Shown here piece after piece: positions 1 to 64,000 of a stretch of 64,000 nucleotides of DNA. Origin of the DNA: Heterodontus francisci. Its lineage: Eukaryota. The position numbers and the translations under genes are program-made. Position 1 is the stretch's first letter; the number at the start of each line of letters is the position of its first letter. The stretch is from contig NC_090373.1 in NCBI RefSeq assembly GCF_036365525.1, forward strand, positions 21,567,935-21,631,934, given 5' to 3'. The notes under the pieces are model-generated. The model did no database searches and was not told the origin of the DNA. It saw only the letters and a list, made by a program, of their open reading frames with translations.

Positions 1-107
1 GAGAGACAGGAATAGAAGGTTATATTGATAGAGTTAGAAGAGGAGGAGTGAGAGGAGCCTCGCATGGAGCATAAACCAGTTGGCACCAATGTTCTTAGGC
101 TTCAGGG

Positions 108-921
108 TGTCATGCAGGCCCCCACCTGTGAAGACTGAGGCACATTAACATTAAAACTTAAAATTGTGTCTGGCAAGAAAAGAGGGCCTATCACAAGGAA
201 TTGCCAAGTCCCTAACTGGAAAGATATTTACATGCTAGCAAACAGTGTTAGAACAAGGGACCCAGTCCTTTCTTCCCCAATGCACAGTAGAAGTGGTCAG
301 ACCAGTTTAGTCACAAGACTAACTGACGGAGTTTTTTTTGAATTTGAACATGCTGAGAGAAAGAAACTCAAAGTTCTTTGTTCCTGGACTGAAAAGACCT
401 CTCTCCTGTCTGCTCTCATCTCTTTTTCACGGAACTGAAGATCCAATGAAGACACATGAATTCCAAGAGAGAAAAGTCGCCAACAGTGAACAAGGTTTAA
501 GAAAAATACTGGGCTCCAACGAAATGCAAGGCGACTCACAAACGGACTACAATGAGCTCAAAGCACAGTAAACAAGAAACTCTTCTGATTGCCTCAAACC
601 TCTCTACTTTATTTTTCTTCTGCTCTTTTTTGTCCCTATTTGCATGTGTGTATCGCGTGTGTGTGCTAGCGTGAGCGCGTCGTACATCCTTAGGCGTTAA
701 CCGAATTAAAGTTTAAGTTTAAATAAATTTCACTTTTCTTCAAATCTAAGAAAACCTGGTACGCTCATTTTTTTGCCATATAATTGGAAAGCAGTGAACA
801 AGGATTCATCAAGGGGGGGGGGGGAGCTCAAAACACTGTATTCAAAAATCAAACTCTGTTACAATAAGACCAGGTGAAGGCTGAAAAGACCCCTCGACAC
901 CTTTCTCACCTGGTCGTAACA
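108..921 (+). mobile_element. Solo LTR (Gypsy/ERV-type)
   Basis: TGTCATG...CGTAACA termini, 4-bp TSD AGGG (104-107 and 922-925), homologous inverted copy at 19021-19889. Confidence 0.85.
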
Positions 922-2599
922 AGGGGCTTCGCATTACGATCTGATCATTCTGTAACCCGGATTTAAAGAGGAAATACTCAATCAGCCATTTGCCCCAACT
1001 CAAACTGAACCAGTTACTGAGTCATGATAACTATTTCCACTGGTTGTTTCATATCTATGTTTTTGGTCACCTATCCTAACACCTCACGTGACTCAGTGTT
1101 AAATTTTGTTTGAAAATATTCCTGTGAAGCACCATAGGATGTTTTATTTTGTTAAAGTCACTAAATAAATATAGGTGATTATTACTGTATCTCATTAATA
1201 AGGAAAGTGAATAGCTAAAAAAAATTACGTAGCTATGGAGATAGGGCAGGAGGGTGGGACTGATTGGACAGTTCTTTGAGAGCTAATACTGGCACAATGG
1301 TCTCTTCCAAGGCAATAATATTGTGATTTTATATCAGAAGTCTAAAACACGACAAATAAAGCCAGGGGTGAAATTCTGGAGACAACTGTACTGATTTTTT
1401 AGAAATATAATTAACACAAAATGTCAAAGCTTACTCTGTAGGGAAACTTCAGCTTTCGAAGTTCATGTTCCAGTTTCTTGTTATAGGGTTCCGAAGCCTT
1501 GATGCAGCTAACGCCAATAGTTTCTACACTCTTGAGAACTAGAAGAGAAAAAGAAATTCCAGCTATATTTAAATTATTACAGCAGCTTTAGCTCTAATTT
1601 ACAATAGATTTTGGAAAGTTTTTGATTTTCCTACAAAATCAGGTGAGAGCACTACCCACTAAACCACAACTGTCACCTTTGTCAAAGAATTTCATGTAGA
1701 ACCCAAACACTGTCTGAGAAAAGACTTTATGATAAATTTGACCTAGATTCAGACCCTACAGCAGAGATGGAATGCTGCAGCTAGGAGACAACATCCTATA
1801 TAATACAGGAGACAACATCTCGTTCAGTTTGAATGGCCCTTAAAAGGTACTCGTACACCGCAGTGTTTTCACTAGACTTAACCTGCTGGTACTGATATGC
1901 TATGGGAACAAAAACACTTCAGCCAGTGTATTTTGATCACCACCTAATATTGCCTCCCCACTATTAGTGATAGCCTCTAACCACCAGTAGCTCAGCCTAG
2001 GACTATCTCCAGACACAGCCCGAATCTAGAAGGAAATTACAGGTTTTGTCCAATGATGGGCAAATGATGTCTGAATAATGTTTAAAACTTAGATTTTGTT
2101 GGGTGGAGATGTGGAGGAAATCTGGATCCTAATGAAAGAATTGGACACTTGTTCCAGATTCAAGACACTAAACCTGTGCCTTGATCCCATTTGAAATAGG
2201 GGAATGCTCCTGACAACAACCACTTACACATGAAATGGGGAAAGAACTGGGGAGTGGGGCTAACTGGATTCCTCTTCGACAAAGAGTCGGCACAGACTTG
2301 ATGGCCGAATAGCCTCCTTCTGTGCTGCAATGTTATATTCTATGAAACTGATTAATCATTCAAAGATGCAAAACTCGCAATAAGCTACCAACCCATCGTA
2401 CGGTCCCACTGCATAGAAATGAGGCACTGCAACTACCTCTGGACACACCGAGAACCAAATGAACAAGTGTCACCTTACAAAGTGCTGCACCCGGGCATTT
2501 AAGTAAATGACAGTCACTCATCACTGGTTCACGAAGCACTCAATCCAATTTACTGCTTAAGGCTCTATGATCAGAAAGTGGCAGATCAACTACAATTTT

Positions 2600-3335
2600 C
2601 TAACAACTTGCATTTATATTGCACCTTTAATATAGTAAAACGTCCCAAGGCTCTTCACAGGAGAATTAACAAACAAAATTTGACACTTAGGAACACAAGG
2701 AGATATTGGGATAGGAGAGCAAAATATTGAAATCCTGAACAGTCTTGACAAGGTGGATATGGCGAAGATGTTTCCTCTTGTGGGTGAGTCCGGAACTAGG
2801 GGGGCACAGTTTTAAAATTAGGGGTCGCCCTTTTAGGACAGAGATGAGATTTTTTTTTTTATCTCTGAGGGTTATCCAACTTTGGAACTCTGCCTCAGAA
2901 GGTGGTGGAGGCAGGGTCATTGAATATTTTTAAAGCAGAGGTAAATAGATTCTTGTTAGGCAAGGGAATCAAGGGTTATTGGGATAGATTGGAGTGTGGA
3001 ATTCGAAACACAAACAGATCAGCCATGACCTTACTGCATGGCGGAGCAGGCTCGAGGGGCCGAATGGCCTACTTTTGCTCCGAATACGTATGTTGGTCAG
3101 AGGTAGGATTTAAGGATAAGGCCTAAAGGACAGAGAGACGGCAAGGTTTAGGGAGGGATTTTTGAGCTTAGGGCACTTGCAGCTGAAGACGTAGTCACCA
3201 ATCGTGAGTGATGAATATCGTGAATTCTCAAGAAGCCAGAATTGGAAAAATGCAGAGAACTCAGGGTTGTAGGGCTGAAGCAGGGTAGAGAGATTGGGAA
3301 AGGCGATGCCATGGAGAGATTTGAATCAAGGATTT
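2600..3335 (-). mobile_element. L2-type LINE 3' remnant, interrupted by a CR1 tail
   Basis: Terminus acaacttgcatttatat... of the type also ending the DeuSINE copies; resumes after 3095. Related remnants near 26745-27110, 51780-52020 and 62170-62410. Confidence 0.5.
2726..3094 (+). mobile_element. CR1 LINE 3' fragment
   Basis: Encodes GHSFKIRGRPFRTEMRFFF...LWNS, the CR1 ORF2 C-terminus, followed by the CR1 3' UTR (ggccgaatggcctact). Confidence 0.85.
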
Positions 3336-3394
3336 CCGAGTCTGGAGCTTAGTTGCATACAGGTTGTCTTTTCAGTACTGGCCAATATCAGACC

Positions 3395-4592
3395 CCTTTC
3401 CTAAACTGAGTGGTGTGAAACAGGGCTGTGTTCTCGCACCTATACTGTTTGGGATCTTCTTCTCCCTGCTGCTCTCACATGCGTTCAAGTCTTCAGAAGA
3501 AGGAATTTTCCTCCACACAAGGTCAGGTGGCAGGTTGTTCAACCTTGCCCGTCTAAGAGCCAAGACCAAAGTACGGAAGGTCCTCATCAGGGAACTCCTC
3601 TTTGCTGACGATGCTGCATTAACATCCCAAACAGAAGAGTGTCTGCAGAGACTCATTGACAGGATTGCAGCTGCCTGCAACAAATTTGGCCTAACCATCA
3701 GCCTCAAGAAAACGATCATGGGACAGGACATCAGAAATGCTCCATCCATCAATATTGGCGACCACGCTCTGGAAGTGGTTCAAGAGTTCACCTACCTAGG
3801 CTCAACTATCACCAGTAACCTGTCTCTCGATGCAGAAATCAACAAGCGCATGGGAAAGGCGTTTGCTGCTTTGTGCAGACTGGCCAAGAAAGTGTGGGAA
3901 AATGGTGCACTGACACGGAACACAAAGGTCCAAGTGTATCAAGCCTGTGTCCTCAGTAACTTGCGCTACGGCAACGAGGCCTGGACGACGTATGTCAGCC
4001 AAGAGCGACATCTCAATTCATTCCATCTTCGCTGCCTCCGGAGAATCCTTGGCATTAGGTGGCAGGACCGTATCTCCAACACAGAAGTCCTCGAGGTGGC
4101 CAACGTCCCCAGCATATACACCCTACTGAGTCAGCGGCACTGAAGATGGCTTGGCCATGTGGGCCACATGGAAAATGGCAGGATCCCCAAGGACACATTG
4201 CACAGCGAGCTCGTCACTGGTATCAGACCCGCCGGCCGCCCATGTCTCCGCTTTAAAGACGTCTGCAAACGCAACATGAAGTCCTGTGACATTGATCACG
4301 AGTCAGTTGCCAGTTATCGCCAGAGCTGGCGGACCGCCATAAAGGCGGGGCTAAAGAGTGGCGAGTCGAAGAGAGACTTAGCAGTTGGCAGGAAAAAAGA
4401 CAGAAGCGCAAGGGGAGAGTCAACTGTGTAACAGCCCCGACAACCAATTTTATCTGCAGCACCTGTGGAAGAGTCTGTTGTTCTGGAACTGGCCTTTATA
4501 GCCACTCCAGGCATTGCTTCACAAACCACTGACCACCTCTAGGCGCTTACCCATTGTCTCTCGAGACAAGGAGGCCAAAGAGAGAGGGAGAG
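3395..4592 (+). mobile_element. 5'-truncated RTE-clade LINE (RT fragment and 3' end)
   Basis: ORF 3364-4143 with GVKQGCVLAP, LFNLARLRAKTKV and LLFADD; premature stop; ends in ...gccaaagagagag tail. Confidence 0.9.
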
Positions 4593-6354
4593 AGATTATA
4601 GTATAACTAGTCACTTTGCCAAGGATATTTTCTCCTCTCCCATGCCCATCCAGATAATCTCCCCTAGGAATTTTGAAATCAGCTAGAAAAGCACAGATGT
4701 ATACCCAGGGGATGGGAAGGTGATTATCCCTCCAATGTTCCTATGGTGAAGCACCATTGTTACCAGCAAAAGCTCAGTGAGGATTAGAGGCTTGACGTTT
4801 GAATTCAGAGAATAATGTATTTTTGGGTGGGGTGGTGGGGACAGTTAATGCTATTTTCAACAGGCAATTGAAGAGTCTTTGACATTCTTGTGGTATGCTT
4901 GCAAAATTTGTTAGATTGCTCACTGGATAATAAACTCCAAACTACACAAAGCTCAATCTGAGCGAACAGATTTACATTTTTTGCGTTTCCTTCACGGTCT
5001 AACTTCATTTACTCTGTTGATTGCTGGGTAGAGGGGAGGTCAAGAAAACAAAAAAATACAGGCAAGTCTAAATCAGCACCCACTAAATTCATCATCCCCA
5101 GTGGAAAGAATGTAAGATTCAAGATTAATTTACATTTAGAGATGCAATTTTTTTTTTACACTGGTCTGGACAGCACAGAGAAAATATTTCTACTTCTACC
5201 AACGAGGCGGAGTGTACAGTCACAGCAAGCTTTTGGAGTCATTAACTGCCAAACAATAAACATTGGTCCAAGAGATTTAAAGAAAGGAAACAGAAATTTT
5301 AAAAATGTTGAAAACACATAGCAAGTTAACCAATGTCAGAAAGAGAAAGACGTTAAGATTCCTGATGTGACGTTTTAGCCAAGTTCACAAAGTGCAGACA
5401 AGGATGCTATTTGGCCATGAAACTCATCCTTTCCTAAACAGCCAGCTCAAGACCTTGAGAGATGAGAATGCACCAGCCACAATCAGCTGAAATTTAAGCA
5501 CGGTCTAAGCTAATCAGACGGGGAGGGAGGGAAGAAATAAAACTGAAGTGGAGGCACTGTGTTCAATGAGACCATTCCGTAACGAGAAGTTAGAATATCG
5601 AATTCAATGTCAAATCATGTGTAGAAAGTGAAGTGAGAGAAACAGTAAGAGTAGGATTAGAGAGAAAGTTAAAAAAAAACTTCAATAAAAAAGAAACTTA
5701 AGGAATGAGACTTCACATTTGTGATAGTTAATTTTCAGTGCCAGAGAGGTTGCTGGCAGTAATTAACACGTATCAAGCTGTTAAAAAGTTATTACACTGG
5801 AATGGGAAAGTCCTAACTTTCGCTGACATGTTTTATGTATATCGGGTAAGTACCGCAGCTTTGCACCCTTTCGTGTGTTGCAATGGCAAGTTTCTCAACG
5901 AGATAATGTTAGGATGCTGCTTCGGGACAAACAGGGAGACTCAGACAGCAACTTCCATTTTAACTGTGCATGTGCCGTCACTGGAAGTTGCTGTCAGATG
6001 TCCATGAGTAATAGTGAGTGCCGATAACCTCACTGTTATTTCGACCACAAAATCCCACCTAATGTTAAAGCATGACTGGTATAATGAAATTCCAATGCCA
6101 TTTTCAATCATCACATAAAAAAAACAAGTAAAGACCGTGTACAATCCCTTTCAACCTCTGATGGCCTGACAGGATCTTTTTGATATAAGACAGATTAGCT
6201 TCTGATCGATTAATACTTAACTTTCACTCAATATTACTCCCCTTAACCTAAGCCAGATTTTCACATTGAAATTCTGCTTGAATGCATTCACACTAAATGC
6301 TAGTGATCTTTGTGAATAAGGTGTTTCACATTTACAGAACATTTATGGAATAAT

Positions 6355-6745
6355 CCATGGCTTGGTGGGTAATATTTCCACCTCAGTCAGTAGGTTCAAA
6401 TTCCACTTCAGAGTCTGGAGCAGAGAATCAAGGCTGACACTCCAGTGTGGTACTGAAGGAAAGCTGCATTGTCGGAGGTGCTGTCGTTTGAACGAGACAT
6501 TAAACCCAAGCCCCATCTGCCCTCTCCAAAGCATGTAAATTGGTCCACAGTACAATTTCGAAGAGCAGGGGGGTTCTCCCCAATATTTGTCCCTCAATCA
6601 ACTCCACAAAAAAAGACTATCTGGTCATTGCAAATTATATGAGAGATCTTGCTGTGTGCAAATTGGCTACTGCGTTTCCTACTTTACAACAGTGAATACA
6701 CTTAAACAGTACTTCATGTGCTGTAAAATGCTTTGGGATTCTTTA
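6355..6745 (+). mobile_element. DeuSINE (SacSINE1-like)
   Basis: tRNA-like head, Deu-domain-like gtcggaggtgctgtcgtttgaacgagacattaaacc... and L2-like tail; homologous to 28445-29085 and 31345-31750. Confidence 0.75.
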
Positions 6746-6800
6746 CAGTGTGTGTCTCTCTCTCCCATCTTATCCCATCCAGGTTATACTCCAGAAAGCC

Positions 6801-6993
6801 TGTTATTGAAGGATCAAAACTGGAGCCAATTTATACACTATTATAAGCATTTATTTACAAAGTTACACATTACAAGCATACAACTCCTAACCCAAGTACC
6901 ACGGTTCCAATTTTTGTCTATTTATAGGGCACAAGTAAATCCCCAATTAATGCCCACCACCTGCAATCAAATACAATTAATATACAATTAACA
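6801..6993 (-). repeat. 3' LTR of the copia element (193 bp)
   Basis: TGTTA...TAACA inverted termini; minus-strand TATA (ctataaata) and AATAAA; purine tract gagagaaagaaa just upstream (6994-7010). Confidence 0.75.
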
Positions 6994-9805
6994 GATTTCT
7001 TTCTCTCACTAAATAAAATATGTACAACTAAAGCCCCCATATTCTGTACAAAGCATTACAATGCAAGACACCTCTTCTCTCGGACACCAAATAAATGCTC
7101 AGGATGTGCATTGTTTTACAAAAAGAGTTGATGACTTGCATCATCCATTTAATTTTAGAGATTTCTTTATCTCGAGCATTTGTTTCAAGCCAGTAAGATC
7201 AATCCATAACCTTTTCTCACTCATGCTTTTCGTAGCGTGTACATTATCAAACAATGAACAATTATCTAGATAACATTCAATGGGTATACTATCAATGCAC
7301 CCATTCTAGAGTCTCGCACTTTTTAACAAACAGAATCCCATACCTACTACCTCCACAATAGCCAATGTTTCAGCAGCCAAAGTACTTTTAACAACCCTTT
7401 TCATTTTCTTAGCTTCCCAAGCTAAAGGACATGTCCCATTTTCACGCATCAGAAATGTTATGAAACCAGCTGCACTAGAATACCCATCAGGAAGATAAGC
7501 TTGTGAAGCATTGCTAAAAATGACTAGCTTCACGTTCTTTGGGTCATCTAAGGATGGGAACTTGAGTACACATTTTTCCAGATTTAATTTTTGAAATGTT
7601 TTATTTTCCCTTAAAACATATTCGACTTTAGGGCGTTTCATCAAACCACTTAACTCCAATACATCAAAACTAGCATCTGGTCTAGTCGGAGTGCCCAACC
7701 AGTTCAACTAACCAATCAAGCTTCCAAACCAATATATTTAAAAGCCCCACAAGCCTGACTCCCAATTTGAAATTCTACTCTAATTTTTACACATTTCTCA
7801 AATTCTGCAGTACCACTCCATAAGAAACTGTCAACATGTATCATGCAGATGCCTGAAAGTTTTCCTTTATGATACCAATAAAATATTTCAGGATCTGCCT
7901 TTAGTTGAACACAACCTATTTTCAGCAAAACATCTCTTGATGAAAAGTACCACACTCTGGAAACATCATTCAGGCCATATAGATATTTGTTTAGTTTCCA
8001 TTGTTTTCGTTCTGCACCTCCTGCCTCTTTGGGTCATTTCTGAAACACTTCTCTCTGAAAAGTATCGCCTTACAGAAATGCAGTTCTTATGACAATTGAT
8101 CTGCACTTCCATGAATATGTGGCCAAAAGAGTGAAAAAGATTTTTAAGGTTATTTTTCCAACATTGGGAGAATCCACTCTAACATCTGTATCACCCAGCT
8201 GCTCTTCAAAATCCCTAGCAACTTGTCTCATTTTAGCCTTATAAAACCCATCGGCAAGGATTTTTTCAGTACAATCAATCTAGGTGACAAAGCTGGTTAC
8301 CCCATATCTGGTACCTCAGAATAAATTACAAACTCTCGCCAACTAATTCCCTTTGTTCTGCCTCTCATTAGTTTATCCTCAAGTTTATTGGCAGCCACCA
8401 AAACTTCAGTCGTGAAACTTCTGCTTCTGGCTCTGTTCAGATACAACGTGGCCCTCATTTCATTGTGTAATCTTTTAAGCTATGGCCTCTACTTGCCCTT
8501 TTATGTCTGTCAGGACTACAAATGTATGATCTCCCTCTTGCACTATCACAGGCTCTTCAGTATGTGATCATTTTCTGACACGAGTCACTTCCGGACCCAC
8601 TATCGGTACTTGTAACTTGAAGACAATTTGTTTTTCCTCTGATTCTTATCACCTGATGCAATTAATATTTATCTCACACTGATGAGAAACATCAGGTTTT
8701 GTTAAGGGGATTCAATAACGTCCGGACTGAATAAACTGATTTACTGACTTTCCAAAAATAATTATCTTACCATGTTCCATGCCAAGTTTCATTTGTGCCT
8801 TTTTCATCGGTTTACTCAACAGCATGGGTATCTCACTAGAGACAACAGTACTTACAAAATGGCTCACTGAAGCTATTTTACATGGAATTATAATGCTCTT
8901 TAGTGATCTCAATGCGCTATTATCAAAGCTAAAGAAAGTAGTACTTTTATAGTCAACCGTGCGACAATCCTCACTACTGTTCCACATACTGTTGAAGTAT
9001 AAGCACCATCTAGAATGGCAGTTAAAGGCGTCCACGTCTAACACATTCATCACAGGATTAAAATTCCTTGTGGCCGATGTAATTCATTGAGATTTATCAT
9101 TAACTTCATCCTCTTCCTCAGAATTCTCCCCATCATGTGTCGTTTTGAGGATCCTGCCTCTCCACATTAGGCAATTCATTACACGATAGTTCAAGTCAGA
9201 CCTGAAGCATTCATTCGCTGTTCCTTGGGCACTCTTGAGATTCACTGACCCATTATTTTTGTTTCAATTTTGTCTTCTGTTCTAATAGCCAGCTCTGCCC
9301 ATCTTTAATCCTTCCATTGTATTGGTGTCTGTGTCCACTACCTGGCCCATTTTGAAATCTGGCAATCACGGAGTCCTCTATTCTGTGTCACTGCAGAATG
9401 TCCCATTTGTTCCACGAAGGCTGAAGGAAATAATTTTTCCCCAGGAATTTCTTTTTCTTTTAAAAAGACAGCAGATATCTGATCTGACAGGGTCTCCTTC
9501 TCAGAGAACCAAACACCAGTTAGAAACAGAAGCATCTCCGTTTGAGACACCTTAGCACAATGCAGTAACTTAGATGCAAGTTCTGAACCAGGGATCTCCA
9601 AAGTGAACTGTCAATCTTTACTACAATCTGTTAAAGTCCATGATGTATTCGTCCACGGGAAGACCATCTGTTTTCCGAAATCCATCAGTCAGACGATGCC
9701 TCGCTGACATTTAGCAGATCATCTTTCTTGTAGATTTCATCCAGGACCTCTAATAGCAGGTCTAAACCTTCATAACTATCCAACTGATGGGCATCCAGCT
9801 CACTT
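6801..9805 (-). mobile_element. Decayed Ty1/copia LTR retrotransposon, GalEa-like
   Basis: Minus strand in order: gag (LDEIYKKDDL, DEYIMDFNRL), protease AILDGAYTSTVCG (~8990-9020), RT (LYGLNDVSRVWY, CMIHVDSFL, TRPDASF), RNase H (LAWEAKKMKRVVKSTLAAETLA), PPT and 3' LTR; many stops and frameshifts; no integrase recognised. Confidence 0.85.
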
Positions 9806-10133
9806 TGGGCGGCACAGTGGCGCAGTGGTTAGCACCGCAGCCTCACAGCTCCTGCGACCCGGGTTCAATTCTGGGTACTGCCTGTGTGGAGTTTGCAAAT
9901 TCTCCCTGTGTCTGTGTGGGTTTCCTCCGGGTGCTCCGGTTTCCTCCCACATGCCAAAGACTTGCAGGTTGATAGGTAAATTGGCCATTAGCAATTGCCC
10001 CTAGTGTAGGTCAGTGTTAGGAAAATAGGTGGGGATGTGGTAGGAATATGGGATTAGTGTAGCATTAGTAGAAATGGGTGGTTGATGGTCGGCACAGACT
10101 CGGTGGGCCGAAAGGGCCTGTTTCAGTCTCTAA
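9806..10133 (+). mobile_element. HE1-type V-SINE
   Basis: tRNA head with A/B boxes (tggcgcagtgg, gggttcaattc), V-domain gtgtggagtttgc...ggtttcctcccac and CR1-like tail; closely similar to 58795-59141. Confidence 0.9.
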
Positions 10134-13100
10134 ANNNNNNNNNNNNNNNNNNNNNNNNNNNNNNNNNNNNNNNNNNNNNNNNNNNNNNNNNNNNNNNNNN
10201 NNNNNNNNNNNNNNNNNNNNNNNNNNNNNNNNNNNNNNNNNNNNNNNNNNNNNNNNNNNNNNNNNNNNNNNNNNNNNNNNNNNNNNNNNNNNNNNNNNNN
10301 NNNNNNNNNNNNNNNNNNNNNNNNNNNNNNNNNNNNNNNNNNNNNNNNNNNNNNNNNNNNNNNNNNNNNNNNNNNNNNNNNNNNNNNNNNNNNNNNNNNN
10401 NNNNNNNNNNNNNNNNNNNNNNNNNNNNNNNNNNNNNNNNNNNNNNNNNNNNNNNNNNNNNNNNNNNNNNNNNNNNNNNNNNNNNNNNNNNNNNNNNNGG
10501 GGAGTGGGAGGGGAGAGGGGAGAGGGGAGTGGGAGGGGGGAGGGGGGAGTGGGAGGGGGGGAGGGGGGAGTGGGAGGNNNNNNNNNNNNNNNNNNNNNNN
10601 NNNNNNNNNNNNNNNNNNNNNNNNNNNNNNNNNNNNNNNNNNNNNNNNNNNNNNNNNNNNNNNNNNNNNNNNNNNNNNNNNNNNNNNNNNNNNNNNNNNN
10701 NNNNNNNNNNNNNNNNNNNNNNNNNNNNNNNNNNNNNNNNNNNNNNNNNNNNNNNNNNNNNNNNNNNNNNNNNNNNNNNNNNNNNNNNNNNNNNNNNNNN
10801 NNNNNNNNNNNNNNNNNNNNNNNNNNNNNNNNNNNNNNNNNNNNNNNNNNNNNNNNNNNNNNNNNNNNNNNNNNNNNNNNNNNNNNNNNNNNNNNNNNNN
10901 NNNNNNNNNNNNNNNNNNNNNNNNNNNNNNNNNNNNNNNNNNNNNNNNNNNNNNNNNNNNNNNNNNNNNNNNNNNNNNNNNNNNNNNNNNNNNNNNNNNN
11001 NNNNNNNNNNNNNNNNNNNNNNNNNNNNNNNNNNNNNNNNNNNNNNNNNNNNNNNNNNNNNNNNNNNNNNNNNNNNNNNNNNNNNNNNNNNNNNNNNNNN
11101 NNNNNNNNNNNNNNNNNNNNNNNNNNNNNNNNNNNNNNNNNNNNNNNNNNNNNNNNNNNNNNNNNNNNNNNNNNNNNNNNNNNNNNNNNNNNNNNNNNNN
11201 NNNNNNNNNNNNNNNNNNNNNNNNNNNNNNNNNNNNNNNNNNNNNNNNNNNNNNNNNNNNNNNNNNNNNNNNNNNNNNNNNNNNNNNNNNNNNNNNNNNN
11301 NNNNNNNNNNNNNNGGGGAGGGTGGAGGGGGGAAGGGGGGAAGGGGGAGGGTGGAGGNNNNNNNNNNNNNNNNNNNNNNNNNNNNNNNNNNNNNNNNNNN
11401 NNNNNNNNNNNNNNNNNNNNNNNNNNNNNNNNNNNNNNNNNNNNNNNNNNNNNNNNNNNNNNNNNNNNNNNNNNNNNNNNNNNNNNNNNNNNNNNNNNNN
11501 NNNNNNNNNNNNNNNNNNNNNNNNNNNNNNNNNNNNNNNNNNNNNNNNNNNNNNNNNNNNNNNNNNNNNNGAAGGTGGAGGGGGAAGGGGAAGGTGGAGG
11601 GGGAAGGGGAAGGAGGAGGGGGAGGGGGAAGGGGAGGGGGAAGGGGGAGGGGAAGGTGGATGGGGANNNNNNNNNNNNNNNNNNNNNNNNNNNNNNNNNN
11701 NNNNNNNNNNNNNNNNNNNNNNNNNNNNNNNNNNNNNNNNNNNNNNNNNNNNNNNNNNNNNNNNNNNNNNNNNNNNNNNNNNNNNNNNNNNNNNNNNNNN
11801 NNNNNNNNNNNNNNNNNNNNNNNNNNNNNNNNNNNNNNNNNNNNNNNNNNNNNNNNNNNNNNNNNNNNNNNNNNNNNNNNNNNNNNNNNNNNNNNNNNNN
11901 NNNNNNNNNNNNNNNNNNNNNNNNNNNNNNNNNNNNNNNNNNNNNNNNNNNNNNNNNNNNNNNNNNNNNNNNNNNNNNNNNNNNNNNNNNNNNNNNNNNN
12001 NNNNNNNNNNNNNNNAGGGGGAAGTGGAGGGGGAGGGGGAGGGGGAAGTGGAGGGGGAGGGGAGGGGGAAGTGGAGGGGGANNNNNNNNNNNNNNNNNNN
12101 NNNNNNNNNNNNNNNNNNNNNNNNNNNNNNNNNNNNNNNNNNNNNNNNNNNNNNNNNNNNNNNNNNNNNNNNNNNNNNNNNNNNNNNNNNNNNNNNNNNN
12201 NNNNNNNNNNNNNNNNNNNNNNNNNNNNNNNNNNNNNNNNNNNNNNNNNNNNNNNNNNNNNNNNNNNNNNNNNNNNNNNNNNNNNNNNNNNNNNNNNNNN
12301 NNNNNNNNNNNNNNNNNNNNNNNNNNNNNNNNNNNNNNNNNNNNNNNNNNNNNNNNNNNNNNNNNNNNNNNNNNNNNNNNNNNNNNNNNNNNNNNNNNNN
12401 NNNNNNNNNNNNNNNNNNNNNNNNNNNNNNNNNNNNNNNNNNNNNNNNNNNNNNNNNNNNNNNNNNNNNNNNNNNNNNNNNNNNNNNNNNNNNNNNNNNN
12501 NNNNNNNNNNNNNNNNNNNNNNNNNNNNNNNNNNNNNNNNNNNNNNNNNNNNNNNNNNNNNNNNNNNNNNNNNNNNNNNNNNNNNNNNNNNNNNNNGGGT
12601 GAGGGGGAAGGGGGAAGGGGGAGGGGGAGGGGGGAGGGGGAGGGGGGAGGGGGGAGGGGAAGGGGGGAGGGGGAGGGGGAAGGGAAGAGGGGAAGGGAAT
12701 ATGGGAGGGGGAGGGGAGACNNNNNNNNNNNNNNNNNNNNNNNNNNNNNNNNNNNNNNNNNNNNNNNNNNNNNNNNNNNNNNNNNNNNNNNNNNNNNNNN
12801 NNNNNNNNNNNNNNNNNNNNNNNNNNNNNNNNNNNNNNNNNNNNNNNNNNNNNNNNNNNNNNNNNNNNNNNNNNNNNNNNNNNNNNNNNNNNNNNNNNNN
12901 NNNNNNNNNNNNNNNNNNNNNNNNNNNNNNNNNNNNNNNNNNNNNNNNNNNNNNNNNNNNNNGGGAGGAAGNNNNNNNNNNNNNNNNNNNNNNNNNNNNN
13001 NNNNNNNNNNNNNNNNNNNNNNNNNNNNNNNNNNNNNNNNNNNNNNNNNNNNNNNNNNNNNNNNNNNNNNNNNNNNNNNNNNNNNNNNNNNNNNNNNNNN

Positions 13101-16100
13101 NNNNNNNNNNNNNNNNNNNNNNNNNNNNNNNNNNNNNNNNNNNNNNNNNNNNNNNNNNNNNNNNNNNNNNNNNNNNNNNNNNNNNNNNNNNNNNNNNNNN
13201 NNNNNNNNNNNNNNNNNNNNNNNNNNNNNNNNNNNNNNNNNNNNNNNNNNNNNNNNNNNNNNNNNNNNNNNNNNNNNNNNNNNNNNNNNNNNNNNNNNNN
13301 NNNNNNNNNNNNNNNNNNNNNNNNNNNNNNNNNNNNNNNNNNNNNNNNNNNNNNNNNNNNNNNNNNNNNNNNNNNNNNNNNNNNNNNNNNNNNNNNNNNN
13401 NNNNNNNNNNNNNNNNNNNNNNNNNNNNNNNNNNNNNNNNNNNNNNNNNNNNNNNNNNNNNNNNNNNNNNNNNNNNNNNNNNNNNNNNNNNNNNNNNNNN
13501 NNNNNNNNNNNNNNNNNNNNNNNNNNNNNNNNNNNNNNNNNNNNNNNNNNNNNNNNNNNNNNNNNNNNNNNNNNNNNNNNNNNNNNNNNNNNNNNNNNNN
13601 NNNNNNNNNNNNNNNNNNNNNNNNNNNNNNNNNNNNNNNNNNNNNNNNNNNNNNNNNNNNNNNNNNNNNNNNNNNNNNNNNNNNNNNNNNNNNNNNNNNN
13701 NNNNNNNNNNNNNNNNGGGGAGTGGGAGGGGAAGGGGAGGGGGAGGGGGAGGGGGAAGGGGGAGGGGAAAGGGGGAGGGGGAAGGGGAGGGGGGGAAGGG
13801 GGGAAGGGGAGGGGGGGAAGGGGNNNNNNNNNNNNNNNNNNNNNNNNNNNNNNNNNNNNNNNNNNNNNNNNNNNNNNNNNNNNNNNNNNNNNNNNNNNNN
13901 NNNNNNNNNNNNNNNNNNNNNNNNNNNNNNNNNNNNNNNNNNNNNNNNNNNNNNNNNNNNNNNNNNNNNNNNNNNNNNNNNNGGGGAATATGGGAGGGGA
14001 AGAGGGGAAGGGAATATGGGAGGGGAGNNNNNNNNNNNNNNNNNNNNNNNNNNNNNNNNNNNNNNNNNNNNNNNNNNNNNNNNNNNNNNNNNNNNNNNNN
14101 NNNNNNNNNNNNNNNNNNNNNNNNNNNNNNNNNNNNNNNNNNNNNNNNNNNNNNNNNNNNNNNNNNNNNNNNNNNNNNNNNNNNNNNNNNNNNNNNNNNN
14201 NNNNNNNNNNNNNNNNNNNNNNNNNNNNNNNNNNNNNNNNNNNNNNNNNNNNNNNNNNNNNNNNNNNNNNNNNNNNNNNNNNNNNNNNNNNNNNNNNNNN
14301 NNNNNNNNNNNNNNNNNNNNNNNNNNNNNNNNNNNNNNNNNNNNNNNNNNNNNNNNNNNNNNNNNNNNNNNNNNNNNNNNNNNNNNNNNNNNNNNNNNNN
14401 NNNNNNNNNNNNNNNNNNNNNNNNNNNNNNNNNNNNNNNNNNNNNNNNNNNNNNNNNNNNNNNNNNNNNNNNNNNNNNNNNNNNNNNNNNNNNNNNNNNN
14501 NNNNNNNNNNNNNNGGGGGGATGGNNNNNNNNNNNNNNNNNNNNNNNNNNNNNNNNNNNNNNNNNNNNNNNNNNNNNNNNNNNNNNNNNNNNNNNNNNNN
14601 NNNNNNNNNNNNNNNNNNNNNNNNNNNNNNNNNNNNNNNNNNNNNNNNNNNNNNNNNNNNNNNNNNNNNNNNNNNNNNNNNNNNNNNNNNNNNNNNNNNN
14701 NNNNNNNNNNNNNNNNNNNNNNNNNNNNNNNNNNNNNNNNNNNNNNNNNNNNNNNNNNNNNNNNNNNNNNNNNNNNNNNNNNNNNNNNNNNNNNNNNNNN
14801 NNNNNNNNNNNNNNNNNNNNNNNNNNNNNNNNNNNNNNNNNNNNNNNNNNNNNNNNNNNNNNNNNNNNNNNNNNNNNNNNNNNNNNNNNNNNNNNNNNNN
14901 NNNNNNNNNNNNNNNNNNNNNNNNNNNNNNNNNNNNNNNNNNNNNNNNNNNNNNNNNNNNNNNNNNNNNNNNNNNNNNNNNNNNNNNNNNNNNNNNNNNN
15001 NNNNNNNNNNNNNNNNNNNNNNNNNNNNNNNNNNNNNNNNNNNNNNNNNNNNNNNNNGACGGGGAGGGGGGAAGGGGAAGGGGGAGGGGGGAGGGGGAGG
15101 GGGGGAGGGGAGAGGGGAGGGTGAGGGGAGAGGGGGGAGCGGGGAAGGGGAAGGGGAGGGGGGAAGGGGGAGAAGAGGGGGAGAAGAGGGGNNNNNNNNN
15201 NNNNNNNNNNNNNNNNNNNNNNNNNNNNNNNNNNNNNNNNNNNNNNNNNNNNNNNNNNNNNNNNNNNNNNNNNNNNNNNNNNNNNNNNNNNNNNNNNNNN
15301 NNNNNNNNNNNNNNNNNNNNNNNNNNNNNNNNNNNNNNNNNNNNNNNNNNNNNNNNNNNNNNNNNNNNNNNNNNNNNNNNNNNNNNNNNNNNNNNNNNNN
15401 NNNNNNNNNNNNNNNNNNNNNNNNNNNNNNNNNNNNNNNNNNNNNNNNNNNNNNNNNNNNNNNNNNNNNNNNNNNNNNNNNNNNNNNNNNNNNNNNNNNN
15501 NNNNNNNNNNNNNNNNNNNNNNNNNNNNNNNNNNNNNNNNNNNNNNNNNNNNNNNNNNNNNNNNNNNNNNNNNNNNNNNNNNNNNNNNNNNNNNNNNNNN
15601 NNNNNNNNNNNNNNNNNNNNNNNNNNNNNNNNNNNNNNNNNNNNNNNNNNNNNNNNNNNNNNNNNNNNNNNNNNNNNNNNNNNNNNNNNNNNNNNNNNNN
15701 NNNNNNNNNNNNNNNNNNNNNNNNNNNNNNNNNNNNNNNNNNNNNNNNNNNNNNNNNNNNNNNNNNNNNNNNNNNNNNNNNNNNNNNNNNNNNNNNNNNN
15801 NNNNNNNNNNNNNNNNNNNNNNNNNNNNNNNNNNNNNNNNNNNNNNNNNNNNNNNNNNNNNNNNNNNNNNNNNNNNNNNNNNNNNNNNNNGAGAGAGGAG
15901 GGGGGAGAGAGGAGGGGGGGAGAGAGGAGGTGGGGAGAGAGAAGGTGGGGGAGAGGAGGTGGGGGAGAGGGAGAGAGAGGAGGTGGGGGAGAGAGGTTGG
16001 GGGGAGAGAGGTGGGGGGGGAGAGAGGTGGGGGGGGAGAGAGGTGGGGGGGGAGAGAAGTGGGGGGGGAGGAGAGGTGGGGGGGGGAGAGAAGTGGGGGG

Positions 16101-17830
16101 GGAGAGAAGTGGGGGGGGGGAGAGAAGTGGGGGGGGAGAGAAGTGGGGGGGGGGGAGAGAAGTGGGGGGGGGAGAGAAGTGGGGGGGGAGAGAAGTGGGG
16201 GGGGAGAGAAGTGGGGGGGAGAGAAGTGGGGGGGGAGAGAAGTGGGGGGGAGAGAAGTGGGGGGGGAGAGAAGTGGGGGGGGAGAGAAGTGGGGGGGGAG
16301 AGAAGTGGGGGGGGAGAGAAGTGGGGGGGGAGAGAAGTGGGGGGGGGGAGAGAAGTGGGGGGGAGAGAAGTGGGGGGGGGAGTGGGGGAGAGAAGTGGGG
16401 GGGGGAGAGAAGTGGGGGGGGGAGAGAAGTGGGGGGGGAGAGAAGTGGGGGGGGGAGAGAAGTGGGGGGGGGGGAGAGAAGTGGGGGGGGGAGAGAAGTG
16501 GGGGGGGGAGAGAAGTGGGGGGGGGGAGAGAAGTGGGGGGGGGAGAGAGGTGGGGGGGAGAGAGGTGGGGGGAGAGTGGTGGGGGGGGGGAGAGTGGTGG
16601 GGGGGGGAGAGTGGTGGGGGGGAGAGTGGTGGGGGGGGAGAGTGGTGTGGGGGGGAGAGTGGTGGGGGGGGAGAGTGGTGGGGGGGGGAGAGTGGTGGGG
16701 GGGGGAGAGAGGTGGGGGGGGGAGAGAGGTGGGGGGGGGAGAGAGGTGGGGGGGAGAGAGGTGGTGGGGAGAGGGATGGGAGGAGGGTGGNNNNNNNNNN
16801 NNNNNNNNNNNNNNNNNNNNNNNNNNNNNNNNNNNNNNNNNNNNNNNNNNNNNNNNNNNNNNNNNNNNNNNNNNNNNNNNNNNNNNNNNNNNNNNNNNNN
16901 NNNNNNNNNNNNNNNNNNNNNNNNNNNNNNNNNNNNNNNAGAGAGGAGGGCGAGAGAGGAGGGTGGGGGAGAGAGGAGGGGAGGGAGAGAGGAGGGGAGG
17001 GAGAGAGCAGGGGAGGGAGAGAGCAGGGGAGGGAGAGAGGAGGGGAGGGAGAGAGGAGGGGAGGGAGAGAGGAGGGGAGGGAGAGAGGAGGGGGGGAGAG
17101 AGGAGGGGGGGGAGAGAGGAGGGGGGGGAGAGGAGGGGGGGAAGAGAGGAGGGGGGGAGGAGGGGGGGAGAGAGGAGGGGGGGGAGAGAGGAGTGGGGGG
17201 GAGAGGAGGGGGGGGAGGTGGGGGGGAGAGGGGTGGGGGGGGAGAGGAGGGGGGGGAGGGGGGGGGGGGTGGAGGGAGGGGAGGGGGGGGGGGGGAGAGG
17301 AGGGGGGGAGAGGAGGGTGGGGGAGAGTGGAGGGGAGGGAGAGAGCAGGGGGGGAGAGGAGGGGGGGAGAGAGGAGGTGAGGGGAGAGAGGAGGTGGGGA
17401 GAGTGGGGGGGAGAGTGGGGGAGAGAGAGGAGGGGGGGAGAGAGGAGGGGGGGGAGAGAGAGGAGGGGGGGGGGAGAGAGAGGAGGGGGGGAGAGAGAGG
17501 AGGGGGGGAGAGAGAGGAGGGGGGGAGAGAGAGGAGGGGGGGAGAGTGAGGAGGGGGAAGAGAGAGGAGGGGGGGAGAGAGAGGAAGGGGGGGGAGAGAG
17601 AGGAAGGGGGGGAGAGAGAGGAAGGGGTGGAGAGAGGAGGGGGGAGAGAGGAGGGGGGAGAGAGAAGGGGGGGAGTGAGAAGGGGGGGAGTGAGAAGGGG
17701 GGGAGTGAGGAGCGGGGGGAGTGAGGAGGGGGGGGGAGTGAGGAGGGGGGGGGAGAGAGGAGATGGGGGGGGGAGAGAGGAGATGGGGGAGAGCGGGGGG
17801 AGGTAGAGGAGCGGGGGGGGGGGGATGAGA
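10134..17830 (+). repeat. G/A-rich low-complexity tract interleaved with assembly gaps
   Basis: Mostly N; resolved islands are almost all purine, e.g. (GAGAGAAGTG)Gn units at 16030-16540. Confidence 0.95.
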
Positions 17831-17839
17831 GGGGGGGGG

Positions 17840-18012
17840 GGTGAGAGGGGACGGTGAAACAAGAACAAAAGCAAAGGTCCGTGGCAGTGGAGGACAGGAG
17901 AGGTTAAATGACAAAAGGGTTCATGGTGCAAGACTCAAAGTTGAGTCCAAAAGCTGTAAAGTGCGCAGTTGAAAGGTCAGGTGCTGTTCCTGGAGTTTAT
18001 GTTGTGCTTCAT
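17840..18012 (-). mobile_element. Penelope-like 3' fragment
   Basis: Minus strand reads EAQHKLQEQHLTFQLRTLQ, matching the C-terminus of the PLE ORF at 55537-56283. Confidence 0.6.
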
Positions 18013-19020
18013 AAGAGCGTAAGAAATGGGAGCAGTAGTAGACTATACTGCCCCTGGAGCCTGCTCCAACATCCAATGTGATTATGGCTGATATTCTGCC
18101 ACAAATCCACTTTCCGCCCGCTCCCCAAATTCCTTGATTCCCTGAGAGATTGGAAATCTGTCTTTCTCAGCCTTGAATATACTCAACAATGGAGCATCTA
18201 CAACATCTGGGGTAGAGAATTCCAAAAATTCACAACCCTCTGATTAAATTTCTTCTCAAAGAAGAAATAATCTTAAATAGTCTTAAATAATCAACCCCTT
18301 GTTCTGAGGCTGTGTCCCCGTGTTCTCGATTCCCCAGCTGGGGGAAACAACTTCTCAGTCAAACCCCTTCAGAATCTTGTATTTTCAGTGCGATCACGTC
18401 TCATTCCTCTGAACTCGAGAGAGTTTGGGCCCAATTTGCTCAGCCTCTCACCATAGGGCAACCTTCTCATCTCAGGAACAAATCTAATGAACCTTCACTG
18501 TACCACTTCCAAGGCAAGTATATCCTTCTTTAGACATGGAAACCAAAACTTTGCACAGAACTCCAGGTGTGGCCTCAAAGTCCGAAACAATTATAGCAAT
18601 AAAGGCCAACATGCCATTTGCCTTCCTAATTGCTTGCTATAACTGTATGCTAACTTTCTGTGTTCTTCGTATGAGCTCACCCACGTCCCTCTGAACATCA
18701 ACACGTTGGGGTTAGGGTCACAGCTTACATTCCCATCGTCCCATTGTATCGTCAACAAACCTGGATACATTCTCGGTCTCTTAACCTAAGTCATTAATAT
18801 AAATTGTAAATTGCTCATGCCCCAGCATTGATCCTTGAGGCACTCCACTGGCACAGCCTGCCAACTTGAAAATGCCCCATTTAATCCTACTCTCTGCTTC
18901 CTGTCTGTTAACCAATCCTCTATCTAATATTTTACCCAACTCCATGACCCCTTATCATACATATTAACCTATTGTGTGGCACCTCATGAAATGCGTTTTG
19001 GAAATCCAAGTATATTACAT

Positions 19021-19889
19021 TCTTACGACCAGGTGAGAAAGGTGTCTAGGGGTCCCTCTCAGCCTTCATCTGGTCTTTCTGTAACAGGGTTTAATTTTAA
19101 ACACACCGTGTTTTTAGCTCTCCCTTGGTGAATTCAATGATCACCGCTTTCCGATTATAAGGCAAAGAAACCAACACAAACAGGCTTTCTTAGGTTTAAA
19201 GAAACAAAGTTTGAAATTTATTAAACTTCAACTTTAATTCGGTTAACGCCTATGGATACACGCGCACCCCATGTTAGCATGCATACGCGATACACACATG
19301 CAAATAGAGACAGAAAAGAGAAGAAAAATAAAGTGGAAAAGTTTGAGGCAATATCTGAAGAGTTTTTGTTACGGTTCTTCGAGTTCACTGTAGAGTCCTT
19401 GATTGTAGGTAGATCTTGCTTTTCATTGGGGCCCAGAATTCTTCTTAAACCTTGTTCGCTGTAGGAGACTTTTCTCTCTTGGGGTTCATGTGTCTTCAGT
19501 GGATTCAGAGGTTATGAGAAAAAGATGGGAGCAGGCAGAAGCGACCTTCTCAGTTCAGGAAAAAACAGACTTTTTGCCCAAACTGTTGGTACAAATTCAA
19601 AAAACTCAGGTTGCCCAGCAGGTTAGTCATGTGACTAGCTGGTTTGACCACGTCCGTTTGTGTATTCAGCCATCTTAGCAGTCAATCTGGAATGCGAGCT
19701 CCCCCACCTCCAATGTCTGGTGATCAATGCTTTATCCTTCCAAACACTGTTTGTTAATGTGCAAATGTCTTTCCAGCCACGGCTGATCTGTTTAACAAGT
19801 CCTTTCTACACTCCAGTAACAGTTTAAAATCAATGTTCATGACAAAATTCATGTTCCTCATTCTTAGCAGGTGGGGGCCTAGCATGACA
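19021..19889 (-). mobile_element. Solo LTR inserted in CR1 RT
   Basis: Reverse complement of the 108-921 family; 4-bp TSD ACAT (19017-19020 and 19890-19893); CR1 sequence rejoins across it. Confidence 0.9.
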
Positions 19890-20783
19890 ACATCTGCTGG
19901 CTCCCCTTTATCTACACTACTAGTTACATCCTCAAAAAAACTCTGACAGATTTGTCAAACACAATTTCCCTTTCAGAAGACCATATGGACTCTGTATGAT
20001 CATACTATGATTTTCTAAGCAGATTGTTAAGACATCCTTAATAATAGATTCCAGCATTTTCCCGATGACTTATGTCAGGCTAACTGGCCTGTTTTCTCTG
20101 TCCCTCCTTTCTTGAATAGTGATGTTCCATTTGCTAATTTCCAATCATCTGGGACTAGAATCCAGGGAATTTTGGGAAATCTTAGCCAGTGCATCCACTA
20201 TCTCTGTAGCTACCTCTCTTAGAACCCTAGGATGTAGGCCATTTAGTCCTGGGGGTTTGTCAGCTTTTAGTCATTTAAGTTTCTCGAATATTTTTTCTCT
20301 GCTGATACTAATTATTTTAAGTTCCTCATTCTTATTAGTCCCTTGGTTACCCTCTATATCTGGTGTAACTTGTGTCTTCTACTATGTACAAAATATTTGT
20401 TCAATGCCTCTGCCATTTCCTCATTCCCCATGATAATTTCGTCTGTCTGGCTCTAAGGGACCAATGTTTACTTTAGCTACTTTCCTTTTTATATGTTTGT
20501 GAAAGCTCTTACAGTCCATTTTTATATTCCTGGCTCGGTCCTCTCATATTCTATTTTTTCCCCTTTTAACAACTTTTTGATCACCCTTTGCTAATTTCCG
20601 AAACACTCCCAATCCTCAAGCTTACTACTATTCTTTGCAAAATTAGAAGCCTCTTATTTTAATCTAATAGTATCTATAACTTAAATAAAAGCAAAATACT
20701 GCAGATGCTGGAAATCTGAAATAAAAACAAGAAATGCTAGAAATACTCAGCAGGTCTGGCAGCATCTGTGGAGAGAGAAGCAG

Positions 20784-20820
20784 AGTTAATGTTTCAGGTC
20801 AGTGACCCTTCATCAGAATT
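20784..20820 (-). ncRNA. Minimal type I hammerhead ribozyme motif
   Basis: aatt-CTGATGA-a-gggtc/act/gacct-GAAA-c-att-aact. Confidence 0.7.
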
Positions 20821-21910
20821 GCCAAATATTAGAAATGTAAAGGGTTTGAAGCAAGTAAAGCGGGTGTGAGGCAAGAGATAACAAAACAGAAGGTGTTGAT
20901 AGGACAAGGTCACAGAGAATAACTGACCAGAAGGTCATGCAGCAAAGGCAAATGGTATGTTAATGGTGTGCTGAAAGACAAAGCGTCAGTGCAGAGAGGG
21001 TGTCAATTGACAGTAAAAAGAACAGCCCTGGCCCCAAGCACCAACATGAAAAAAAAAGTAGGCACAGTAGAAACAAACTAAACAAATGGAAATAAAATAA
21101 ACAAATAAAAAATAACTAAAAATAAAAAGGGGGGCCTGCCATGCTCTGAAATTATTGAACAATGTAGAGGAGACCACATTGTGAACAGCGAATACAGTAT
21201 ACTAAATTGAAAGAAGTACAAGTAAATCACTGCTTCACTTGAAAGGAGTGTTTGGGGCCTGGGATAGTGAGGAGAGAGGAGGTAAATGGGCAGGTAGTAC
21301 ACCTCCTGTGATTGCAGGGGAAGGTGCCGTGGGAAGGAGTTGGGGGTGAAGGAGGAGTGGACTCACAATTCGCTGCTCACAATGTGGTCTGCTCTACATT
21401 GGGGAGACCAAACGCCCACGGCACCTTCCCCTGTAATCGCAGGAGGTGTAATACCTGCCCGTTTACCTCCTCTTTCCTCACTAGCCAAGGCCCCAAGCTC
21501 TCCTTTCAGGTGAAGCAGCGATTTACTTCTTTCAATTTAGTATACTGTATTCGCTGTTCACAATGTGGTCTCCTCTACATTGTTCAATAATTTCAGAGCA
21601 TGACCTTTTTATTTTTAGTTATTTTTTATTTGTTTATTTTATTTTAGTGTGTTTAGTTTGTTTCTACTGTGCCTACCCACCGTTTTTTTCATGTTTGTGC
21701 TTGTGGCTGTTCAGTTTTCAGTCCATTAACACCCTCTCTGTACTAATGCTTTGTCTTTCAGCATACCATTAACATACCATTTGCCTTTGTTCCATGACAT
21801 TCTGGCTAGTTATTCTCTGTGGCCTTGTCCTATCAACACCTTCTGTTGTGTTATCACTTGCCCCACCCCCGCTTTACTGCTTAAAACCTTTTACATTTCT
21901 AATATTTGTC

Positions 21911-21947
21911 AGTTCTGATGAAAGGTCACTGACCTGAAATGTTAACT
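21911..21947 (+). ncRNA. Minimal type I hammerhead ribozyme motif
   Basis: agtt-CTGATGA-a-aggtc/act/gacct-GAAA-t-GTT-aact; stem I agtt/aact. Confidence 0.75.
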
Positions 21948-22674
21948 CTGCTTCTCTCTCCACAGATGCTGCCAGACCTGCTGGCTATCTTTAACTTCCC
22001 TGGTAAACCATGGTCACTGAGTTTTTGTTTTTTAATGGAACATATTTTTGTTGAACATATTGAATCATTTATTTAAATGTTTCCCACTGGTTATTTACTG
22101 CCATACCTTTATTCTATTTACCCAATCAACCTAAGGCAGCTCTCCTCATACCTAACTGCTTTAAGTTTAAGTTTAAGATTCCTGTTTTGGACTCCAGTAT
22201 GTCACTCTCAAACTTAATATGGAATTCAATTGTATTATGATCACTATTTCTCAGATATCTCTTACTATGGGATTACTAATTAACCCTGCTTCATTACACA
22301 AAACTAGATCTGAAATAGCATCATCCTTAGTTGGTTCCACAACATATTGTTCTAAAAAAAACAGTTGCAAAAGCATCAAACTCATCTTCCGGACTACCTT
22401 GGTCCATCCGATTTGTCCCGTCTTATAAAGATTAAAGTTCCCAACAATTATTACATTGCCTTTGTAACAAACTCCAATTATTTCTCTCTCAATGCTTTGT
22501 CGAATGGTATAACTACTGTTTGAGAAACTATAAACTACTCACATCAGCATTTTCTGACCCTTGTTATTTCTAATTTCCCCACAAATTGTTTGTCCTTCCT
22601 GATCTTCTGAGCCAAGATCCTTGCTTACTACTGTGCTTATGTCATCCTTTACAATTGCCTCCTCCTTTGCCATT

Positions 22675-24068
22675 AGAACTATAGAACCACAGAAAAATTA
22701 CAGCACAGAAGGAGGCCATTCAGCCCATCAGGTCTGCGATGGCTGAAACATCTAGCTGCCTAATCTAATCCCACCTTCCAGCACCTGGTCCGTAGCCTTG
22801 CAGGTTACAGCACTTCAGGTGCATGTCCAGGTACCTTTTAAATGAGCTGAGGGTTTCTGCCTCCACCACCATTCCTGGCAGTGAATTCCAGACACCCACC
22901 ACCCTCTGGGTGAAAACGTTTTTCCTCATGTCCTCTCTAATCCTTCTACCAATCACCTTAAATCTGTGCCCCCTGTTAATTGATCTCTCTGCTAGGAGAA
23001 ACAGGTCCTTCCTGTCTACTATATCTAGGCCCCTCATAATTTTGTACACCTCAATTAGGTCACCCCTCAGCCTTCTCTATTGCAAGGAAAACAACCATAG
23101 CTGATTCAATCTTTGCTCATAGCTGCAACTTTCAAGCCCTGGCAACATTCTTGTAAATCTCCTCTGTACTCTCTCCAGAGCAATTATGTCCTTCCTGTAA
23201 TGTGGTGACCAGAACTATATGCAATACTCCAGCTGTGGCCTAACCAGTGTTTTATACAGTTCCAGCATTACATCTTTGCTTTTGTATTCTATACCTCGGC
23301 CAATAAAGGAAAGCATTCCATATGCCTTCTTCACATCTATCTACCTGTCCTGCCACCTTCAGGGACCTGTGGACATGCACTCCAAGGTCTCTCACTTGTT
23401 CTAACCATCTCGATATCCTCCCGTTTATTGTGTATTCCCTTGCTTTATTTGCCCTCCCCAAATGCATGACCTCACACTTCTCAGGATTGAATTCCATTTG
23501 CCACTTCGCCACCCACTCCAACCAAACCATTGATATCATTCTGGAGTCTACAGCTATCCTCTTCACTATCAACTACACGGCCACTTTTTGTGTCATCAGC
23601 AAATTTCCCAATCATGCCTCCCACATTTCAGTCCAAAACATTAATATATACCACAACAGCAAGGGTCTCAACACTGAGCCCTGTAGAACGCCACTGGAAA
23701 CCACCTTCCATTCACATAAATATCCATCGACCTCAACCCTTTGTTTCCTGTCACTGAGTCAATTTTGGAACCAACTCGCCACATTCCCCCTGTATCCCAT
23801 GGGCTTTTACTTTTCTGACCAATCTTCCATGTGGGACCTTGTCAAATGCCTTACTAAAATCCATGTAGACAACATCCACTGCACTACCCTCATCAATTCT
23901 CCTTGTTACTTCCTCAAAAAACTCAATCAAGTTCGTAAGACATGACCTTCCCTTAACAAATCCATGTTGACTATCCCTGATTAATCTTTTCCTTTCTAAG
24001 TGGCAGTTTATCCTGTCTCTCAGAATTGATTCCAATAATTTACCCACCATCGAGGTCAGACTGACCAG
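22675..24068 (-). mobile_element. 5'-truncated CR1 LINE inserted in the older CR1
   Basis: RT motifs SQHGFVKGRSCLTNLIEFFEEV and YMDFSKAFDKVPH; host FRKDRQNGKGG codons rejoin across a CATT duplication. Confidence 0.9.
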
Positions 24069-25369
24069 CATTCTGTCTGTCTTTTCGAAATGATGTGTGC
24101 CCTGGAATATTTATTTCCTCACCTTGCAACCTTGTCTCTGTAATGGCGATTATATCAAATGCATTTATCACTATTTGTGTCTCCAGTTGATCTGTCTTGT
24201 TACAATTGCTTCGTGCATTCAAATAAAGAACCTTTAATTTTATTTGACCACCGTTCTTTGCATGGACTTTATTTGCTGATGCACTATTACTGTTAAACTC
24301 TCTGCCCCTTCCTGTCCCACTCTGCTTGGCTTTATCCAAATCATTACTCTGTTCTATTACCTCAACTTTTCTCTTTAGATTTCTAAATCTCCCTTCACCT
24401 TTACCCCTCTCCCACCTCGGAGTTTAAAGCCCTATCCAGAACCCTAGTTATACAATTCACCAGGACGTTAATCCCAGCCCAGTTTAAGTGGAGCTCATCT
24501 CAACAAAACGGCTCGCTCTTTCCCTATTACTGGTGCCAGTGCCCCATGAATTGAAACCCCTTCTTCCCACACCACCTTTTGAGCAACGCATTCAATTCTC
24601 TAATGTGCTGGACCCTATGCCAATTGGCACGTGGCTCAAGTAACAATCCAAAGGTTATTACCTACGAGGTTCTGCATTTTAATTTGGACTCTTACTCCTT
24701 TTCACTCCCCTCACTTGAATGGGTCCCTGCACCTTGGTACTTTGGTCAGTTTGCCCACTCATCCTGCAGTTCTTGTTCTCATCCACACAGGTAGCAAGTA
24801 CCTTGCACCTGTTGGTCAATGTCAAGGATGGAGGCTCCCCATACCTGCTTGACTCGCAGTCACACCCTCCTGTCCCTGACCATTGACTAACCCTAAAGTC
24901 CTACATAAGCTAAGGAGTGTGACTGCCTCCTAGAACAAAGTGTCCAGGTAACTCTGCCCCTCCCTGATGCTTGGCAATGTTTGCATTCGGACTCCAGCTC
25001 AACAACTCTGAGCTGAAGTTGCTCAAGCTGCAGCCACTTACTGCAGATATGGTTGTCCAGGATTGCAATGCTCTCCAAAGACTCCCATATTTTGCCCTTA
25101 TCAACACACCAACTGCCCCGCCATGTCAGTCTAACAGTATTTATTTATTTCTTTGACTTGTTAATTAGTTAATAATTTAGTAAAGTAATAGTACTTTACA
25201 GTTTCTTGGCTTAGAGTCAAAGGAAAAACACTCACTAGCTACTGGAGGTCAAAGAAAAAGAATAAAAAGCATCTTCTGCATTCACTGCACTGAATTCCTA
25301 CTTGCATCAAATTCCCGACATGAGCACTCTGTTTAAGAAGCACTCAGTTCTCTGAGCACTTTGTGTTCC

Positions 25370-26345
25370 ACACATTATGCAGTAACACTGCAGGAGGCCA
25401 AGGACAGAAAGGTCAGAGTGGGAGTAAGGTGGGGAATTAAAATGACAGGCGACTGGACCCCCCTCCATCTCCCCTTCCCATGCAAAGCACAGGAGATGCA
25501 ACACTTGACCTTTTACGTTCTCTCTTCTCACCATCCAAGGCCCCAAACATCCCTTCCAGGTGAAACAGTGATTTACTTGTACTTCTTTCTATCTCATATA
25601 CTGTATTTTTGCTCATAATGTGGTCTCCTCTACACTGAGGAGACCAAACACAGATTAGGTGACTGCCTTGCAGAACACCTTTGTTGTGTCCGCAAGTTGA
25701 ACAGAAGCTTCCAATCACTTGTCATTTTAATTCTCCACCTTGCTCCCACTCTGACCTTTCTGTCCTCAGCTTCCTGCATTTTTTCAATGATGCTCAAAGT
25801 AAGCTCGAGGAACAGCATTTTGTCTTTCAATTAGGCACATTTTAGATCATAACTTCTGCCCTCATTTTGTTTCCTTTTTCTTTGGTTTTGGCTTTTCCCT
25901 CTCGTTTTTCTCTCTCATTTCTCTTTTTTTGCTTTCAGAAGACAGCGTTAATCATTTTGCCATTCACATCTCCTCTGGACACATCTTTTGTTTCTTCACT
26001 TGTCCCATTACTTGGCCTTGCATGACTCACATGGACTGTAGCGGTTCAAGAAGGCAGCTCACCACCACCTTCTCAAGGGAAATTAGGGATGGGCAATAAC
26101 TTGTTAGCGACACCCATATCCCATGAATGAATTTTTTTTTAATGATCCCTTTTGTCATTTAATCTCTCTTGCCTTCCACCTATCACAGACCTTCCCTTTT
26201 GTTCTTTCTTCCACCTTCCTCCCTTTCACTTGCTTAAAACTTATTTCATCAGAATGGGAAAAAGTTAAAGGTATAATCATTAACTTGGTTGCTCTCCACT
26301 GATGCTGCCTGACCTGAGTATTTCCAGCATTTTCTGTTTTTATCT
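25370..26345 (+). mobile_element. Old Penelope-like fragment with a short inverted piece at its 5' side and a LINE-tail insertion (26025-26140)
   Basis: Degenerate GIY-YIG region (ggtctcctctacactgaggagaccaaac), KLEEQH codons and PLE terminal ...gagtatttccagcattttctgttttta. Confidence 0.65.
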
Positions 26346-27164
26346 TGGTTCCTTGCAGACAGAGAAGGGTTTGAACCCATCAGTTTGAAGAATGATATCT
26401 CTGAAAATGCAGTACTCTCAGTAATGTACTAGCCTCAATGCCCAAATCCTGGTTTTGGGGCTTGAACCCATGATGTTCTGTCTCTATAGTCAGAGTGCAA
26501 AGGCTGAGCCAAGCTGATAGTTGCATTTAAACACATGTTTCTGCGGCTGTTAACCATTTTACAATATCAACACACCCTTTGGCACAGTTAATATGTTTGG
26601 ATTTACATTTTTAATATAAAATTAGTTTATGGTTGTGCTACAGATCAAAATATAAAGTCTTGATATGTTTTCATCTTCAAATAATGAAAAAGGAGTTGCA
26701 CTTACCGACTATTGGAAATGTATATTGCCTGGTTGTACCTTAAAGCCTTGCATCACATCAAGTCCTGTTCATCCAGCACCCACGTGCTCACTACCTACAT
26801 TGGCTCTGGTCCGGCAATACCTTAATTTAAAAATTCTTATCCTTGTTTTCAAATCCCTCCATGGCCTCGCTCCTCCCTATCCCCATTACCTCCTCCAGGC
26901 TACAACCCTCTGAGATCTCTGCACTTCTGGCTTTTTGCGCCTCTCCAATTTTCATCTCTCCGCCATTGGCTCTGGAATTCCACCCCAGCAAATCACCCCA
27001 CCCACCCCACCTCTCTTTCCCACACCTCTTTTAAGTCGCTCCTGACAATCTAGCTCTTTGACTAAGCTTTTAGTCACCTGTCCTAGTACCACCTTCTGTG
27101 CCATGGAGCAATGGTCTGCAATAAATTTTTAAGTCATTTCACAGATACCCAGGCCCCTAGTAAC

Positions 27165-28420
27165 TTACAAACATACGAATTAGGAGCAGGAGTAGGCCAC
27201 TCGGCCCCTCGAGCCTGCTCTGCCATTCAGTGAGTTCATGGCTGAACTGATCACTCAACATTATCACCTACCCGATAACCATTCACCCCCTTGCTTATCA
27301 AGAATCTATCTACCTCTGCCTTAAACATATTCAAAGAGTCTGCTTCCACTGCCTTTTGAGGAAGTGAATTCCAAAGACTCACAACCCTCAGAGAAAAAAT
27401 TTCTCCTCATCTCTGTCTTAAATGGGCAACCCCTTATTTTTAAACAGTGACTCCGAGTTCTAGATTCTCCCACAAGGGAAAACATGCTTTCCACATCAAC
27501 CCTGTCAAGATGTTTCAATCAATTCGCCTCTTACTCTTCTAAATTCCAGTGGATACAAGACTAGCCTGTCCAATTTTTCCTCATAAGATAGCCCGCCCAT
27601 TCCAGGTATTAGTCTAGTAAACCTTCTCTGAACTGCCTCAAACGCATTTATATCCTTCCTTAAATAAGGAGATCAATATTGTACACTGTACTCCAGATGT
27701 GGTCTCACCAATGCCCTGTAGAGCTGAAGCATAATCTCCCTACTGTTGTATTCAATTCCCCTCACAATAAACGATAACATTCTATTAGCTTTCGTAATTA
27801 CGTGCTGTACCTGCATACTAACCTTTTGCGATTCATGCTTTAGGACACCCAGATCCCTCTGCATCTCAGAGCTCCCCAATCTCTCACCATTTAGATAATA
27901 TGCTTCTTTGTTATTCTTCCTGCCAAAATGGACAACTTCGCATTTTCCATCTGCCAGATTTTTTCCCACTCACTTAACCAATCTCTATCCCTTTGTAGCC
28001 TCCTTATGTCCTCTTCACAACCTACTTTCCTACCTATCTTTGTATCAGCAAATTTAGCAACCATACCTTCAGTCCCTTCATCCAAGTCATTTCTATTAAT
28101 TGTAAAAAGTTGAGGCCCCAGCACAGATCCCTGTGGCACACCACTCATTACAATGTTGCCAACCAGAAAATTACCCATTTATGCCTACTCTCTGTTTCCG
28201 GTTGGCTAGCCAATCTTCTATCCATGCCAATGTTACTCCCTATACCATGAGCTTTTATTTTGTGCGACAACCTTTGATGTGGCACCTTATCAAATGCCTT
28301 CTGGAAATCTAAGTACAATACATCTACCAGTTCCCCTTCATCCACAGCACGTGAAACTCCCTCAAAGAACTCCAATAAATTGGTTAAACATGATTTCCCT
28401 TTCACAAAACCATGTAACTT
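27165..28420 (-). mobile_element. 5'-truncated CR1 LINE
   Basis: YLDFQKAFDKVPH, SGVPQGSVLGP and LVRPHLEY ORF fragments; CR1 3' UTR. Confidence 0.9.
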
Positions 28421-28444
28421 TTGCAACATGAATAAGTTCCATGG

Positions 28445-29085
28445 TATTAGTCTTGGCTCAGTGAGTGGGATTCTTGCCTTTGAGTCAGAAGGTTTTGGGT
28501 TCAAACCCCACTCCAGAAACTTAACCACAAAAATTTAGACTAACACTCCAGTCCAGTACCAAAGGAGTGCTGCACTGTTGAAGGTGCCATCTTTCAGATG
28601 AAACATTAAACCAAGAACCCCTCTGCTCTCTCAGCTGGATGTAAAAGATCCCATGGCACTATTTTGAAGAAGTACAGGGAGTTATCCCTGAATCAACATC
28701 ATTAAAAACAAATTATCTGACCATTATCACAATGCTATTTGTGGAAGGTTGTTGTGCCAATTGGCTGCTGTGTTTCCTACATTACCAAAATAACTACATT
28801 TCAAAAGTAATCAGCAGGTCTGGCAGCATCTGTGGAGAGAGAAGCAGAGTTAACATTTCAGGTCAGTGACCCTTCTTCAGAAGTTCTGGAGAAGGGTCTA
28901 TGAGCTGAAACGTTAACTCTGCTTCTCTCTCTACAGATACATGAGTATTTCCAGCATTTCTTGATTTTATTTCAGATTTCCAGCATCTGCAGTATTTTGC
29001 TTTTATTTCAAAAGCAATCCATTGACATAAGATACTTTGGGACGTTCTGAGGTCATGAAAGACGCCCTATAAATGCAAGTTTGTC
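28445..29085 (+). mobile_element. DeuSINE (SacSINE1-like) interrupted by a mini-PLE
   Basis: tRNA head (tggctcagtg...gggttcaaaccc), Deu domain; tail resumes after 29005. Confidence 0.8.
28813..29004. mobile_element. About 190-bp palindromic PLE-derived element with two opposed hammerhead motifs
   Basis: 15-bp TSD atttcaaaag(t/c)aatc (28798-28812 and 29005-29019); hammerhead motifs at 28848-28884 (-) and 28882-28918 (+, degenerate). Confidence 0.85.
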
Positions 29086-29164
29086 TTCTCATTTTCTTCT
29101 ACAGTTTTGTGCACTGTGAGAGGTTGCAACTAATATTATACTAGTTGAGTATTATACAGTCTGC

Positions 29165-29520
29165 TCTGAATTTTGGGTTGCATTGCAGCCCTACACTCCT
29201 GACCTTTGGCAACCTGGGGGTTATGAAGGTGAGGATCGTGGTGCAGGCACAAGACCAAAACGGACAACCTACATGTGGATCTGCTCCAGCACGGGTGAGG
29301 CCCACATGGTGGTCACTCTGGTTTCCAGTTTTGCTTCCACGGTCTTGTCCGTGACCAGGTGGCCCTGGAGAGGCAGCATGTGGTATCCACTAATATGCTC
29401 AAGGCCATACACAACCAGTGTGTAGGACAGGGTATAGAGTGTCTGATAGACACAATACCATGATTTAGATTATATGTTTCATTCTGGTTTTGTTCAAATT
29501 GGCTTTTACGTTTGCACTGT
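29165..29520 (+). mobile_element. Old Tx1/L1-clade LINE 3' fragment
   Basis: Degenerate FGLHCSPTLLTFG and RDQVALERQHVVST peptides resembling Tx1-like ORF2 C-termini. Confidence 0.5.
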
Positions 29521-30163
29521 TCTATGAGTGTGTCTGCTCACAAGAGGACTCTTGCATATTTTTTCCCTGATAATGACTGGTGCAGGCATGATGGGCTGAA
29601 CAGACTCGCTCTGAGCTGGATCATTCTATGATTCTTTGTCACTGGTGTCATGCTCACAGAGGGAACAGTGATGAAATATGAAATGAACTGGAGTAATGAT
29701 GAAATAAAAGTAAACTGCGACAAGAAAATGGACACTTTGCTATCCGGCAACATGGAGGGAGCGGTCAGGTGATCCCCTCCTGTACTGCCAATCAACATGT
29801 TTGTCTGTTGAAGATGAGACCATTATTAATGTCTGGAATCACCTTGAGAAGGCACATTGACATGTAAAACAGTCCATTCCATGCTAATGACTCCTATCAT
29901 CAAAGATTGGGTGAGCAAAGGCTTTTGCAGACAGACTATCTCCGAAGACAAGGCCAAGATAATAATATTATACTAATATTATACTATACAGCAGGTTTGT
30001 AAAACTTTTAGGAAATTTGTCTCACAAGAAAAATGTTGTTTTCTCGCTCGTAGAAATTCCTGTTTTTGAATCATTAGAAATCTGAATCCTTAAAAATCCT
30101 ACCAAGATAATAGGTGTGAAATTACAACTATTTATCCAAATGGACCACATTCAGACACCGTTA

Positions 30164-31017
30164 TGTAACAATGGTCCCCACATCCTGGGTCACTATATGG
30201 ACACCCCATGGGAGAATGTCTTGAGTCACTTGACTGAAAACAAAACCTGATAGGTTTTTACTTTAAAAGTAGTAAGTTCTCTGAGAGAGGGACAGAAAGC
30301 CGTTCCAGCCAGAGAAGCTGTGAGATCGATCCAGCTAAGCAAGGAACCCTGCCAGCACCTTCCTTAAACTACTAAGGCAGAAAGATTGCAAGGTGACCCT
30401 GAAAACTCCCCATCTGAGAAATTGAAGCAGGACTTCCACCACTAACTTCAGACTGAGTTTTAACCAAAGGAGTCTGTGACACTTCATCAATTCCAAGACA
30501 AGGAACATTCAGGCCTACAACACTGTTATAAATTCCTCCCAGAAAACCAAGGCAGTTTCACAGTGAACTCACATTACAACTCCCTTCCTAACAGCACTGT
30601 GGGTATACCTACCCCACATGGACTGCAGCGGTTCAAGAAGGCAGCTCACTACCACCTTCTCAAGAGCAACTAGGGATGGGCAATAAATGCTGGCCTAGCC
30701 AGCGACACCCACATCCCATGAATGAATAAAAAAAAACACAATCAAACTCTAAATGCATGCTACCCTCTACTCTCTATCTTTTCTTGAGTGTGTGCATATG
30801 TGTGAATGCATGAATGGGTGAGTTTGCCAACATTTTTGGCAGTGTTTAATAAATAGTTATTTGTCTTTTTAAACCTATGAGAAAACCTGCAATTTGTCTT
30901 TTTATTTGAACTTTAAACACTCAGGAACTAAAACATTATTTTTAACAACACTACCTGTGGTCAGTTGAGAGGTGAAAAGTGGAAGCCAACCACACCATTT
31001 CCCACCTGGTCATAACA
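30164..31017 (+). mobile_element. Older solo LTR related to the 108-921 family, containing a LINE-tail insertion (30575-30737)
   Basis: 3' end cacctggtcataaca versus cacctggtcgtaaca; shared tgtgtg, aataaa and gaaaacctg blocks; 5' boundary uncertain, no TSD found. Confidence 0.5.
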
Positions 31018-31344
31018 ATGGGGAAACCCAGTCACCCTTAGGGAGCAACCAAATAGAGTGCTCCATCCAACCTCACACGGTTTTTAAAGGGACGTGCAAA
31101 GCGACCAAAGAAAATATACTTTCCACACTGACCTACTGGCAGATAGCAAATGCCATAATGCCTCTTTCCAAAGTCTGTGCTCATCTACCGGTCAAGTGGG
31201 AAAAAAAAAGACTTGCATTCAGCCAAAGCTTTTCATGACTCAGAATGTCCCAATGCACTTTACAATCAAATATGTACTTTTGAAGTGTAGTCACTGTTGG
31301 AATGTAGGAAACGGGGCAACCAAATAACACACAGCAAGAAAAAA

Positions 31345-31750
31345 AGACTTGCATTTATATAGCACCTTTCTCAATCTCAGGACATCCCAAAATGCTTTAC
31401 ATCCAATTAATTATATTCTTGAAAAGTATTCATTGTTATAATGCAGGAAGTGCAGCAGCCGAATTGTATTCAGCAAGGTCCCATAAACAGGAATGAGATA
31501 ATGACCAGATAATTTTTGTTAGTTGGTGAATATCAGCCAGTGGGATCTTTTACATCCATTTAAAAGGGCAGACAGGGACTCAGTTTAATGTCTCATCCAA
31601 AAGATGGCACCTTCAGTAGTGCAGCACTCCCTCACTACTACAGTGGAGTGTCAACCTAGATTTTATGTTTATGTCTCTGGACTGGAGCTTGAACAAACAG
31701 CCTTATAACTCAGAGACGAGATAACGACTCATTGAGCCAAGGCTGACATT
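31345..31750 (-). mobile_element. DeuSINE (SacSINE1-like)
   Basis: Reverse complement of the Deu domain (gggatcttttacatcc...aagatggcaccttc...gcagcactccctc) and tRNA head. Confidence 0.75.
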
Positions 31751-32927
31751 TGTGGAAATGGTGGAAACGTTTTGACCTTTCTGTACCTTACTTGTAAATA
31801 CTGCATTTTATATGTCCCTCAGGCAATAGTTCATGCTCTCATTTCTGTGATTATATCCTATATTTATCTACTTAATCAGGAAACAATAATAGCAAGCAAG
31901 CCGAGCAAACCCGGTCAGTGTTATATTACATCTTTCTATCAGGCCATTATTAAAGTACTGTCACCAATGTGATTTCTTACAGTTTAACCCAGTGGTATAT
32001 TTTGTCACCCAGCTGTTTCTGAAAACATATCTTATTGAGCAGTTAGTCATCATACATCTTGTGGACTGTCTGCGTTGAAGGAACACTTGGAACATATTGC
32101 TGAAGAAACCTTTGCCCACTTCAATGAATTAATATTGGTCATATGACTCGGGTAACATAAAGCAATCACTTTCTATATAGGTCGGTGTTGTTTCTGAGAT
32201 AAACCTGGGAGAACAGGATTAGCTGTGCATGCAATCCTGGCAAATCCCTTAAAGGGGGGTCAATGCTGTTACCCAGTAAATGAAGCGATGAGATTGGGGT
32301 TTCTGTGAATTACATGTAATTACAAGTCGACATTGAAGACCATTCTGACATGCTTCTTTTCCATCTGATCGAAAGATAAGTGGGTCAGAGTCAGAAATAA
32401 GAAAAGTAGTTGATGCTATCTGTTGTAGACTTTATCTGTTGTTGCCCTGACCAATCACAAAGGCAGCAGCTACTATAGACACAAGTATCATTTTCTTGAC
32501 CCAGACGTGGTACTTACTGATTACAGGGCAGTAGAGAAAGAAATGTATTCATTGTTTTGTACAAAATAGCAAATATTTTAAAAATGACAGACGGATAATT
32601 TGGAGTTCCTCTAATAAATATGAAACATTGTTTAAAGAAACCTTTTGATAGTCGAAAAGCTGTTGCTGTTTTTTATTGTACTTTTGCCATTCCTATTCTG
32701 ATAATCCAAACTGATTATTATATTTCAGCAGAGATTTCGAAACGATATCTGTAAAGTCTGAAAGAAGTCAGAAAGCACAGCAACAGGAAAAAAATACTCT
32801 AGGTCTGAGCACATTGCAGTGAGGTGAGTGAATAGAATCCATTCTCTCAGGCAATATCCAGCCTTACCCTGGATGGATTTAACAGAGGCCAGAGAAATAA
32901 TAAACCTTCTTTTACTGATCTGAACCT

Positions 32928-35135
32928 CATAAAAACATAGAAAATAGGAGCAGGAGTAGGCCATTCGGCCCTTGGAGCCTGTTCTGCCATTCACTATGAT
33001 CATGGCTGATCATCCAACTCAGTAGCCTGTTCCGGCTTTCGTCCCATACCCTTTGATGCCTTTAGACCCAAGAGATATATCTAACTCCTTTTTGAAAACA
33101 TACAAAGTTTTGGCCTCAACTGCTTTCTGTGGTAGCAAATTCCACAGGCTCACCACTCTCTGGGTGAAGAAATTTCTCCTCATCAGTCCTGAAGGGATTA
33201 CCCCATATCCTTAGACTATGACCCCTGGTTCTGGACTCCCCCACCATCGGGAACATCCTTCCTGCATCTACCCTGTCAAGTCCTGTTAGAATTTTATAGG
33301 TTTCTATGAGATCCCCCCTCACACTTCTGAACTCCAGCGAATATAATCCTAACTGACTCAACCTCTCCTCATACGTCAGTCCCACCATCCCAGGAATCAG
33401 TCTGGTAAGCCTTCGCTGCACTCCCTCCATAGCAAGAACATCCTTCCTCAGATAAGGAGACCAAAACTGCACACAATATTCCAGGTGTGGCCTCACCAAG
33501 GCCCTGTATAATTGCAGCAAGACATCCCTGCTCCTGTACTCGAATCCTCTCGCTATGAAGGCCAACATACCATTTGCCTTTTTTACCGCCTGTTGCACCT
33601 GCATGCTTACCTTTAGCAACTGGTGTATGCGAACACCCAGGTCTCGTTGTATATTCCCCTCTCTCAGTTTATAGCCATTCAAATAACAATCTGCCTTCCT
33701 GTTTTTGCTACCAAAGTGGATAACCTCACATTTATCCACATTATACTGCATCTGCCATGCATTAGCCCACTCACTCAACTTGTCCAAATCACCCTGAAGC
33801 CTCTCTGCATCCTCCTCACAACTCACCCTCCCACCCAGTTTTGTGTCATCTGCAAATTTGGAGATATTACATTTAGTTCCCTCATCTAAATCATTAATGT
33901 ATAATGTGAATAGCAGGGGTCCTAACACTGATCCCTGCGGTATCCCACTAGCCGCTGCCTGCCATTTGGAAAAAGAGTCATTTATCCCGACTCCTTGTTT
34001 CCTGTCCGCCAACCAATTTTCTATCCATCGCAATACACTACCCCTAATCCCATGCACTTTAATTTTACACGCTAATCTCTTATGTGGGACTTTGTCGAAA
34101 GCCTTCTGAAAGTCCAAATAAACCACATCCACTGGCTCCCCCTCATCAACTCTACTAGTTACATCCTCAAAGAATTCTAGTAGATTTGTCAAGCATGATT
34201 TCCCTTTCGTAAATCGATGCTGACTCTGTCCGATTCTACCACTGTTCTCCAAGTGCTCTGCTATAAAATCTTTGATAATGGACTCCAGAATTTTCCCCAC
34301 TACCAACGTCAGGCTGACTGATCTATAATTCCCGGCTTTCTCTCTACCTCCCTTTTTAAATAGTGGTGTTACATTAGCTATCCTCCAATCTGTAGGAACT
34401 GTTCCAGAGTCTATAGAATCTTGGAAGATGACCACCAATGCATCCATTATTTCTAGGGCCACTTCCTTAAGTATTCTGGGATGCATACCAACAGGCCCTG
34501 GGGATTTATCGGCCTTCAAATCCATCAATTTCCCCAACACCATTTCTCGACTAATACTGATTTCCTTCAGTTCTTCTCTCTCACTAAGCCATGTTCCCCA
34601 ACATTTCTGGTATGATATTTGTGTCCTCCTTTGTGAAGACAGAACCAAAGTATGCATTTTGTTGGTCAGTCATTTCTTTATTCCCCAGAATAAATTCCCC
34701 TGTTTCTGACTGTAAGGGACCTACATTTGTCTTCAGCAATCTTTTTCTCTTCACATATCTACAGAAACTTTTACAGTCAGTTTTTATGTTCCCCGCAAGC
34801 TTACTCTCATACTTTGTTTTCCCCTTCTTAATCAATCCCTTGGTCCTCCTTTGCTAAATTCTAAACTGCTCCCAATCCTCAGGTCTGTTGTTTTTCCTGG
34901 CAAATTTATATGCCTGTTCCTTGGATCTAATGCCATCTCTAATTTCCCTTGTAAGCCATAGTTTGGCTACCTTTCTCGTTTTACTTTTGCACCAGACAGG
35001 GATAAACAATTGTTGCAGTTCATCTATGTGCTCGTTAAATGTTTGCCATTGCCTATCCACCATCATCCCTTTAAGTAACGTTTCCCAATCCTTCATGGCC
35101 AACTCGCGCCTCATACCTTTGTAGTTTCCTTTACT
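32928..35135 (-). mobile_element. Young 5'-truncated CR1 LINE
   Basis: Long intact RT reading frame, intact 3' UTR and terminal (ttctatg)-type repeat. Confidence 0.95.
33116..34657 (-). pseudogene. CR1 ORF2 reverse transcriptase segment (513 aa open, frameshifted at both ends)
   Basis: KSPGP, YLDFQKAFDKVPH, GIPQGSVLGP, KFADDTKL and LVRPHLEYC motifs. Confidence 0.9.
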
Positions 35136-36726
35136 AAGCTGCATCCCTAGACAAGCAGTTCCAGTACAGCTTGTCAGGTATCTTTGTGGAAAATTGCCTA
35201 AGTATGTCCTGTCTGCAAAAAATAGGACAAATCCAATCCAGCCAATTGCGGTACCCATCAGTCTACTCTTGATCATCAGCAAATTAATGGAATGTGTCAT
35301 CGGCAGTGCGTCAAGCAGCATTTAAACAGCAATAACCTGCTCACCAATGCTCAGTTTGGGTACTACCAGGGTCACTTGGATCCTGACCTCATTACAGCCT
35401 TGGTTCAAACATGGACAAAAGAGCTGAACTCCAGAGGCGAGGTGAGAGTGACTGCCCTTGACATCAAGGCAGCATTTTACTGAGTATGGCATCAAGTAGC
35501 CCTAGCAAAACTGAGGTCAATGGGAAACAGAGGGAAAATTCTCCACTGGTTGGAGTCATACCTAGCGCAAAGGAAGATGGTTGTGGTTGTTGGAGGTCAA
35601 TCATCTCAGCTCCAGGACATCACTGCAGGAGTTCCTCAGGGTAGTGTCCTAGGCCCAACCATCTTCAGCTGCTTCATCAATGACCTTCCCTCCATCATAA
35701 GGTCAGAAGTGGGGATGTTCGCTGATGACTGCACAATGTTTAGAACCATTCGCTAGAGCATGGCTACCCAACCTGAACCCGACGACATGTGTCAGGTCCG
35801 GGTTGCTCTTCCAGGTCTGGCATTCGGGCTCGGGTTGGGTCAGGCCGGGTATGACACATTCGATCACCACCTCCGGTAAATGACTCCAATGCTAACGTAC
35901 ATTTTGGACTAGAAAGGTTGTTTAGTTCCAGTTTTTTAAGCTTGTGCAGATAAGTAACAAAGTGAAAAATGGAAGCTAGATTAACTGATGGTCGGGTTGG
36001 GCGCGGGAAAAAATGAAAGGACTTGGGCCGGGTCAGGCTTGGGTCGGATGTGGTTCTGTCGGGCTTGGGTCAGGTTTCATTTGCAGACCCGAGCCGGCCT
36101 TTACCATTTGCAACTCCTCAGATACTGAAGCACTCCGTGTCCACAAGCAGCAAGACCTGGACAACATTCAGGCTTGGGCTGATAAGTGGCAAGTAACATT
36201 CACGCCACACAAGTGCCACACAAATGACCATCTCCAACAAGAGAGAATCTAACCATCTTCCCTTGACATCCAATGACATTTCCATCGCTGAATCCCTCAC
36301 CAACATCCCAGGGGTTACCACTGACCAGAAACTTAACTGGACTAGCCATATAAATACTGTGGCTACAAGAGCAGGTCAGAGGCTGGGAATTCTGTGATGA
36401 GTAACTCACGTCCTGACTCCCCAAAGCCATCTACAAGGCACAGGTCAGGAGTGTGATGGAATACTCTCCACTTGCCTGGATGGGTGCAGCTCCAGCAACA
36501 CTCAAGAAGCTCGACACCATCCAGGACAAAGCAGCTCGTTTGATTGGCACCCCACCCACCACCTTAAACATTCACTCCCTCCACCACCGGCGCACAGTGG
36601 CAGCAGTGTGTACCATTTACAAGATACCCTGCGCAACTCACCAAACCTCCTTAGACAGCACCTTCCAAACCCAGGACCTTTACCACCGAGGAGGACAAGA
36701 GCAGCAGACGCATGGGAACACCACCA
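35136..36726 (+). mobile_element. Second CR1-group LINE family, RT fragment
   Basis: ALDIKAAF, GVPQGSVLGP, MFADDCT and MEYSPLAWMGA; same family as 40926-41585 and 63305-63762. Confidence 0.85.
35754..36103. mobile_element. Non-autonomous hAT-like DNA transposon (350 bp)
   Basis: 8-bp TSD ccatt(c/t)gc (35746-35753 and 36104-36111); degenerate TA(g/a)AG termini; repeated subterminal tcgggt/acccga motifs. Confidence 0.75.
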
Positions 36727-36849
36727 TGCCCAATAGGAATTAACTGGATATTTCCCCAAACAGTGTCACTTTAGACTCAGTGAAGAGGAGACACATTCAT
36801 CCCAGTACAGGTCGGATTTAAACCCAGATTCAAGAGATGAACTCATTGG

Positions 36850-37404
36850 ACTGTTGGTGCAAGACCCTTTGGGGATGAGCGACCATAATGAGATAGAATT
36901 CTTCATCAAGATGAAGAGTGACGTGGTTGATTCTGAGACAAGGGTCCTGAATCTTAGTAAAGGAAACTACAAAGGTATGAGGCGCGAGTTGGCCATGACG
37001 GATTGGGAAACGTTACTTAAAGGGATGACGGTGGATAGGCAAAGGCAAACATTTAAAGAGCGCATGGATGAACTGCAACAATCCCTGTCTGGTGCAAAAG
37101 TAAAACGAGAAAGGTAGCCAAACCATGGCTTACAAGGGAAATTAAAGAAAGCATTAGATCCAAGGAACAGGCATATAAATTTTCCAGGAGGAACAACAGA
37201 CCTGAGGATTGGGAGCAGTTTAGAATTCAGCAAAGGAGGATGAAGGGATTGATTAAGAAGAGGAAAATAGAATACGAGAGCAAGCTTGCGGGGAACATAA
37301 AAACTGACTGTAAAAGTTTCTATAGGTATGTGAAGAGAAAAAGATTGGTGAAGACAAATGTAGGTCCCTTACAGTCAGAAACAGGGGAATTTATTCTGGG
37401 GAAT
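36850..37404 (+). mobile_element. Internal CR1 fragment, inverted near-duplicate of 34676-35135
   Basis: LSKGNYKGMRRELAM.DWETLLKGM and ESKLAGNIKTDCKSF peptides shared with the minus-strand copy. Confidence 0.9.
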
Positions 37405-39107
37405 ATTCAGATGACACAAATTTTCATGCAACCTCAAAGCAGCTCACCTGCTTAACACACCAGTTAATACTTTTGGAACATTTAAAAAGCAAGGGGCACA
37501 TTTTATTCCATCTCTCAATAACCTTTTACAGTTCAGGTATGACTGTAGGTAATAATCTAAATTAATATTTTTCTGACTGTCAGAATGTGATGACTGATGT
37601 AGAATGTAAAATCCCCTCCCACTAATGTGTCATGTACATATTGTATATGTTTTCTGAGGGGGAAAACATGTTGCCAGCACAGAAGTAGTAAGGGTGAATA
37701 TGTTGTGTGGAGGGGAAAATGGAAAACTGTGCTCCCATGCCCCCCACCCCCCCGCCCTACATAAAGCTACCAACCTTGACTGCACATGTGACTGACCCCT
37801 AATGACTTACTACCAACACTGCTGGCCAGTGCTTAGAGGCACTACCATTTCAGCATTTGATTGACAGTCAAATTGAAGAGGGTTCTCTGAATGTTGCAAA
37901 GTCACTGCAAATGTCCTGACCTGGTCATGTTTACTCAGTTCCAGAATCTTTATTGCTGTGAAGTCAGGGGCCTCTCAGAGTGGGAATAAAGTCCAATGTT
38001 ATTTAAAAGAATTGGAAAAGTGCTGAAGGTACAGCTGCCAATGGTGGGGTGAAGGAAATCAGTGATGCTCAAGAGGCCAGAATTGGAAGAGTGCAGAGAT
38101 CTCAAAGGATTTTAGGGCTGGAGGAGGTTACAGAAATGTACAGGGGCAAGGGATTTGAAAACATTCCATCATTTTCTACCAGACAGGGACAATACATTCA
38201 TTCTTGTCTAATCCAGCCATTGCATGGAAAACTGTGAGGTTTACACTAGGAAACAGGATGAAGATAATTGGCCTCGATGTTACCCTTCTCCCCGAACAAG
38301 GGCTCCGGAGAAACTCTTTCCAGCGCCAGTGAAACCTCACCCGTTTATTGCAGACCCTGTCACTGAAAGCAGTGATACGAATTTCCGAGGAGTTGGTGAA
38401 CTTAGCCCGAGATTCCAGTGACTATCGATAACGTTGCTGATAGCTACATTTCTCCTGGTCTGCCCAATGATTCTGCTCGCCACAGCAGTCTGGGTGCCTC
38501 CTCTAAACTAAGGGTTCCTTTCACATGACATTAACCTTGACTGTATTGATTTTAATCTTAAACATATTCTTAACAAAAGTGAAGAACTGGGCCCATTTTC
38601 CATAGGATTCCCCCAAAGTATGCCAACCCATCTGTTTTCCCCTCCCACGTCACCCACAATTTTACAGGGAGTTAACATTTTGTTGCCATCCTATGGCTAA
38701 GTTGAGCCCTACTAGAAAGGTCTGTAAGTAACCTTGAGTTCAGAAAGCGACAACAGAATGCTGTACCTCAGAACGGAAGTGTGATCTCATCCCTGCATCT
38801 GGGATTAAATAGGAAAAAAAAAATTTATTGCACAAAAGCAAGTCATAATGCACCTTACACAGTAATGGTAAAATTGCATTTAATGTAGTTTAGTTAGGAG
38901 CCAGAATACACAGCTACAGTTTGAAAGCTATAGTGTAAGCGAGTCTCCAAATCATCTCATGCAAATATATCAATGAATATAACCAGCGAATGGCTAGCCT
39001 GATAAAAGTTAACTTATAAAAATTTAACTTTAACGGCATACCGTTGCAAAGAGCACTTTAAATCAATGTGTTTGGCGGGAGGACAATGTCGCCACAGTCT
39101 GGAATTT

Positions 39108-40586
39108 GCTGGGGGGAGAGGGGAGGAGAAGTGGGGGAAGAGGGGGAGGAGTGGGGGAGGGGGAAAGAGAGTGTGGAGGGGGAAAGAGAGTGTGGAGGGG
39201 GAAAGAGAGTGTGGGGGGGGAAGAGTGGGGGAGGGTGGGAAGAGAGGGGGAGGGTGGAAAGTGGGAGGGGGAAGGGGAGAAGCGAACGGAAGAGGGGGAA
39301 AAGGGGGAGGCGGAGGCGAACGGAAGAGGGGGGGCGAACGGAAGGGGGGGAGGGGGAAGCGAACGGAATTGGGGGGAGGGGGAGGCGAACGGAAGGGGGG
39401 GAGGGGGAGGCGAACGGAAAGGGGGGGAGGGAGCGGAACGGATGGGGAGGGAGGGGAGGGAGCAGAACGGATGTGGGGGGAGGGAGCGGAACAGATGGGG
39501 GGGGCGAGGGAGCGGAACGGATGGGCGGGCAAAGGAGCGGAACGGACGGGGGGGGGGGGTGGCGAGGGAGCGGAACGGATGGGGGGGTGGGGAGGGAGCG
39601 GTACGGACGGTGGGGGGGGGGGCAAGGGAGCGAAACGGACGGGGGGTGGGAGGGAGCGAAACGGACAGGGTGGGGGGGAGGGAGCGGAACGGACGGGGGG
39701 AGGGTAGGGAACGGAACGGAAAGGGGGCAGGGAGGGGAACGGACAGGGGGGCAGGGCGGGGAAGGGACAGGGGGGCAGGGCGGGGAAGGAACAGGGGGGC
39801 GGGGTGGGGAAGGAACAGGGGGGCGGGGCGGGGAAGGAACAGGGGGGCGGGGCGGGGAAGGAACAGGAGGGCGGGGAAGGAACAGGGGGGCGGGGCGGGG
39901 AAGGAACAGGGGGGCGGGGGCGGGGGGGGGGGGTGCAGGGCAGTGCACGGGAGGGAGGGGAACCGACATGCGGACAGTGGGTGGGAGGCGGTGGCAGGGG
40001 ATCCGGAGGGGGAGGGAGGTGAACGGGAGGGGAACGGGAGGGAGAAGAGAGTGGCAGGAGCTGAATGGGAATGTGTTGGGAAGGGAACGGGACGGGGGAG
40101 GGAGGGAAAAGGGAGGTGATCGGAAGGGGCAAGGGAGGGGGAGTGTTTGAGGGGAGGAGGGGAATTGGGTGAGGTTGAGCTGGGAGGAGGAGGAGATGGG
40201 ATATGGAAGAGAGTGTGATGTTATGGGAACAGGAGGAAGGAATGGAAATGGGGACTTGAATGGCGTGAGGGGATGGGAATGGGAGGATGGGATTAGGAGG
40301 AGGGCGTTGGGTATGGGGAGGGAGGATGGGATTAGGACGAGGGGGTGGGAATGGGGCAATCGGAATGGCAGTAATTGGAGGAATAGGAATGGAGGGATGG
40401 AAATGGGAATGGAGAGATGTGTTTGGGGGGGGAATGGGAGGATGGGTTTGGAGAGTTTATTGGGAATGGAGGGATGGGAATGAGGAGAGGGCAAAAAGGA
40501 ATGGGGACGGAATTAGCAGCAGGAGCAGTGATTAGGAGGCGGCGAATGGGTTTACTGGGACAGGGATGGGGGAGGGGAGTTGGGTA
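39108..40586 (+). repeat. G-rich low-complexity tandem tract
   Basis: Successive unit families GAAAGAGAGTGTGG, GAGCGGAACGG, GGGGAAGGAACAGGGG and GGAATGG; followed by a gap at 40587-40785. Confidence 0.9.
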
Positions 40587-40925
40587 NNNNNNNNNNNNNN
40601 NNNNNNNNNNNNNNNNNNNNNNNNNNNNNNNNNNNNNNNNNNNNNNNNNNNNNNNNNNNNNNNNNNNNNNNNNNNNNNNNNNNNNNNNNNNNNNNNNNNN
40701 NNNNNNNNNNNNNNNNNNNNNNNNNNNNNNNNNNNNNNNNNNNNNNNNNNNNNNNNNNNNNNNNNNNNNNNNNNNNNNNNNNNNNNTGGAATCTAGAACA
40801 TGGCAGCACCAGTCTCAGGATAAGGGTCCAATCATTTGGGACTGAGATGAGGAGAAATTTCTTCACTCAGAGGGTTGTGAATCTTTGGAATTCTCTACCC
40901 CAAAGGGTTGTGGATGCCCCACCGT

Positions 40926-41585
40926 TTAATTTTTCTTCATGCTTTTCTGTGATGTGAGCATCTTTGGCAAGGGCAGCATTTGTGGCCCATCCCTAATTGT
41001 CCTTGAGAAGGTGGTCGTGAGCTGCCTTCTTGAACCGCTGCATTCCATCTGGTGTATGGTATACCCACCTGTTAGGAAGGGAGTTCCAGGTTTTTGATCC
41101 AGCGACAGTGAAGGCACAGCGATATTGTTCCAAGTCAGGATGGTGTGTGGCTTGGAGGGGAACTTGCAGGTGGTGGTGTTCCCATGCGTCTGCTGTCCTT
41201 GTCCTTCTAGTTGGTAGAGGTCGCGGGTTTGGAAGGTGCTGTCTAAAGAGGCTTGGTGCGTTGCTGCAGTGCATCTTGTCGATGATACACACTGCTGCCA
41301 CTGCGCATCGGTGGTGCAGGGAGTGAATGTTTAGGTGGTGGGTGGGGTGCCGATAAAGCGAGCTGCTTTGTCCTGGATGGTTGTTCCGTGGTTTGATGGT
41401 AATGATAGAGTGGGGGATATGCTGGGCCGTGAGGTTACAGATTGTGTTGAATGCAATTCTGCTGCTGCTGATGGCCCACAGCACGTCATAGATGCCTAGT
41501 TTTGAGCAGCTACTTTTGAAGCTATCCCATTCAGCACGGTGGTAGTGACACACCACACGATGGATGATGTCCTCAGTGTGAAGAC
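40926..41585 (-). mobile_element. CR1-group LINE fragment with internal deletion, preceded by a plus-strand CR1 piece at 40786-40925
   Basis: ORF 40993-41658: IHSLHHRCAVAAVC, SLFRQHLPNP, SKTWNSLP, QRFKKAAH; A-rich tail at about 40930. Confidence 0.85.
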
Positions 41586-42519
41586 AGGTCTTTGGCTCGG
41601 TGGACTGACTGACTGAAGGCAAATGTAGCACCACCCAAGCGGATGGACAGTGTGCCACCTCCAGGCAGGTGGACAGACAGGAGGTCAGTGCACCGCAGGA
41701 CTGACTAAAGACCTGCCTGTAAGCTCAGCACCGAACAGAAACGTCAGTGGAGTTGCCAGGCAAGATGAGCAGGAAAAAAACTACATTTGTCTGTCAGCTA
41801 CTGAAAAAGGGTTAATGTAATATTTTCAGGTTGGCGTAAGTGAAAAGGGTAGATGAAGACTTTATTTGAAAAATGCAAAATACTGCAGACACTGCAAATC
41901 TGAAATAAAAACGAAAATATCTGGAAACATACAGCAGGTCAAGATGCATCTATGGAGAATAGTTTGGATTTATTTAGCATCCTTATGATCACAAAGCATT
42001 CCACAGAAATTAAGGTTTTTGAAGTGTTCTAATATCTTGCAAAAACAGAGAGTTGGGACCCATGTTAGTTCCTGCACTGATTTGTTTCCCACATTTCCGA
42101 TTGCAATCAGTTGGTACTCAGTGGGATAAATTGCTGTTGATGTAACATATGTGTCAGTTTGTTGCTGTGTTGTGAGTATTAGCATCTGTGTGATGACTTC
42201 AGTATGCTGGCTCTTCCGGCAAACATTCCTTTTGTCAGCACTGGAAAATACAAATGAGGGAAAATCAAAAAAAAGACTAATTGTTTAAGGCACTCCCTGA
42301 ACCATCTGCTGGATGATGCTAAAATCCGTGGAAAACAAAAAGTATTTATAACTGAAGGTGAAAAGGAATTTGCAATGAGACCAGAGAGAGACAATATGCA
42401 AAGCGGTTCCGATTGTGTTAGCTTGGCTCAGCGGTAGCTAAGTCACTGGGAAGGCCATCAGTTTGCATTTGCTGCGGTTTGAGAGCTGTGACAGATCCAG
42501 CAATCCTCCTGGGACAGTT

Positions 42520-42720
42520 ACACAGAGCCAGAGCCAGCGCCGGGTAGGCGCATGCGCGGCTCACCCGAGTTCCGGGACGCAGGCGCACAGCCGGCCGGCT
42601 TGCCGGCGGCCGTCAATCTCTATCCAGTTCCGGTTCCGCCAGTTGTCCCGGGTTACCGGTACCGAGCGGGTGGACCCGCATCCCGATTGTCGACCGAGAG
42701 GATCCCGGAGCGGAGTGAGT
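42520..42720 (+). promoter_or_regulatory. CpG-rich promoter and probable non-coding first exon ending at a 5' splice site
   Basis: Densest non-repeat CpG cluster in the window; NRF1 palindrome GCGCATGCGC at 42548-42557; ETS-type TTCCGG at 42570 and 42628; GGA|GTGAGT donor at 42715. Confidence 0.65.
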
Positions 42721-45700
42721 GCTCCCTGTCTGGGAGGGGGAGGGAGAGGGAGAGGGAGAGGTGTGCCCCCTGTCTGGGAGGGGGAGGGAGGGGGGGGAGG
42801 TGTGCCCCCTGTCTGGGAGGGGGGGGGGAGGTAGGGAGGGAGGGGGGGGAGGTGTGCCCCCTGTCTGGGAGGGGGGGGGAGGTGTGCCCCCTGTCTGGGA
42901 GGGGGGGGGGGGGGGGAGAGAGAGGTGTGCCCCCTGTCTGGGAGGGAGGGGGGAGGTAGGGAGGGAGGGGGGGGGAGGTGTGCCCCCTGTCTGGGGAGGA
43001 GGGGGGGGGGGGGGAGAGAGAGGTGTGCCCCCTGTCTGGGAGGGAGGGGGAGGTAGGGAGGGAGGGGGGGGAGGTGTGCCCCCTGTCTGGGAGGGAGGGG
43101 GGGAGGTAGGGAGGGAGGGGGGGGGAGGTGTGCCCCCTGTCTGGGAGGGGGGGGGAGGTAGGGAGGGAGGGGGGGGAGGTGTGCCCCCTGTCTGGGAGGG
43201 GGGGGGAGGTGTGCCCCCTGTCTGGGAGGGAGGGGGGGGGGGGAGAGAGAGGTGTGCCCCCTGTCTGGGAGGAGGGGGGACGGTAGGGAGGGAGGGGGGG
43301 GAGGTGTGCCCCCTGTCTGGGAGGGGGGGGAGGTAGGGAGGGAGGGGGGGGAGGTGTGCCCCTGTCTGGGAGGGGGGGGGAGGTAGGGAGGGAGGGGGGG
43401 AGGTGTGCCCCCTGTCTGGGAGGGGGGGGGAGGTAGGGAGGGAGGGGGGGGGGAGGTGTGCCCCCTGTCTGGGAGGGGGGGGGGAGGTGTGCCCCCTGTC
43501 TGGGAGGGAGGGGGGAGGTGTGCCCCCTGTCTGGGAGGGAGGGGGGGGGGGGAGAGAGAGGTGTGCCCCCTGTCTGGGAGGGAGAGGGAGAGGGGAGAGG
43601 AGAGAGAAGAGAGAGAGAGAGAGAGGTGTGCCCCCTGTCTGGGAGGGAGGGGGGAGGTAGGGAGGGAGGGGGGGGGAGGTGTGCCCCCTGTCTGGGAGGG
43701 GGAGGGGGAGGGGGAGGGAGAGGGAGGAGAGAGAAGAGAGAGAGAGAGAGGTGTGCCCCCTGTCTGGGAGGGAGGGGGGAGGTGTGCCCCCTGTCTGGGA
43801 GGGGGGGGGGGAGAGAGAGGTGTGCCCCTGTCTGGGAGGGGGAGGGGGGAGGGAGAGGGAGGAGAGAGAAGAGAGAGAAGAGAGAGAGAGAGGTGTGCCC
43901 CCTGTCTGGAGGGAGGGGGGAGGGTAGGGAGGGAGGGGGGGGGAGGTGTGCCCCCTGTCTGGGAGGGGGGGGGAGGTAGGGAGGGAGGGGGGGGAGGTGT
44001 GCCCCCTGTCTGGAGGGGGGGGGAGGTAGGGAGGGAGGGGGGGGAGGTGTGCCCCCTGTCTGGGAGGGGGGGGGAGGTGTGCCCCCTGTCTGGGAGGGAG
44101 GGGGGGGGGGGGAGAGAGAGGTGTGCCCCCTGTCTGGGAGGGGGAGGGAGAGGGAGAGGGGAGAGGAAGAGAAGAGAGAGAGAGAGAGAGGTGTGCCCCC
44201 TGTCTGGGAGGGGAGGGGGAGGTAGGGAGGGAGGGGGGGGGAGGTGTGCCCCCTGTCTGGGAGGGGGGGGGAGGTGTGCCCCCTGTCTGGGAGGGGGGGG
44301 GAGGTGTGCCCCCTGTCTGGGAGGGAGGGAGGGAGGGGGGGGGGGGAAGAGGAGGTGTGCCCCCTGTCTGGGAGGGAGGGAGGGGGGAGGAGGTGTGCCC
44401 CCTGTCTGGGAGGGAGGGAGGGGGGAGGAGGTGTGCCCCCTGTCTGGGAGGGAGGGAGGGAGAGGGGGGAGGTAGGGAGGGAGGGGGGGGAGGTGTGCCC
44501 CCTGTCTGGGAGGGAGGGAGGGGGGAGGAGGTGTGCCCCCTGTCTGGGAGGGGGGGGGAGGTGTGCCCCCTGTCTGGGAGGGAGGGGGTGGGGGGGAAGA
44601 GAGAGGTGTGCCCCCTGTCTGGGAGGGGGAGGGGGAGGGAGAGGGAGGAGAGAGAAGAGAGAGAGAGAGAGGTGTGCCCCCTGTCTGGGAGGGAGGGGGG
44701 AGGTAGGGAGGGAGGGGGGGGGAGGTGTGCCCCCTGTCTGGGAGGGGGGGGGAGGTGTGCCCCCTGTCTGGGAGGGTGGGGGGGGGGGGGGGAGAGAGAG
44801 GTGTGCCCCCTGTCTGGGAGGGGGAGGGGGAGGGAGAGGGGGAGAGGAGAGAGGAGAGAGGAGAGAGGAGAGAGAAGAGAGAGAGAGGTGTGCCCCCTGT
44901 CTGGGAGGGAGGGGGGAGGTAGGGAGGGAGGGGGGGGGAGGTGTGCCCCCTGTCTGGAGGGGGGGGAGGTAGGGAGGGAGGGGGGGGAGGTGTGCCCCCT
45001 GTCTGGGAGGGGGGGGGAGGTGTGCCCCCTGTCTGGGAGGGAGGGGGGGGGGGGAGAGAGAGGTGTGCCCCCTGTCTGGGAGGGGGAGGGGGAGGGGGAG
45101 GGGGAGGGAGAGGGAGAGGAGAGAGAAGAGAGAGAGAGAGAGAGGTGTGCCCCCTGTCTGGGAGGGAGGGGGGAGGTAGGGAGGGAGGGGGGGGGAGGTG
45201 TGCCCCCTGTCTGGGAGGGGGGGGAGGTGTGCCCCCTGTCTGGGAGGGAGGGAGGGGGGAGGAGGTGTGCCCCCTGTCTGGGAGGGAGGGGGGGGGGGGG
45301 GAGAGAGAGGTGTGCCCCCTGTCTGGGAGGGAGAGGGAGAGGGGAGAGGAGAGAGAAGAGAGAGAGAGAGAGAGGTGTGCCCCCTGTCTGGGAGGGAGGG
45401 GGGAGGTAGGGAGGGAGGGGGGGGAGGTGTGCCCCCTGTCTGGGAGGGGGAGGGGGAGGGGGAGGAGAGGGAGGAGAGAGAAGAGAGAGAGAGAGAGGTG
45501 TGCCCCCTGTCTGGGAGGGAGGGGGGAGGGTGGCCCCCTGTCTGGGAGGGGGGGGGGAGAGAGAGGTGTGCCCCCTGTCTGGGAGGGGGAGGGGGAGGGA
45601 GAGGGAGGAGAGAGAAGAGAGAGAAGAGAGGAGAGAGAGGTGTGCCCCCTGTCTGGGAGGGAGGGGGGAGGTAGGGAGGGAGGGGGGGGAGGTGTGCCCC

Positions 45701-47611
45701 CTGTCTGGGAGGGGGGGGGAGGTAGGGAGGGAGGGGGGGGAGGTGTGCCCCCTGTCTGGGAGGGGGGGGAGGTAGGGAGGGAGGGGGGGGAGGTGTGCCC
45801 CCTGTCTGGGAGGGGGGGGGAGGTGTGCCCCCTGTCTGGGAGGGAGGGGGGGGGGGGGAGAGAGAGGTGTGCCCCCTGTCTGGGAGGGGGAGGGAGAGGG
45901 AGAGGGGAGAGGAGAGAGAAGAGAGAGAGAGAGAGAGGTGTGCCCCCTGTCTGGGAGGGAGGGGGGAGGTAGGGAGGGAGGGGGGGGGAGGTGTGCCCCC
46001 TGTCTGGGAGGGGGGGGGAGGTGTGCCCCCTGGTCTGGGAGGGGGGGGGAGGTGTGCCCCCTGTCTGGGAGGGAGGGAGGGAGGGGGGGGGGGGAAGAGG
46101 AGGTGTGCCCCTGTCTGGGAGGGAGGGAGGGGGGAGGAGGTGTGCCCCTGTCTGGGAGGGAGGGAGGGGGAGGAGGTGTGCCCCCTGTCTGGGAGGGAGG
46201 GAGGGAGAGGGGGGAGGTAGGGAGGGAGGGGGGGGAGGTGTGCCCCTGTCTGGGAGGGAGGGAGGGGGGAGGAGGTGTGCCCCCTGTCTGGGAGGGGGGG
46301 GGAGGTGTGCCCCCTGTCTGGGAGGAGGGGGGGGGGGGAAGAGAGAGGTGTGCCCCCTGTCTGGGAGGGGGAGGGGGAGGGAGAGGGAGGAGAGAGAAGA
46401 GAGAGAGAGAGAGAGAGGTGTGCCCCCTGTCTGGGAGGGAGGGGGGAGGTAGGGAGGGAGGGGGGGGGAGGTGTGCCCCCTGTCTGGGAGGGGGGGGGAG
46501 GTGTGCCCCCTGTCTGGGAGGGAGGGCGGGGGGGGGAGAGAGAGGTGTGCCCCCTGTCTGGGAGGGGGAGGGGGAGGGAGAGGGGAGAGGAGAGGGGAGA
46601 GGAGAGAGGAGAGAGGAGAGAGGAGAGAGAGAGAGGTGTGCCCCCTGTCTGGGGAGGGAGGGGGGAGGTAGGGAGGGAGGGGGGGGAGGTGTGCCCCCTG
46701 TCTGGGAGGGGGGGGGGAGGTAGGGAGGGAGGGGGGGGAGGTGTGCCCCCTGTCTGGGAGGGGGGGGGAGGTGTGCCCCCTGTCTGGGAGGGAGGGGGGG
46801 GGGGGAGAGAGAGGTGTGCCCCTGTCTGGGAGGGGGAGGGGAGGAGAGGGAGAGGAGAGAGAAGAGAGAGAGAGAGAGAGGTGTGCCCCCTGTCTGGGAG
46901 GGAGGGGGAGGTAGGGAGGGAGGGGGGGGGAGGTGTGCCCCCTGTCTGGGAGGGGGGGGGAGGTGTGCCCCCTGTCTGGGAGGGAGGGAGGGGGGAGGAG
47001 GTGTGCCCCCTGTCTGGGAGGGGGGGGGAGGTGTGCCCCCTGTCTGGGAGGAGGGAGGGAGGGGGGGGGGGAAGAGGAGGTGTGCCCCCTGTCTGGGAGG
47101 GAGGGAGGGGGGAGGAGGTGTGGCCCCCTGTCTGGGAGGGAGGGAGGGGGGAGGAGGTGTGCCCCCTGTCTGGAGGAGGGGGGAGGTAGGGAGGGAGAGG
47201 GGGGAGGTAGGGAGGGAGGGGGGGGAGGTGTGCCCCCTGTCTGGGAGGGAGGGGGGAGGGAGGTGTGCCCCCTGTCTGGGAGGGGGGGGGAGGTGTGCCC
47301 CCTGTCTGGGAGGGAGGGAGGGGGGGGGGAGGTGTGCCCCCTGTCTGGGAGGGAGGGGGGGGGGGGAAGAGAGAGGTGTGCCCCCTGTCTGGGAGGGGGA
47401 GGGGGAGGGAGAGGGAGGAGAGAGAAGAGAGAGAGAGAGAGAGGTGTGCCCCCTGTCTGGGAGGGAGGGGGGAGGTAGGGAGGGAGGGGGGGGAGGTGTG
47501 CCCCCTGTCTGGGAGGGGGGGGGGAGGTGTGCCCCCTGTCTGGGAGGGAGGGGGGGGGGGGGAGAGAGAGGTGTGCCCCCTGTGGGAGGGGGAGGGGGAG
47601 GAGGGGGAGAG

Positions 47612-47645
<34 letters not shown>

Positions 47646-49990
47646 GTGTGCCCCCTGTCTGGGAGTGAGGGGGGAGGTAGGGAGGGAGGGGGGGGGAGGT
47701 GTGCCCCCTGTCTGGGAGGGGGGGGGAGGTGTGCCCCCTGTCTGGGAGGGAGGGAGGGGGGAGGAGGTGTGCCCCCTGTCTGGGAGGGGGGGGGAGGTGT
47801 GCCCCCTGTCTGGGAGGGAGGGAGGGAGGGGGGGGGGAAGAGGAGGTGTGCCCCCTGTCTGGGAGGGAGGGAGGGGGGAGGAGGTGTGCCCCCTGTCTGG
47901 GAGGGAGGGAGGGGGGAGGAGGTGTGCCCCCTGTCTGGGAGGGAGGGAGGGGGGGGGAGGTGTGCCCCCTGTCTGGGAGGGAGGGGGGAGGTAGGGAGGG
48001 AGAGGGGGGAGGTAGGGAGGGAGGGGGGGAGGTGTGCCCCCTGTCTGGGAGGGAGGGAGGGGGGAGGAGGTGTGCCCCCTGTCTGGGAGGGGGGGGAGGT
48101 GTGCCCCCTGTCTGGGGAGGGAGGGAGGGGGGGGGGGGAAGAGGAGGTGTGCCCCCTGTCTGGGAGGGATGGAGGGGGGAGGAGGTGTGCCCCCTGTCTG
48201 GGAGGGAGGGAGGGGGGAGGAGGTGTGCCCCTGTCTGGAGGGAGGGAGGGGGGGGAGGTGTGCCCCTGTCTGGGAGGGAGAGGGGGGAGGTAGGGAGGGA
48301 GGGGGGGGAGGTGTGCCCCCTGTCTGGGAGGGAGGGAGGGGGAGGAGGTGTGCCCCCTGTCTGGGAGGGGGGGGGAGGTGTGCCCCCTGTCTGGGAGGGG
48401 GGGGGAAGAGGAGTGTGCCCCCTGTCTGGAGGGAGGGAGGGGGGAGGAGGTGTGTGCCCCTGTCTGGGAGGGATGGGAGGGGGGGAGGAGGTGTGCCCCC
48501 TGTCTGGGAGGGAGGGAGGGGGGGGGAGGTGTGCCCCCTGTCTGGGAGGGAGGGGGGAGGTAGGGAGGGAGGGGGGGGAGGTGTGCCCCCTGTCTGGGAG
48601 GGAGGGGGGGGAGGTGTGCCCCTGTCTGGGTGGGAGGGAGGGAGGGGGGGGGGGATGTGTGCCCCCTGTCTGGGAGGGAGGGAGGGGGGGGGTGAGGTTG
48701 TGCCCCCTGTCTGGGAGGGAGGGGGGAGGTAGGGAGGGAGGGGGGGGAGGTGTGCCCCCTGTCTGGGAGGGAGGGGGGGGGGGATGTGTGCCCCCTGTCT
48801 GGTGAGGGGGGGGGGGGAGGTGTGCCCCCTGTCTGGGAGGGAGGGAGGGGGGGGAGGTGTGCCCCCTGTCTGGGTGGGAGGGAGGGAGGGGGGGGATGTG
48901 TGCCCCCTGTCTGGGAGGAGGGAGGGGGGGGGGAGGTGTGCCCCTGTCTGGGAGGGAGGGAGGGGGGGGGAGAGGAGGTGTGCCCCCTGTCTGGGAGGGA
49001 GGGGGGAGGTAGGGAGGGAGGGGGGGGAGGTGTGCCCCCTGTCTGGGAGGAGGGGGGGGGAGGGTGTGCCCCCTGTCTGGGAGGGAGGGAGGGGGGGGGG
49101 GGAGAGAGGAGGTGTGCCCCCTGTCTGGGAGGGAGGGGGAGGGGGGGAGAGAGGAGGTGTGCCCCCTGTCTGGGAGGGAGGGGGGAGGTAGGGAGGGAGG
49201 GAGAGAGGAGGTGTGCCCCCTGTCTGGGAGGGGGAGGGAGGAGGGAGAGGTGTGCCCCATGTCTGGGAGGGAGGGGGGGGGGGGAGAGGAGGTGTGCCCC
49301 CTGTCTGGGAGGGAGGGGGGGAGGAGGGGGGGGAGAGGAGGTGTGCCCCCTGTCTGGGAGGGAGGGGGGGAGGAGGGGGGGGGGAGGTGTGCCCCCTGTC
49401 TGGGAGGGGGGGGGGGAGGTTGTGCCCCCTGTCGGGAAGGAGGGAGGGGGGGGAAGGTGTGCCCCCTGTCTGGGATGGGAGGGAGGAGGAGGGGGGGGGG
49501 GGAGATGTGCCCCCTGTCTGGGAGGGGAGGAGGGGGGGGGGGAGTGTGCCCCCTGTCTGGGAGGGAGGGAGGGGAGGTGAGTGCCCCCTGTCTGGGAGGT
49601 GAGTGCCCCCTGTCTGGAGGGAGGGAGGGGAGATGAGTGCCCCCTGTCTGGGAGGGAGGGAGGGGAGATGAGTGCCCCCTGTCTGGGAGGGAGGGAGGGG
49701 AGATGAGTGCCCCCTGTCTGGGAGGGAGGGGAGGTGAGTGCCCCTGTCTGTGAGGGAGGGAGCGAGCGAGTTCCCCCTGTCTGTGAGGGAGGGAGAGGGC
49801 GAGTGATCCCTGTCTGTGAGGGAGGGAGGGGGCGAGTGATCCTTGTCTGTGTGAGGGAGGGAGGGGGCGAGTGATCCCTGTCTGTGAGGGAGGGAGGGGG
49901 TGGGCGAGTGCCCCCTGTCTGTGAGGGAGGGAGCGAGTGATCCCTGTCTGTGAGGGAGGGTGAGAGTGAGTGCCCTCTGTCTGTGAAGGA
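42721..49990 (+). repeat. Minisatellite-like array: core GAGGTGTGCCCCCTGTCTGG with variable purine spacers
   Basis: Roughly 150-200 copies (estimated by eye); core drifts to GAGTGCCCCC/GAGTGATCCCTGTCTGTGA after about 49570. Confidence 0.97.
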
Positions 49991-50029
49991 GGAAGAGGCA
50001 TGGGGAATCTTTATTTGAATGCAGGACAC

Positions 50030-51772
50030 AACCACAATAAGGTCTGTGAACATGTGGCAGACGTGAAAATAAATGGTTTAAATCTAATAGCCTTAGAGAC
50101 TTAGTTACAAGGTGACTAAGGTTGGGAAATAAATATTACAGGGTACACTATTTCAAAAAGACAGACTGAATGGCAAAGGAGGAGGGGCTAGCCCTGATAG
50201 TAAAGGATGACATAGGGCGTTAATGAGAAGGGACCTTGGCTCAGAAGATTATGCATTAGAATCAGTAAGGGTGGAGATGAGGCAATAGCAAGAATCAGAA
50301 AATGCTGGTGGGAGTAGCTGATAGGCTCCGCTAACAGTAATTATGCTGTTGGACAGAGCATTAGATAAGAAATTATTGGAGCTTGTAACAAAGGCAATGT
50401 AATAATTGTGGAGGACTTTAATATTCATATGTACTAAACCAAACAAATTGGCAAGGATAGTGTAGAAGATGAGTTTGTAGCATGTTTTTTTGACAGTTCC
50501 CTGGACAATACAATGTGGAACCAAGTAGGGATAAAACTATCTTAGATCTCGTATTGTGTAATGAAGCAGGGTTAATTAGTAATCTTATAGTAAAAGATCA
50601 GCTGGGTAATAGTGAACATAATACAACTGAATTCCATGTTAAGTTTGAAAGTGACATACCTCAATCACAAACAAGAAGCTTATACTTTAAGCCAGTTACA
50701 AAGATATGAAGAGAGAGCTGGCTGAGGTTAATTGGCTAAGTACACTAAAAGGTCGGGCAGTTAAATAAACAGTGGGAATATTTAAAGAAGCAGTTCAAAA
50801 TGTTCAACAAAAATACATTCCATTGAAAAATGAAAACTCAGCAAGAAAGATCTATCCGTGGCTTACTCAAGAAGTTAAGGATAGTATTACATTAAAAGGA
50901 GAGGCTTATAATGTTGCAAAGTCTGAGGATTGGGAGTGTTTTAGAAACCAGCAAAGGGCCACCAAAAAATTGCTAAAAATGGACAAAATAGAATACAAGA
51001 GTCAACTAGCTAGGAATATTAAAACAGACTGTAAGAGCTTTTACAAGCATGTATAAAGGAAGAGAGTAGCTAAAGCAAACATGGGTCCCTAAGAAGCAGA
51101 GACAGGAGACATTATATGGCATGAGGAATGGCAGAGACATTGAATAAATATTTTGTCTGTCTTCACAATAGAAGGCACAAGTTGTATACCAGAAATGGAG
51201 GGTAACCTTGGGGCTAAAAAGCATGAAGAAATTGAGGTAATTAGAATCAGTAGAGCAAAAGTATTGGAAAAATTTAAGGGACTAAAATCTGACAAATCCG
51301 CAGGACCTGATGGCCTACGTTTTTGGGTTCTAAAAGAGATGGCTGCAGAGGTAGTAGATGCACTGCTTATGATTTTCCAAAATTCCTGGATTCTGGAATG
51401 GTACCAGTGGATTGGAAGTAAGCAAGTGTAATAGCGCTATTCAAGAAAGAAGACAGAGAGAAAAGAGGGAACAACAGGCCAGTTAGCCTCACATCAGTCA
51501 TTGGGAAAATGCTGGAATCTATTATCAAGGAAGTCTTAACAATGTACTAAGAAAATCATAGTATGATCAGGCAAAGTCAACACGGTTTTACAAAAGAAAA
51601 ATCGTCTTTGACAAATTTATTCGAGTTTTTTGAGGATGTAACTGGTAGGGTAGATAAAGGGGAACCAGTAGATATCTTATACTTGGATTTCAAAACGGAA
51701 GTTGATAAGGTGCCACACAAAAGGTTAATAGACAAGATAAGGACTCATGGAGTTGGGGTAATATATTAGCAT
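50030..51772 (+). mobile_element. Decayed CR1 ORF2 fragment (endonuclease and RT N-terminus)
   Basis: ILDLVLCNE, GNSEHN, KSAGPDG, SQHGFTK and YLDFK. Confidence 0.9.
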
Positions 51773-54700
51773 GAATAGCATTGGTGACTGTGCCTTCAGC
51801 TGCCAGTGCCCTAAGCTCTAAAATTCCTTCCCTAAACCTCCCCACTTCTCTGTCCTTTCTCCTTTTAAGATGTTCCTTAAAACTTTCCTGTTTGACCAAG
51901 CTTTTGGTCGCTGCTCTAATACCTCCATGTGTGGATTGATGTCAAATTTTGTTTGATCACACTCCTGTGAAGCACCTTGGGGTGCTTTATTACCTTAAAG
52001 TCACTATTTAAATACAATTAGTTGTATGGTCCCCAAAGCTCTCCCACCACTGGGGTTTTCCTTGTCTCCTGTCTGGTTCTGTTTGGATTAATTGATAATG
52101 ATTGATTGCTATGATTAGTCAACAACTCTATTATCATTGTATCATGTGACTCCCAGGATGGTCGAAGTGAACTGGATGGATCTCGCTCTTTTCCTACAGC
52201 AATTCCAATGTTCCATGTAATGTACAGTGCATCATTCTGCTGAAACCTGACTGGTTCTTTGAAGATAAGAAGTAATTATTGGGTGCAGCTTTGAGTCAAT
52301 TACGGGTTACCTGCTGTTTGTGTGGGAAGTTTGCAGATTGGCAGGTACTTGGAAACTTACCAGCCCCTGGGCAGCTCGAAATGACTGCTTTTCTCCTCTT
52401 CAAAATACTTCTAACACTTTGAAGTGTGGCAGAAGTGTGTTAGATGCACTACTTTTATTTAGATTTATGTAGCTCTAAGAAAGAAAAGAAGCATTGCTGT
52501 TTCAAACTGGTGCATTTTGTACAATAGTTAAAAATGCAAAATGTATAAAGGCACTATATCCCAGTAACTATGCAAGCTGGAAGCTGACAAGAGTATTCGA
52601 GCAGTCTAGCCTTGAGAAGAGGAGTGGGATCTATGTAGATTTCTGTAGAATGTACAGCAAGAAATTGGCCATTCGGGCACAGGTCCATGCTGCACACAAG
52701 TCTCCTCCCACCCTTCCATCTAACTGTATTGGCATTACAAATCTGAAGATATCAGTAGTGGTGAGGGAGAAGTAGGGATAGAGGTGAAAGAAAACATGGT
52801 AGGGAAAGAGCAGGTGAAGATGGAGTTGAGCAAGACACTGGGGCCATCCCAAATCTCTTGGCATTTCTTCGCAGATGAAGATTTTGGGAATGTTGTTGTC
52901 ATTGGTTGCAGGCCTGCTGGTGGCTAGTCAGGCCTATCCATGACCGGCAGATGCTCCCACAGCAGGTACAAGTGAAGGTGTAGTGGCTGCTGGGGGCAAT
53001 TGAATCTATCCTTCTCCTTTTCTCTTTCATGCTGGTTCTTCGCTCAGTCTCAAAGGTGTCTGTAGCCCTCCTGATGCAGCATCTCCAGGCATCACAATCT
53101 ATGGCCTGCACTTCCCACTAGCAATGGTCGATGTGGCACATAAAGGGACTTCTTCAGGGAGTCCTTGAAATGTTTTCATGGGGCCCCTCTGTTCCTTTTA
53201 CCAGTGGTCAGCTCTCCATACAACATGATCTTGGACAGGCGACTGTCATCCATCCGTGCAATGTGACCCATCCAATGCAGTTGGTTTTGCAGGAGGATGG
53301 CCTCGATGCTGGTGATGTTGGCTGTTTCCAGGACTTCAATGTTTGTGATAAGGTCCTACCAGTAGATCTTGAAGATGCTGCGGAAGCAGTGCTGATGGAA
53401 GCTCTCTAGAAGGCGTACATGACGGCGGTATAGGACCCATGATTCGACGCCATACAGAAGGGTGATGAGGACTATGGCTTTGTACACTGAGTTTGGTCTG
53501 TGCTCTGAGGCTGCGGTTGCTCCACACACGTTTGTAGAGTCTGCCGAATGTACTGTTTGCTTTTGAGAGCCTATTGTCCATGTCCTTGTCCATGGTGGTA
53601 TCAAATGAGATGACGCTCCCCAAATAAGTAATTGCTTGATGGCATTCAGCTTGGTTCCCTCAATGACCATGCTTGGTGGTCTATATTCTTCTTGGGGTGC
53701 AAGCTGATGCAGGACTTAAGTTTTCTTTAAACTGATTTTTAGTCCGAAGAGTTGTGCCATCTCAGAAAAATGTGGTGTTATACGTTGCAGGTCTGACTGA
53801 CTGTGGGCCAGGAGAGCACAGTCATCGGTGAAAAGAAGTTCACGGATGAGTTTTTCTTGTGTTTTTGTGTGAGCCTGAGGTTGACGCCCCAGTCCGGAAG
53901 CGTATGTAAACTCCCTCCTTAAGATCTTCCATTGCCTGGTGCAACATCATGCTGAAAAAGAGGGTGAATCGGGTCGGGGCCAGCACACATTCCTGCTTCA
54001 CGCCATTGGAGATTCGGAAGGGACTTGAGAGGTCGCTGTTTTCCTTGGCTTGTCTGTACTGATTTTCATGAAACTGCTTCACCATGGCCAGGAACCTGGG
54101 TGGGCATCCAAATTTTTCAAGGATTTTCCAAAGTCCATCTCTGCTCACAGTGTCAAAGGCCTTGATGAGGTCTAAGAAAGTGACGTACAAGCTTTTGTTT
54201 TGCTCAAGACACTTTTCTTGTAATTGCCTGAGTGCAAATACCATTTCTGTGTGGCTCTGTTTGCTCTGAAACCACACTGTCTCTCTGGGAGGTTTTCTTC
54301 CTCAATGGTAGGCACTAGCCTGTTCAGAAGTATTCTAGCCAGGATCTTCCCAGCAATTGAGAGGAGGGTGATCGCACGATAGTTGGGGCAGTCTGATTTT
54401 TCTCCTTTGTTTCTGTACAGGGTGATGATAACGGCATCATAAAGATCCTATGAAATCCTGCCCTGTTCTCAGCAGGCTGTGAAAATTTCGTGGAGCTTGA
54501 TGTATAGGGCAGGGCCACCATGCTTCAAGGCTTCGGGTGGAATTCCATCTGCTCTGGGGTCTCTGTTGTTCTTCATCTGGTTGATTGCGGTCACAGTTTC
54601 CTCCAGAGTTCGGCTGTCATCCAGCTCTTCTTTGACTGGCAATTGTTGGATGCGATTGATGGCAGTATCAAGCACTGTGCACTTGGCACTGAAGAGAGTT

Positions 54701-55131
54701 TCAAAGTGCTCCGACCAGCGATCCAGGACTGACTCCTTGTCGGCGTATCGGGTCTTGCCATCGGCGATCAAGGGGTTTTGTGCTGGTCCGTAGCCAGATT
54801 TTAGTGCTTCATAGAAACTTCTTATGTCGCCAGTATCAGCATACAGTTGAATTTTTTCCGCAAGTGCAATCCACCAGTCGTTTTGGATGTTCCTCAGTTT
54901 ACATTGAAGGGTGCTGCATGCTTGACATCTTTTTCTCTTGGCTGAGCAAGGTGAGCCTGATCTGACCTTTTTATTTTTAGCAGAACTTGAATTTCCTTGT
55001 CATTTTCATCAAACCAGTTCCTCCTTCTTGGTAATATAAAAGCAAAATACTGCGGATGCTGGAAATCTGAAATAAAAACAAGAAATGCTGGAATCACTCG
55101 GGTCTGGCAGCATCTGTGGAAAGAGAAGCAG

Positions 55132-55168
55132 AGTTAACGTTTCGGGTCAGTGACCCTTCTTCGGAACT
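55132..55168 (-). ncRNA. Minimal type I hammerhead ribozyme motif, variant core
   Basis: agtt-CCGAAGA-a-gggtc/act/gaccc-GAAA-C-GTT-aact; palindromic ACGT stem III. Confidence 0.7.
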
Positions 55169-55536
55169 GACAAATATTAGAAAAGTCACAGATTATAAAC
55201 AAGTGAGGTGGGGGTGGGGCAAGAGATAACAAAGGAGAAGGTGCAGATTGGACCAGGCCACATAGCTGACCAAAAGGTCACGGAGAAAAGGCAAACAATA
55301 TGTTAATGGTGTGTTGAAAGACAAAGCATTAGTACAGATTAGGTGTTAATACACTGAATATTGAACAGCAGCAAGTGCAAACCTGAAGAAAAACAACCTG
55401 AAAAAAACAGTGGGTAAGCAAACTGAACAAACTAAGATGAAATGAAATAAATGCAAAAAAAGATTGTAAAAAATGTAAAAAGGAATGTAAAAAAAGGAAG
55501 AAAAAATAACTAAAAATGAAAGTAAAATGGGGGCTG

Positions 55537-56283
55537 TCATGCTCTGAAATTATTGAACTCAATGTTCAGTCCGGCAGGCTGTAGTGTGCCTAATCGGTAG
55601 ATGAGATGCTGTTCCTCGAGCTTGCGTTGATGTTCACTGGAACACTGCAGCAATCCCAGGACAGAGGTGTGAGCATGAGAGCAGGGGGGAGTGTTGAAAT
55701 GGCAAGCAACCGGAAGCTCAGGGTCCTGCTTGCGGACTGAGCGGAGATGTTCCGCAAAGCAGTCACCCAGTCTGCGCTTGGTCTCCCCAATGTAGAGGAG
55801 ACCACACTGTGAGCAGCGAATACAGTATACTACATTGAAAGAAGTACAAGTAAATCGCTGCTTCACCTGAAAGGAGTGTTTGGGGCCTGGGATAGTGAGG
55901 AGAGAGGAGGTAAATGGGCAGGTATTACACCTCCTGCAATTGCAGGGGAAGGTGCCCTGGGACGGGGACGAGGTGGTGGGGGTAATGGAGGAGTGGACCA
56001 GGGTGTCGCGGAGGGAACGATCCCTTCGGAATGCTGACAGGGGAAGGGAGGGGAAGATGCGACTGGTAGTGGCATCACGCTGGAGGTGGCGAAAATGGGG
56101 GAGGATGATCCTTTGGATATGGAGGCTGGTGGGATGAAAAGTGAGGACAAGGGGAACCCTGTCACGGTTCTGGGAGGGAGGGGAAGTGATGAGGGTAGAG
56201 GTGCGGGGAATGGGTCGGACACGGTTGAGGGCCCTGTCAACCACAGTGGGGGGAAATCCTCGGTTGAGGAAAAAGGAGGTCAT
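55537..56283 (-). CDS. PLE ORF C-terminal part: RT thumb, Cys-rich linker and GIY-YIG endonuclease (5'-truncated)
   Basis: FLNRGFP, PLVLTFHP, FPCNCRRCNTC, NVVYCIRCSQCGLLYIGETKRRL, EQHLIYRLGTLQPAGLN. Confidence 0.85.
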   Translation of the reverse strand: MTSFFLNRGFPPTVVDRALNRVRPIPRTSTLITSPPSQNRDRVPLVLTFHPTSLHIQRIILPHFRHLQRDATTSRIFPSLPLSAFRRDRSLRDTLVHSSITPTTSSPSQGTFPCNCRRCNTCPFTSSLLTIPGPKHSFQVKQRFTCTSFNVVYCIRCSQCGLLYIGETKRRLGDCFAEHLRSVRKQDPELPVACHFNTPPCSHAHTSVLGLLQCSSEHQRKLEEQHLIYRLGTLQPAGLNIEFNNFRA

Positions 56284-58170
56284 ATCAGAAGCACCGTCAT
56301 GGAAGGTAGCATCATCAGAGCAGATGCGTCGGAGACGGAGAAACTGGGAGAATGGAATGGAGTCCTTACAGGAGGTAGGGTGTGAAGAAGTGTAGTCGAG
56401 GTAGCTGTGGGAGTCAGTGGGCTTCTTCTTGGTGCTGGGTCCGAATACCTTGTTGGAAGTATCCGGTACTGCAGCTTTGATGTGTTCCCAGAGTTCTTCT
56501 GGAGTGGAATGAGCAGTGAGATCAGGATGTTCCAGTCCAATCTGTAAGGATGTTTGATATTTATCTCTGCAAGATGAGGTTTGCAGGTTGCTGTCTCAAT
56601 TTCTTTGATGGGTCATCTCTCAGTCTGTTCTTGGGCTTAGGCTTGAAGTGGAAGTTCAGCTTTGAATGAACGAGCCGGGGGTCTGTATGACAGTCGGCAC
56701 TGGGCATGACTCTAGTATGTAGGACGTCCTTTAGGTCACACTGGCACACCAAGATGTAATCTGTCAGGTGCCAGTGTTTAGAACGGGGATGCATCCATGT
56801 GGTCTTGAAGCAATCTTTTTGTTGAAAGAAGGTGTTGGTTATGGACAGCTACTTTTCTGCACAGAATTCCAAGAGTAAGCATTCGCTTTCATTACCGTTT
56901 CCAACTCCATGGTTTCCACGCACACCCTTCCATGCCAGGCTGTCACGGCCCACTCTGTTATTGAAATCACCAAGGACGATAATTTTGTCCTTGGGAAGGG
57001 CATTCTGGATGAGTTTACGGAGATCTGTGTAGAACTTATCTTTGTCAGCTGGGTTAGCCTTCAGGTTTGGAGCATAAACACTGATGAGGGTTGCATGCTG
57101 TTGGTCTTGGAGGGGGAGGCACAGGGACATGATGCATTCGGTGTGGCCGATTGGCAGGCTTGAAAGTTTCTTGGCGATGGTCTTCACCATAAAGCCAACA
57201 CCGAAGAGTAAACCTTGAGGTCTACCTGACCAATAGAGGGCGTAGCCAGCATTCTGTTCTGTTAGGCTGCCTTGCTCTGAGAAGTGGACCTCACTCAGGG
57301 CTGCTATATCAATGTCTAGTCTGGCTAGCTCATGTCACCAGGGCTGAGCATTGTCGGGGTGGCTGTTGTCACCAGAGTCAAGCATTGTTCTTATGTTCCA
57401 GAAAGCGAGTTTCAGAGTTGTTTTTCTTTTCCTACCTTTTGAAGTGAGGTTAGGAGTTTGCGTTTCCTTCTCTGTCGTAGTTTGACCGCGTTAAGAGATG
57501 CCCATTGACCACAGCAAGCCAACTGGGTGGTAGGGAGATGAGCATTTGTTTAGGCCACTTTTTCTAGGCCCCTCTCCAATTTCGGAACCAACAGTTCTGT
57601 CCTTCAAAAAGGCTGCTTGGTCGCTCAGGGTGCTACCGGGTGATGATGTCGTCTCTAGGTCATCAAAACGAACAATATCCTGAGCCGCCTCCACGCAGGA
57701 TTGGAACTGCGGCTGCCAGTGCCATCTTGCACCTGCCGTTTTCACCCCTTTCCTGTCGTTACAGGACTTGTTGAGTTATAGTTGGGGTGGATGGATTTCC
57801 TTCCTGCCTGCTCAGTGGTGCTTTAAGGTGGAGTACAGTTTGTGCTGACTGACCCCACCCTTTAAGCCTGGAGCTCATCTGTCATGGCCCAGTGAACTGG
57901 GACAGTGGCAGCAAGGTCTCCAAGCCGTAGATTTGGATTCAGCGTTTCCCTCTCCTAGGTAGGTTGCTGACTGAGGCTTGAAGGGACCCTCCTTCCCTTG
58001 CTATTTTATCATAGCTGTTATACCAACAACCATAGTCCACGCAATATGGTGTGGTACGCCTTTGGTCCAGAACATGATGGTCACTTGAGCCGCTTGGAAT
58101 CCTTCCGCTCTGGCTGTTACCTTTATCAAGAAAGACATCCGCCCAGGTGGTGTCATGTTCATAATTTCTC

Positions 58171-58337
58171 CCCTCACTACATTTCGCCTGTCAGCTGAGA
58201 CGGTGTACCGGGGTGTGGCGCTTGGAGCCAGCAGTGAGAGCTGGGTGTAGATGTGATTCCAGTCCATCCTGCAAATTGGATGCAGCTGAGTGAAAAATAC
58301 AAGGATACTAACCCTATCTGAACACTCCATATACCCC
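58171..58337 (-). ncRNA. HDV-like self-cleaving ribozyme at the RTE 5' end
   Basis: P1 GGGGTAT/ACACCCC, P2 CTCTCACTGC/GTAGTGAGGG, P3 GGC/GCC, L3 TCCAAGC, P1.1 CC/GG, P4 CCGTC/GACAG and J4/2 GCGAA, all in canonical order. Confidence 0.8.
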
Positions 58338-58794
58338 AAATCATCCAATTAAGATTTCAGCTGAGAATTGGATAGACTCCAGAGCAGTGGAATGGTGGTG
58401 TTACTGGAAGCCGAAACAGATGGTTTAAATTTTTACTGATATTAACTTGAAGAAATAATGAGTCATTCAAGCTTAATCTTGGAGAGGGTGGCAGAATGGT
58501 AGGAGGAATCACTTCTGTTTCCTCTTTCTTTCCTTCTGATTAGTAATAGTTGACCAGTTGCTGCAGCGAGATGTACATGGGAAATTCTGCTAGTTACAAT
58601 CTGAAGATCTTCTAATGTTGTGTGCTCTATTACCTAGTTATGTAATGTTGTGGGAGTCCTATTGTGCATACAGGGTAGGAGCAATTCCTTTTGAAGGGGA
58701 TAAGGAGGTTAGCAGATTAGATTTCCATCGTAACCCCCACCGTAGCGCATTTAAAACATATAGCAGAATAACACCTTGCACTTGCATAGTACCT

Positions 58795-59141
58795 TTTTTT
58801 TTAGATTAGAGATACAGCACTGAAACAGGCCCTTCGGCCCACCGAGTCTGTGCTGAACATCAACCACCCATTTATACTAATCCTACACTAATCCCATATT
58901 CCTACCAAACATCCCCACCTGTCCCTATAATGCCCTACCACCTACCTATACTAGTGACAATTTATAATGGCCAATTTACCTATCAACCTGCAAGTCTTTC
59001 GGCTTGTGGAAGGAAACCGGAGCACCCGGAGAAAACCCACGCAGACACAGGGAGAACTTGCAAACTCCACACAGGCAGTACCCGGAATTGAACCCGGGTC
59101 CCTGGAGCTGTGAGGCTGCGGTGCTAACCACTGCGCCGCCC
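58795..59141 (-). mobile_element. HE1-type V-SINE
   Basis: Reverse complement of the 9806-10133 family with a (tctaa)n/A tail. Confidence 0.9.
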
Positions 59142-59159
59142 AATGCTTAATGCTGTAAA

Positions 59160-59680
59160 CCTTTAATGCTGTAAAAACATCCTGAGGCAATTCAGAGGCA
59201 GCAACAGAGAAAGGCAAAGAGATGGCCATGGAGGGAGTTAAAGCAAGGGCTAGAGTTTTAAATATGGGGCATGAGGCAATTGTGGGTCAGTGAGGACTGG
59301 GGTGATGAGTATTCAGGGCTAGAGGCGCAAATTAGGTAGTGGAGTATGCTTCAGCTTGAGACAGGCAGGAGGGAGATGAAGTTAATGGGAAGGGCAAGTA
59401 GTTTGTGGCATGGCAAAGACAATAGCTTTGGTCTTCCTGATGTTCAGCTGGAGGAAATTGCAGCTCTTGCAAGACTGGATGTCAGACAGATAGCATAGAG
59501 GCAGTGAAGGGATTGAGGAAGGTGATGGAGAATTGAGCTCCTACGATCAGATAAGTCAGCATGGAACTAAGCTGGAGAATGGAGGAGAGGTATTGGAGGA
59601 GGAATGGTATGGTTGACCGTGTGAGGCTGTAGCAAGGTTGAAGAGAAGACGAGAGATAATATACCATGGTCACAGTCATA
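59160..59680 (-). mobile_element. Old L2-type LINE remnants
   Basis: Degenerate L2 ORF2-like text (ttcctccagctgaacatcaggaagaccaaagctatt on the minus strand). Confidence 0.45.
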
Positions 59681-61264
59681 AAATTATGACATGAATTTTA
59701 TTTCATATTTTTATTTCCAAAAGCTTAAGAGCATTGTACTGGGGTGCAATCTTCGCATACAAGCTGATGTATTTTACTTAGAGAAGATGGTAATAACTTG
59801 CACTTAATTGTATTGTGGTTAGCAATAGCAAAAGGGTCATTGGCATAGTGTGTTCTGTAGCTGTTGAGTGGCCTGCCAATTCTGCATGCTTCATGCAGTG
59901 GTAATGTCTAGCATACCCTGAAGGATCACTTAACCAGGTTTTTCCTTTTGCTGGAAAGAAGTGTAAGTGAAAAGGGATCACTTGGTGGAATGCAAAACTT
60001 ATACTTTGCTGTGATTTAATATTGGGCTTGTTATAGAAATGCTATCACATTTTCATACCAGCTGACTGCAAACAAAACCGCTCTGAAACGTGATGCAATT
60101 TCTACAGCAACTAACTGAACAACATATTATTACCTGGCTGGAGGTTTTGTGTTTGGCTGCACTCTTTTTGTAATTTGTGACCAAATACCTCAATACCATT
60201 GATATGCATGTTGTATTTTAACAATCACAAAAGTTCTTGGTGAAACTGAATTAAAATAGGAATCCTGTATAGTTATCAGAGCCTACATGTACACTTTTAT
60301 TTAAGACACAACTTACTGGTGCAACCTGAGCTTAATTTACAGGGAGATAAAGGTGCAAGAAAGGGCAAAAGTTGAGAAAAGGCATTTTGGCATTTCACAA
60401 CTTGCCCTCCAAATAGTCCGACCCACCCAATTTCACATCCAGCTGTTCCCCGGTTAGATTTTTCCAAATGTTCACTACTCTTGGAGAAAACTTGAAAAAA
60501 AAATTCAATTTGCTTTTACTAATTTTAAATACATGTTCTCTGGTCTGACTTGAAGCAATTTACTTGGTTCACCTCTAACTATCTCATCCCTTCCCTGAAA
60601 AATAAAAGCTAAATGTCTGGCTAAATCTGGCAGTGAGTAATCTTGGCACCATGTTTGTTCCTAAATTGAGAATTTTACCTTATGTCTGTGCTGTTTTCAA
60701 GAATGCATCCTTCTGTCTCATGAAGTCTGCCGAACTCCACTGCTCTTTGTGCCCCAGCAAATCAACTTCTAAGATCTAAGTCTTCAAACCCCCAGATGGC
60801 CCCACTCCATAATATGAACAGTCGTGGGCTTTTTTTTCCCTCTGCTCCTTTGACCAGATTACTACTTATTCTTTGCTTCCTCCATTCACCAATGGGATCC
60901 TGTCCTCTGGAATTCTCTCCAAAAGTTACTTCAATTCTCTCCCATCATTTCTGTCAGCAAAAGCCTTCGATAAACCCTCTGATTGACCATGCCTTCAACA
61001 AGAGGATCTATTTTTCCCCTTCACCCCCAAAAATTCCCACCTTATTGCCTTTGTGAAGCACTCTCGGGTATTTCCATCTCTGCGAAGAGTGCGATGACAC
61101 TTAATTAGAATATTAATGCTTCCTTATTAGTTTACTTCCACATACCAGTAGGAAGACATGGAGTCCCTTTAAAGCTTTGCTATTCTACATCAAGCTGTCA
61201 AATCAGCAATGTGTTACATAAAAATTCAAACTTAATTGAATGGAAGCTGGTAAATATCATGCTT

Positions 61265-61667
61265 GGGGAGACGGCGTAGTGGTAATATTACTAAACTAGT
61301 AATCCAGTGGCCCATGCTAATGCCCTGGGGACAAGGGTTTAAATCCCACCACAGCAGCTGGTGGAATTTAAATTCAATTAATATAAAGAATATGGAATTG
61401 AAAGCTAGTCTCAGTAATGGTGCCATGAAACTATCATCGATTGTTATAAAAACCCTGGTTTTTTGGTTCACGAATGTCCTATAGAGAAGGAAATCTGTTG
61501 TCCTTAACTGGTCTGGTCTGCGTGTGACTCCAGACCCATGGCAATGTGGTTGACTCTTAACTGCACTCTGAAATGGCCTAGAAAGCCACTCGGTTGTCAA
61601 GGGCAATTACGGATGGGCTACAAATGCTGGTCGTGCCAGTGATGCCCACATCTCATGAAAAAAAAAT
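61265..61667 (+). mobile_element. tRNA-derived SINE with the 3' tail of the second CR1-group LINE family
   Basis: A/B-box-like head (ggcgtagtggt, gggtttaaatccc); tail caagggcaattacggatgggc...gcccacatctcatgaaaa matches the LINE tails at 30660-30737 and 63320-63385. Confidence 0.75.
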
Positions 61668-62574
61668 GTTGTTGCATTATTGCAACCCCTATATCTAAAG
61701 TTTAAATATTTTTCCTGTTGTATCAATAAGGGTGATCTGTATCAAAGGAGTAGCAATTTCTGATAGCGAGCCAGTAGAGTAACACAACTTGGAAACCACC
61801 AAGCACATGCAACAGGTTAAAAAAATGCAAAACATTTCAGTGCACAGCTTGACTGAAGATTAAATTTAAATGAGTGAATCGTAGGCACCTTAGTGGAATC
61901 ATGGACACAGTTATCATTAAAAAAAAGATGTAGCAACAATCCTTTTCAGATAATACTTTGAAGACATTGCAGGCATTCGAATCAATAGATACCACAAGAG
62001 TAAAGGCCAGAATCTACTCCACAACATTTTAAATGATTTGGAACATCCATTTTGTTCTTGAGTTTCAGGTGCAAATGTGTGAACTTACGTGTTGCATTTT
62101 AATGAAAGAGCAAGCAGTGTCTTTGGATAAGATGAAAATGGGATGTTGCATCTTGTCAAAATATGATTGGATGCTTTCACTGTTCCACCATTGACGATTG
62201 TGCCTATGTCTCCTTGATCTCTGGAATTCCCTCCTTAAACTTCCCAGCTGTTCTCTCCTCGAAGACACTCCATGAAACCTACCTCTTTGACCAGGCTTTT
62301 GGTCACCTGTCCAAATATCTCATTGTGTGGCTTGGTGTCACATTTTGCTGTTCCTATGAAGTACATTGTGACATTTTGCTACATCAAACACTACATAAAT
62401 GCAAGTTGTTGTCTGCAGACAAGAATTTTAGTAGGACCCTACCAAATTCACAGTCACATTTTACAGTCATGGCACTTTAAGAATTGTGAATTTCACGTAT
62501 TTAAATTGTAAATTTCACTGTGTTGCAACAAACCAGGAAAATTATCTATTTAAAACAAAAAAAGACAAGGGTGG

Positions 62575-63221
62575 TTTCTGGTTTCAAATGGCATTTATTG
62601 TATGCTCAAAATCTATTGTAAAAAGCTGACTGTAAACAGGTCTCATTCTTTCCTCACAGAATTCAGTGGTTGAATGTGAGCATGGAGACTCACATACGTT
62701 AATCTGAGACTTCATCATGACGTGTAGCAAAAGCCTTCAGTAGGTAGTCCTGACACAGTTTATTTGCATTTGGCAAGCAACGACCATTTTGCACATTGAG
62801 TGATCGTTTTTCCAATGGTATGTTGGCACTTGCAGAAGCATCCACAAGTTCCATTGTAACCAACTGACGATTTTCTGAGCTCTCTGTCAACTTCCTAAAA
62901 AGAATGAAATTGTTACTTGTTTTTTTGCGTGTTTGTTTTCCAGCAGTGCGGTGTTGGATGCTCTCTTTCGCTGCTGCGATGGCTCTTGGACTAAGTGGCG
63001 CAAAACTGTTGCCCGCTGTGTGTGATCTAACAAAAGATTGTAGCGTGTACAAAATAGTATTCCACCATCTGCATGCAGAATTTGGCTTGTGCTGCTGTAA
63101 TGATTGTGGCTGTTTTTGATTTGCTCATTCTGGCATTCTCACTTGTCTGCTAATACTCGACACTGCTACTCTCAAATCTGCTCCGGAAGCCCTCACTCAT
63201 CTACCAATCGACGAGGTGAAC
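62575..63221 (-). other. Putative terminal exon and 3' UTR of an unidentified minus-strand gene
   Basis: Acceptor ttttattcattgacacaag|g at 63221, early stops in all three frames, repeat-free CpG-retaining sequence, AATAAA at 62594-62599 followed by a U/GU-rich downstream element. Confidence 0.45.
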
Positions 63222-63304
63222 CTTGTGTCAATGAATAAAATGCACGGTTTGCAAAATAGCCAATTTCACAACTATGAATTTGGTGGGGTTCTAAATAGCA
63301 GGAA

Positions 63305-63762
63305 ATTATTTTTATTCTTTCACAGGATGTGAGCGTTACTGGCTAGGCCAGCATTTATTGCCCATCCCTAATTCCCCTTGAGAAAGTGCTTGTGAACTGC
63401 CTTCTTGAACCGCTGCAGTCCATGTGGTAGGTACACCCACAGTGCTGTTAGGAAGGGAGTTCTAGGATTTTGACCCAGCAACAGTGAAGGAACGGCGATA
63501 TAGTTCCAAGTCATGATGGTGTGTGGCTTGGAGGTGAACTTGTAGGTGGTGGTGTTCCCATGTATCTGCTACCCTTGTCCTTCTAGGTGGTAGAGGTCGC
63601 GGGTTTGGAAGGTGCTGTCGAAGGAGCCTTGGTGAGTTGCTGCAGTGCTTCTTGTAGATGGTACACACTGCTGCCACTGTGTGTCAGTGGTGGAGGGAGT
63701 GAATGTTGAAGGTGGTGGATGGGATGGCAATCCAGTGGGCTGCTTTGTCTTGGATGGTGTCA
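63305..63762 (-). mobile_element. CR1-group LINE 3' fragment
   Basis: AAVCTIYKKHCSNSPRLLRQHLPNP and the family tail. Confidence 0.85.
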
Positions 63763-64000
63763 AACAAAGAACAGTACAGCACAGGAACAGGCCATTCGGC
63801 CCTCCAAGCCTGCGCCGATCTTGATGCCTGTCTAAACTAAAACCTTCTGCACTTCCGGGGATCGTATCCCTCTATTCCCATCCTATTTAGGTATTTGTCA
63901 AGATGCCTCTTAAACGTCGCTATCGTACCTGCTTCCACCACCTCCCCCAGCAAGTTCCAGGCACTCACCACTCTCTGTGTAAAGAACTTGCCTCAAGTAC
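63763..64000 (-). mobile_element. CR1 LINE 3' end, running off the window
   Basis: acagcacaggaacaggccattcggccc 3' UTR followed by ORF2 C-terminal codons. Confidence 0.85.

What the first reader, a model, noticed from the sequence alone, without database searches (positions are those of the whole stretch)
58171..58337. HDV-like ribozyme with a 90-nt J1/2 domain at the 5' end of a shark RTE LINE
Seen: reading the minus strand from 58337 gives every element of the nested double pseudoknot in order. P1 5' GGGGTAT (58337-58331); a 90-nt J1/2 that folds by itself (TGGaGTGTtcAGAT/ATCTACACCCA closing two hairpins, AGGGT/ATCCT and CATCC/GGATG); P2 5' CTCTCACTGC; P3 GGC; L3 TCCAAGC; P3' GCC; P1' ACACCCC; P1.1 GG; P4 CCGTC-loop-GACAG; J4/2 GCGAA with the catalytic-C equivalent at 58186; P2' GTAGTGAGGG. 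P1 and P4 each carry one A-C mismatch and P2 has a one-base bulge, consistent with decay after insertion. Established: HDV-like ribozymes process the 5' ends of R2, RTE and other non-LTR elements, often with J1/2 insertions. Inference: this family uses self-cleavage to define its 5' end. I do not know of a description in a cartilaginous fish but cannot search for one.
Basis: partly seen in the sequence, partly recalled or inferred. Interest (0 to 1): 0.85.

Follow-up and report, generated by a model that had tools for sequence, protein, structure and literature searches.

The report
Self-cutting RNA heads a fish LINE
A family of several hundred decayed jumping-gene copies in this large vertebrate genome begins exactly at a hepatitis-delta-type ribozyme pattern, so the ancestral element likely cut its own RNA to set its start, a known trick in a host group where I found no report of it.

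Summary
Observation confirmed. The minus strand at 58337-58171 holds every element of an HDV-type nested double pseudoknot. It is the only such hit in the window, and no shuffle gave one as good.

It heads a 4.1-kb single-ORF APE-RT LINE of RTE type. Of 125 family copies picked by downstream anchors, 56 start at the predicted cleavage G and 104 within 14 nt; flanks upstream are unrelated, and target-site duplications abut the start. The family majority repairs this copy's P1 and P4 mismatches. The P2 bulge is ancestral, not decay, and one J1/2 hairpin is peculiar to this copy.

Against: no covariation within the family, no Rfam hit, no cleavage test. A distant RTE-like element carries an HDV-type head with different pairs; the closest relatives gave no hit.

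Verdict: new member of a known kind. Extra lead: 5' truncations cluster in the ribozyme's P2 3' strand (8 observed, 1.3 expected), possibly reverse-transcriptase stalls at the folded RNA. The scan noted HDV-like heads before on fungal LINEs and in another cartilaginous fish, not on this family.

The parts
58171..58337 (-). HDV-like ribozyme pattern; predicted cleavage 5' of G58337 (family position 1)
   Evidence: family boundary
58331..58337 (-). P1 5' strand; pairs with 58216-58210; one A-C mismatch here, G-C in the family majority
58241..58330 (-). J1/2 insertion, 90 nt here, 97 nt in the family; predicted long irregular hairpin; its first helix strand repeats the P1 5' strand
58230..58240 (-). 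P2 5' strand (11 nt)
58217..58229 (-). P3 (GGC/GCC) and 7-nt L3 with first U, the CC of P1.1, and the conserved G
58208..58216 (-). P1 3' strand and the GG of P1.1
58188..58207 (-). 4-nt linker and P4 hairpin (5 bp, 6-nt loop); A58189 is a CpG-decay mismatch
58183..58187 (-). J4/2 GCGAA; C58186 is the predicted catalytic cytosine (kept in 107 of 142 copies, T in 33)
58171..58182 (-). P2 3' strand with ancestral one-base bulge at 58181; site of the second cluster of 5' ends in the family
58001..58162 (-). remnant of a short upstream ORF that in the family starts 5 nt after P2 (about 75 codons); no Pfam match
57491..58170 (-). rest of the 5' UTR; its 3' part is 68-71% identical to UTRs of related elements from metagenome contigs
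52900..57490 (-). degenerate single ORF (APE endonuclease, RT, weak C-terminal zinc-finger match); frame opens after a stop at 57493-57491 and the first in-frame ATG (57385) lies inside the endonuclease
55033..56422 (-). later 1.39-kb insertion, Penelope-like by a weak GIY-YIG match (E 0.094); absent from the other copies compared
52856..52900 (-). 3' end of the element; short GA/AAG-type tails in other copies
58333..58342 (-). 5' copy of the target-site duplication, overlapping the first Gs of P1 (9 of 10 identical to the 3' copy)
52846..52855 (-). 3' copy of the target-site duplication

Best explanation
These 167 bases match the whole layout of an HDV-type ribozyme and begin where the copies of an RTE-type LINE family begin, so in the ancestral active element the RNA likely cut itself just before G58337, which would free the element from longer host transcripts. 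Shown: the pattern, the 5' boundary, the target-site duplications, the single APE-RT ORF, neutral decay of the copies. Inferred by analogy with R2, L1Tc and other RTE elements: Mg2+-dependent cleavage using C58186, an uncapped 5'-OH RNA protected by the fold, and cap-independent translation (the ORF has no in-frame AUG ahead of the endonuclease's first motif). Inferred from the fossil copies: reverse transcription usually ran through the ribozyme to within a few bases of the end but sometimes stopped in its P2 3' strand. This genomic copy is a decayed relic and may not cleave.
For: Boundary: of 125 copies picked by anchors downstream of the ribozyme, 56 start at position 1, 78 within 4 nt and 104 within 14 nt; columns upstream show no family sequence. 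Target-site duplications of 10-14 bp end within 5 nt of the start in 8 of 15 full-length copies with a 3' end. The family majority forms all five helices and keeps the L3 U and G and the J4/2 C. The only two non-CpG variable sites in the 175 nt are compatible with the fold: U.G to C-G below P4 (29 of 130) and A.A to U-A extending the J1/2 hairpin (36 of 140). The base before position 1 is T 30, A 15, G 5, C 2 of 52, so no extra-G cap signature (the signature is recalled from L1). A distant RTE-like element (L316, 42% amino-acid identity to the query) begins, right after a microsatellite, with an HDV-type head whose P2, P3, P4 and J1/2 use different pairs: 1 sense hit, 0 antisense hits in 38 kb from 23 loci. 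HDV-like ribozymes cleaving at RTE 5' junctions are established (PMC3774820, PMC5786205, passages).
Against: No cleavage assay and no raw RNA reads. No two-sided covariation: 0 of 56 pairs in 12 copies, score at shuffle level; in 146 copies the apparent double changes in P4 are independent CpG decay. No Rfam HDV-family match at E<=10, nor for two other copies or L316. Nested folding z is -0.16 and the minimum-energy fold lacks P1. Competing pairings are as strong as P1: a second P1 register (positions 10-16, -11.8 kcal/mol, equal) and an 8-bp helix between J1/2 and L4/P4 (-12.3). The closest relatives (68-71% UTR identity) gave no HDV hit at their 5' ends. Only 2 of 146 copies keep every core pair and key base.
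Confidence: 0.85

Rival explanations
1. An internal promoter sets the 5' end at G1; the HDV-type fold serves only as a protective or translation-promoting 5' structure, or cleaves as a secondary function (dual promoter-ribozyme role recalled for L1Tc).
For: A sharp 5' boundary without upstream sequence is also what an internal promoter gives. PMC11331408 (passages) reports that the fold can help insertion through its structure, not necessarily its activity. The 3' half of the UTR is conserved across distant relatives that lack this head.
Against: The boundary falls on the exact base predicted for cleavage; the catalytic-position C and the L3 U/G are kept in the family majority; no extra G at -1.
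Confidence: 0.1
2. The match is chance: a G-rich 5' end and ordinary hairpins fitted to a flexible template.
For: No Rfam hit, z -0.16, no covariation, descriptor written after seeing the motif.
Against: 0 equally good hits in 150 shuffles of 50 kb; predicted cleavage site equals the independently mapped family start; mismatches of this copy revert to pairs in the family; an unrelated-sequence HDV-type head sits at the same place in L316.
Confidence: 0.03
3. For the second cluster of 5' ends only: it comes from a purine-rich tract that favours microhomology joining, or from a second RNA 5' end, not from reverse transcriptase stalling at the folded ribozyme.
For: The cluster lies in a GA-rich tract, and three further independent 5' ends (353, 360, 370) lie at another GA-rich hairpin downstream. 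Nested structure as stable as the ribozyme core occurs elsewhere in the UTR. Only 2 of 5 cluster copies with a 3' end show a plausible target-site duplication. The window was chosen after seeing the data (scan statistic 0.006).
Against: Ends are spread over the whole P2 3' strand (163-175), the first helix met from the 3' side; inverted 5' pieces also end or join there (L151, L206, L085, L298).
Confidence: 0.45

Closest known systems
[quoted passage not shown] 2011; paper not held, seen only as cited in PMC3774820 and PMC5786205)
   Same: Same clade type, same position, predicted cleavage at the 5' junction, same five-helix layout.
   Different: Host appears to be a cartilaginous fish; I found no such report in five searches, but could not read the 2011 paper or its supplements. 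97-nt J1/2 whose first strand repeats P1; ancestral P2 bulge.
R2 retrotransposon HDV-like ribozymes (PMC3774820: passages and section 12; PMC11331408: passages)
   Same: Nested double pseudoknot, long structured J1/2, L3 U-G pair, catalytic C in J4/2; P1 mismatches are linked to loss of activity, as suspected for this copy.
   Different: R2 is rDNA-specific with a restriction-like endonuclease and often borrows 28S sequence for P1; this element is dispersed, APE-type, makes target-site duplications and encodes all of P1 itself.
L1Tc ribozyme of Trypanosoma cruzi (PMC6765202, passages)
   Same: HDV-like head on a dispersed APE-type LINE that releases it from longer transcripts.
   Different: Within the first 77 nt, so far shorter; different LINE clade and host.
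Twister-variant ribozymes of the RTE element Perere-3 (PMC8501958, passages)
   Same: Self-cleaving head on a single-ORF RTE, with duplications next to the cleavage site; cleavage linked to translation.
   Different: Different ribozyme class; shows that RTE heads are interchangeable modules.

Membership tests
HDV-like ribozyme | Five helices P1, P1.1, P2, P3, P4 in nested double-pseudoknot order | tested here: met
   Family majority pairs at all positions; this copy has one mismatch each in P1 and P4
HDV-like ribozyme | Catalytic cytosine in J4/2 | tested here: met
   C58186; C in 107, T (CpG decay) in 33 of 142 copies; feature from PMC11331408 passage
HDV-like ribozyme | L3 with the U and G of the reverse wobble | tested here: met
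   T in 100 and G in 89 of 102 copies; feature from PMC3774820 section 12
HDV-like ribozyme | Cleavage 5' of the first P1 guanosine, matching the element's 5' end | tested here: met
   Genomic proxy only: 56 of 125 copies start at that G, 104 within 14 nt
HDV-like ribozyme | Covariation supporting the helices | tested here: inconclusive
   None within the family; two one-sided compatible changes; one distant element with different pairs
HDV-like ribozyme | Match to an Rfam HDV-type model | tested here: not met
   No hit at E<=10, E<=1; L316 is missed too, so the models look insensitive to these heads
HDV-like ribozyme | Mg2+-dependent self-cleavage lost in the C-to-U mutant | not testable with these tools
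   bench assay
RTE-clade LINE | Single ORF with APE endonuclease and RT, no ORF1 | tested here: met
   One frame free of shared stops over about 3.1 kb in 12 copies; Pfam PF03372, PF00078; homologues are single proteins of about 1,050 aa
RTE-clade LINE | Short 3' UTR with microsatellite-like tail and target-site duplications | tested here: met
   GA/AAG-type tails, 10-14 bp duplications in 8 of 15 copies; tails per PMC6007223 abstract
RTE-clade LINE | RT phylogeny groups with named RTE elements | not tested
   No labelled reference set; endonuclease homologues are named 'craniofacial development protein 2-like', which I recall as the usual label of RTE endonucleases

The most novel reading that the evidence does not exclude
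The fossil copies record both ends of the ribozyme: most start at the cleavage G, and a second group stops in the P2 3' strand because reverse transcriptase stalled at the folded pseudoknot. That would be genomic evidence that the ribozyme stays folded in the retrotransposition complex. In addition, close RTE relatives share the UTR core but carry different 5' heads, so self-processing heads would be swapped modules.
Probability: 0.35. Interest if true: 0.6.

Novelty: new member of a known kind. Interest (0 to 1): 0.38.

Why it matters
It extends ribozyme-defined 5' ends of RTE LINEs to what appears to be a cartilaginous fish, in a family where about 125 mapped junctions pin the cleavage site without a bench test. 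Rfam misses it, so such heads are probably under-annotated in vertebrate repeats. RTE elements are being developed as gene-writing tools and 5' ribozyme folds affect insertion by R2 (PMC13708176, PMC11331408, passages), so a stall at the ribozyme's foot would bear on template design. The kind of system is known, which caps the interest.

Tried and rejected
Rfam scans: no HDV-type hit. Covariation within the family: none; double changes in P4 are CpG decay. Selection on genomic copies: non-CpG divergence is 4.6% in the core, 4.8% in J1/2 and 5.1% in the UTR, so none seen. A second cleavage site at the repeated P1 strand (position 10): rejected, only 2 of 125 start at 10 and 4 at 9, within a smooth tail. 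A second family with the same core in this genome: none found; 46 hits all had family-type P1', and the one odd hit of 30 (L216) has no P2 and is chance. A variant suggested by the read-laying table: 0 matches in the genome. A second RTE family in this genome (L221, L233-L262) has an unrelated 5' UTR and gave no usable covariation. My guess of a third J1/2 hairpin at 29-43 failed (T-T in the majority). The upstream ORF: no Pfam match. Sequencing runs: no RNA holder listed; only contigs could be laid, which cannot show a start or strand. In one DNA run of another organism, short deep contigs matched only the core (58192-58240; depth 214-286 against about 4 beside it): a weak hint, not used as support. 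Viral contigs: no relative. A sequence-only model found nothing in 23 loci. No host exon was recognised by Pfam among 87 of 123 window ORFs scanned. Ruminski 2011, Webb 2009 and Webb and Luptak 2011 are not held.

Full report
Observation. The minus strand from 58337 to 58171 holds, in order, P1, a 90-nt J1/2, P2, P3, a 7-nt L3, P3', P1', GG, a 4-nt linker, P4, J4/2 with C58186 and P2'. A descriptor I wrote from recalled HDV features found this as the only core in the 64-kb window. In 150 shuffles of 50,408 nt it found 3 weak cores and none with P2 of 10 bp or more. That test is partly circular, since I wrote the descriptor after seeing the motif. Rfam gave no HDV-type hit at E<=10. Nested folding gives z -0.16 and recovers P2 and a P3 hairpin but not P1; pseudoknots are not modelled there.

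The element. The motif heads a 4.1-kb repeat running from 58337 to 52856, split in this copy by a 1.39-kb insertion at 56422-55033 with a weak GIY-YIG match. Other copies are 84-89% identical to it and most of 18 long loci reach the same 3' end. Twelve copies share one frame free of common stops over about 3.1 kb, apart from one stop early in the endonuclease that looks like CpG decay, and are 93-95% identical to the column majority. Pfam finds an APE-type endonuclease and an RT. The nearest proteins are 60-74% identical and come from marine invertebrates, lancelets, fish, a ray and birds, many named 'craniofacial development protein 2-like'. I recall that as the usual label for RTE endonucleases; no tree was built. 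One downstream anchor has 149 matches at one mismatch and BLAST-type first looks gave 281-322 candidates, so roughly 300 copies keep the 5' region. The host was not identified; a 6.0-Gb vertebrate assembly fits a shark.

The 5' boundary. I took all 49 matches of one anchor and the first 100 of 149 of another, both downstream of the ribozyme: 127 places, 125 after removing two twins. Eleven entries were set by hand (internal deletions and insertions counted as full length, inverted pieces at their ribozyme-side end). Of the 125, 56 start at the predicted cleavage G, 78 within 4 nt and 104 within 14 nt. Upstream columns hold no family sequence. Of 19 long loci including the window, 15 had a 3' end, and 8 of these show a 10-14 bp duplication ending within 5 nt of the start. 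The base before position 1 is T 30, A 15, G 5, C 2 of 52. There is no extra G; in several copies the T belongs to the duplication, so it probably reflects target choice.

The family fold. In 102 aligned copies the majority gives a perfect 7-bp P1, an 11-bp P2 with a one-base bulge, a 3-bp P3, a 2-bp P1.1, a 5-bp P4 and J4/2 GCGAA. This copy's P1 and P4 mismatches are decay. The P2 bulge is ancestral. Divergence is the same in core, J1/2 and UTR (4.6-5.1% non-CpG, about 26% CpG in core and UTR), so the copies decay neutrally, and only 2 of 146 keep every core pair and key base. There is no covariation: 0 of 56 pairs with a two-sided change in 12 copies; the double changes in P4 among 146 copies are CpG decay on both sides. 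The only two non-CpG variable sites in the ribozyme are linked to other subfamily sites and compatible with the fold. Two competing pairings are as strong as P1: positions 10-16 repeat the P1 5' strand, and 47-54 complement 148-155. No peak of starts at position 10 is seen.

Relatives. A scan of metagenome contigs gave 30 loci. With the looser descriptor on 23 of them (38 kb per strand) there was one sense hit and no antisense hit: L316, a distant single-ORF relative, starts right after a microsatellite with an HDV-type head whose P2, P3, P4 and J1/2 use other pairs. The closest relatives share 68-71% identity with our UTR from about position 370-410 onward, yet gave no hit at their 5' ends. 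This weakens any claim that the head is a fixed trait of the lineage and suggests exchangeable heads, as known for twister variants on Perere-3 (PMC8501958, passages). Several of these loci may simply be truncated.

Translation. The ORF frame opens after a stop at 57493-57491 and its first in-frame ATG lies after the endonuclease's first conserved motif. Of 120 homologues, 72 lack that motif in their first 200 residues, and most of the 55 starts I inspected begin at the same internal Met. Non-canonical initiation therefore looks clade-wide. A short upstream ORF starts 5 nt after P2. A role of the ribozyme in initiation is inferred from R2 (PMC6765202, passages), not shown.

Second cluster of 5' ends. 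Of 21 starts beyond position 14, 8 lie at 163-175, the P2 3' strand, and 3 at 181; 10 are spread over 15-162. The rate from 27 of 30 loci anchored further downstream predicts 1.3 (P 6e-5; one probable duplicate pair was left in that background). The scan statistic for a window chosen afterwards is 0.006. Three more cases outside the counted set agree (L077, L085, L298). Against a stall reading: the tract is purine-rich, a similar small cluster lies at 353-370, equally stable nested structure occurs elsewhere in the UTR, and only 2 of 5 such copies with a 3' end show a plausible duplication. I treat it as a lead.

Mechanism. Most likely the source element was transcribed as part of longer host RNAs, the ribozyme cut 5' of G1 using the J4/2 cytosine, and the folded, uncapped head protected the RNA and perhaps aided translation before target-primed reverse transcription. 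The boundary and the fold's pairing potential are shown; cleavage, protection and translation are inferred. P1 mismatches are linked to lost activity in R2 ribozymes (PMC3774820, section 12), so this copy may be dead.

Known work. Cleavage at RTE 5' junctions is cited to Ruminski et al. 2011 in PMC3774820 and PMC5786205 (passages read); the paper itself and its supplements were not available and could list a fish element. Searches pairing ribozyme terms with RTE, shark, cartilaginous fish or elephant shark (listings only, plus the passages named) showed no report of an RTE ribozyme in a cartilaginous fish. Searches for truncation at ribozymes (listings, and passages of PMC11331408) showed no report of such a cluster. 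PMC7761336, PMC13708176: passages; PMC6007223: abstract. Earlier notes of this scan describe HDV-like heads in fungi and in another cartilaginous fish; none matches this sequence or genome.

Verdict. Real feature, correctly read in the main; new member of a known kind; interest 0.38.

Noticed in passing
window 58338-56542 and L031:5868-7671 (G000:C3, 1.7 Mb away, opposite strand): A twin copy with different flanks shares this copy's private changes: 5 mismatches over the first 1.2 kb, more beyond, while its 3' end is only 85% alike. Looks like ectopic gene conversion between inverted copies.
   Followed up: partly
L085, L099, L104, L151, L155, L192, L206, L298: Copies with inverted 5' pieces, as in twin priming (term recalled from L1), in an RTE-type family.
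   Followed up: partly
L132, L142, L162, L173, L179, L189: Internal deletions within J1/2 that leave the core; L173 and L179 lose nearly the same stretch (about 33-88), the inner hairpin.
   Followed up: no
L221:3400-3150 (minus) and L233-L262: A second, more abundant RTE family (2,416 candidates) has a conserved structured-looking 5' UTR block, a C-rich variable tract and at least two alternative upstream heads; no Rfam hit in 4 loci. Candidate for another ribozyme type.
   Followed up: partly
L304:2690-2800, L319:2690-2800, L307:20-110, L314:120-280, L315 and L318 first 300 nt: Different structured-looking 5' heads on related RTE-like elements from metagenome contigs, none matching my HDV descriptor or Rfam.
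   Followed up: partly
L316:54-153: Clean compact HDV-like ribozyme pattern with a very short P4 at the start of an RTE-like element, missed by Rfam.
   Followed up: partly
window 57490-57925: The 3' half of the 5' UTR is conserved at about 70% across distant relatives although it precedes the ORF; possible internal promoter or initiation element.
   Followed up: no
window 58795-59137: A 340-nt high-copy SINE-like repeat (about 93% identity to copies in many loci) lies 460 nt upstream of the element.
   Followed up: no
window 55033-56422: Penelope-like 3' fragment with a 352-codon open frame inserted in the LINE; ends share a short repeat.
   Followed up: partly
window 42560-50135: 7.5-kb low-complexity tandem repeat giving long spurious open frames.
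   Followed up: no
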